64,000 nt of DNA from Escherichia coli (GTDB taxonomy: Bacteria > Pseudomonadota > Gammaproteobacteria > Enterobacterales > Enterobacteriaceae). The notes below the pieces were generated by a model, which saw nothing but the letters and a program-made list of their open reading frames with translations, made no database searches and was not told where the DNA came from. Below, piece by piece: positions 1 through 64,000 of this stretch. Position 1 is the first letter of the stretch. Every line of letters begins with the position of its first letter. The stretch lies in NCBI RefSeq assembly GCF_011045215.1, contig NZ_CP049201.1. The stretch is one strand, 5' to 3'. Made by a program: the position numbers and the translations under genes.

Positions 1-922
1 TACGGTGGCCTTTGAAGTGGCGCAGTTTGTCGAAAAACCGAATCTGGAAACCGCCCAGGCCTATGTGGCAAGCGGCGAATATTACTGGAACAGCGGTATG
101 TTCCTGTTCCGCGCCGGACGCTATCTCGAAGAACTGAAAAAATATCGCCCGGATATTCTCGACGCCTGTGAAAAAGCGATGAGCGCCGTCGATCCGGATC
201 TTGATTTTATTCGCGTGGATGAAGAAGCGTTTCTGGCCTGCCCGGAAGAGTCGGTGGATTACGCGGTCATGGAACGTACGGCAGATGCCGTTGTGGTACC
301 GATGGATGCGGGCTGGAGCGATGTCGGTTCCTGGTCTTCATTATGGGAGATCAGCGCCCACACCGCCGAGGGCAACGTTTGCCACGGCGATGTGATTAAT
401 CACAAAACTGAAAACAGCTATGTGTACGCCGAATCTGGCCTGGTCACCACCGTCGGGGTGAAAGATTTGGTGGTAGTGCAGACCAAAGATGCGGTGCTGA
501 TTGCCGACCGTAACGCGGTGCAGGATGTGAAAAAAGTGGTCGAGCAGATCAAAGCCGACGGTCGCCATGAGCATCGGGTGCATCGCGAAGTGTATCGTCC
601 GTGGGGCAAATATGACTCTATCGACGCGGGCGACCGCTACCAGGTGAAACGCATCACCGTGAAACCGGGCGAGGGCTTGTCGGTACAGATGCACCATCAC
701 CGCGCGGAACACTGGGTAGTGGTCGCGGGAACGGCAAAAGTCACCATTGATGGTGATATCAAACTGCTTGGTGAAAACGAGTCCATTTATATTCCGCTGG
801 GGGCGACGCACTGCCTGGAAAACCCGGGGAAAATTCCGCTCGATTTAATTGAAGTGCGCTCCGGCTCTTATCTCGAAGAGGATGATGTGGTGCGCTTCGC
901 GGATCGCTACGGACGGGTGTAA
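1..922 (+). CDS. cpsB: Mannose-1-phosphate guanylyltransferase (ManC/CpsB), 5'-truncated by window edge; C-terminal ~305 aa present
   Basis: ORF 5..922 continues in frame from window start; C-terminal cupin region of ManC recognised; followed by phosphomannomutase as in the cps operon. Confidence 0.88.
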
Positions 923-938
923 ACGTCGCATCAGGAGC

Positions 939-1122
<184 letters not shown>

Positions 1123-1202
1123 AAACCGCGGTGTAAATAACGACAAAAATAAAATTGGCCGCTTCGGTCAGGGCCAACTATTGCCTGAAAAAGGGTAACG
1201 AT

Positions 1203-2573
1203 ATGAAAAAATTAACCTGCTTTAAAGCCTATGATATTCGCGGAAAACTAGGCGAAGAACTGAATGAAGATATCGCCTGGCGCATTGGTCGCGCCTATGG
1301 CGAATTTCTCAAACCGAAAACCATTGTGTTAGGCGGTGATGTCCGCCTCACCAGCGAAACCTTAAAACTGGCGCTGGCGAGAGGTTTACAGGATGCGGGC
1401 GTCGATGTGCTGGATATTGGCATGTCCGGCACCGAAGAGATCTATTTCGCCACGTTCCATCTCGGCGTGGATGGCGGCATTGAAGTTACCGCCAGCCATA
1501 ACCCGATGGATTATAACGGCATGAAACTGGTGCGCGAAGGGGCTCGCCCGATCAGCGGCGATACCGGACTGCGCGACGTCCAGCGTCTGGCAGAAGCTAA
1601 CGACTTCCCTCCAGTCGATGAAACCAAACGCGGTCGCTATCAGCAAATCAATCTGCGTGACGCTTACGTTGATCACCTGTTCGGTTATATCAACGTCAAA
1701 AACCTCACGCCGCTCAAGCTGGTGATCAACTCAGGTAACGGCGCGGCGGGTCCGGTGGTGGACGCCATCGAAGCCCGCTTTAAAGCCCTCGGCGCACCGG
1801 TGGAATTCATCAAAGTGCACAATACGCCGGACGGCAATTTCCCCAACGGTATTCCTAACCCCCTGCTGCCGGAATGCCGCGACGACACCCGCAATGCGGT
1901 CATCAAACACGGCGCGGATATGGGCATTGCCTTTGACGGTGATTTTGATCGCTGTTTCCTGTTTGACGAAAAAGGGCAGTTTATCGAGGGCTACTACATT
2001 GTCGGCCTGTTGGCAGAAGCATTCCTCGAAAAAAATCCCGGCGCGAAGATCATCCACGATCCACGTCTCTCCTGGAACACCGTTGATGTGGTGACTGCTG
2101 CTGGCGGCACGCCGGTGATGTCGAAAACCGGACACGCCTTTATTAAAGAACGTATGCGCAAGGAAGACGCCATCTACGGTGGCGAAATGAGCGCTCACCA
2201 TTACTTCCGTGATTTCGCTTACTGCGACAGCGGCATGATCCCGTGGCTGCTGGTGGCCGAACTGGTGTGCCTGAAAGGAAAAACGCTGGGCGAACTGGTG
2301 CGCGACCGGATGGCAGCGTTTCCGGCAAGCGGTGAGATCAACAGCAAACTGGCGCAACCCGCTGAGGCGATTAATCGCGTCGAACAGCATTTTAGCCGTG
2401 AGGCGCTGGCGGTGGATCGCACCGATGGCATCAGCATGACCTTTGCCGACTGGCGCTTTAACCTGCGCTCCTCCAACACCGAACCGGTGGTGCGGTTGAA
2501 TGTGGAATCGCGCGGTGATGTGCCGCTGATGGAAGCGCGAACGCGAACTCTGCTGACGTTGCTGAACGAGTAA
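1203..2573 (+). CDS. cpsG: Phosphomannomutase (colanic acid), 456 aa
   Basis: ORF 1155..2573; start placed at ATG giving [14 protein letters not shown]; TASHNP active-site motif; length matches CpsG/ManB. Confidence 0.92.
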
Positions 2574-2627
2574 TGTCGGATCTTCCCTTACCCCATTGCG
2601 GGTAAGGGGCTAATAACAGGAACAACG

Positions 2628-4022
2628 ATGACAAATCTAAAAAAGCGCGAGCGAGCGAAAACCAATGCATCGTTAATCTCTATGGTGCAACGCTTTTCAG
2701 ATATCACCATCATGTTTGCCGGATTATGGCTGGTTTGCGAAGTGAGCGGCCTGTCATTCCTCTACATGCACCTGTTGGTGGCGCTGATTACGCTGGTGGT
2801 GTTCCAGATGCTGGGCGGCATCACCGATTTTTATCGCTCATGGCGCGGTGTTCGGGCAGCGACAGAATTTGCCCTGTTGCTACAAAACTGGACCTTAAGC
2901 GTGATTTTCAGCGCCGGACTGGTGGCGTTCAACAATGATTTCGACACGCAACTGAAAATCTGGCTGGCGTGGTATGGGCTGACCAGCATCGGACTGGTGG
3001 TTTGCCGTTCATGTATTCGCATTGGGGCGGGCTGGCTGCGTAATCATGGCTATAACAAGCGGATGGTCGCCGTAGCGGGGGATTTAGCCGCCGGACAAAT
3101 GCTGATGGAGAGCTTCCGTAATCAGCCGTGGTTAGGGTTTGAAGTGGTGGGGGTTTACCACGACCCGAAACCGGGCGGCGTTTCTAACGACTGGGCGGGC
3201 AATCTGCAACAGCTGGTCGAGGACGCGAAAGCGGGCAAGATTCATAACGTCTATATCGCGATGCAAATGTGCGACGGCGCGCGAGTGAAAAAACTGGTCC
3301 ATCAATTGGCGGACACCACCTGTTCGGTGCTGCTGATCCCCGATGTCTTTACCTTCAACATTCTCCATTCACGTCTCGAAGAGATGAACGGCGTTCCGGT
3401 GGTGCCGCTTTACGACACGCCGCTTTCCGGGGTTAACCGCCTGCTCAAACGTGCGGAAGACATTGTGCTGGCGACGCTTATTCTGTTGCTGATCTCCCCG
3501 GTGCTGTGCTGTATTGCGCTGGCGGTGAAACTCAGTTCACCAGGGCCGGTTATTTTCCGCCAGACTCGCTATGGCATGGATGGCAAGCCGATCAAAGTGT
3601 GGAAGTTTCGTTCCATGAAAGTGATGGAGAACGACAAAGTGGTGACCCAGGCGACGCAGAACGATCCGCGCGTCACCAAAGTGGGGAACTTTCTGCGCCG
3701 CACCTCGCTGGATGAATTGCCGCAGTTTATCAATGTGCTGACCGGGGGGATGTCGATTGTCGGTCCACGTCCACACGCGGTGGCGCATAACGAACAGTAT
3801 CGCCAGCTCATTGAAGGCTACATGCTGCGCCATAAGGTGAAACCGGGCATTACCGGCTGGGCGCAGATTAATGGCTGGCGTGGCGAAACCGACACGCTGG
3901 AGAAAATGGAAAAACGCGTCGAGTTCGACCTTGAGTACATCCGCGAATGGAGCGTCTGGTTCGATATCAAAATCGTTTTCCTGACGGTATTCAAGGGCTT
4001 CGTTAACAAAGCGGCATATTGA
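2628..4022 (+). CDS. wcaJ: Undecaprenyl-phosphate glucose-1-phosphate transferase WcaJ, 464 aa
   Basis: ORF track; N-terminal TM region plus C-terminal sugar transferase domain (PRPH, DELPQ motifs); position after cpsG. Confidence 0.9.
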   Translation: MTNLKKRERAKTNASLISMVQRFSDITIMFAGLWLVCEVSGLSFLYMHLLVALITLVVFQMLGGITDFYRSWRGVRAATEFALLLQNWTLSVIFSAGLVAFNNDFDTQLKIWLAWYGLTSIGLVVCRSCIRIGAGWLRNHGYNKRMVAVAGDLAAGQMLMESFRNQPWLGFEVVGVYHDPKPGGVSNDWAGNLQQLVEDAKAGKIHNVYIAMQMCDGARVKKLVHQLADTTCSVLLIPDVFTFNILHSRLEEMNGVPVVPLYDTPLSGVNRLLKRAEDIVLATLILLLISPVLCCIALAVKLSSPGPVIFRQTRYGMDGKPIKVWKFRSMKVMENDKVVTQATQNDPRVTKVGNFLRRTSLDELPQFINVLTGGMSIVGPRPHAVAHNEQYRQLIEGYMLRHKVKPGITGWAQINGWRGETDTLEKMEKRVEFDLEYIREWSVWFDIKIVFLTVFKGFVNKAAY

Positions 4023-4023
4023 T

Positions 4024-5502
4024 ATGAGCTTACGTGAAAAGACCATCAGCGGCGCGAAGTGGTCGGCGATTGCCACGGTGATCATCATCGGCCTCGGGCT
4101 GGTGCAGATGACCGTGCTGGCGCGGATTATCGACAACCACCAGTTCGGTTTGCTTACCGTGTCGCTGGTGATTATCGCGCTGGCAGATACGCTTTCTGAC
4201 TTTGGTATCGCTAACTCGATTATTCAGCGAAAAGAAATCAGTCACCTTGAACTCACCACGTTGTACTGGCTGAACGTCGGGCTGGGGATCGTGGTGTGCG
4301 TGGCGGTGTTTTTGTTGAGTGATCTCATCGGCGACGTGCTGAATAACCCGGACCTGGCACCGTTGATTAAAACATTGTCGCTGGCGTTTGTGGTAATCCC
4401 CCACGGGCAACAGTTCCGCGCGTTGATGCAGAAGGAGCTGGAGTTCAACAAAATCGGCATGATCGAAACCAGCGCGGTACTGGCGGGCTTCACTTTTACG
4501 GTGGTTAGTGCCCATTTCTGGCCGCTGGCGATGACCGCGATCCTCGGTTATCTGGTCAATAGTGCGGTAAGAACGCTGCTGTTTGGCTACTTTGGCCGCA
4601 AAATTTATCGCCCCGGTCTGCACTTCTCGCTGGCGTCGGTGGCACCGAACTTACGCTTTGGTGCCTGGCTGACGGCGGACAGCATCATCAACTATCTCAA
4701 CACCAACCTTTCAACGCTGGTGCTGGCGCGTATTCTCGGCGCGGGCGTGGCAGGGGGATACAACCTGGCGTACAACGTGGCCGTTGTGCCACCGATGAAG
4801 CTGAACCCAATCATCACCCGCGTGTTGTTTCCGGCGTTTGCCAAAATTCAGGACGACACCGAAAAGCTGCGCGTTAACTTCTACAAGCTGCTGTCGGTAG
4901 TGGGGATTATCAACTTTCCGGCGCTGCTCGGGCTGATGGTGGTGTCGAATAATTTTGTACCGCTGGTCTTTGGTGAGAAGTGGAGCAGCATTATTCCGGT
5001 GCTGCAATTGCTGTGTGTGGTGGGGCTACTGCGCTCCGTGGGTAACCCGATTGGTTCGCTGCTGATGGCGAAAGCGCGGGTCGATATCAGCTTTAAATTC
5101 AACGTATTCAAAACATTTCTGTTTATTCCGGCGATTGTTATTGGTGGGCAGATGGCGGGCGCAATCGGCGTCACGCTCGGTTTCCTGCTGGTGCAGATTA
5201 TCAACACCATTCTGAGTTACTTCGTGATGATTAAACCGGTTCTTGGTTCCAGTTATCGCCAGTACATCCTGAGTTTGTGGCTGCCGTTTTATCTCTCGTT
5301 GCCGACGCTGGTGGTTAGTTATGCGCTGGGCATTGTGCTGAAAGGGCAACTGGCGCTGGGGATGCTGCTGGCGGTGCAAATAGCCGCGGGCGTGCTGGCG
5401 TTTGTGGTGATGATTGTGCTGTCGCGCCATCCGCTGGTGGTGGAAGTGAAGCGTCAGTTTTGTCGCAGCGAAAAAATGAAAATGCTTTTACGGGCGGGGT
5501 GA
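4024..5502 (+). CDS. wzxC: Colanic acid flippase WzxC, 492 aa
   Basis: ORF track; polytopic membrane protein of expected length and position. Confidence 0.88.
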   Translation: MSLREKTISGAKWSAIATVIIIGLGLVQMTVLARIIDNHQFGLLTVSLVIIALADTLSDFGIANSIIQRKEISHLELTTLYWLNVGLGIVVCVAVFLLSDLIGDVLNNPDLAPLIKTLSLAFVVIPHGQQFRALMQKELEFNKIGMIETSAVLAGFTFTVVSAHFWPLAMTAILGYLVNSAVRTLLFGYFGRKIYRPGLHFSLASVAPNLRFGAWLTADSIINYLNTNLSTLVLARILGAGVAGGYNLAYNVAVVPPMKLNPIITRVLFPAFAKIQDDTEKLRVNFYKLLSVVGIINFPALLGLMVVSNNFVPLVFGEKWSSIIPVLQLLCVVGLLRSVGNPIGSLLMAKARVDISFKFNVFKTFLFIPAIVIGGQMAGAIGVTLGFLLVQIINTILSYFVMIKPVLGSSYRQYILSLWLPFYLSLPTLVVSYALGIVLKGQLALGMLLAVQIAAGVLAFVVMIVLSRHPLVVEVKRQFCRSEKMKMLLRAG

Positions 5503-5530
5503 GTTGCTGTTTTCGGTTCCGACAACGGTT

Positions 5531-5718
5531 GCCGGATGCGGCGTAAAACGCCTTATCCATCCTACGGTTCTGTGCTCGGGACCTGTAGGCCTGATAAGAC
5601 GCGTCAGCGTCGCATCAGGCACTGAATGCCGGATGCGGCGTGAACGCCTTATCCGGCCTACGGTTCTGTGCTCGGGTCTTGTAGGCCTGATAAGACGCGT
5701 CAGCGTCGCATCAGGCAA
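5531..5718. repeat. REP/BIME cluster
   Basis: Tandem REP palindromes (GCCGGATGCGGCGT... / GCCTGATAAGACGCGTCAGCGTCGCATCAGGC); coordinates approximate. Confidence 0.7.
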
Positions 5719-5777
5719 AAAGCGGCAACGAAAAAAACAAACGCAGCCTCACCTGGCATCAAATTTATGAGGAAAAA

Positions 5778-7058
5778 ATGAAATTACTTATTCTGGGCAA
5801 CCACACTTGCGGCAATCGTGGCGATAGCGCCATCCTGCGCGGCTTACTTGATGCCATCAACATTCTCAATCCACACGCCGAAGTGGATGTGATGAGCCGC
5901 TATCCGGTCAGTTCTTCCTGGCTGCTCAACCGCCCGGTAATGGGCGATCCGCTGTTCCTGCAAATGAAACAACACAACAGCGCAGCGGGCGTTGTCGGGC
6001 GCGTTAAAAAAGTCCTCCGTCGCCGCTACCAGCATCAGGTACTGCTCTCGCGCGTCACCGACACTGGCAAGTTGCGTAATATCGCCATCGCCCAGGGATT
6101 CACTGACTTCGTGCGCCTGCTGTCAGGTTACGACGCCATTATTCAGGTCGGCGGATCGTTTTTTGTCGATCTCTACGGCGTGCCACAGTTTGAACATGCA
6201 CTTTGCACGTTTATGGCGAAAAAGCCGCTGTTTATGATTGGTCACAGCGTTGGCCCGTTCCAGGATGAGCAATTTAACCAACTGGCGAACTATGTCTTTG
6301 GTCACTGTGACGCGCTGATCCTGCGCGAATCGGTCAGCCTTGATCTGATGAAACGCAGCAATATCACCACCGCAAAAGTGGAACATGGCGTCGATACCGC
6401 GTGGCTGGTCGATCACCACACAGAAGACTTCACCGCCAGCTATGCCGTTCAACACTGGCTGGACGTTGCCGCACAACAGAAAACGGTGGCCATTACCCTG
6501 CGCGAACTGGCACCGTTCGACAAACGTCTCGGCACCACTCAACAAGCGTATGAAAAAGCCTTTGCCGGGGTGGTCAATCGCATTCTCGACGAAGGCTATC
6601 AGGTTATTGCGCTCTCCACCTGTACGGGCATCGACAGCTATAACAAAGACGACCGCATGGTGGCGCTCAACCTGCGTCAGCACATCAGCGATCCTGCCCG
6701 TTACCACGTAGTGATGGATGAACTCAACGATCTGGAAATGGGCAAAATTCTCGGAGCCTGTGAACTCACCGTCGGTACGCGCCTGCACTCCGCCATTATC
6801 TCAATGAACTTTGCCACTCCGGCGATTGCCATCAACTATGAACATAAATCCGCCGGGATCATGCAGCAGCTGGGACTACCGGAGATGGCAATTGATATCC
6901 GTCATTTACTGGACGGCAGCCTGCAAGCGATGGTTGCGGATACCTTAGGCCAACTTCCGGCGCTGAACGCACGACTTAACGAAGCTGTCAGTCGTGAGCG
7001 TCAGACGGGAATGCAGATGGTGCAATCTGTGCTTGAGCGCATCGGGGAGGTGAAATGA
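5778..7058 (+). CDS. wcaK: Colanic acid biosynthesis pyruvyl transferase WcaK, 426 aa
   Basis: ORF track; length and gene order. Confidence 0.88.
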   Translation: MKLLILGNHTCGNRGDSAILRGLLDAINILNPHAEVDVMSRYPVSSSWLLNRPVMGDPLFLQMKQHNSAAGVVGRVKKVLRRRYQHQVLLSRVTDTGKLRNIAIAQGFTDFVRLLSGYDAIIQVGGSFFVDLYGVPQFEHALCTFMAKKPLFMIGHSVGPFQDEQFNQLANYVFGHCDALILRESVSLDLMKRSNITTAKVEHGVDTAWLVDHHTEDFTASYAVQHWLDVAAQQKTVAITLRELAPFDKRLGTTQQAYEKAFAGVVNRILDEGYQVIALSTCTGIDSYNKDDRMVALNLRQHISDPARYHVVMDELNDLEMGKILGACELTVGTRLHSAIISMNFATPAIAINYEHKSAGIMQQLGLPEMAIDIRHLLDGSLQAMVADTLGQLPALNARLNEAVSRERQTGMQMVQSVLERIGEVK

Positions 7059-8275
7059 AGGTCGGCTTCTTTTTACTGAAATTTCCGTTGTCGTCAGAAA
7101 CCTTCGTCCTCAATCAAATTACCGCGTTTATTGATATGGGATTTGAGGTGGAGATTGTCGCGCTGCAAAAAGGCGACACACAAAACACCCACGCGGCATG
7201 GACGAAATACAACCTTGCCGCCAGAACCCGTTGGTTACAGGACGAACCTACGGGCAAAGTGGCGAAGCTGCGCCACCGCGCCAGCCAGACTTTACGCGGC
7301 ATTCATCGTAAAAATACCTGGCAGGCGCTCAACCTCAAACGCTATGGTGCCGAGTCGCGGAATCTGATTTTGTCTGCCATTTGCGGTCAGGTCGCAACAC
7401 CATTTCATGCCGATGTCTTTATCGCTCATTTTGGCCCTGCGGGGGTAACCGCAGCAAAACTACGCGAACTGGGTGTCATTCGCGGCAAAATTGCCACTAT
7501 TTTTCACGGCATTGATATTTCCAGTCGGGAAGTGCTCAACCATTACACTCCCGAATATCAACAACTGTTTCGACGTGGCGACCTGATGCTACCGATAAGC
7601 GATCTGTGGGCCGGAAGGCTGCAAAAAATGGGCTGCCCGAGGGAAAAAATCGCCGTATCGCGCATGGGCGTAGATATGACGCGCTTTAGCCCGCGTCCCG
7701 TGAAAGCGCCCGCAACACCGCTGGAGATTATTTCCGTCGCACGCTTAACCGAGAAAAAAGGCCTGCATGTGGCGATTGAAGCCTGCCGTCAGTTGAAAGA
7801 GCAGGGCGTGGCATTTCGCTATCGCATCCTCGGCATTGGCCCGTGGGAAAGACGCCTGCGCACCCTCATCGAACAATATCAACTGGAAGATGTGGTGGAG
7901 ATGCCGGGCTTTAAACCGAGCCATGAAGTGAAAGCGATGCTCGACAACGCGGATGTTTTCTTGTTGCCATCGGTAACGGGTGCGGATGGCGATATGGAAG
8001 GTATTCCGGTGGCGCTAATGGAAGCGATGGCGGTCGGTATTCCGGTGGTTTCTACTCTGCATAGCGGAATACCGGAACTGGTGGAGGCCGATAAATCCGG
8101 CTGGCTGGTGCCTGAGAATGATGCTCGCGCACTGGCGCAACGACTGGCGGCGTTTAGCCAACTGGACACCGACGAACTGGCTCCGGTTATCAAACGTGCT
8201 CGCGAAAAAGTCGAACACGATTTTAACCAGCAGGTGATTAACCGAGAACTCGCCAGCTTGTTGCAGGCTTTATAG
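7055..8275 (+). CDS. wcaL: Colanic acid glycosyltransferase WcaL (GT4 family), 406 aa
   Basis: ORF track; 4-bp overlap with wcaK; GT4-type motif region. Confidence 0.88.
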
Positions 8276-8285
8276 AGGAGAACGT

Positions 8286-9680
8286 ATGCCATTTAAAAAA
8301 CTCTCCCGACGCACCTTCCTGACGGCAAGCTCCGCGCTTGCCTTCCTCCATACCCCTTTCGCTCGCGCACTTCCCGCCCGACAAAGCGTTAACATTAACG
8401 ACTACAACCCACACGACTGGATCGCCTCATTTAAACAAGCCTTCGGCGAAGGGCAAACGGTCGTCGTGCCTGCCGGATTGGTTTGCGACAATATCAACAC
8501 CGGCATCTTCATTCCTCCTGGCAAAACGTTACACATCCTTGGAAGCCTGCGCGGCAACGGCAGAGGGCGATTTGTCTTACAGGACGGTAGCCAGGTGACA
8601 GGGGAGGAGGGCGGCAGTATGCATAACATCACCCTGGATGTGCGTGGCTCTGACTGCACCATCAAAGGGCTGGCGATGAGCGGCTTTGGCCCGGTAACGC
8701 AGATTTATATCGGCGGCAAAAACAAACGGGTCATGCGCAACCTGACCATCGATAACCTCACTGTCAGCCACGCTAATTACGCCATCTTACGCCAGGGATT
8801 TCATAACCAGATAATCGGTGCCAACATCACCAATTGTAAGTTCAGCGACTTACAGGGCGATGCCATTGAATGGAACGTGGCGATTAACGACAGTGATATT
8901 TTGATATCTGACCATGTCATCGAGCGCATCAACTGTACCAACGGCAAAATCAACTGGGGCATTGGCATAGGCCTTGCGGGAAGCACTTACGATAATAATT
9001 ACCCGGAAGATCAGGCAGTGAAAAACTTTGTCGTGGCGAATATCACGGGATCGGATTGTCGGCAGTTGATCCATGTTGAAAATGGTAAACATTTTGTTAT
9101 TCGTAATATCAAAGCCCGCAATATCACGCCGGATTTCAGTAAGAAAGCAGGTATTGATAACGCCACGGTCGCTATTTACGGTTGTGATAATTTCGTGATT
9201 GATAATATTGAAATGATTAATAGCGCCGGGATGTTAATCGGCTATGGGGTAATTAAAGGCAAATATCTCTCGATACCGCAAAATTTCCGAGTGAATAATA
9301 TTCAACTGGATAATACCCACCTTGCTTACAAATTGCGCGGTATCCAAATCTCCGCCGGGAATGCTGTCTCCTTTGTGGCGCTGACTAACATTGAGATGAA
9401 GCGTGCGTCGCTGGAGTTACACAACAAACCGCAACATCTTTTTATGCGTAATATCAATGTGATGCAGGAATCCTCTGTTGGACCCGCATTGAGCATGAAC
9501 TTCGACATGCGCAAAGACGTTCGCGGCGTCTTTATGGCGAAAAAAGAAACACTGCTGTCTCTTGCAAATGTTCATGCGGTGAATGAAAGAGGGCAAAGCT
9601 CCGTCGATATCGACAGGATTAATCACCATATTGTTAATATGGAAAAGATTAACTTTAGATTGCCAGAACGGAGGGAGTAG
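8286..9680 (+). CDS. wcaM: Colanic acid biosynthesis protein WcaM, 464 aa
   Basis: ORF track; signal-peptide-like N-terminus; last gene of wca cluster. Confidence 0.88.
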
Positions 9681-9837
9681 ATTTGCGACCATTCATAAAC
9701 TTACTGGATATAATGTTCTAAAAGATTATAATCCTCACACTAACTGTTAAAGCTGGGGCTGGGCAGCATTGACTACTCAGGGAAGGTACTCATCTTTATC
9801 TTGTGTTTCTTACGTAACAACCAGACTAAAGTGATTT

Positions 9838-10833
9838 ATGAACGATAACGTTTTGCTCATAGGAGCTTCCGGATTCGTAGGAACCCGACTACTTGAAACG
9901 GCAATTGCTGACTTTAATATCAAGAACCTGGACAAACAGCAGAGCCACTTTTATCCAGAAATCACACAGATTGGCGATGTTCGTGATCAACAGGCACTCG
10001 ACCAGGCGTTAGCCGGTTTTGACACTGTTGTGCTACTGGCAGCGGAACACCGCGATGACGTCAGCCCTACTTCTCTCTATTATGATGTCAATGTTCAGGG
10101 TACCCGCAATGTGCTGGCGGCCATGGAAAAAAATGGCGTTAAAAATATCATCTTTACCAGTTCCGTTGCTGTTTATGGTTTGAACAAACACAACCCTGAC
10201 GAAAACCATCCACACGACCCTTTCAACCACTACGGCAAAAGTAAGTGGCAGGCGGAGGAAGTGCTGCGTGAATGGTATAACAAAGCACCAACAGAACGTT
10301 CATTAACTATCATCCGTCCTACCGTTATCTTCGGTGAACGCAACCGCGGTAACGTCTATAACTTGCTGAAACAGATCGCTGGCGGCAAGTTTATGATGGT
10401 GGGAGCAGGGACTAACTATAAGTCCATGGCTTATGTTGGAAACATTGTTGAGTTTATCAAGTACAAACTGAAGAATGTTGCCGCAGGTTATGAGGTTTAT
10501 AACTACGTTGATAAGCCAGACCTGAACATGAACCAGTTGGTTGCTGAAGTTGAACAAAGCCTGAACAAAAAGATCCCTTCTATGCACTTGCCTTACCCAC
10601 TAGGAATGCTGGGTGGATATTGCTTTGATATCCTGAGCAAAATTACGGGCAAAAAATACGCTGTCAGCTCAGTGCGCGTGAAAAAATTCTGCGCAACAAC
10701 ACAGTTTGACGCAACGAAAGTGCATTCTTCAGGTTTTGTGGCACCGTATACGCTGTCGCAAGGTCTGGATCGAACACTGCAGTATGAATTCGTTCATGCC
10801 AAAAAAGACGACATAACGTTTGTTTCTGAGTAA
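9838..10833 (+). CDS. gne: NAD-dependent epimerase, UDP-N-acetylglucosamine 4-epimerase-like (Gne), 331 aa
   Basis: ORF track; N-terminal GASGFVG Rossmann motif and YGKSK catalytic motif; position between wcaM and galF as in strains carrying gne. Confidence 0.8.
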   Translation: MNDNVLLIGASGFVGTRLLETAIADFNIKNLDKQQSHFYPEITQIGDVRDQQALDQALAGFDTVVLLAAEHRDDVSPTSLYYDVNVQGTRNVLAAMEKNGVKNIIFTSSVAVYGLNKHNPDENHPHDPFNHYGKSKWQAEEVLREWYNKAPTERSLTIIRPTVIFGERNRGNVYNLLKQIAGGKFMMVGAGTNYKSMAYVGNIVEFIKYKLKNVAAGYEVYNYVDKPDLNMNQLVAEVEQSLNKKIPSMHLPYPLGMLGGYCFDILSKITGKKYAVSSVRVKKFCATTQFDATKVHSSGFVAPYTLSQGLDRTLQYEFVHAKKDDITFVSE

Positions 10834-11075
10834 TGCAGACGAGTCAGAGAAAAAAGGACCAGGTTGGACTACGATTATTCGGAAAGAGGTACTGATTAAA
10901 TTATCAGTATGCGGAATTCCGAGTAATCCGAGTAACCCAGATGCTGATGGTGTGTAGTGTTATTCTAAGGTTTAAGCAAAGTTATGCGGAACTAAGCTTT
11001 GGTATATAGCCATAACGTTTGGCTAACCTATGGCAATAATTTACGCACTATCAGCCACTTAGAGGTAGGAAAAGA

Positions 11076-11969
11076 ATGACGAATTTAAAAGCAGTTATAC
11101 CGGTAGCAGGTCTTGGGATGCATATGTTGCCTGCCACTAAGGCGATTCCCAAAGAGATGCTACCGATCGTCGACAAGCCAATGATTCAGTACATTGTTGA
11201 CGAGATTGTGGCTGCAGGGATCAAAGAAATCCTCCTGGTAACTCACGCGTCCAAGAACGCAGTCGAAAACCACTTCGACACCTCTTATGAATTAGAATCT
11301 CTCCTTGAACAGCGCGTGAAGCGTCAACTGCTGGCGGAAGTACAATCTATCTGTCCGCCGGGCGTGACCATTATGAACGTGCGTCAGGGTGAACCTTTAG
11401 GTTTAGGCCATTCCATTTTGTGTGCACGACCCGCCATTGGTGACAACCCATTTGTCGTGGTGCTGCCAGACGTTGTGATCGACGACGCCAGTGCCGACCC
11501 GCTGCGCTACAACCTTGCTGCCATGATTGCGCGTTTCAATGAAACGGGCCGTAGCCAGGTGCTGGCAAAACGTATGCCGGGTGACCTTTCTGAATACTCC
11601 GTTATTCAGACCAAAGAGCCGCTGGATCGTGAAGGCAAAGTCAGCCGCATTGTTGAATTTATCGAAAAACCGGATCAGCCGCAGACGCTGGACTCAGACA
11701 TCATGGCCGTTGGTCGCTATGTGCTTTCTGCCGATATTTGGCCGGAACTTGAACGCACTCAACCTGGTGCATGGGGACGTATCCAACTGACTGATGCCAT
11801 TGCTGAACTGGCGAAGAAACAGTCCGTTGATGCCATGCTGATGACTGGTGACAGCTACGACTGCGGTAAAAAAATGGGCTATATGCAGGCGTTTGTGAAG
11901 TATGGACTGCGCAACCTGAAAGAAGGGGCGAAGTTCCGTAAAGGGATTGAGAAGCTGTTAAGCGAATAA
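11076..11969 (+). CDS. galF: UTP-glucose-1-phosphate uridylyltransferase subunit GalF, 297 aa
   Basis: ORF track; conserved GalU/GalF N-terminus; conserved 5' flank of O-antigen locus. Confidence 0.92.
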
Positions 11970-12227
11970 TGAAAATCTGACCGGATGTAACGGTTGATAA
12001 GAAAATTATAACGGCAGTGAAGATTCGTGGTGAAAGTAATTTGTTGCGAATATTCCTGCCGTTGTTTTATATAAACAATCAGAATAACAACGAGTTAGCA
12101 ATAGGATTTTAGTCAAAGTTTTCCAGGATTTTCCTTGTTTCCAGAGCGGATTGGTAAGACAATTAGCGTTTGAATTTTTCGAGTTTAGCGCGAGTAGGTA
12201 ACGCTAGTCACATCGTAGACATGTAAG

Positions 12228-12268
12228 CAGTGCTCTGGTAGCTGTAAAGCCAGGGGCGGTAGCATTGT
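12228..12268 (+). promoter_or_regulatory. JUMPstart element with ops (RfaH-dependent antitermination) site; ops GGCGGTAGCAT at about 12255..12265
   Basis: CAGTGCTCTGGTAGCTGTAAAGCCAGGGGCGGTAGCAT matches the conserved JUMPstart upstream of O-antigen clusters; ops differs from K-12 GGCGGTAGCGT at one position. Confidence 0.7.
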
Positions 12269-12618
12269 TCTTGATATTTTTAAGTATAAAAATGACACAT
12301 AAAAATAAAATAATTAGTTATCGGTATGTTTTTAATTGTGTTATTATTGAAAAATATCACCATTAATTATTTAATGCGATAAAGGCCAAATAAATCACTC
12401 ATTTATTTCTACATAGGATAGGGGACTATCAGATGGGAATTAAATAAAAATCCAAGTGCTAAATATTTCAATCTTAAATTCCATTGTAAAAAGTTTAAGG
12501 GATTTTATTCTAAAAAAGAATTGGATGAATTGAAAGTTATTTTGAGCTTAATTTATTAAACTTGAAGTTTTTTTACTGAGTTTTTCTGAAAAATAATTTA
12601 TTGTTAATGGAGCCATAT

Positions 12619-13638
12619 ATGTCAATTTTAGTTACCGGAGGTTGTGGTTATATAGGTGTCCACACAATTTATACGTTAATTTCTCAGGGCTACGATGTTA
12701 TTGTACTGGATAACCTGACTAACTCATCAATAGAGTCATTAGAGAGAGTCAAGTTAATGACAAATCATAACATACCCTTTTATAAAGGAGATGTGGGGAA
12801 TAAAAAAATATTGGTAGACATATTCAATGAGCATCAAATAAAAGCGGTTATGCATTTTGCAGGCTTGAAATCAGTAAGTGAATCTATAAAAAAACCGATT
12901 GAATATTATTCAAGTAACGTAATGCAAACGTTATCACTAATATCTACAATGATAGAGTATAACGTAAAAAGCTTTATCTTTAGTTCATCTGCTACTGTAT
13001 ATGGTAAACCAAAGTTATGCCCTATAAATGAAACTCATCCTATTGGCAAAACTACAAATCCTTATGGAACATCAAAATTAATGATGGAGTTAATGTTGTC
13101 TGATTTGTGTAATGCATATGATGATTTTAATGTGACAATTTTACGATATTTTAATCCAATTGGTGCTCATGAATCAGGTAATATTGGTGAACATCCAAAC
13201 GGTATACCAAATAACCTATTTCCTTATCTTACAAAAGTTGCTATTGGAGAGTATCCTTATTTAAAAGTGTATGGTTGTGATTACCCAACGTCTGATGGTT
13301 CTGGTGTTCGAGATTATATTCATGTAGTTGATCTTGCTGAAGCACATGTAAAAGCTTTATCAAAAAATTCAGAGTCGACTGGGCTAAAAATTTATAATTT
13401 AGGAACCGGAAAAGGATATTCTGTACTCGAAGTTATAGAAGCTTTTGAAAAGATAACTGGAATCAAAATACCATATAAAATTATGCCTCGAAGGGATGGT
13501 GATGTTGCGGAGTGTTGGTCTGATAGCACGAAGGCAAATGATAAATTAGAATGGAAAGCAAACAGAGAATTATATGACATGATTAGAGACGCTTGGAATT
13601 GGCAATCAAAAAATCCTCATGGTTATGATAATACATGA
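12619..13638 (+). CDS. UDP-glucose/UDP-hexose 4-epimerase (GalE family), 339 aa, low GC
   Basis: ORF 12601..13638; start at ATG 12619 preceded by GGAG; GGCGYIG Rossmann motif, YGKPK-like catalytic region. Confidence 0.8.
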   Translation: MSILVTGGCGYIGVHTIYTLISQGYDVIVLDNLTNSSIESLERVKLMTNHNIPFYKGDVGNKKILVDIFNEHQIKAVMHFAGLKSVSESIKKPIEYYSSNVMQTLSLISTMIEYNVKSFIFSSSATVYGKPKLCPINETHPIGKTTNPYGTSKLMMELMLSDLCNAYDDFNVTILRYFNPIGAHESGNIGEHPNGIPNNLFPYLTKVAIGEYPYLKVYGCDYPTSDGSGVRDYIHVVDLAEAHVKALSKNSESTGLKIYNLGTGKGYSVLEVIEAFEKITGIKIPYKIMPRRDGDVAECWSDSTKANDKLEWKANRELYDMIRDAWNWQSKNPHGYDNT

Positions 13639-14003
13639 TGTTATAGTATATTCAATGAATATAATTTATGCTTTGGAGTAAAAGTTGTCACAGCGTTTTC
13701 TTGCAGAACTAAGATGTTTTTAGCATAATTAGACACAGAATTAAAAATATTATCAGGCCGTATCAGTACATATCTTCAGTATGCACTATCATATATTAAT
13801 ATGAGAAAATATTTGTATTTAAAATATGATGTTCTAATAAGATTAAATTAACTGCCTAGGATATTAAAAGCTAATTTGGACTAGCTTTATTAGATAAGTA
13901 AATCTAACAAAATATTACTATGTCCGATATGTTATACCACTATTAATGACATCATGTAATATTATTTTAATAAACTATTTTTTGATCGCAGAGGTAATTA
14001 TAA

Positions 14004-14399
14004 ATGAGAAGAGTTATCACCTTTGGAACATTCGACGTGTTTCATATTGGACATGTTAATATATTAAAAAGGGCGAAGGAGTTTGGTGATTTGCTGATTG
14101 TGGGAGTTTCATCCGATTCATTAAATTTTTCTAAAAAACAGCGTTATCCAATCTATAGCCAGGAGGAGCGCATTGAGATTATATCCTCACTTAAGTTTGT
14201 AGATCATGTCTTTATAGAAGAATCTTTAGATCTTAAGTTAGAATATATTAGAAAGTATGAGGCAAATTTACTTGTAATGGGAGATGATTGGAAGGGCAGA
14301 TTTGACTGGGTTAAAGATGAGTGCGAAGTTATTTATTTGCCCAGAACACCATCGATATCAACTACCGAGATTATAGAAATTGTCCGGAGAATAAAATGA
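14004..14399 (+). CDS. Glycerol-3-phosphate cytidylyltransferase (TagD-like), 131 aa
   Basis: ORF track; TFGTFDVFHIGH nucleotidyltransferase motif (HxGH) and RTPSISTTEII C-terminal motif. Confidence 0.8.
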   Translation: MRRVITFGTFDVFHIGHVNILKRAKEFGDLLIVGVSSDSLNFSKKQRYPIYSQEERIEIISSLKFVDHVFIEESLDLKLEYIRKYEANLLVMGDDWKGRFDWVKDECEVIYLPRTPSISTTEIIEIVRRIK

Positions 14400-14471
14400 T
14401 AACTCATTTGTTGATAGTGATTTATATTGTATAATTAATATTATGTAAAATGATATATATGGCAAATACAA

Positions 14472-15773
14472 ATGACGTCATGTAATAACTTTAAAAAGTA
14501 TAAAACATTATCTTTATTATCCGTGTGTTTATCCTCTATTCGTGTCTTTTTGGGGCCAATAACATTACTTGTACTAGCCAAAAACCTTTCCACTGAGGAA
14601 CTAGGATTTTATTATGCTTTTTTTTCGTTAACAGCAATGGCACAGTTGCTGGAAGTTGGGATGTCTAGCGTATTGAAACAGTATTATAGCCATTCTTATG
14701 CTATTCATGATATCAGTGAAAAAAATATAAAAATATCGAACTATTTTAACTTTTCAATCTATTGGTATTTAATATTATCAATACTTTTTTTTATATTGGG
14801 AGGGGTGGTGTCATATGTTATGTTTAATGATTATAACGGAATAGTTAACTGGAAATTACCATGGTTTTTTTTGCTTTTTGTTTCATGTACTAATTTATTA
14901 GTATTGCCCTTAAATGCAATGCTTGATGGAACACAAAGGCAACAATTATTGATGAAAGCTAATATTGTTAGTCAGTTAATGATAGCGATATCATTATGGC
15001 TGACAATTTATTTAGGCTTGGGGCTATATTCTCTTGGTCTATCACAATTGGTAGGAATATTATTTTTTTTACTGTCAGTTTTTATATTTAATAAATGTAG
15101 ATTCCAGTTCATAGAAATACATAAAAAAAACTTTTCATTTAAAACAGTATTTAATGAGTTGTGGCCGTTATTGAAAAAAACTAGTATCGTATGGTTTCTT
15201 GGTTATTTCTACTGGAACGGTTTTAATATAATATCATTTAAATATCTTGGTGCAGAGATCGCAGGCTTCGTTGGTATGTCGATGTCAATTATGCGAGCGG
15301 GACAGAATATAGCAATATCTATTTTGAATTCTCAGATGACATTGTATGCAAGCAATATTGCGATGGGAAAGATTGATGAAGCAAGAAGAGTATTTAAGAA
15401 ATATTTTATCATTTCATTTTTGTTATTAATTTCTGGTTACTCAATATTTTATATTTTCTATTATGTTAAGCCTGATTTTTTCTTGTTTAAGAAGGTCCTG
15501 CCCTTAGAACAAATGATTTATGTGTCAATATTTTTTGCCTTTACATTTATAATATCAGGAACTGAAACTTTTATTCGTTGTTTTAAAGTGGAGAAGTTCG
15601 TTATCACTCAGACAATCAATTCAATTTTAACTCCATTCTTATTTGTTTTGGGGCTTAACTTGCATTATCAATATTTTTGTTTACCAATAATATCTGTACT
15701 GATAGTGTCAATCTTAACGTTATATATAAGTCGACGTTTTTACACGGGGTATTCGAATGCAAAAAATACTTAA
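14472..15773 (+). CDS. wzx: O-antigen flippase Wzx (polysaccharide transporter family), 433 aa
   Basis: ORF track; very hydrophobic, multiple predicted TM segments, AT-rich codon usage. Confidence 0.6.
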   Translation: MTSCNNFKKYKTLSLLSVCLSSIRVFLGPITLLVLAKNLSTEELGFYYAFFSLTAMAQLLEVGMSSVLKQYYSHSYAIHDISEKNIKISNYFNFSIYWYLILSILFFILGGVVSYVMFNDYNGIVNWKLPWFFLLFVSCTNLLVLPLNAMLDGTQRQQLLMKANIVSQLMIAISLWLTIYLGLGLYSLGLSQLVGILFFLLSVFIFNKCRFQFIEIHKKNFSFKTVFNELWPLLKKTSIVWFLGYFYWNGFNIISFKYLGAEIAGFVGMSMSIMRAGQNIAISILNSQMTLYASNIAMGKIDEARRVFKKYFIISFLLLISGYSIFYIFYYVKPDFFLFKKVLPLEQMIYVSIFFAFTFIISGTETFIRCFKVEKFVITQTINSILTPFLFVLGLNLHYQYFCLPIISVLIVSILTLYISRRFYTGYSNAKNT

Positions 15774-16929
15774 GTATATAATGAAATTAATGATGTGGAG
15801 TATTTATCCTATCGGTTTTTTAATTAAAAGGGATAAAAGCATTTGGCTTTTCGGTAGTTATAGCGGTTTTACTGATAATAGTCGATATTTATTTGAATCT
15901 ACCACTAAAAAGAATGATGTAAGATGCATTTGGATATCTGATGATATAAAGCTGATAAAAAAAATTAGATGTAAAGGTTATGAGGCATATTACAAATATA
16001 GTGTTAAAGGTATATATTTTTGTTATATTGCAAAGGTGTATATATATTCAAATTATGTATCAACGATAAACTTTTATACATCTGCAGGCGCGGTATTGGT
16101 AAATTTATGGCATGGGACGCCACTTAAAAAAATCGAATATGATATATCTAAATCTCCTTTATTTAATTATTTTAAAGGAGCCTCATTTATAATTAAAATA
16201 TTGATGCCTGAGAAACATAAAAAGTGTAATTTCATTCTTGCTCCGAGTCAATTTGTTTATGATTATTCATTTAAAAGTGCATTTAGGGTGTATGATATGC
16301 AATATGCCATTATTGCTGATCCACCTAGGATATCTAATCTCTTATCAAGAGCCTATCACAAAGTGAATAATGATAAGAATTCAATTAAAAAAACAAAGAA
16401 AACATTTTTATATGCACCAACATGGAGAGATGATCGCTCGGATTTTATAAGTATTTCAGGTTTAAATTTCAACGAAATTAATAATTTTCTATTAAAAAAT
16501 AACGCGTATTTACAAATCAGGTTGCATCCTAATACAACTTTAAATATTGATATGAGTGAAATGGAAAATATTCACATTGTTGATAATTATGAACCAGCTG
16601 AAGATAGTATGCTAAATTCTGATTTTCTCATAACTGATTACTCTTCAATATATTTTGACTACCTCTATCTTAATAGACCTATAATCTTCTTCCCATTTGA
16701 TCTTGAAAAATATACCGCATCGCGTGATTTTTATTTGAGTTATAACGAAGCAACTCCAGGGGTTAAAGTATATAATCAAGGTGAATTAATCCAGGAGATG
16801 GATAACCTATTGAAGGGCATTGACAATTGGATGAACTATCGAAAGGAGCTTGCTGAAAAATTCTGTTCGCTCGAAAGACGTAACGATGATTATATCATAA
16901 AAAAAATTAAAAAAGGTGTATCTGAATGA
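15757..16929 (+). CDS. CDP-glycerol glycerophosphotransferase (TagB/TagF family), 390 aa
   Basis: ORF track; YAPTWRDD motif typical of TagF-type enzymes; adjacent to TagD-like gene. Confidence 0.7.
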   Translation: MQKILKYIMKLMMWSIYPIGFLIKRDKSIWLFGSYSGFTDNSRYLFESTTKKNDVRCIWISDDIKLIKKIRCKGYEAYYKYSVKGIYFCYIAKVYIYSNYVSTINFYTSAGAVLVNLWHGTPLKKIEYDISKSPLFNYFKGASFIIKILMPEKHKKCNFILAPSQFVYDYSFKSAFRVYDMQYAIIADPPRISNLLSRAYHKVNNDKNSIKKTKKTFLYAPTWRDDRSDFISISGLNFNEINNFLLKNNAYLQIRLHPNTTLNIDMSEMENIHIVDNYEPAEDSMLNSDFLITDYSSIYFDYLYLNRPIIFFPFDLEKYTASRDFYLSYNEATPGVKVYNQGELIQEMDNLLKGIDNWMNYRKELAEKFCSLERRNDDYIIKKIKKGVSE

Positions 16930-17732
16930 ATCTTGGTAAAATTATAAATTATATAGAGTCTAAGGTTATTAGTATAAATTTTGATTTCAATCATTTAGCT
17001 GGCTATTTAAGTCGTGATGAGCGAGATAAAATAACCTTAAAACATCTAAGCAGTATTATTGATAGAAGAAAAAAACATCCATCTGTTTCTGCTATATACA
17101 GAGTGAAAAATGGAGCTCAATTTATTGAACTATCTATTCTTTCAATAGCTGCATTTTGTCGTGAAATAATTATTGTAGACAATAATTCAACAGATGATAC
17201 TTTACTAATAGTAGAACGTCTTAAAAGCGAACTTCAGGAAATATGTGAAATTAAAATCTATCAGTATACTAGTCAGGTCGCTTTGGCGGGTAAGAATTAT
17301 AATGATGAAATCAGAAAATATCCTGAGCGGTCATTGGCAAAATATTATAACTATGCTTTTTCATTGGCAACATCGGAATTCTTAATGAAGTGTGATGCTC
17401 ATTATATATTCACACCTGCGGGTATAGATAGTATACAACGAAAATTAATTTCAAATCATAAGTCAGTTGATGTTATATGTTATCGTGGCACCGAAGTATT
17501 TGGAGCCATGTTAGATTGTGAACCCTATCTAATACGGAAAAATAGTTTTAAATATTACGACACTCAATATTTTGAACGTTTGACATTAAACAAGAAGAGA
17601 AGTTTTATTCAAAAAATTAAAGGGAGAATTTCATCACCTTGCTTTATACATGTTAAACGTTTGAGTTATGTTAAGTCAGTTCATCTATGTGAAATAAACC
17701 CTGTGGAGTATATGTATAAAAATGATAATTAA
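16926..17732 (+). CDS. Putative glycosyltransferase (GT-A fold-like), 268 aa
   Basis: ORF track; IIIVDNNSTDDT-like segment resembling GT2 DXD region; assignment weak. Confidence 0.45.
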   Translation: MNLGKIINYIESKVISINFDFNHLAGYLSRDERDKITLKHLSSIIDRRKKHPSVSAIYRVKNGAQFIELSILSIAAFCREIIIVDNNSTDDTLLIVERLKSELQEICEIKIYQYTSQVALAGKNYNDEIRKYPERSLAKYYNYAFSLATSEFLMKCDAHYIFTPAGIDSIQRKLISNHKSVDVICYRGTEVFGAMLDCEPYLIRKNSFKYYDTQYFERLTLNKKRSFIQKIKGRISSPCFIHVKRLSYVKSVHLCEINPVEYMYKNDN

Positions 17733-18951
17733 ATTACATAATATTTGCGTAACTGGGAAGAATGATAATCATGACGGGTCTTTTCGCCTACAAATATACT
17801 ATTTCCTATGTATTTTAATATCTATTCTATTTTTCAGTGCATACCCTTTGGTATCGTTACCTCTTATAGCTCTTTCAAGTCCATTTGTTAATAACTATGC
17901 AAGATGGACTATGTCACTATTAATGATTTTTTATTTTATTTTATTATACTCATCTATTACGCCTTTTTCAGACATAGCAGAGTATATGCTTATCTATAGA
18001 GGAGTAACCGATGTTGATATATTTAGTTTTGGTAGGTTTGGTGGTGGAATCGAGATCTTCATATTAGCTCTCATGCGCTTGGTGTATTTTATATCCGATG
18101 GCAATGAATATCTTTTTTTATTTTTTTGCTTTACTATTATTCAAATATTTCTTTTTGTATTTTGTTATCGTGTTAATCGTCGTTTATCATGTTTATATTT
18201 TTTAGTATTTAATCTTTCATATGCTTATTATTCTTTTAATGCATATTTTTTACGAAGCATGTTATCCGCGGTTTTTTTAATTAATGCCTTTTTGTTTATT
18301 TCTAAAAAAAAGTATGTGTATTATTTTTTTGCAATTATATCGCATTTGTCATCCGTCCTATATATAGGAGTATGGGAATATTTAAGGGCAAGAAATAAAA
18401 AATTAAAAATATGGGTTGCTAGTATGGCAACTGTAACTATTATATGTTGTTTTATTTTTTTGCGAGATAGGATTGAATTTTATTTATTTAAAAGCTCTGG
18501 AAATTCGATGGGGTATGTACAAGTTGTAACCATTGCTTTTAATTATATTTTGTGTTTGTTGTTATTATTCTTTTCAAATGCAAGAAAAGAATTGTCAACT
18601 CAAAGAATAATATTGTTTTTGACTTTTTTCTTTATCTTGGCCTTGGTAACTTATAAAATACCACAAAATTTTGGGATAAGAATCTCTATTTTGCTTTACG
18701 CACTATCACCGTTTTTCTTGTATCCACTTCTTACCTCCTGCAATGTAACAATATTAAATAAGATCAAATCGTTGTCTCTTTATATGATTGTTAACTGTTG
18801 CTTTCTCTTTGTTGTGTTATATAAGGGCGATGATATTTCAAATCACATGCGTTCAAATCCATTAGATACTAGTTTTATTGATTTATTAATAAAGGACATA
18901 GATTATTTTGTTAAAGGATATTATCCAGTAATATATTCTAGAGACGAATAA
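17722..18951 (+). CDS. wzy: O-antigen polymerase Wzy, 409 aa
   Basis: ORF track; extremely hydrophobic polytopic protein with rare codons inside O-antigen cluster. Confidence 0.55.
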   Translation: MIIKLHNICVTGKNDNHDGSFRLQIYYFLCILISILFFSAYPLVSLPLIALSSPFVNNYARWTMSLLMIFYFILLYSSITPFSDIAEYMLIYRGVTDVDIFSFGRFGGGIEIFILALMRLVYFISDGNEYLFLFFCFTIIQIFLFVFCYRVNRRLSCLYFLVFNLSYAYYSFNAYFLRSMLSAVFLINAFLFISKKKYVYYFFAIISHLSSVLYIGVWEYLRARNKKLKIWVASMATVTIICCFIFLRDRIEFYLFKSSGNSMGYVQVVTIAFNYILCLLLLFFSNARKELSTQRIILFLTFFFILALVTYKIPQNFGIRISILLYALSPFFLYPLLTSCNVTILNKIKSLSLYMIVNCCFLFVVLYKGDDISNHMRSNPLDTSFIDLLIKDIDYFVKGYYPVIYSRDE

Positions 18952-19238
18952 GGGACATTGTTTAGATGTGCAAGGTGGAAATGTATCAAAGAAAATTGTA
19001 GTTACTACAGTAACAGTTACTTTGTAAAGTATATTTCGGTAAAACCTGCAATAACCAAGGGCGCTAAACTCCCTAACAACTCCGCTAATGGAATTAGAAT
19101 TAGAGAGTGACGAGTTTAAATATGAGAGTTTAGGGTAATAGAACAAATTTTTAAGTTTATAGAGTAAGAACAGATTAAGTTAAGTTTGCTTATTTTATAA
19201 TAAGCTCTTTCTTAAACCATATATAGTATTATCTACAA

Positions 19239-19961
19239 TTGAGTGATATCAAATTGAATATTGAGATCGGTTTATCAGCGCTGAATTCAGGAATTTATAA
19301 AATTAAATTTCGTAATGATTATAATTATCTTATTATTCATCAGATTACTGATGAATGTGATTACTCTGATTATGTGGCATCTTTCCCTGAAAATGTTAGA
19401 TACATATCTTCATATGAGTCTGGGTTGTCCAAAAGTCGAAATATGGCCATTGAAAATGCAAAATACGATTATCTTTGGTTAATGGATGATGATATGGAAA
19501 TAGATGATGCGGCTTGGGATTATCTGACGAAATTTATTAGTGATTATAAAAATAGTCCTTTGCTGGTTGTTTCTCATTCATTGGCAAAAAAGTATAATAA
19601 TGAAAAAGAGAGGATTAAAAGATTGAATCCTATAACTGCTGCGGGAATTTGTTCTGTAGATATGATATTAAAAATTTCAGCACTGGACGGTATTAGATTT
19701 AACTCAGATTTTGGGTTAGGAGCTAAATATCCTTCCGGTGAGGAATATATTTTTGCATGTGATTTGATGAGAGCTGGAAAAAAAATATATAAATCTAATA
19801 AAATTTGCTCGAATCATCCTGACACGACTTCTAGTGATAAAACATATCCAAATAAAGACGCTTTTAGTACGAAGAAGAAAATGTTTAAAGTCGCAAATGG
19901 GAAATACTTAGGGAGCATTTTGTATATTGCTTTTGTTGTCAAAAAATTACTATATAAATAA
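19239..19961 (+). CDS. Glycosyltransferase family 2-like, about 240 aa (start uncertain; ORF begins at TTG)
   Basis: ORF track; SKSRNMAIENA...LWLMDDDMEID resembles GT2 DXD region. Confidence 0.5.
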   Translation: MSDIKLNIEIGLSALNSGIYKIKFRNDYNYLIIHQITDECDYSDYVASFPENVRYISSYESGLSKSRNMAIENAKYDYLWLMDDDMEIDDAAWDYLTKFISDYKNSPLLVVSHSLAKKYNNEKERIKRLNPITAAGICSVDMILKISALDGIRFNSDFGLGAKYPSGEEYIFACDLMRAGKKIYKSNKICSNHPDTTSSDKTYPNKDAFSTKKKMFKVANGKYLGSILYIAFVVKKLLYK

Positions 19962-20005
19962 TAATTTACATAATTTTATTTTTATATAATCTATTTATTG
20001 TCTAG

Positions 20006-21052
20006 ATGCCTATGAAAAAAGTATATATTTTTATTGATGATATATCCCGTTCCGGTGGCACAGAACGAGTTGCGACATTTCTCTCTAATCAAATGTTTTT
20101 ATCCGGATTTTCAGTCACACTAATATCATTAGCATTAGAAGGAGGGAATACATACTATCCGCTGCAACCCGGAGTCAAGTTAGAGGTTTTAAGTGAATCA
20201 ACATTATACGAATTGTTTCTTTTTTTAAGAAAAAATTCATGTGATGTGTTGATTTCTGTTTCCATGGGTAGTTTATCGTTTAAGCTTGCATGTTTACATT
20301 TTCTATTACGATTAAAATCTCGTCTTATTTTAAGTGAGCATGTGGCTTTTGAATCCTCATCAAAGTTCATTCGTTCTCTAAAATGGTTAAGCTATCAATT
20401 CGCTGATGATCTTGTATTATTGACAAAGCATGATTATAAATTGCTTAAGTCAAATGTTAGGGCTCATACTCACGTTATCAATAATGCTAGTGGTTTCGAA
20501 CAATTATCTGAATCTGTTCTTATTCAAAAGCAAAAGATAGTATTAGCAGTGGGACGTTTAACTTATCAGAAGGGGTTTGATAGGTTAATTCGTATTTGGG
20601 CTTCCATATCGGACAATCACGGTTGGGTTTTACGGATCGTAGGGGATGGAGAATTGCGTTCAGAACTACAAAAAATGATTGTTGACCTGAATGTTACACA
20701 TAATGTCCAACTTATACCAGCAACAAAATGTATAGAACAAGAATATACTAATGCAGCTATATTAGCTATGACTTCTCGCTATGAAGGACTACCATTGGTT
20801 CTTATAGAGGCTAAATCTTTTGGATTAGCAGCAGTCGCTTTTGATTGTAAAACAGGTCCTGCTGAAATTATTCATCACAAAAAAGATGGGTTCTTGATTA
20901 CTGAAGATAATGAACCTGAATTTTCATATCGTCTTCAGTCTTTAATGATCGATGATGTTTATCGAAACAAAATACAAAGTATGGCCTTAAGAAATGCTAA
21001 TGATTATTCTGTTGAAAAAATAAGTCGGCAGTGGTTGGAGTTAATATCATGA
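20006..21052 (+). CDS. Glycosyltransferase family 4 (group 1), 348 aa
   Basis: ORF track; VGRLTYQKGFD and EGLPLVLIEAKSFGLAAVAFD motifs (GT4 EX7E region). Confidence 0.75.
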   Translation: MPMKKVYIFIDDISRSGGTERVATFLSNQMFLSGFSVTLISLALEGGNTYYPLQPGVKLEVLSESTLYELFLFLRKNSCDVLISVSMGSLSFKLACLHFLLRLKSRLILSEHVAFESSSKFIRSLKWLSYQFADDLVLLTKHDYKLLKSNVRAHTHVINNASGFEQLSESVLIQKQKIVLAVGRLTYQKGFDRLIRIWASISDNHGWVLRIVGDGELRSELQKMIVDLNVTHNVQLIPATKCIEQEYTNAAILAMTSRYEGLPLVLIEAKSFGLAAVAFDCKTGPAEIIHHKKDGFLITEDNEPEFSYRLQSLMIDDVYRNKIQSMALRNANDYSVEKISRQWLELIS

Positions 21053-21837
21053 GTAGTTATGAAACAGTATCTATAATCATGCCTACGTTTAATGCTGCAT
21101 CTTATATTTCGTATAGCATCATTTCTGTAATTGAACAATCATATAATGATTGGCATTTATATATAATAGATGATGGTTCAACTGACAATACCGCACATGA
21201 AATATCTAATTTTACCGATCTGCGAATAACATATGTAATGCTTCCTATCAATAGTGGAGTTGCAAATGCTAGAAATATAGGTATTAAAATGGCAAAAGGG
21301 AAATTTATTGCGTTTCTTGATAGTGATGACATTTGGGAAAAAGAAAAATTATCCTTGCAAATCCCTTTACTCGAAAAAGGATATGATGTAGTTTGTTCAA
21401 ATTATGCCATTTTTAAAAATGAACCAAAAAAAATAATCGGTTCTCGAACTGCACCACAACAGATCACCTATTCGCGTTTGTTACGCGGTAATTGTATCGG
21501 CAATTTAACGGGGATTTATAACCGAGAACGACTAGGTAAATGCTTACAGGAAGAATGTGGACATGAAGACTATCTAATGTGGTTACAGTTGGTAAAGCTT
21601 TCTGGTAGCGCTTATTGCATACAGAAAAATTTAGCCCGGTATCGAGTTACGGAACATTCAGTATCATCAAATAAATTAAAAGCAGCATTTTGGCAATGGA
21701 ATATATATCGTAAAAAACTCAAGCTTAATATTTTGAGCAGTATATATTACTGGTGTAATTATTCTTTTTACGCATTTATGCACATGTTAAAAATGAAGTT
21801 TCATGTGAATAAAAGTAATCTAATATATAAGAGATAA
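21049..21837 (+). CDS. Glycosyltransferase family 2, 262 aa
   Basis: ORF 21031..21837; start at ATG 21049 after GGAG; VSIIMPTFN and FLDSDD motifs. Confidence 0.8.
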   Translation: MSSYETVSIIMPTFNAASYISYSIISVIEQSYNDWHLYIIDDGSTDNTAHEISNFTDLRITYVMLPINSGVANARNIGIKMAKGKFIAFLDSDDIWEKEKLSLQIPLLEKGYDVVCSNYAIFKNEPKKIIGSRTAPQQITYSRLLRGNCIGNLTGIYNRERLGKCLQEECGHEDYLMWLQLVKLSGSAYCIQKNLARYRVTEHSVSSNKLKAAFWQWNIYRKKLKLNILSSIYYWCNYSFYAFMHMLKMKFHVNKSNLIYKR

Positions 21838-22085
21838 CAAGATATATAGTGTTAATTGTCACCTTCATTATATAAAGTAGATTAATTTGCGATGGTGACT
21901 TTTACATTAACATCGAAGTAAATATTGAGATAAATATTATACAATATTAATAATATGTTATGAATTTAAATTTTATTTTGAATTGCCCAATAATATTTTT
22001 TTAAATTATTACTTTAAGTAGTCATTTTAGGTTAATATATTACCGTTAAGCAAACCATGCAGTATATTACTGACAGGAGTAAACA

Positions 22086-23492
22086 ATGTCAAAGCAACAG
22101 ATTGGCGTCGTCGGTATGGCAGTGATGGGGCGCAACCTTGCGCTCAACATCGAAAGCCGTGGTTATACCGTCTCTATTTTCAACCGTTCCCGTGAGAAGA
22201 CGGAAGAAGTGATTGCCGAAAATCCAGGCAAGAAATTGGTTCCTTACTTTACGGTAAAAGAGTTTGTTGAATCTCTGGAAACGCCTCGTCGCATCCTGTT
22301 AATGGTGAAAGCAGGTGCAGGCACGGATGCTGCTATTGATTCTCTCAAGCCATACCTCGATAAAGGTGACATCATCATTGATGGTGGTAACACCTTCTTC
22401 CAGGACACCATTCGTCGTAACCGTGAGCTGTCTGCAGAAGGTTTTAACTTTATCGGTACTGGTGTTTCCGGTGGTGAAGAAGGTGCACTGAAAGGACCTT
22501 CCATCATGCCTGGTGGCCAGAAAGAAGCCTATGAACTGGTTGCACCGATCCTGACCAAAATCGCCGCAGTGGCTGAAGATGGGGAGCCATGTGTTACCTA
22601 TATTGGTGCCGATGGTGCTGGTCACTATGTGAAGATGGTTCACAACGGTATTGAATACGGAGATATGCAACTGATTGCTGAAGCCTATTCTCTGCTAAAA
22701 GGTGGCCTGAACCTCACCAACGAAGAACTGGCGCAGACCTTTACCGAGTGGAATAACGGTGAACTGAGCAGCTACCTGATCGACATCACCAAAGATATCT
22801 TCACCAAAAAAGATGAAGACGGTAACTACCTGGTTGATGTGATTCTGGATGAAGCTGCAAACAAAGGTACGGGTAAATGGACCAGCCAGAGTGCGCTGGA
22901 TCTCGGCGAACCGCTGTCGCTGATTACCGAGTCTGTGTTTGCACGTTATATCTCTTCTCTGAAAGATCAGCGCGTTGCCGCATCTAAAGTTCTCTCTGGC
23001 CCGCAAGCGCAGCCAGCAGGCGACAAAGGTGAGTTCATCGAAAAAGTTCGCCGTGCGTTGTATCTGGGCAAAATCGTTTCTTACGCCCAGGGCTTCTCTC
23101 AGCTGCGTGCGGCGTCTGAAGAGTACAACTGGGATCTGAACTACGGCGAAATCGCGAAGATTTTCCGTGCTGGCTGCATCATCCGTGCGCAGTTCCTGCA
23201 GAAAATCACCGATGCTTATACCGAAAATCCGCAGATCGCTAACTTGCTGTTGGCTCCATACTTCAAGCAAATTGCCGATGACTATCAGCAGGCGCTGCGT
23301 GATGTTGTTGCTTATGCAGTACAGAACGGTATCCCGGTTCCCACCTTCGCCGCTGCGGTTGCCTATTATGACAGCTACCGTGCCGCTGTTCTGCCTGCGA
23401 ACCTGATCCAGGCACAGCGTGACTATTTCGGTGCACATACTTATAAGCGCATTGATAAAGAAGGTGTGTTCCATACTGAATGGCTGGATTAA
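22086..23492 (+). CDS. gnd: 6-phosphogluconate dehydrogenase, decarboxylating, 468 aa
   Basis: ORF track; [22 protein letters not shown]-terminus; conserved 3' flank of O-antigen locus. Confidence 0.95.
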
Positions 23493-23518
23493 TCTTATTT
23501 AACTAACAATAAATTGAG

Positions 23519-23549
23519 GCCTGGCGTATATTGCGCCGGGCTTTTTTTT
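23519..23549 (+). terminator. Rho-independent terminator downstream of gnd
   Basis: GC-rich hairpin GCCTGGCG...CGCCGGGC followed by T8; approximate coordinates. Confidence 0.5.
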
Positions 23550-23730
23550 GCCAATTATCTTATAGACTAAATTTCACTGCTTAATATTAACTTAATAAAT
23601 ATCAGCTATTCTTATAAAGAAAATCTGAATTGTTTTTCGTTGCGTTGACCATCTGACAACGTAGCGTTAAAACTTTTAGCTCTTATCAGGATGCTAAAAA
23701 CATCATGATTCACAGTTAAGTTAATTCTGA

Positions 23731-24906
<1,176 letters not shown>

Positions 24907-25049
24907 CATCATGTTATCAGGGCGATTTTCGCCCTGATTCTCTTATGTTCCCTTTGTAATAATTCATTTTTTTTATCATTTATCCTATAGCATTCATGGC
25001 GATTATCGCTAAACTATGGCGACTTAAAATTATTTCGTCCGTTAGGGTA

Positions 25050-26030
25050 ATGATGAGAGTAGAAAATAATAATGTTTCTGGGCAAAACCATGACCCGGAA
25101 CAGATTGATTTGATTGATTTACTGGTGCAGTTGTGGCGTGGCAAGATGACAATTATCATCTCTGTCATTGTGGCTATTGCCCTGGCTATAGGGTATCTGG
25201 CCGTTGCCAAAGAAAAGTGGACTTCCACAGCTATCGTTACTCAACCTGATGTGGGGCAAATCGCTGGTTATAACAATGCCATAAATGTGATTTATGGTTC
25301 GGCAGCGCCGAAAGTGTCTGAGATCCAGTCGATGTTAATTGGTCGTTTCAGCACGACATTTTCTGCATTAGCAGAAACGCTGGATAATCAGGAAGAACCT
25401 GAAAAACTGACCATTGAGCCTACCGTTAAAAATCAGTCATTACCTTTAGCGGTTTCTTATGTGGGTGAAACACCTGAAGGTGCGCAGAAACAGCTGGCGA
25501 AGTATATCCAGCAAGTTGACGACCAGGTAAATGAAGAACTGGAACAAGACCTGAAAGACAACATCGCGCTGCAAATGAAAAACTTGCAGGATTCTCTGAA
25601 GACCCAGGAAGTGGTTGCGCAGGAGCAGAAAGATCTGCGTATCCGTCAGATTCAGGAAGCGTTGCAGTATGCGAATCAGGCGCAGGTGACAAAGCCGCAG
25701 ATTCAGCAGACACAGGACGTAACCCAAGATACTATGTTCCTTTTGGGGAGCGAAGCGCTGGAGTCGATGATTAAGCACGAGGCGACTCGTCCGTTGGTGT
25801 TCTCATCAAACTACTATCAGACTCGTCAAAACCTGCTGGATATCGACAATCTTGACGTTGATAAACTTGATATTCATGCTTACCGCTATGTAATGAAACC
25901 GACGTTACCTATTCGTCGCGATAGCCCGAAAAAGGCAATTACCTTGATTCTGGCGGTGCTGCTGGGCGGCATGGTTGGCGCGGGGATTGTGCTGGGGCGT
26001 AACGCTCTGCGTAATTACAACGCGAAGTAA
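25050..26030 (+). CDS. wzzB: O-antigen chain length determinant WzzB (Cld), about 326 aa
   Basis: ORF 24996..26030; start placed at the MMRVENNN methionines (25050 or 25053); two TM ends with coiled-coil middle. Confidence 0.88.
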   Translation: MMRVENNNVSGQNHDPEQIDLIDLLVQLWRGKMTIIISVIVAIALAIGYLAVAKEKWTSTAIVTQPDVGQIAGYNNAINVIYGSAAPKVSEIQSMLIGRFSTTFSALAETLDNQEEPEKLTIEPTVKNQSLPLAVSYVGETPEGAQKQLAKYIQQVDDQVNEELEQDLKDNIALQMKNLQDSLKTQEVVAQEQKDLRIRQIQEALQYANQAQVTKPQIQQTQDVTQDTMFLLGSEALESMIKHEATRPLVFSSNYYQTRQNLLDIDNLDVDKLDIHAYRYVMKPTLPIRRDSPKKAITLILAVLLGGMVGAGIVLGRNALRNYNAK

Positions 26031-26053
26031 TCTTTTCGGTTTTAAAGAAAAAG

Positions 26054-26088
26054 GGCAGGGTGGTGACACCTTGCCCGTTTTTTTTGCC
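26054..26088. terminator. Bidirectional Rho-independent terminator between wzzB and hisI
   Basis: Hairpin GGGCAGGGTGGTGACACCTTGCCC flanked by A-run and T-run; approximate. Confidence 0.55.
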
Positions 26089-26126
26089 GGATGCGATGTT
26101 GTTGTCGCATCCGCTTACCCCGCAAC

Positions 26127-26731
26127 TCACTGATGCCGTTTGCGCAGGTTCTCAATCACCGTTGTTAAATCCAGATCCTGATCCTGCAACAGCACCAACA
26201 GGTGATACACCAAGTCAGATGCCTCATTCTTCAGCTCAAAGCGGTCATGTACTGTCGCTGCCAGTGCGGTTTCCACGCCTTCTTCGCCCACTTTCTGCGC
26301 AATGCGTTTGGTGCCGCTGGCATACAGTTTGGCGGTATAGGAGGTTTCCGGATCGGCAGATTTACGTTCGGCGAGCAATTGTTCCAGTTGATACAGGAAC
26401 AGCCACTGGTGAGCGGTATCGCCGAAGCAGCTGCTGGTGCCTTTGTGGCAGGTTGGTCCGATAGGATTCGCCAGTACCAGTAGCGTGTCGTTGTCGCAGT
26501 CCGGCGCAATATTTACTACGTTGAGGAAATTGCCCGACGTTTCGCCTTTGGTCCACAGTCGCTGTTTAGTGCGCGAGAAGAAGGTGACTTTGCCGCTTTC
26601 GATGGTTTTGTCTAAGGCTTCCGGGTTCATATAGCCCAGCATTAACACTTCGCCGGATACCGCGTGTTGCACAATCACCGGCATAAGTCCGTCGGTTTTT
26701 TCCCAGTCCAGTTCGCGACGTTGTTGTTCTG

Positions 26732-26738
<7 letters not shown>
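26127..26738 (-). CDS. hisI: Bifunctional phosphoribosyl-AMP cyclohydrolase / phosphoribosyl-ATP pyrophosphatase, 203 aa
   Basis: ORF track; his operon order. Confidence 0.95.
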
Positions 26739-28816
<2,078 letters not shown>

Positions 28817-28817
<1 letters not shown>

Positions 28818-29883
28818 TACAGCACTCCTTTCGACGAGGGCAGGGTATCGCCTTCCACGCGGATGGCCTGGCGCAGGGTGCGACCAAAAGCTTTGAACAG
28901 GCTCTCTACACGGTGGTGATCGTTTTTACCTTTGGTTTTCAGGTGCAGGGTCACGCCCATGGTGTATGAGAGCGAACGGAAGAAGTGCTCGATCATTTCG
29001 GTGCTGAGATCGCCCACGCGCTGGTAGGTAAATTCGGCTTTATATTCCAGGTGCGGGCGACCAGAGATATCCAGTGCACAGCGGGCAAGGCATTCATCCA
29101 TTGGCAGCACAAAACCGAAGCGGCAAATACCGCGTTTGTCTCCGAGGGCGATTTTTAGCGCTTCGCCCAGCGCCAGACCGGTATCTTCGACGGTGTGGTG
29201 ATCGTCGATATAGAGGTCGCCTTTGACGTTGATTTCCATGCGGAAACCGCCGTGGGTGGCGATCTGATCCAGCATGTGATCAAAGAAGCCAACGCCGGTA
29301 TTAATCTTGCTGCCACCTTCGCGATCCAGCCACACCTGGACGTCAATTTGCGTCTCTTTGGTGTTACGCACTACATGGGCGTAACGGTCTCGTTTAGTGA
29401 GTTGCTCGCCAATCATCGGCCAGTTCAGGGTTTCGCGGTCGTAGCGTAAACCATTAATGCCCATGTTTTCCGCCAGTTGAATGTCGGTCGCGCGATCGCC
29501 AATCACATAACTGTTAGCGCGATCCATCGCTTGCTCAGCCAGATAACGTTCCACCAGTTTTACTTTCGGCTTACGGCAGTCGCACTCATCGGCGGGCAGG
29601 TGCGGACAAATCAGCACTTCATCAAATTGTACGCCTTGCGAGGTGAAGATCTGCATCATCAGGTTGTGCGGGCCATCGAAATCCGCCTGCGGGAAACTTT
29701 GTGTTCCCAGACCATCCTGATTAGTGATCATCACCAGCTTGTAGCCCGCTTTTTGCAGCTTTAGTAGCTCCGGGATCACGCCCGGTTCAAAGGCGAGTTT
29801 GTCAAAACGGTCCACCTGAAAATCACTCGGCGGTTCGCTAATCAGGGTTCCATCGCGATCGATAAAAAGATACTTCTGACTCA

Positions 29884-29884
<1 letters not shown>
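28817..29884 (-). CDS. hisB: Bifunctional histidinol-phosphatase / imidazoleglycerol-phosphate dehydratase, 355 aa
   Basis: ORF track. Confidence 0.95.
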
Positions 29885-32255
<2,371 letters not shown>

Positions 32256-32260
32256 GGCGA

Positions 32261-33160
32261 TCACTCCATCATCTTCTCAATCGGCAGGACCAGAATTGAA
32301 CTGGCACCCAGCGCTTTCAGTTTTTCCATCGTTTCCCAGAACAGGGTTTCACTGCTGACCATGTGCATCGCTACGCGCTGTTGGTCACCCGCCAGCGGCA
32401 GAATGGTTGGGCGTTCGGCACCTGGCAGCAGGGCGATGACTTCATCCAGACGTTCGGTCGGTGCGTGCATCATGATGTATTTTGATTCGCGCGCCTGAAT
32501 CACACCCTGAATACGGGTCAGCAGTTTGTCGATCAGTTGCTGTTTGGATTCTTCCATTTCGCCATCGCGTTGTATCAGGCAGGCTTTCGAGCGATAGATA
32601 ACTTCGACTTCGCGCAGGCCGTTAGCTTCCAGCGTGGCACCGGTGGAAACCAGATCGCAAATCGCATCCGCCAGTCCGGCACGCGGGGCGACTTCAACAG
32701 AACCGTTCAGTAAGCAGGATTTAAAACAGATACCTTTCTGGTCGAGATAACGCTTGAGCAGGTGAGGATAAGAGGTGGCGATACGTTTACCGTTTAAGGA
32801 GAGCGGGCCATCCCAGGCTTCATCAACCGGCGTTGCCAGTGAAAGTCGGCAGCCGCCGAAATCCAGACGACGCAGGGTAAAGTAGCGTGGATCTTCACCC
32901 TGGGCGCGGCGGTTAAGCAGCTCTTCTTCCAGCACGTTTTCGCCGATAATCCCGAGGTCAACCACGCCGTCCATTACCAGACCGGGAATGTCGTCGTCAC
33001 GCACGCGCAGAATATCAATCGGCATGTTTTCTGCCATCGCGATCAGGCGCTGGGTGTGAAGATTGATTTTAATGCCACAGCGCGCCAGCAATTCGCGTGA
33101 GTCATCACTTAAACGGCCGGATTTCTGCATAGCTATGCGTAAACGAGTGTTGTCTGTCAT
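32261..33160 (-). CDS. hisG: ATP phosphoribosyltransferase, 299 aa
   Basis: ORF 32261..33199; start at [18 protein letters not shown]. Confidence 0.93.
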
Positions 33161-33208
33161 TTTCTTATTCCTCTTTAAACCTGTCTGAACCGTTATCAAC
33201 CGCGCAAT

Positions 33209-33241
33209 AAAAAAGCCCCCGGAAGGTGATCTTCCGGGGGC
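33209..33241 (-). terminator. his attenuator terminator hairpin
   Basis: On minus strand GCCCCCGGAAGATCACCTTCCGGGGGC followed by U-run, between hisL and hisG. Confidence 0.8.
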
Positions 33242-33305
33242 TTTCTCATGCGTTCATGCACCACTGGAAGATCTGAATGTCTTCCAGCACACATCGCCTG
33301 AAAGA

Positions 33306-33356
33306 CTAGTCAGGATGATGGTGATGATGGTGGTGTTTAAATTGAACGCGTGTCAT
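33306..33356 (-). CDS. hisL: his operon leader peptide, 16 aa (MTRVQFKHHHHHHHPD)
   Basis: Minus-strand ATG followed by seven consecutive His codons, upstream of attenuator. Confidence 0.9.
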   Translation of the reverse strand: MTRVQFKHHHHHHHPD

Positions 33357-33580
33357 AAAAGTCTCTGTGAATGTTTATTCAACTGATGTCTTTTAACCTA
33401 AACCACTTTCACGTTAGAAAGCAAGGGCTTTTTTATATATTTTATTGCAATGGATTTGTTTAATGAATGAGCGGGGAAAGGAGGGGGCCTGGAGTGACTA
33501 CGTTAGAAAAGTAATCGTGAAAATATGTCTTTAAAACCCTCAAGAACATTGTGGTCTGTAACTAAAGTGGGCTTTGTTCC

Positions 33581-33680
33581 TGCCGGATGCGGCGTGAATG
33601 CCTTATCAGGTCTACAAATGTTGCCTAAATTCAATATATTGATGTTTTGTAGGACTGATAAGCGGAGCGCATCAGGCAAT
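33581..33680. repeat. REP/BIME element
   Basis: TGCCGGATGCGGCGTGAATGCCTTATCAGG ... GCGGAGCGCATCAGGC palindromic units; approximate. Confidence 0.6.
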
Positions 33681-33781
33681 GGTATATTTGCTAACAGTTT
33701 CGATTTCATTCATAGAATGAATTGTCAGTTTTGATACGCTAGCGTAGCCTTATAGATCTAAGGTGTATCAGGAGATAACGG

Positions 33782-34606
33782 ATGAAAAAGGTCGCAATTG
33801 TCGGGTTAGGGTGGTTAGGCATGCCGCTGGCGATGTCACTTTCAGCGCGAGGCTGGCAAGTCACCGGGAGTAAAACCACACAAGATGGTGTCGAAGCGGC
33901 CCGAATGAGTGGCATTGATAGCTATCTGCTTCGCATGGAGCCTGAGCTAGTTTGCGATTCTGACGATCTGGATGCCCTGATGGATGCCGACGCGCTGGTC
34001 ATTACGCTTCCGGCACGTCGTAGCGGCCCCGGCGATGAGTTCTATTTACAAGCGGTACAAGAGTTAGTGGATAGCGCGCTGGCCCATCGTATTCCCCGCA
34101 TTATTTTCACCAGCTCAACATCTGTCTATGGCGACGCGCAAGGCACGGTGAAAGAAACCACCCCGCGTAATCCGGTGACCAACAGTGGACGAGTATTAGA
34201 AGAACTCGAAGACTGGCTGCACAATTTACCCGGTACTTCGGTCGATATTCTGCGTCTTGCGGGGCTGGTCGGACCGGGACGTCATCCCGGACGCTTCTTT
34301 GCCGGAAAAACCGCGCCTGATGGTGAACATGGTGTTAATTTAGTCCATTTAGAAGATGTTATTGGCGCTATCACTCTGTTGTTACAGGCACCTAAAGGCG
34401 GACACATCTATAATATATGTGCGCCAGCTCACCCTGCGCGTAATGTTTTCTATCCGCAGATGGCCCGTTTACTGGGGCTGGAGCCTCCGCAGTTCAGAAA
34501 TAGTCTGGACAGCGGCAAAGGTAAGATTATTGATGGCAGTCGGATTTGTAATGAACTGGGATTTGAATACCAGTATCCCGATCCGCTGGTAATGCCGCTG
34601 GAGTAA
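33782..34606 (+). CDS. yeeZ: Putative NAD-dependent epimerase/dehydratase YeeZ, 274 aa
   Basis: ORF track; Rossmann N-terminus; synteny next to his operon. Confidence 0.85.
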   Translation: MKKVAIVGLGWLGMPLAMSLSARGWQVTGSKTTQDGVEAARMSGIDSYLLRMEPELVCDSDDLDALMDADALVITLPARRSGPGDEFYLQAVQELVDSALAHRIPRIIFTSSTSVYGDAQGTVKETTPRNPVTNSGRVLEELEDWLHNLPGTSVDILRLAGLVGPGRHPGRFFAGKTAPDGEHGVNLVHLEDVIGAITLLLQAPKGGHIYNICAPAHPARNVFYPQMARLLGLEPPQFRNSLDSGKGKIIDGSRICNELGFEYQYPDPLVMPLE

Positions 34607-34651
34607 ACGATCACGCCAGCAGGACGCCGCATGCACTGCAAGGGGGCGTGT

Positions 34652-35581
34652 ATGAAACCACTGCTGGATGTGTTGATGATCCTCGATGCTTTAGAAAAAG
34701 AAGGCAGTTTTGCGGCGGCGTCGGCCAAACTCTATAAGACGCCGTCCGCTCTGAGTTACACCGTTCACAAGCTGGAAAGCGACCTTAATATTCAATTGCT
34801 TGATCGTAGCGGTCACCGCGCTAAATTCACCCGTACCGGAAAAATGTTATTAGAGAAAGGGCGGGAAGTTCTGCATACCGTGCGAGAACTGGAAAAGCAG
34901 GCGATCAAACTGCATGAAGGCTGGGAAAACGAGCTGGTGATTGGCGTGGACGACACGTTTCCTTTTTCTCTGCTTGCGCCACTGATTGAAGCTTTTTATC
35001 AACATCATAGCGTGACGCGCCTGAAGTTTATCAATGGCGTACTCGGTGGTTCCTGGGATGCCCTGACTCAGGGGCGAGCGGATATTATTGTTGGCGCGAT
35101 GCATGAGCCACCATCTTCCAGTGAGTTTGGTTTTTCACGGTTGGGCGATCTGGAACAAGTCTTTGCGGTCGCGCCTCATCATCCGTTAGCCCTGGAAGAA
35201 GAGCCGTTAAACCGTCGTATTATTAAGCGATATCGGGCGATTGTGGTGGGGGATACTGCGCAGGCAGGCGCTTCTACGGCCTCACAACTTCTCGACGAAC
35301 AAGAAGCCATTACCGTTTTCGATTTTAAAACCAAGCTGGAGCTGCAAATTAGCGGCCTCGGCTGCGGCTATTTACCCCGTTATCTGGCACAACGTTTTCT
35401 CGATAGTGGCGCGTTAATAGAGAAGAAAGTGGTCGCCCAAACTCTCTTTGAACCCGTCTGGATTGGCTGGAACGAACAGACCGCAGGGCTTGCCAGCGGC
35501 TGGTGGCGGGATGAAATTTTAGCAAATAGTGCGATCGTCGGTGTTTATGCAAAATCTGATGACGGAAAATCAGCCATTTAA
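34652..35581 (+). CDS. yeeY: LysR-family transcriptional regulator YeeY, 309 aa
   Basis: ORF 34631..35581; start at MKPLLDVLMILDAL; N-terminal HTH. Confidence 0.85.
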   Translation: MKPLLDVLMILDALEKEGSFAAASAKLYKTPSALSYTVHKLESDLNIQLLDRSGHRAKFTRTGKMLLEKGREVLHTVRELEKQAIKLHEGWENELVIGVDDTFPFSLLAPLIEAFYQHHSVTRLKFINGVLGGSWDALTQGRADIIVGAMHEPPSSSEFGFSRLGDLEQVFAVAPHHPLALEEEPLNRRIIKRYRAIVVGDTAQAGASTASQLLDEQEAITVFDFKTKLELQISGLGCGYLPRYLAQRFLDSGALIEKKVVAQTLFEPVWIGWNEQTAGLASGWWRDEILANSAIVGVYAKSDDGKSAI

Positions 35582-35847
35582 AGAAAAATTATTATGACAA
35601 GCCTCTCATTCTCTTGTCATTTCCCCCCCATTTAGGCACAATGCGCCGCTGTCAAAAAATGACTAAAAACCGACGTTTCATCAGCGTCGGTTATTTTTTG
35701 CTTCAAACCAATCATTCATACCAAGAGGCCGGGCTTCGTACCGGATAGATATTTACTAAAAATCGACAGTTGTTGTCGCTGAGGAATCCAAAAAAATGGG
35801 GCAATTTTTTGCTTACGCGACGGTTATCACCGTAAAGGAGAATGACC

Positions 35848-37206
35848 ATGTCGCATAACGTTACTCCAAACACCTCTCGCGTGGAATTGCGTAAAACGCT
35901 TACGTTAGTTCCGGTTGTAATGATGGGTCTTGCCTATATGCAGCCGATGACGCTGTTTGATACTTTTGGTATCGTTTCAGGCCTCACGGATGGTCATGTG
36001 CCGACAGCCTATGCGTTCGCATTGATTGCGATCCTGTTTACGGCTCTGAGCTACGGGAAGCTGGTTCGCCGCTATCCTTCTGCTGGCTCTGCATACACTT
36101 ACGCCCAGAAATCCATTAGCCCGACGGTTGGCTTTATGGTGGGTTGGTCTTCTCTGCTCGACTATCTGTTCGCGCCGATGATCAACATTCTGCTGGCGAA
36201 AATTTATTTTGAAGCTCTGGTGCCTTCCATCCCATCGTGGATGTTTGTGGTGGCGCTGGTGGCCTTTATGACCGCCTTTAACCTGCGTAGTCTGAAATCC
36301 GTAGCGAACTTCAACACTGTAATCGTCGTGTTGCAGGTAGTGCTGATCGCGGTGATTCTGGGCATGGTTGTTTATGGCGTATTTGAAGGTGAAGGCGCTG
36401 GTACGCTGGCGAGCACTCGTCCGTTCTGGTCTGGCGATGCGCATGTTATCCCGATGATTACCGGGGCGACAATCCTGTGCTTCTCCTTTACCGGCTTTGA
36501 CGGCATCAGCAACCTGTCGGAAGAAACCAAAGATGCAGAGCGCGTAATCCCGCGTGCGATTTTCCTGACCGCGCTGATTGGCGGCATGATCTTCATCTTT
36601 GCAACTTACTTCCTGCAGCTGTACTTCCCGGATATCTCTCGCTTTAAAGATCCGGATGCGTCACAGCCTGAAATCATGCTGTACGTGGCAGGTAAAGCAT
36701 TCCAGGTTGGTGCGCTGATCTTCTCCACCATTACCGTACTGGCGTCCGGTATGGCGGCGCACGCAGGTGTTGCGCGTCTGATGTACGTAATGGGTCGTGA
36801 CGGCGTATTCCCGAAAAGCTTCTTCGGTTATGTACACCCGAAATGGCGTACTCCGGCAATGAACATCATCCTGGTTGGCGCGATTGCCCTGCTGGCAATC
36901 AACTTCGACCTGGTAATGGCTACGGCGCTGATTAACTTTGGTGCGTTGGTGGCGTTCACCTTCGTTAACCTGTCGGTCATCTCGCAGTTCTGGATCCGTG
37001 AGAAGCGTAACAAGACGCTGAAAGATCACTTCCAGTATCTGTTCCTGCCGATGTGTGGTGCGCTGACCGTTGGTGCGCTGTGGGTTAACCTGGAAGAAAG
37101 CTCAATGGTTCTGGGTCTGATCTGGGCTGCTATCGGTCTGATTTACCTGGCTTGCGTCACCAAGAGCTTCCGTAACCCGGTTCCGCAGTACGAAGACGTA
37201 GCATAA
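35848..37206 (+). CDS. plaP: Putrescine importer PlaP (YeeF), APC-family permease, 452 aa
   Basis: ORF 35842..37206; start at ATG 35848 after AAGGAG; polytopic. Confidence 0.88.
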
Positions 37207-37224
37207 TCATCTTTTCTAATAATA

Positions 37225-37262
37225 AACCGGAGTCGAATGAATATTTGGCTCCGGTTTTTTTA
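37225..37262 (+). terminator. Rho-independent terminator after plaP
   Basis: Hairpin AACCGGAGTCGAATGAATATTTGGCTCCGGTT followed by T7; approximate. Confidence 0.7.
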
Positions 37263-37384
37263 TTCTTTTTTATCGACATCCTCATTAATAACCATTTGTT
37301 CTAATTTAGAGAATTTGGTTATTGGTCTGCATTCCACCAGTCATGAATAATTTCCTCATTAACATTCATCTGGTTAATTAATTT

Positions 37385-38443
37385 ATGTTTTCAATGATAT
37401 TAAGCGGGCTAATTTGTGGTGCTCTGCTGGGATTTGTCATGCAGCGTGGGCGTTTTTGCCTGACAGGTGGTTTTCGCGATATGTATATCGCGAAAAATAA
37501 TCGCATGTTTTACGCCTTGCTGATTGCAATTTCGGTACAAAGCGTGGGGGTTTTTGCGTTAATTCAGGCGGGCCTACTGACTTACGAAGCCGGGGCGTTC
37601 CCGTGGCTTGGTACTGTTATAGGTGGGTATATCTTCGGGCTGGGAATTGTTCTGGCGGGTGGATGTGCCACCGGGACCTGGTATCGCGCGGGTGAGGGAT
37701 TGATCGGCAGTTGGATCGCGCTTTTCACTTATATGGTGATGAGTGCGGTGATGCGTTCTCCACATGCCAGTGGTTTAAATCAAACCTTGCAGCACTACAG
37801 TACTGAACATAACTCTATTGCTGAGACTTTTAATTTGTCTGTGTGGCCGTTGGTTACCGTTTTGCTGGTGATAACGCTCTTGGTGGTGATGAAAGAGTTG
37901 AAGAAGCCAAAACTCAAAGTCGCGACCTTACCGCCGCGCCGAACCGGGATCGCTCATATTCTGTTTGAAAAACGCTGGCATCCCTTTGTCACTGCTGTAC
38001 TCATCGGTTTGATTGCGCTTTTAGCCTGGCCCCTGAGTGAAGCAACCGGACGCATGTTTGGGTTAGGAATCACTTCCCCAACGGCCAATATTCTGCAATT
38101 TCTGGTCGCGGGTGACGTGAAATACATTAACTGGGGCGTTTTCCTGGTGTTAGGGATCTTCGTGGGGTCATTTATTGCAGCCAAAGCGAGCCGTGAGTTC
38201 CGCGTTCGCGCAGCTGATGCACAAACAACATTACGTAGCGGGTTAGGTGGTGTACTGATGGGCTTCGGTGCCAGTATTGCAGGTGGTTGCTCTATCGGTA
38301 ATGGACTGGTTATGACTGCAATGATGACCTGGCAGGGCTGGATTGGCCTTGTATTTATGATTCTCGGAGTCTGGACTGCGTCCTGGCTTGTGTATGTTCG
38401 ACCGCAGCGTAAGGCGCGACTGGCAACTGCTGCGGCAAATTAA
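37385..38443 (+). CDS. yeeE: Thiosulfate transporter YeeE (TsuA), 352 aa
   Basis: ORF track; polytopic membrane protein; synteny. Confidence 0.88.
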   Translation: MFSMILSGLICGALLGFVMQRGRFCLTGGFRDMYIAKNNRMFYALLIAISVQSVGVFALIQAGLLTYEAGAFPWLGTVIGGYIFGLGIVLAGGCATGTWYRAGEGLIGSWIALFTYMVMSAVMRSPHASGLNQTLQHYSTEHNSIAETFNLSVWPLVTVLLVITLLVVMKELKKPKLKVATLPPRRTGIAHILFEKRWHPFVTAVLIGLIALLAWPLSEATGRMFGLGITSPTANILQFLVAGDVKYINWGVFLVLGIFVGSFIAAKASREFRVRAADAQTTLRSGLGGVLMGFGASIAGGCSIGNGLVMTAMMTWQGWIGLVFMILGVWTASWLVYVRPQRKARLATAAAN

Positions 38444-38456
38444 GTAAGGTGTAAAG

Positions 38457-38684
38457 ATGGCGATTAAAAAGCTGGATGTGGTGACGCAGGTCTGTCCGTT
38501 TCCACTCATAGAAGCAAAAGCAGCACTGGCAGAAATGGCCAGCGGCGATGAGTTGGTAATTGAGTTTGATTGCACCCAGGCAACTGAAGCAATCCCACAG
38601 TGGGCGGCAGAAGAAGGGCATGCCATCACCGATTATCAGCAGATTGGCGATGCAGCGTGGAGTATCACCGTTCAAAAAGCCTGA
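38457..38684 (+). CDS. yeeD: TusA-like sulfur carrier YeeD (TsuB), 75 aa
   Basis: ORF track; CPFP motif. Confidence 0.9.
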   Translation: MAIKKLDVVTQVCPFPLIEAKAALAEMASGDELVIEFDCTQATEAIPQWAAEEGHAITDYQQIGDAAWSITVQKA

Positions 38685-38726
38685 CTCAACATTGACCTCC
38701 GCCGTACCAGCGGCGGAGGCTTCAAA

Positions 38727-40154
38727 TTAGACGATCTCTTCCGCGTACTGCCAAAGCGCTTTTAACAGCGCCACTTTCTCTTTGTTATCGGCATATTGTT
38801 GTGCCAGCATCTGCAATTCATCTGCATAACCTTGTAAAAACTCGGGCGTGAAGACCTGGCGGCGGTGCTCCAGCCAGCGTTGCTGCTCGGCATAATCCAG
38901 CGTCCCCGGGAAGTTGCGTGCCCGATAATTGAACAACAGTTTTTCAATTCGTTTATCAACAAAAGTGATATCCAGTGCCGGTAAATTACGCGGCTCGGTT
39001 TCCAGCACAATTTTCATTGCTGCGCGATCGGCGTCACTGAAAAAGCCGTTATAAAGCTGTGCATCCACGTTATCTGAAGGCGTAAACGGTTCGGCTTCCG
39101 CGAATATCGCCACCACTTTTTCACGCACTTGCGGATTTTCACGCAGAATTTTCAGGTTATCGAGGCAATGCTGACGATTAATTCCCAGTCGGTCGGCATC
39201 TTCCGGGCGTAGCGTATTCGCCTGGGCCAGCACCGGACATTTATTGATGTGCACCAGCTTAACCGGAACGGCGGCGTTATCGCCAAGATCGGTTTTTGCG
39301 GTATATAAACGCTCGCGCAATGTGTCGCTATCCAGTTCCAGTAATGGCGAAATGTCTCCTGCCAAATCCACCATAATTATGGCATTGCGATTTTCAGGAT
39401 GCCACGCCAGCGGTGCCACCCAGCTGGTGTTGCCGCGCCATGCCCCAAACATTCCGGAAACGTGCACCAGGGGTTTCATCTGCGGAACATCAATCAACGC
39501 CATCAGTTTGTGTTTATTGCGATGGGTAAAGAGATAATCAAACAGGCGTGGCTGACGCGTTTTTACCAGCTTTGCCATCGCAATAGTGGCGTACACATCA
39601 GCCATAGCATCGTGGGCGTTGCTATGTTCAATACCATTCGCTTTGGTTAAATGCTCAAGGCGAAAGCTCGGTAGACCGTCATCATTTTCAGGCCAGTTTA
39701 TTCCTTCCGGGCGCAGGGCATAACAGGCACGCATAACATCCAGCAAATCCCAGCGCGAGTTATCATGCTGCCAGCTCCAGGCGTAAGGATCGTAGAAATT
39801 ACGATAAAAAACGTTGCGTGTGACTTCGTCGTCGAAACGCACATTGTTGTAGCCCAGAATACAGGTCTTCGGTACGTTAAAAAGCGAGTGAATACGGGCG
39901 GCAAACGCGGCTTCGTTTTCTCCTTTCGCCCGTGCTTCCTGCGGGGTAATACCGGTAATTAATACTGCTCCAGGCTGGGGCAAATAGTCATCCGCGGGCT
40001 TGCAGTAAAAGACTTCGGGTTCGCCGATGACATTGAATTCGCTATCGGTGCGAATGGCTGCGAACTGTGCAGGGCGATCTAACGCGGGGTGCGTGCCAAA
40101 GGTTTCGTAATCGTGAAACAAAAAGGTAGATTGTTGCTTACCGTCATTCATCAT
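38727..40154 (-). CDS. sbcB: Exodeoxyribonuclease I, 475 aa
   Basis: ORF 38727..40202; start at MMNDGKQQSTFLFHDYETFG. Confidence 0.92.
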   Translation of the reverse strand: MMNDGKQQSTFLFHDYETFGTHPALDRPAQFAAIRTDSEFNVIGEPEVFYCKPADDYLPQPGAVLITGITPQEARAKGENEAAFAARIHSLFNVPKTCILGYNNVRFDDEVTRNVFYRNFYDPYAWSWQHDNSRWDLLDVMRACYALRPEGINWPENDDGLPSFRLEHLTKANGIEHSNAHDAMADVYATIAMAKLVKTRQPRLFDYLFTHRNKHKLMALIDVPQMKPLVHVSGMFGAWRGNTSWVAPLAWHPENRNAIIMVDLAGDISPLLELDSDTLRERLYTAKTDLGDNAAVPVKLVHINKCPVLAQANTLRPEDADRLGINRQHCLDNLKILRENPQVREKVVAIFAEAEPFTPSDNVDAQLYNGFFSDADRAAMKIVLETEPRNLPALDITFVDKRIEKLLFNYRARNFPGTLDYAEQQRWLEHRRQVFTPEFLQGYADELQMLAQQYADNKEKVALLKALWQYAEEIV

Positions 40155-40362
40155 TAGGTTAAATCCGTTATTTCTGCTGTCTGCCAGAGTATCAAATATC
40201 ACCGTGCTAATCAGCTTTAGCGCGACAATTTGACAGCGAGTAGCAACAGATCATGTCAGATGAAAATGAGAGGGTAGTCACATTTTCTTGCACTTTATTC
40301 CAGCCAGTTCATAAGTATTTCCGTAAAAAGAACAGCTATTTGAAACTCCTGAGGGTTTGCTG

Positions 40363-53246: not shown

Positions 53247-54140
53247 AAAGCGGTAGAAAAAGTTAAGTTCCCGGTTGATCGAATGGATGCGAATCGCTGA
53301 TCGAACTTCGATGCCAATCCGTGATCGAATAGAGCGGAATACGCATTCTGCCATTACCCACAATGCGCGGTTGAGCTTAATATCGGTGTCGATGTTGTGA
53401 ATGGCACGGGTGTGGATACGTTTTCCTTTTGCACTGCGGCCGGAAATCCCGCCTTTCAGCATATTCTCCTGGATGGTCTGATAAGTACTCCACAGGTCCT
53501 TACCGTAATCCTCCCGGCGTCGTGGCGTCAGAATGTCGGCGGTGGTGACGGGCCGATGTTCGTCACCATAACGGTAAGTCAGTGCCGCCTGTGCCAGCGC
53601 CTGGCGTGCCGGTGGCGGCAGGACCAGCGACTGCATGGCATCACGCTTCTCCTCTATCCGGTCAAACACGCCCACCACCTCGTAAGCCCCTTCAATGACT
53701 CTGTCCACCACATTTCCCCGATGCGGAACACGCACTTCCCCCAGAGACTGACCACAGACGCATCCGTTCTGACAGACGAACCTGAAGTAACCCGGCAGCA
53801 TCTGGTAGCTGGAGGTACCGTCATGGGAGTTGAGCAGAATGATTTCAGGGACATGTTCTCCGTTTATCTCTCCGGCCCGCCGCAGACGCAGCATGTGTTT
53901 TGTGTATCCCCGGCGGCCCGGGTCGCGCACACGGGTCTGGCAGGCGAAGAATGGCTGAAAGCCTTCCCGCTGCAGGCTTTCCAGTACGGTGATGGTGGGG
54001 ATGTACGTATAGTTCTGGCTTCGGGACGTGTGTTTCTCTTCCCCGAAAATCCCCGGCACATAGTGCATCAGTTCTTCGTGTGTCAGCGGACGGTCACGGC
54101 GTATCTGGTTCGCATAACCAAAACGACTGGCTAGTCGCAT
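53169..54140 (-). pseudogene. DUF932 (YafZ/YfjQ-family) gene with 3' end replaced by IS21-family terminal sequence
   Basis: ORF 53169..54140; first about 260 codons look like YafZ family (MRLASRFG...KLNRAL); after about 53356 the reading frame runs into the IS end and continues as unrelated sequence. Confidence 0.7.
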
Positions 54141-54297
54141 AATTTGCTCCTTATCGGTGGTTAAGATTTACTGGTGTAATAAATGAAAAAGCCACGTCTC
54201 CCGGAGAAGACGCGGCCTGACAGATGAAATGAATGACGTTTATTGTCTGAGAAGCCCTTAACTGGCGAGCTGAGTATTAAGCTGTGTTCCGGCATCA

Positions 54298-54489
54298 CTA
54301 GCGCAACTGACCTTCAGCATTACGGATAACCAGCCGGGAATATGTTCCCTGGTCATCTTCAGTAAACACATTGCGGTAAGCTGTTTTGACGACAACAGCC
54401 TGTTCGCGTGAGAAAGGGCCTTCGGGCAATAAACGTGATGTACAACCCGGCATATCTGTTGCTCCCTGAAAGTAAAAGGCCCCGGTCAT
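54298..54489 (-). CDS. Hypothetical small protein, 63 aa (doubtful)
   Basis: ORF track only; lies between the Ag43 remnant and the yafZ-like gene; no recognisable motif. Confidence 0.2.
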
Positions 54490-54523
54490 GATGACCGGGG
54501 CCTGAAGGAGAGTGACCTGATTA

Positions 54524-54595
54524 TCAGAAAGTCACATTCAGCGTGGCCTGACCGTTATAACCTTCAGCGCTGCTGCCGCTGACGCTGTGGGCATA
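54524..54595 (-). pseudogene. flu: 3'-terminal remnant of an autotransporter gene, consistent with antigen 43 (flu)
   Basis: Minus strand encodes [23 protein letters not shown]-stop, a typical autotransporter beta-barrel C-terminus ending in Phe; upstream reading frame is unrelated. Confidence 0.6.
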
Positions 54596-54754
54596 CCGGC
54601 AGGTACAAAACAGCATGGTCAGATAAAGTGGTTTTTCCCGGACATAAATGCTTCCCCTCTCTCATCCGCCAGAGAAGTATCAGTCCGTTGTGTGCAATTC
54701 CGTTCTGCATGATGAAGAGATTCAGCTGCCTTTTCGCAGACCATTAACCACTAT

Positions 54755-54800
54755 AAACGATCGATAGTAACGATCGATACCTGTTTTATCGATCGTTTTA
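54755..54800 (-). promoter_or_regulatory. Cluster of three GATC (Dam) sites in repeated AACGATCGATA motifs; resembles the agn43 phase-variation operator
   Basis: AACGATCGATA twice in direct orientation 13 bp apart plus inverted ATCGATCGTT, directly downstream of the YeeP-like GTPase gene where flu lies in CP4-44. Confidence 0.55.
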
Positions 54801-54912
54801 TTCTATTAACAGCAAGGCAGTCACGCAAGAGAAAGAGGTGGATATGAGGGGGTTGTGTCATGTTTTCAGTTGGTTAACGCAATGTAATCAGGCATTTCCC
54901 CTGGCAGACTGT

Positions 54913-55785
54913 TCAGAAGAAAATCCAGTTCCATACAGCGCGGGCAACAGAGACCACCGAGTCACGGACGGCACGCAGAACCGTGCGTGCAACAGAGGCA
55001 ATACAGACGCTCTCCGCCGTGTCAAATATCCGGTCCACCGCACCGGTAAACTGTTCACGGGCCTGAGACCGGACAGATTCCGTGCGCAGCTCGTCCTGCA
55101 GGCGGGTCATCAGGGGACTGGCGGCATGGTCGGGAAGCGCTGTCATGAGCGCACTGACCAGCATATCCAGTTCCCAGCCGGTGCAGGCCGATACGGCCAC
55201 AACCGGATGTACGGGCCGGAAGAGCCGGAATACCGCATCTGTTTTCTCACGAATGTTCTGTGCCTGTGCGGGAGAAGGCTGAATGCCGGCCATATCCCAT
55301 TCATGGCAGGGCTCCGTTTTGTCGGCCTGCGTCACCACAAACAGCACCTGCTGATGTCCCCGGTGCAGGATGTGTCGCCAGAAATACTCATCCACAGACA
55401 GGGCACGGTCATCGGCTTTAATCAGCCACAGTACCAGGTCAAGTTCAGGCAGAATGTCACGGTACAGGGCTTCATACTCTGCATCCCTGTCCCGGCTCTC
55501 GCCCACCCCGGGCAGGTCAGTGATAACCATGCTGTGACCGTGGCCACTCAGACGGAAGCGCTGCACTTCCCGGGTGCCGGCGTGAACATCACTGACCGGG
55601 GTGACCTCCCCCTGAAACAGTGCATTACAGAGTGAGGATTTACCGGCCCCGCTTTTACCCATAATGCCAATCACGGGTTCGTGACTGGTGAGTTTGCGCA
55701 GATGTTCCAGGATGTGACGGGAAAGTGAGTAAGGCAGGGAGGAGAGCGGTTTTTCAATTGCCTCAATGGCATCAGACGGATTCAT
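54913..55785 (-). CDS. yeeP: YeeP/YkfA/YfjP-family GTPase, 290 aa
   Basis: ORF 54913..55848; start at MNPSDAIEA; G1 motif GKSGAGKSS, G3 DLPG, G4 TQAD. Confidence 0.85.
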   Translation of the reverse strand: MNPSDAIEAIEKPLSSLPYSLSRHILEHLRKLTSHEPVIGIMGKSGAGKSSLCNALFQGEVTPVSDVHAGTREVQRFRLSGHGHSMVITDLPGVGESRDRDAEYEALYRDILPELDLVLWLIKADDRALSVDEYFWRHILHRGHQQVLFVVTQADKTEPCHEWDMAGIQPSPAQAQNIREKTDAVFRLFRPVHPVVAVSACTGWELDMLVSALMTALPDHAASPLMTRLQDELRTESVRSQAREQFTGAVDRIFDTAESVCIASVARTVLRAVRDSVVSVARAVWNWIFF

Positions 55786-55800
55786 ACATGTATTCCCGGT

Positions 55801-55842
55801 GAAAAAAGACAAAACCCCCGCACACCGGAAAGGTGGCGGGGG
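55801..55842 (-). terminator. Rho-independent terminator downstream of the frameshifted cargo gene
   Basis: Minus strand CCCCCGCCACC-TTTCC-GGTGTGCGGGGG followed by TTTTGTCTTTTTT; lies between stop at 55870 and GTPase start. Confidence 0.7.
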
Positions 55843-55869
55843 ACTCACGGAGATAATATATGTCTGAAA

Positions 55870-56788
55870 TTATCTGGAATGTCGGTACCTTTTATACTCT
55901 TCAACAATCAGGTCATGCAGCATTTCGCCGGTACTGAGTCTTCTGACCCTCGATAATTCTTTGAGCTGCGCCCTGGTTTCTGCGTCAAGAAAAAACTGTA
56001 CATTGACTTTATCTTCCTGCATTTTTTTGTACTTGCGCTGCGCCTTGGCCTTATTGAAACTGTTTCTGAAATTTTTTATATCGTCAGGTGAGGTGAGTGG
56101 ACAGGTAACCCATATGTCAAATGAAAGGTGAATTGCGTGGTAAATATCAGCAGAACCAGGAAAACTGGCCAGTTTTTCCAGTGCAATATTTTTTCCCTTC
56201 AAATAATTCCATGTCCATATGCATTCATGTTCGTTCTCCGGGAGGAGGTAACTGAAAGGACTCTTTGATTTAAATGCCCGCATCCATCTGTCTTTGGTCT
56301 GGATTATCCACTCATCCCGCAAATTCTTATCAGAAAGAATATCGAGAACTCTGAGTATTTGTCTGAACTGTGTCGATGAGTCCGACGGGAAGGCATTCCC
56401 TTCCAGATACTCTTCTTTAAGATACAGTTTATTCTTTTGAAGCAAGTCTGCGCTTATTTTTGCCCTGTTATTCTGGATAAACTGCATCAACAGATACCAG
56501 GAAAATAAGCATGCGCGTTCACTGCCCGCGATCCAGGATATTTTTTCCAGGGGGACCAGGAAGGCCAGGGCCTTCAGACGCATACCAGAAATTATTTGTT
56601 CAAGTTCAAAATCTGAAAGTGTGATGTTCAGATTTTCTCTGTTTTTTTTTTATGTAAGCGATAAAACGTTCCGGGGGATCATAAACATTAAGGGGCAGTA
56701 CGGAGATATTACGCTCTCCAAGATAATAAGAGTAATACGCATTTGTTCTTTCATTCATAACCTTATCCGACAAAATTTTCTGAACCAT
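55870..56788 (-). pseudogene. AT-rich uncharacterised gene split by a frameshift in an A10 tract; reconstructed product about 305 aa with C-terminal ribbon-helix-helix-like region
   Basis: ORFs 56606..56788 (60 aa) and 55870..56583 (237 aa) are on the same strand; the downstream frame stays open back to the A/T run at 56642..56651; removing one A fuses them; start ATG at 56788 has GGAGA upstream; C-terminus VNVQFFLDAETRAQLKELSRVRRLSTGEMLHDLIVEEYKRY has a beta-strand plus two-helix RHH pattern. Confidence 0.55.
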
Positions 56789-57343
56789 CCTCTTTCTCCG
56801 GCTGCTTAAAAATTAAACATAATAAGGTGATAATAATATGATAAAAAGAAGTTTATAATGGTATATTAAGATGGTCAATAAAAAGGCAATCTGCGCGCTG
56901 TATAGTCATTCTGACAGGAAATGCAGGAGGAAGGGAAGGTAACCGGCTTCGTTATGCTGACAGGAATACCTGTTATCATGGAAGTGCACTCATGTGGCCG
57001 ACGTAGCTTAAGAGGATGGAAGAGTGGAGACTGCAGACAGGGGGTATTGAAAGGTAAACATGTTTCGCCCGCCAGCTGCACCGGGGGCCAGCATCACTTT
57101 TTTTACGTTGTAACCCGGTATGCATTCCGGCTTTGATGATTACAGTCAGAGGGCAGCAGACTGACGTTATTTAACCGGACAGAAAAATTATGGACACTGA
57201 AATATCGTCTGTTAATACCTCGTTTGTCGGTGTGGTATTCCCTGTATTACCGGCGTCACCGATAAAGAGAGTTATAAACGCCAGAAAGGTACCTCCTTTA
57301 TGCCGGGGAACACTTACGGAAAATGAAGTCTGAAAAGGAGCAC

Positions 57344-57472
57344 AATGAAAAGAGGCGTGTCCCGTAAATATAACGAATCATCGCAGGATATACATTATCA
57401 GGTGATACCAGAGGGCATTAAACTGTCGCCACGGATAAGAATATACAACATTTCTGATAACAAAACATCATA
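57344..57472 (+). CDS. Hypothetical small ORF, 42 aa (MKRGVSRKYNESSQDIHYQVIPEGIKLSPRIRIYNISDNKTS)
   Basis: ATG preceded by AAGGAG with a 4-nt spacer; below ORF-track size cutoff; coordinates approximate; no homology known to me. Confidence 0.2.
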
Positions 57473-57988
57473 ACGTGTTTCAGATATGTTCCGGCATCAG
57501 TCTGACGGATATTATTTCCCGGTAAAACAAACCGGCTACTGTAACGGTTAACTGTATCTGCATAAATTATTTATGATGAAAGAACAGTATTACGGATTCA
57601 AATATCATCCTGTTTGCATTCAGGCGGACATTCCCGGATGCCGGAAAGAATATCCTGCAGGCTGAGTGAGTCTCTTCCACAGTGCCGGGATCGCTGTCGC
57701 CACGTACATATTGTCACCAGGATGGGTATGTACCGCAGCATGCCATTTCTGGTGAATAACCGCACCTGCACATTCAGTCTGCTGAGAACCTGGCGTGTAT
57801 CGGGCTGTAAAGAACATCCCTGTCCGTGGCTCCTCTGGTGGTGTTGCCTGCTCAGCAATGACAGGATGCCCTTAAGACGCCCGTCATGGCTCAGTATGAT
57901 GACGACGAACACGCTCTGCAGGTGAGCATGCGGGGCCGGGAGCATCATCATTTCCGTATTTTGTCACACCTTCCGGAAGCAACCGGCA

Positions 57989-58606
57989 TCAGTTGCGGCT
58001 ATCGTCAACCGTTGTGCGGTATGCCAGGAGCACGTACTGATCCATCAGATCCGTCAGTGCTGCGCTCTGCCTCTGACGGTTGATGATCCATTCCTCCAGC
58101 TCTTTTTCTGATTTCCGTTTCAGGTTCTCTTTCCAGTCTTCAAGGCTGTTTCCGGTCATTAAATCAAGCCAGCAAAGCCAGACCAGTTTGAGGCGCAACT
58201 CCGTGCCACCAAACTGACGGAAGAGGCTGATCAGTTTATTTGCCAGAGAACGCTGCCTCAGACGTTCACATTCAGACAGGAGAATGCCTTCCAGCATCGG
58301 ATGATGAACCAGCAGATGTTCACTGGTGCATAAATTCACTATCAGATCATCATCCAGGGGCGGCGTGGCCCGTTTGTCAGGGCCATAAATCAGCCGGTGC
58401 AGGCTCTGGGGTACGATGGCAATCTCCGGTTTTTCACCATTGAATGACACCCAACCGGGCGTCAGATTATGGAAGTCGTAGATATTCGGATGACACACGC
58501 CCCAGGATACGGCGTGCCGGGTGAAGCCGGTCAGCCATTTCTGGTAGCTTTCGTGGAGCCATTCGTAGCGGGTCTGATACTGTTGTTTCATTTTCATATT
58601 CCTCAC
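57989..58606 (-). CDS. Uncharacterised protein, 205 aa, immediately downstream of the alpA-like gene
   Basis: ORF track; same strand and 80 bp from alpA-like stop; no recognisable motif. Confidence 0.5.
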   Translation of the reverse strand: MRNMKMKQQYQTRYEWLHESYQKWLTGFTRHAVSWGVCHPNIYDFHNLTPGWVSFNGEKPEIAIVPQSLHRLIYGPDKRATPPLDDDLIVNLCTSEHLLVHHPMLEGILLSECERLRQRSLANKLISLFRQFGGTELRLKLVWLCWLDLMTGNSLEDWKENLKRKSEKELEEWIINRQRQSAALTDLMDQYVLLAYRTTVDDSRN

Positions 58607-58685
58607 GGGGATATAACAGGCAGCAGAATGCCGCCGGCAGGCCGGGGATTACGTCTGCTGCGGGTGAACGGATAACGGTCAGAAA

Positions 58686-58892
58686 TTACGGGCGGGGCTG
58701 TGCAATACGCGCCTGCAGCCAGGCTTCCACTTCACTTTTCAGCCAGCGGGAGCTGCGGCCCAGCTTGATGGGAGCCGGAAAGGCCCCATCCCTGATGAGC
58801 CTGTAAAACCACTTATCTGTCAGGCCGGTCAGTTGAGTGATAAATGCCATGTCGACCATCTGGTCATCCATCAGTGAAACTGGGGTAGCCAT
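58686..58892 (-). CDS. alpA: AlpA-family prophage transcriptional regulator / excisionase-like protein, 68 aa
   Basis: C-terminal 68 codons of ORF 58686..59087 starting MATPVSLMDD after GGAGG; ITQLTGLTDKWFYRLIRDGAFPAPIKLGRSSRWLKSEVEAWL fits AlpA/Xis-like HTH pattern. Confidence 0.75.
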   Translation of the reverse strand: MATPVSLMDDQMVDMAFITQLTGLTDKWFYRLIRDGAFPAPIKLGRSSRWLKSEVEAWLQARIAQPRP

Positions 58893-59340
58893 GAGAATGT
58901 TCCTCCGGATGTTGTTAAACCAGCCGGTGTGGTCATGAAAACAGCGCGCCACCTTCACCGGCATAACAACCGGGGAGAAACGTAAAAAATAATCGGGAAT
59001 GTGACCGCCAGGAGATAAACGGGGAGGTTGCGGTGGCTGAGCCGTACCGGTATACCGGGTGGTTGTTGCGAAAAGATGCTTCCGCACGCACGCGCGATAA
59101 AGAGGGGATAGTTTTCGTGAGGACAGGGAGAGAAGCAGGCGTTCTGATAATTGCAGAGTTGTTTTCGGAGGTGGTTACAGTGAGTCAGCCCGTTCCTGGC
59201 GAGGAGGAGACTGATATCACCGATGGGATAAGGCTGTCTGATTGGTATTATAAATATAAGAAGTCATCAGAGAGTAACGTAAAGGATTTGCCAGAGTAAG
59301 CTAAGAGAGCAAATCTCTCCGGTAACAGAGCGCTGTGAAT

Positions 59341-59391
59341 CGTTCATGTATCAGAGTGCAGATACATGAACGCTGATGCGTAAAATCAGCA
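59341..59391. other. Two adjacent inverted repeats (perfect 12-bp stem CGTTCATGTATC/GATACATGAACG, then GCTGAT..ATCAGC)
   Basis: Seen directly; no U-tract; possible protein-binding palindrome; coordinates approximate. Confidence 0.4.
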
Positions 59392-59966
59392 GTGACACGC
59401 CAGCTCCCCCTGTGCCCATTCCTGTATAAGACATGAACTGAGCGTATTAATGCTCCTGCCCTGAGACTGAGCCGGTGAGTGAGGGGCTGAGAAATCCCTC
59501 TTGACACTGCTCTAAACCAGAAATACTTCCCCGGTTGTTGCGGTGCGTCCGGATCCCCGATAACGGAACACTAAGGCTGTATTGCGGGACACCTGGTAAG
59601 TGGCAGCCCGTAATACGTCAGGAGACGCGGGAAAAGTGAATTCCCACACGCGTTATAAACTTACCCTTGCGGAGCTGGAAGCCTTTAACTCTGCCGTTGA
59701 CAACCGGCTGGCAGAACTGACAATGAACAAACTTTACGATCGCGCGCCGGCTTCCGTCTGGAAATATGTCACCTGAATATTGAAGCAGCGCTACGATGAC
59801 TCCGGTGTTATCTGCACCGGAGGACCGGGAACATTAAGCGGTATAGCGACAACAAAGAATTCGAAATCAAAAGGGAATGGTGCCGGAGGCGTGGGCGGTA
59901 ATAGGCTGATTTTCAGGTATTACCGGCCTGTATCTGCTGAAGGGGGCTCGTATTTGTCGGGGCTGC

Positions 59967-60003
59967 GTATTCCGCTCGATTCGATCACGGATTGGCGGAA
60001 TAC
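59967..60003. repeat. Orphan fragment resembling the terminal repeat of the IS21-family element
   Basis: GTATTCCGCTCGATTCGATCACGGATTGG closely matches the reverse complement of the right end of the 50.7-53.4 kb IS (CCAATCCGTGATCGAATAGAGCGGAATAC). Confidence 0.5.
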
Positions 60004-60491
60004 CTAACTGTGATTGATTCAGGTACCATTTTGCAGGGATCCGGTGCGTTACTGTCTGGCACAACAAACGCAGCGGGTCGCTCTGCTCCGCCGATTCCTG
60101 ATAATCCCTCCCCAGTAACCTACTGCAACAGTACAAATACACTGACGCCTGAAACGGTAACCAGAATCAGCACCAGCAGTAACTCAGTAAACAGAGCAGA
60201 CGATCGGTCTTCCGGTAATAACCGGAAGGAACGACAGCGCCACAATACAGGCAACACACTGTATTATGAGTAATCGAATTACCGCAATCCCCGCATTTCT
60301 TTTTGCGTATCACGATAGCTCCCTCGCCACGCCTTATCCGTAACCGGTTTTTTACATTAAAAAAAACAACGCCGGGAATTCAATCGTCAGTCCGGAGACG
60401 ACCGTTCGGGTTATCACAGAGAGCCTGAGCAGGGGGGCTGCGCATTTTTTACGATGTGGCTATTCCGTATGAACCATACGGAGATATAACC

Positions 60492-61061
60492 ATGACCTAC
60501 AAATACAACCCCTTCTGGCAGCAACGTATTCGTGAGACGGTGCGGCACGCACTGAATGTTCATCCCCGCCTGACGGCATTGCGGGTTGACCTGCGTTTCC
60601 CGGATGTACCGGCAGCAACGGACGCAGCTGTGATATCCCGCTTCATCAATGCCCTGAAAGCCCGAATCGACGCTTACCAGAAACGTAAGCATCGGGAAGG
60701 TAAACGCGTGCATTCCACAACCCTGCATTACGTCTGGGCCCGGGAGTTTGGGGAGTGCAAAGGTAAAAAACACTATCACCTGATGCTGCTGGTCAACCGG
60801 GATACCTGGTGTCGTGCCGGTGATTACCGCGCTCCGGGATCACTGGCCGGGATGATTAAACAGGCGTGGTGCAGTGCCCTGGGAGTGGATGTCGGGTGCC
60901 ATGCCACGCTGGTGCATTTTCCGGCCTGGCCGGCGGTGTGGCTGGCGCGTAATGATGACACCGGCTTTCAGCAAGTGCTGGAACGTGCTGACTATCTGGC
61001 GAAGGAGCATACCAAAGTTCACTGCACCGGTGAGCGCAACTTTGGCTGCAGTCGTGGCTGA
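60492..61061 (+). CDS. Inovirus Gp2-like / YagK-YfjJ-family protein, 189 aa
   Basis: ORF 60456..61061; start at ATG 60492 after GGAGA; KKHYHLMLLVNRD segment recalled from YagK/YfjJ-type proteins; family assignment from memory. Confidence 0.5.
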   Translation: MTYKYNPFWQQRIRETVRHALNVHPRLTALRVDLRFPDVPAATDAAVISRFINALKARIDAYQKRKHREGKRVHSTTLHYVWAREFGECKGKKHYHLMLLVNRDTWCRAGDYRAPGSLAGMIKQAWCSALGVDVGCHATLVHFPAWPAVWLARNDDTGFQQVLERADYLAKEHTKVHCTGERNFGCSRG

Positions 61062-61226
61062 GCCAGACAGACGAGTTATCTGACTTCAGTGTGATGACGT
61101 GTTCACGGCCACCACACTGATTTTCCCTTATGAGACTGAACTGAAACCGCCATTCACACCGGACCACGCTGCCCGTACCGGGACGGCTGTTGCCTGCGTG
61201 TCGTCTGACGGTAAGGAACATATACT

Positions 61227-61619
61227 ATGTACGCAAAATCCTTTCTCGCTCTTGATGGCAACGGACGTCTGACGGGCGCCCGTACAGCACAGGCCGCACC
61301 TTATGCTCACTACACCTGCCACTTGTGTGGCAGTGCACTCAGATACCATCCGCAATACGACACTGAACTTCCCTGGTTTGAACACACTGACGACAGGCTG
61401 ACAGAGCACGGTCAACAGTGCCCTTATGTCAGGCCGGAGCGCAGAGAAATACAGTTGATTAAACGTCTGCAGCAATTCGTACCGGATGCCTTACCCGTGG
61501 TGCGTAAAGCCAGCTGGCACTGCAGACAATGTCACCACGATTATTATGGGGAGCGGTACTGCACACACTGCCAGACCGGAGGTTTCAGTCTTCCCCGGAC
61601 AGCTCAGCAACTGTCTTGA
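61227..61619 (+). CDS. Cys-rich double zinc-ribbon protein, 130 aa (paralog A)
   Basis: ORF track; CHLCGS...PWFEH then WHCRQCHHDYYGERYCTHCQTG; paralogous to 62783..63193. Confidence 0.55.
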   Translation: MYAKSFLALDGNGRLTGARTAQAAPYAHYTCHLCGSALRYHPQYDTELPWFEHTDDRLTEHGQQCPYVRPERREIQLIKRLQQFVPDALPVVRKASWHCRQCHHDYYGERYCTHCQTGGFSLPRTAQQLS

Positions 61620-61628
61620 ACGTAAAAA

Positions 61629-62597
<969 letters not shown>

Positions 62598-62782
62598 GAT
62601 TACCCATCCTTGCAAATGCGTTATGGCGTACTGACAACTGTTCGGGTTTCAGATGAGTGGCTCAGTGTATGCGCCATTCGCTGAGCTACGGGCTATGAAC
62701 CCCTTGAGGGATCGGGCTGCATACACCTTGCCAAATCTAATCACAGTTATTTTAACCAATTGTCAAGATACAAGGAGGAGAT

Positions 62783-63193
62783 ATGCGAATTCTGAACTGC
62801 TATATGGCGAATGACAGCAAAGGCCATTTTGTTACGGCGAAAGAAGCCGCGAAGCACAACCGACAGGACGTTTTGTGCTGTGTGTCCTGTGGTTGTCCGT
62901 TAACACTTAAGCGGGGAAATGACGGACAACCGCCGTGGTTTGAACATGACCAGATGACTGTTGCTGCGAAAATCCTGCTGCGATGCACCTGGCTTGACCC
63001 GGCAGAGAAAGAGGCCCGTCGTTTGCATCTGCAGGGCATGACGGTTCCGGATTATACGGTGAAGGTGAGAAAGTGGTTTTGTGTGATGTGTGACGAAGAT
63101 TATGAGGGGGAAAAGTGCTGCCCGCGTTGTGGTACTGGGGTATACAGCAGGGAGGGGGGGCTGCAGGAAGGCAACTGGAAGGATAGGAACTGA
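62783..63193 (+). CDS. Cys-rich double zinc-ribbon protein, 136 aa (paralog B)
   Basis: ORF track; CCVSCGCPL...PWFEH then WFCVMCDEDYEGEKCCPRCGTG; same architecture as paralog A. Confidence 0.55.
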   Translation: MRILNCYMANDSKGHFVTAKEAAKHNRQDVLCCVSCGCPLTLKRGNDGQPPWFEHDQMTVAAKILLRCTWLDPAEKEARRLHLQGMTVPDYTVKVRKWFCVMCDEDYEGEKCCPRCGTGVYSREGGLQEGNWKDRN

Positions 63194-63381
63194 GCGGTTC
63201 AGTCGCGGAAATCAGTTGCAGAGCTGTAATGATATCTCCGGGAGTGCTGCGTTGGTAGGGGCATCCCGGGATAGAGAAATTTTAGCACTTTGCCCTGAAT
63301 GATTGTAGACGCCCCGAGTACTCGTACCGGTCTGAGTTATTACAGTTAGATATTCACTTTTTCTCCCGCATACTTCACATC

Positions 63382-63403
63382 TGTCAACGACGGATGAAAA
63401 GTG
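63382..63403 (+). repeat. Isolated 22-bp copy of the IS100 terminal inverted repeat
   Basis: TGTCAACGACGGATGAAAAGTG is identical to IS100 end at 44370..44391; flanking sequence diverges immediately. Confidence 0.75.
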
Positions 63404-63476
63404 GTTCTTCCGCAACCTGGGTGGAAGAAAATGGATGAAACTTTCTGGCGAACAAGGATCTAAGCTGTTTTAAGTT

Positions 63477-64000
63477 ATGGGCAACCCAATGCACTCTCTT
63501 AAGACACTTCTACAGTTACCTTGCGGATGGCGATGCAGTCGACAAATTATTAGCTCTGACGGTATAACCCTCCATCTCCACGGAAAACGCAAAACAGCAC
63601 AATGTCCTGAATGCTTTAAGCGTAGCGACTCTGTTCATAGTTGTTGTCGGCGCCGGATACAGCATCTACCCTGATCAGGACAGACGCTATAGCTTGTATT
63701 TTCCGTCCGCCACTGGTACTGCCGTAACCCAGCTTGTTCACGTAAAATTTTTGCCGAGTCGCTTGCTCCCTTCGCCGGTTCACACCAACAGTCTTCACAG
63801 GCGTTACAAAATTTACAACGTCAACTGGGATTAATAGCTGGAGGTGAGGCTGGAAAACGGGCTGCAACGGCAGCGGGTCTCCGTTGCAGTGCTGATACTC
63901 TTCTTCGCAGGGTTATCAATACCCCGGAGACGAAACAGTCAGGCGCGCCTCATGTCGGTATTGATGAGTGGGCGTGGCATCGGGGCCACTGCTGCGGTAT
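63477..64000 (+). pseudogene. ISL3-family transposase, frameshifted, continues past window end
   Basis: ORF 63477..63674 has an ISL3-type N-terminal zinc finger (CPECFKRSDSVHSCCRRRIQHLP); a second frame from about 63696 reads RNPACSRKIFAES...VGIDEWAWHRGH, typical ISL3 transposase motifs. Confidence 0.6.

What the first reader, a model, noticed from the sequence alone, without database searches (positions are those of the whole stretch)
63382..64000. Second IS100 terminus (22-bp IR only) directly abutting an ISL3-like transposase pseudogene
A 22-bp sequence identical to the IS100 outer inverted repeat occurs at 63382..63403 in the same orientation as the copy at 44370, but the following sequence is unrelated to the IS100 interior and leads into a frameshifted ISL3-family transposase. 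The simplest explanations are an ISL3-like element inserted into a second IS100 copy just inside its terminal repeat, or a solo IS100 end left by deletion. Either way it marks a nested IS junction, and two co-oriented IS100 ends about 19 kb apart could mediate rearrangements of the whole island.
Basis: partly seen in the sequence, partly recalled or inferred. Interest (0 to 1): 0.45.

Follow-up and report, generated by a model that had tools for sequence, protein, structure and literature searches.

The report
ISEc38 sitting inside an IS100 shell
The 22 bases are a real leftover of an IS100-type mobile element that was hollowed out by a second mobile element, ISEc38. ISEc38 seems to home in on IS100-type ends because its enzyme carries a copy of the DNA-reading module of the IS100-type enzyme.

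Summary
TGTCAACGACGGATGAAAAGTG occurs only at 44370 and 63382, both on the + strand, and none is expected by chance. What follows 63403 is a decayed ISL3-family element, ISEc38.

There is no second IS100. In near-identical E. coli genomes the ISL3 element is followed only by the 21-nt tip of the other IS100-type end, then unrelated DNA.

ISEc38 proper is a 1,722-bp core with GG…CC tips and an 8-bp target duplication. Copies encoding the identical transposase sit in yehY, in an IS66 gene and inside IS100 ends. In IS100 ends the core always lies 21 nt from the tip and duplicates nt 14-21.

Most copies carry IS100-type 21-mers on both sides, with IS100's 5-bp duplication outside them. These are IS100-type elements reduced to their tips. 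In 106 distinct flanks from relatives across phyla, 51 start with TGT exactly 21 nt outside the core.

The transposase has about 115 aa inserted in its DDE domain. [quoted passage not shown] That this insert directs targeting is inferred, not shown.

I found no description of this behaviour. The window copy is old, dead and present in about half of complete E. coli genomes.

The parts
63382..63402 (+). 21-nt remnant of the istB-proximal terminal repeat of an IS100-type (IS21-family) element. It holds the tip TGT, the GC-rich box CAACGACGG and the AT-rich spacer TGAAAAGT. The inner box GATCCAC and the second repeat are missing.
   Evidence: 21/21 identical to IS100 at 44370-44390. In copies that encode the identical active transposase, the flanks are one or the other IS100 tip in 10 of 12 places. 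Repeat anatomy is taken from PMC10122671.
63403..63425 (+). Left terminal inverted repeat of ISEc38 (ISL3 family): GGTTCTTCCGCAACCTGGGTGGA.
   Evidence: It pairs with GGCTCTTCCGCAACCTAGGTGAA at the right end in L001. It is nearly invariant across the enterobacterial clade. It is the point at which 8-bp duplications begin in core-only insertions.
63403..64000 (+). First 598 nt of a decayed ISEc38 core. The core is about 1,724 nt in near-identical genomes and would end near 65127, beyond the window.
   Evidence: 96.6% identity to intact ISEc38 (L002) over 618 nt without gaps. L001 is 95.6% identical over the whole element, with a 2-bp insertion. RefSeq labels the homologous gene an ISL3 family transposase, frameshifted with an internal stop.
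63477..64000 (+). 5' part of the ISEc38 transposase pseudogene. In-frame stops lie at 63672-63674 (TGA) and 63690-63692 (TAG).
   Evidence: Translation. The intact homologue is 539 aa with Zn_ribbon_ISL3 and a split DDE_Tnp_ISL3 domain.
44370..46323 (-). Intact IS100, used as reference. istA is at 46237-45215 and istB at 45218-44436. The 5-bp target duplication CCAAG is at 44365-44369 and 46324-46328. Its left edge in the window is the istB-proximal end carrying the same 22-mer.
   Evidence: Related records are annotated IS21-like element IS100 family istA/istB.

Best explanation
Positions 63382-64000 are the left part of an IS100-type element that was invaded and hollowed out by ISEc38.

Shown:
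- ISEc38 proper is a 1,722-bp ISL3-family insertion sequence with GG…CC tips that makes 8-bp target duplications.
- It inserts with very strong preference into the terminal repeats of IS100-type (IS21-family) elements, which are the IstA-binding sites.
- It always lands at the border between the AT-rich spacer and the inner GATCCAC box, so nt 14-21 of the end are duplicated and 21 nt of IS100 tip stay outside the core.
- Most copies carry such 21-mers on both sides, one from each IS100 end. The 5-bp duplication typical of IS100 lies outside them, and no IS100 interior remains.

Shown for near-identical genomes, inferred for the window's own genome: the window copy is of this both-sided kind. 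It reads istB-end 21-mer | core | istA-end-like 21-mer.

This copy is old. It is about 4% diverged from the active element, has stop codons, has no flanking duplication left, and sits at this chromosomal site in about half of complete E. coli genomes.

Inferred:
- The interior was lost because both ends of one IS100-type copy were hit and the two 1.7-kb cores then recombined.
- Targeting is mediated by a module of about 115 aa inserted in the ISL3 DDE domain. This module is homologous to HTH-1, the linker and HTH-2 of IstA, the part of the IS21 transposase that reads these very repeats.
For: The 22-mer is real and non-random.

The core is the mobile unit. Copies encoding the identical transposase WP_075262665.1 are 1,722 bp with 8-bp duplications:
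- in yehY (GAAAAAAT);
- in an IS66 tnpC gene (CTGAAAGT, followed by GATCCGC, an IS100-repeat look-alike);
- in the IS100 istB-proximal end (ACTTTTCA).
ISEc38 at 99.7% identity also sits in the IS100 istA-proximal end with duplication GCAATAGT and IS100/istA continuing. A 78% relative sits at the same position of a 77% IS100 relative (L088/L090).

Two-sided copies:
- The 21-mers are 21/21 identical to the two IS100 tips, with 5-bp duplications outside: L098 CCTCC and L102 ACTGT. L112 has a 6-bp one.
- Older or foreign copies show L006/L007 GCTCC, L012 GGTGC, L018 GTTTC and L019 TGGTG.
- A related uninterrupted target reads straight through a single GCTCC.
- No IS100 interior lies within 4.5 kb of these copies.
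- On plasmid CP096903 the six orphan flanks of three copies re-pair perfectly as GTAAT, CCCGG and CCATG, each joining one istA-type and one istB-type tip. This shows that cores recombine.

Generality:
- 51 of 106 distinct core flanks from 55 loci have TGT exactly 21 nt outside the core, against about 1.5 per other offset.
- Actinobacterial relatives at about 33% aa identity show the same two states. L028 and L040 have 8-bp duplications equal to the spacer of an IS21-like repeat, with istA next door in L040. L034, L038 and L041 have 21-mers on both sides with 5-bp duplications.
- In L005, L010 and L016 the core abuts the second repeat and a full first repeat lies outside it.

Protein:
- DDE_Tnp_ISL3 is split (aa 160-295 and 413-534) by an HTH-containing insert.
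- Insert residues 301-386 match IS100 IstA residues 9-98 at 34% identity, E 3e-11.
- Searched against all PDB chains, the insert hits only IstA of IS5376, residues 10-106, E 2e-11. Of four DNA-contacting residues named in the paper, R31 and T92 are conserved and K95 is replaced by R (PMC10122671).
- The AlphaFold model (pLDDT 83.5) shows two three-helix bundles joined by a low-confidence linker. Foldseek returns IstA over about 105 columns.

Control: ISEc53, an ISL3 transposase without the insert, has 8 distinct right flanks, none IS21-like.

Right end of the window copy: L001 and NCTC86 both read …GGAAGAGCC|ACTTTTGCACTGTTCGTGACA|gtatgg….
Against: - The window stops at 64000, so the right end is read from genomes 99.9% identical over 62800-64000, not from the window's own genome.
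- This copy has no flanking duplication (acatc / gtatg), so its own history is not directly readable.
- No IS100 carrying two cores was found, so the collapse step is inferred.
- The single-hit intermediate is rare. It is absent from 5,426 complete E. coli genomes and 72,556 plasmids and was seen only in a few metagenome or draft contigs.
- All 5 E. coli and E. albertii two-sided copies that keep their duplication have the same core orientation relative to the IS100 ends. This could mean the composite spreads as a unit rather than forming anew each time.
- All 64 relatives examined carry the IstA-like insert, including copies at sites that do not look IS21-like (L037, L081). The insert is therefore not sufficient proof of the targeting role.
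- No binding or transposition experiment exists.
Confidence: 0.8

Rival explanations
1. The collapsed composite (IS100 tip, ISEc38 core, IS100 tip) is itself mobile. IstA/IstB from an intact IS100 in the same cell recognise the outer TGT…ACA tips and move the 1,764-bp unit, making 5-bp duplications. ISEc38 would then ride as cargo of a non-autonomous IS100 derivative. This could operate in addition to the main explanation.
For: - 5-bp (sometimes 6-bp) duplications lie directly outside the 21-mers at many independent sites.
- The empty site has no IS21 remnant.
- Several composites with identical cores and IS100-identical tips occur in one strain, RSHH22.
- All 5 duplication-bearing E. coli and E. 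albertii composites have the istA-type tip upstream of the transposase gene. If orientation were random per event, this would happen about 1 time in 16.
- An intact IS100 lies in the same window.
Against: - IS5376 IstA needs two complete direct repeats per end for integration in vitro, and its HTH-1 reads the inner box. The composite lacks both that box and the second repeat (PMC10122671).
- Every observation listed in favour is also produced by IS100 inserting first and being invaded afterwards.
- Copies with two identical tips (istA/istA or istB/istB) lack duplications and are explained by recombination between cores.
Confidence: 0.2
2. The 21-22-mers are a native part of ISEc38. On this view the element has 44-bp inverted repeats whose outer halves merely resemble IS100 ends, and its own transposase cuts at the outer TGT tips.
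For: - Plasmid ISEc38 matches begin exactly at window 63381/63382.
- A 45-nt, 80% complementary inverted repeat spans the outer and inner parts in L002.
- Outer modules are present in most relatives, down to 33% aa identity.
Against: - Copies with the identical transposase transpose as the bare 1,722-bp core with 8-bp duplications and no outer 21-mers: yehY, IS66 tnpC, and the single-hit IS100 ends.
- The outer parts can be either IS100 tip on either side, two of the same tip, absent on one side, or about 50 nt long where the second repeat was hit.
- They track the local IS100 variant exactly: IS100 in E. coli, and the IS100-like element seen in L064 for L020 and L005.
- The duplication outside them is 5 bp, not the 8 bp this transposase makes.
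Confidence: 0.03
3. One reading: a full second IS100 copy with an ISL3 element nested just inside its end and the remaining IS100 lying beyond 64000. Alternatively, a solo IS100 end left by deletion.
For: - The 21 nt are identical to the IS100 end.
- Such nested intermediates do exist elsewhere.
Against: In L001 and NCTC86, both 99.9% identical to the window over 62800-64000, only the 21-nt opposite tip follows the core, then a gamma-glutamyltransferase fragment and a phosphotriesterase-related pseudogene. No istA or istB is present.
Confidence: 0.03

Closest known systems
[quoted passage not shown]
   Same: One insertion sequence homes to a precise position inside the terminal repeats of a different family of transposable element and thereby disables that end.
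   Different: Those elements use a DEDD transposase guided by a seekRNA (PMC11187229). Here the enzyme is a DDE transposase of the ISL3 family. The proposed reader is a protein module homologous to the victim's own transposase DNA-binding domains. The usual end state here is replacement of the victim's whole interior.
ISEc38 as annotated by NCBI ('ISL3-like element ISEc38 family transposase') and listed by MobileElementFinder-based surveys
   Same: The window copy is a 96.6% identical, decayed copy of this named element. The core length of 1,722 bp measured here agrees with my recollection of the ISfinder entry, which I could not check.
   Different: None of the 28 papers that mention ISEc38 in the searchable library, judged from the listed titles and abstracts and one read in detail, discusses its ends, its targets or the IstA-like insert. 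They list it only as a hit.
IS100 / IS21 family (IstA transposase plus IstB ATPase; ends built of repeated IstA-binding sites; 5-bp duplication) - PMC10122671
   Same: The 21-mer is identical to the outer part of the first IstA-binding repeat of IS100. The two-sided copies keep IS100's 5-bp duplication.
   Different: No istA or istB is present. The inner box and the second repeat are missing. The feature at 63382 is a relic, not a functional IS100 end.
Insertion sequences that prefer targets resembling their own ends, such as IS30 and IS911 (my recollection of the literature, not checked here)
   Same: Target choice would follow from the DNA-binding specificity of the transposase's end-recognition domains.
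   Different: Here the preferred targets are the ends of a different family. The inner part of ISEc38's own repeat (CGCAAC…GAAGAAAAT…GGATG) resembles an IS21 repeat only loosely.

Membership tests
IS100 / IS21 family (is 63382 the start of a second IS100 copy?) | istA and istB genes lie between the ends. | tested here: not met
   Sequence after 63403 is ISEc38, not IS100. In L001 and NCTC86 no istA or istB follows the element.
IS100 / IS21 family (is 63382 the start of a second IS100 copy?) | Each end is built of at least two complete IstA-binding repeats (outer box, AT-rich spacer, inner box), starting with 5'-TG. | tested here: not met
   Only nt 1-21 of the first repeat are present: tip, CAACGACGG and TGAAAAGT. 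GATCCAC and the second repeat are absent. Repeat definition is from PMC10122671.
IS100 / IS21 family (is 63382 the start of a second IS100 copy?) | A 5-bp target duplication flanks the two tips. | tested here: not met
   At this copy the flanks are acatc and gtatg. The feature is met at sister copies L006/L007, L012, L018, L019, L098 and L102 and at the window's intact IS100 (CCAAG).
ISL3 family / ISEc38 | The transposase has an ISL3 zinc ribbon and a DDE_Tnp_ISL3 catalytic domain. | tested here: met
   Pfam on the intact homologue gives Zn_ribbon_ISL3 at 40-84 and DDE_Tnp_ISL3 at 160-295 and 413-534. The window copy is 96.6% identical in DNA but carries two in-frame stops.
ISL3 family / ISEc38 | Terminal inverted repeats of the GGCTCTT type. 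| tested here: met
   GGTTCTTCCGCAACCTGGGTGGA at 63403-63425 pairs with GGCTCTTCCGCAACCTAGGTGAA at the right end in L001.
ISL3 family / ISEc38 | An 8-bp target duplication lies directly at the tips. | tested here: inconclusive
   It is not visible at this copy: TGAAAAGT on the left and ACTTTTGC on the right come from two different target sites. It is met in copies with the identical active transposase (GAAAAAAT, CTGAAAGT, ACTTTTCA), in L086 (GCAATAGT), and in 10 loci overall.
IstA-type tandem helix-turn-helix DNA-binding module (as part of the ISEc38 transposase) | Sequence and fold homology to IstA HTH-1, minor-groove linker and HTH-2 (residues about 1-104). | tested here: met
   BLASTP against IS100 IstA residues 9-98 gives E 3e-11. 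In a search of all PDB chains the only hits are IS5376 IstA residues 10-106, E 2e-11. The AlphaFold model and Foldseek agree.
IstA-type tandem helix-turn-helix DNA-binding module (as part of the ISEc38 transposase) | It binds IS21-family terminal repeats. | not testable with these tools
   Support is indirect only: the insertion-site statistics, and conservation of two IS5376 contact residues (R31, T92) with a conservative change at a third (K95 to R).

The most novel reading that the evidence does not exclude
ISEc38 and its relatives form an old subfamily of ISL3 elements found in Enterobacterales, Actinobacteria and probably Cyanobacteria. On this reading they act as dedicated parasites of IS21-family elements. 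Their DDE transposase captured the tandem helix-turn-helix module of IstA and uses it to dock onto IstA-binding repeats. It then inserts at the spacer of a repeat, which splits the binding site. By hitting both ends it replaces the IS21-family element with itself. This would be a protein-domain-capture route to site-specific transposition, and a case of one insertion-sequence family systematically eliminating another.
Probability: 0.5. Interest if true: 0.78.

Novelty: new variant of a known kind. Interest (0 to 1): 0.6.

Why it matters
For this window the answer is modest. There is no second IS100 and no usable IS100 end at 63382. What is there is a dead, widely inherited relic, so it should not be counted as a driver of island rearrangement.

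More generally, the stray IS100-like 'inverted repeats' that flank ISEc38 in thousands of E. coli genomes and plasmids get a simple explanation. Annotators can read them as scars of IS100-type insertions.

If the targeting model is right, it gives a natural example of a DDE transposase retargeted by inserting a foreign DNA-binding module. That is directly testable with a small set of mutants and is relevant to engineering site-directed transposases.

It would also describe an antagonistic interaction between two IS families that could shape how many IS21-family copies survive in a genome.

Finally, the 1.7-kb cores recombine and shuffle flanks, as seen on plasmid CP096903. This matters for plasmid and island rearrangements.

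Tried and rejected
1. My first reading, was that the 22-mer is simply the native outer half of a 44-bp ISEc38 inverted repeat and that the whole 1,764-bp unit transposes with a 5-bp duplication. The empty site seemed to confirm it. I dropped it when bare 1,722-bp cores with 8-bp duplications and single-hit IS100 ends turned up.

2. IstA/IstB acting in trans on the composite is kept only as a minority rival (see rivals).

3. One-step origins were considered on paper and do not give outward-facing tips. These were insertion into an IS100 circle or tandem junction, and insertion into a 42-56-bp IS100-derived miniature element with an 8-bp duplication.

4. I looked for IS21 genes next to the cores in the enterobacterial loci from the species-representative genomes and found none. 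L064 is only a truncated fusion.

5. I looked for the single-hit IS100 junction in complete E. coli genomes and in PLSDB plasmids and found none.

6. Literature searches for ISEc38, ISL3 + IS21, IS100 + ISL3 and ISL3 + IstA found nothing on ends, targets or the domain insert. A supplement search for the reference length of ISEc38 found nothing. The ISfinder length of 1,722 bp is from memory only.

7. The neighbour-joining tree of 64 transposases is rough. I use it only to say that copies with IS21-type flanks occur in at least three separate clades.

8. I first labelled the two IS100 ends 'L-type' and 'R-type' the wrong way round. IS100 is inverted in the window, and the 22-mer is the istB-proximal end.

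Full report
**1. The observation**

TGTCAACGACGGATGAAAAGTG occurs exactly twice in the 64-kb window, at 44370-44391 and 63382-63403. Both are on the + strand. No further site matches with up to three mismatches, and none is expected by chance.

The first copy is the outer edge of an intact IS100 at 44370-46323. Its istA lies at 46237-45215 and istB at 45218-44436, both on the minus strand. It is flanked by a 5-bp duplication CCAAG. Because IS100 is inverted in the window, the 22-mer is its istB-proximal end (conventional IRR). The istA-proximal end reads TGTCACGAACGGTGCAATAGTGATCCAC.

After 63403 the sequence has nothing to do with the IS100 interior. It is 96.6% identical, without gaps, to the start of an intact ISEc38, an ISL3-family element. 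The transposase frame starts at 63477. Within the window it is broken by two in-frame stops, at 63672 and 63690, not by a frameshift.

**2. Genomic context and what lies beyond the window**

The window is E. coli chromosome. The segment is the right part of a CP4-44-like island with an Ag43 adhesin, CbtA/YeeU and antirestriction genes. The island lies between yeeA and cobU.

The junction between the zinc-ribbon gene and the ISL3 element is present in 2,778 of 5,426 complete E. coli genomes. This is therefore an old, vertically inherited insertion.

In strain 120899 (99.9% identical over 62800-64000) and in NCTC86 the element ends …GGAAGAGCC|ACTTTTGCACTGTTCGTGACA. It is followed by a gamma-glutamyltransferase fragment.

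The last 21 nt are the reverse complement of TGTCACGAACAGTGCAAAAGT. That matches the istA-proximal IS100 tip at 19 of 21 positions. So no IS100 interior follows. The ISL3 element is bracketed by the outermost 21 nt of both ends of an IS100-type element.

**3. First hypothesis and why it failed**

Plasmid copies of ISEc38 begin exactly at the 22-mer. An intact copy has 45-nt, 80% complementary inverted repeats.

Relatives from 100,044 species-representative genomes mostly carry such 21-mers outside a nearly invariant ISL3 repeat, GGGTCTTCCGCAACTTGGGTGGA. Several of these have 5-bp direct repeats outside the 21-mers. An uninterrupted homologue of one target reads through a single GCTCC.

This looked like an ISL3 element with long ends whose outer halves resemble IS100 and that makes a 5-bp duplication. 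Three things did not fit:
- The two kinds of 21-mer could sit on either side.
- In some copies the core abutted the second IS21-type repeat, with a complete first repeat outside it (L005, L010, L016).
- ISL3 elements make 8-bp, not 5-bp, duplications.

**4. The decisive data**

I predicted that if the ISL3 core is the real transposon and IS100 ends are its target, junctions of the form core-end + 8 nt + GATCCAC should exist. One pattern scan of metagenome contigs found five.

Three contigs carry ISEc38 (99.7% identical to L002) inside the istA-proximal end of IS100. They read flank|TGTCACGAACGGT[GCAATAGT]|core|[GCAATAGT]GATCCACACCC…istA. The duplication is 8 bp and IS100 continues at 99.5%. 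Two other contigs show a 78% relative at the same position of a 77% IS100 relative.

I then collected places that encode the identical active transposase WP_075262665.1. Three of them are plain ISL3 insertions:
- The bare 1,722-bp core sits in yehY, with duplication GAAAAAAT.
- It sits in an IS66 tnpC gene, with duplication CTGAAAGT followed by GATCCGC, a look-alike of the IS100 repeat.
- It sits in the istB-proximal IS100 end, with duplication ACTTTTCA.

Nine further places have IS100 tips on both sides of the core. In seven the 21-mers are 21/21 identical to IS100. In L093 and L095 one tip carries a small deletion.
- Where the two tips are one of each kind, a 5-bp duplication, or a 6-bp one by chance extension, lies outside them (L098 CCTCC, L102 ACTGT, L112 CCTCTG).
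- Where they are two of a kind, there is none.

On plasmid CP096903 the six orphan flanks of three copies re-pair perfectly as GTAAT, CCCGG and CCATG. Each pair joins one istA-type and one istB-type tip. These were three IS100 insertions whose resident cores later recombined with each other. The same shuffling is seen for another lineage. No IS100 interior lies within 4.5 kb of any of these copies.

**5. Generality**

Across 55 loci with a definable core, 51 of 106 distinct flanks have TGT exactly 21 nt outside the GG tip. The background is about 1.5 per offset.

Twenty loci have IS21-type 21-mers on both sides, and eight of them have exact 5-bp duplications outside. Ten loci have 8-bp duplications directly at the core.

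Actinobacterial relatives at about 33% amino-acid identity show both states:
- L028 and L040 are single hits. Their 8-bp duplication is the AT-rich spacer of an IS21-like repeat. L040 has three further repeats and an istA-like gene next to it.
- L034, L038 and L041 have 21-mers on both sides with duplications CGTGG, GACGA and GGAGT.

Copies with IS21-type flanks fall in at least three separate clades of a rough transposase tree. Their outer 21-mers track local IS21-family variants rather than the core. For example, the IS100-like end seen in L064 matches the 21-mers of L020 and L005.

An ISL3 element without the protein insert described below, ISEc53, has eight distinct right flanks. All are AT-rich …TATACAG and none is IS21-like.

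**6. The transposase**

Searching IS100 IstA against the collected loci unexpectedly hit inside the ISL3 transposases of distant relatives.
- ISEc38 transposase residues 301-386 align to IS100 IstA residues 9-98 at 34% identity, E 3e-11.
- Pfam shows DDE_Tnp_ISL3 split into residues 160-295 and 413-534, with an HTH-bearing insert between them.
- Searched against all PDB chains, the insert hits only IstA of IS5376 (8b4h, 8q4d), residues 10-106, E 2e-11.

According to the IS5376 structure paper (PMC10122671):
- IstA residues 1-39 and 55-104 are HTH-1 and HTH-2, joined by a minor-groove-binding linker.
- Each terminal repeat is an outer and an inner GC-rich box separated by about 10 AT-rich bp.
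- HTH-2 reads one box and HTH-1 the other.
- IstA needs two complete repeats per end.
- The duplication is 5 bp.

In the alignment, IS5376 contact residues R31 and T92 are conserved, K95 is R (as in IS100 IstA), and K32 is not conserved.

An AlphaFold2 model (pLDDT 83.5) shows the insert as two three-helix bundles (312-332 and 349-393) joined by a low-confidence linker. Foldseek returns IstA over about 105 columns. All 64 relatives examined carry the insert.

**7. Mechanism, and what is shown versus inferred**

Shown:
- ISEc38 is a 1,722-bp ISL3 element with 8-bp duplications.
- It lands in IS100-type terminal repeats at one fixed position, the spacer / inner-box border, which leaves 21 nt of tip outside.
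- Most copies are bracketed by both tips of an IS100-type element with IS100's own duplication outside.
- Cores recombine and shuffle flanks.

Inferred:
- Two-sided copies arise when both ends of one IS100-type copy are hit and the two direct 1.7-kb cores recombine, deleting the 1.9-kb interior and one core.
- The IstA-like insert docks the transposase on the repeat.

Not settled:
- Whether collapsed composites still move as units with IstA/IstB in trans. The uniform orientation of the five duplication-bearing E. coli and E. albertii copies hints at this. IstA's need for two full repeats argues against it.
- Whether the insert's primary role is to read ISEc38's own ends, whose inner part loosely resembles an IS21 repeat.

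**8. Verdict on the finding**

It is right that an ISL3 element inserted just inside an IS100-type terminal repeat. It is wrong that a second IS100, or a solo end, is there.

The relic lacks the inner box and the second repeat. It is therefore unlikely to cooperate with the IS100 at 44370 in IS100-type transposition, and 21 nt is too short for homologous recombination.

The window copy itself is ordinary and dead. The rule it exposes appears to be undescribed in the literature I could search. The closest known parallel is IS4321/IS5075 inserting into Tn21-family inverted repeats by an RNA-guided DEDD enzyme.

Noticed in passing
L113:1723-3479 (E. coli 120899; this segment is absent from the window, which joins 41627 to 41620-equivalent); L114-L123: ISEc53, an ISL3 element with a 406-aa transposase lacking the IstA-like insert, always has a DUF1706/ClbS-DfsB gene just upstream, apparently as a passenger. 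Its right end GGGGAAGACCC abuts AT-rich targets of the form …TTTATATACAG in 8 different contexts, which suggests a target motif of its own.
   Followed up: partly
L099, L100, L101 (plasmid CP096903.1 of E. coli RSHH22): Three ISEc38-in-IS100-shell copies on one plasmid have mismatched flanks. These re-pair perfectly as three 5-bp duplications (GTAAT, CCCGG, CCATG), which implies inversions or rearrangements by recombination between the 1.7-kb cores. An unrelated IS21-family istA/istB pair lies directly beside one of them (L108:2455-4460).
   Followed up: partly
L031:~1780-1800 and right end (Amycolatopsis eburnea): The core has an 8-bp duplication TGAATTTC that starts only 6 nt from a TGTCAG tip, so the tip is 14 nt rather than 21 nt outside the core. 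This is either a different geometry or a different target family.
   Followed up: no
L068, L045, L082, L083 (cyanobacterial relatives): Outside the GG tips these carry other conserved inverted modules. L068 has 43 nt with two CCAGGATTA motifs, L045 has TGTGAATTCCTGAAAGTAT, and L083 has GTATGGCGCGACAATTATATT. These may be scars of other target elements. Their ends and duplications were not resolved.
   Followed up: no
L040:1790-1850 (Rhodococcus phenolicus): Directly after the 8-bp duplication of the ISL3 core there is GGATCAGTCGCC. It resembles an ISL3 repeat tip (GGATCTGTCGCAC) and sits where the inner box of the IS21-like repeat is expected. It may be the footprint of an earlier ISL3 insertion.
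   Followed up: no
L064:1778-2001 (Serratia sp. AKBS12): An IS100-like element (end TGTCAACAACGGGTAAAAAGTGATCCAC…) is truncated inside istB and fused to the C-terminal third of an ISEc38-like transposase gene. This is a rearrangement joint, not a targeted insertion.
   Followed up: partly
window 46196/47668 versus L113:8084-12730: Strain 120899 has about 4.6 kb of IS66-family elements (ISCro1, ISEc8) next to IS100 that the window lacks. The island is otherwise 98-99.5% identical, so its IS content differs between close relatives.
   Followed up: no
window ~61629-62600 (- strand): A decayed IS110-family transposase gene lies between two small zinc-ribbon protein genes, just upstream of the finding. 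In related genomes it is annotated as frameshifted or with an internal stop.
   Followed up: no
L104/L106:4404-4426: In the single-hit istB-proximal IS100 end, only 23 nt of IS100 interior remain inside the core. The rest is replaced by other IS sequence, so the hit IS100 was itself already, or later became, a fragment.
   Followed up: partly
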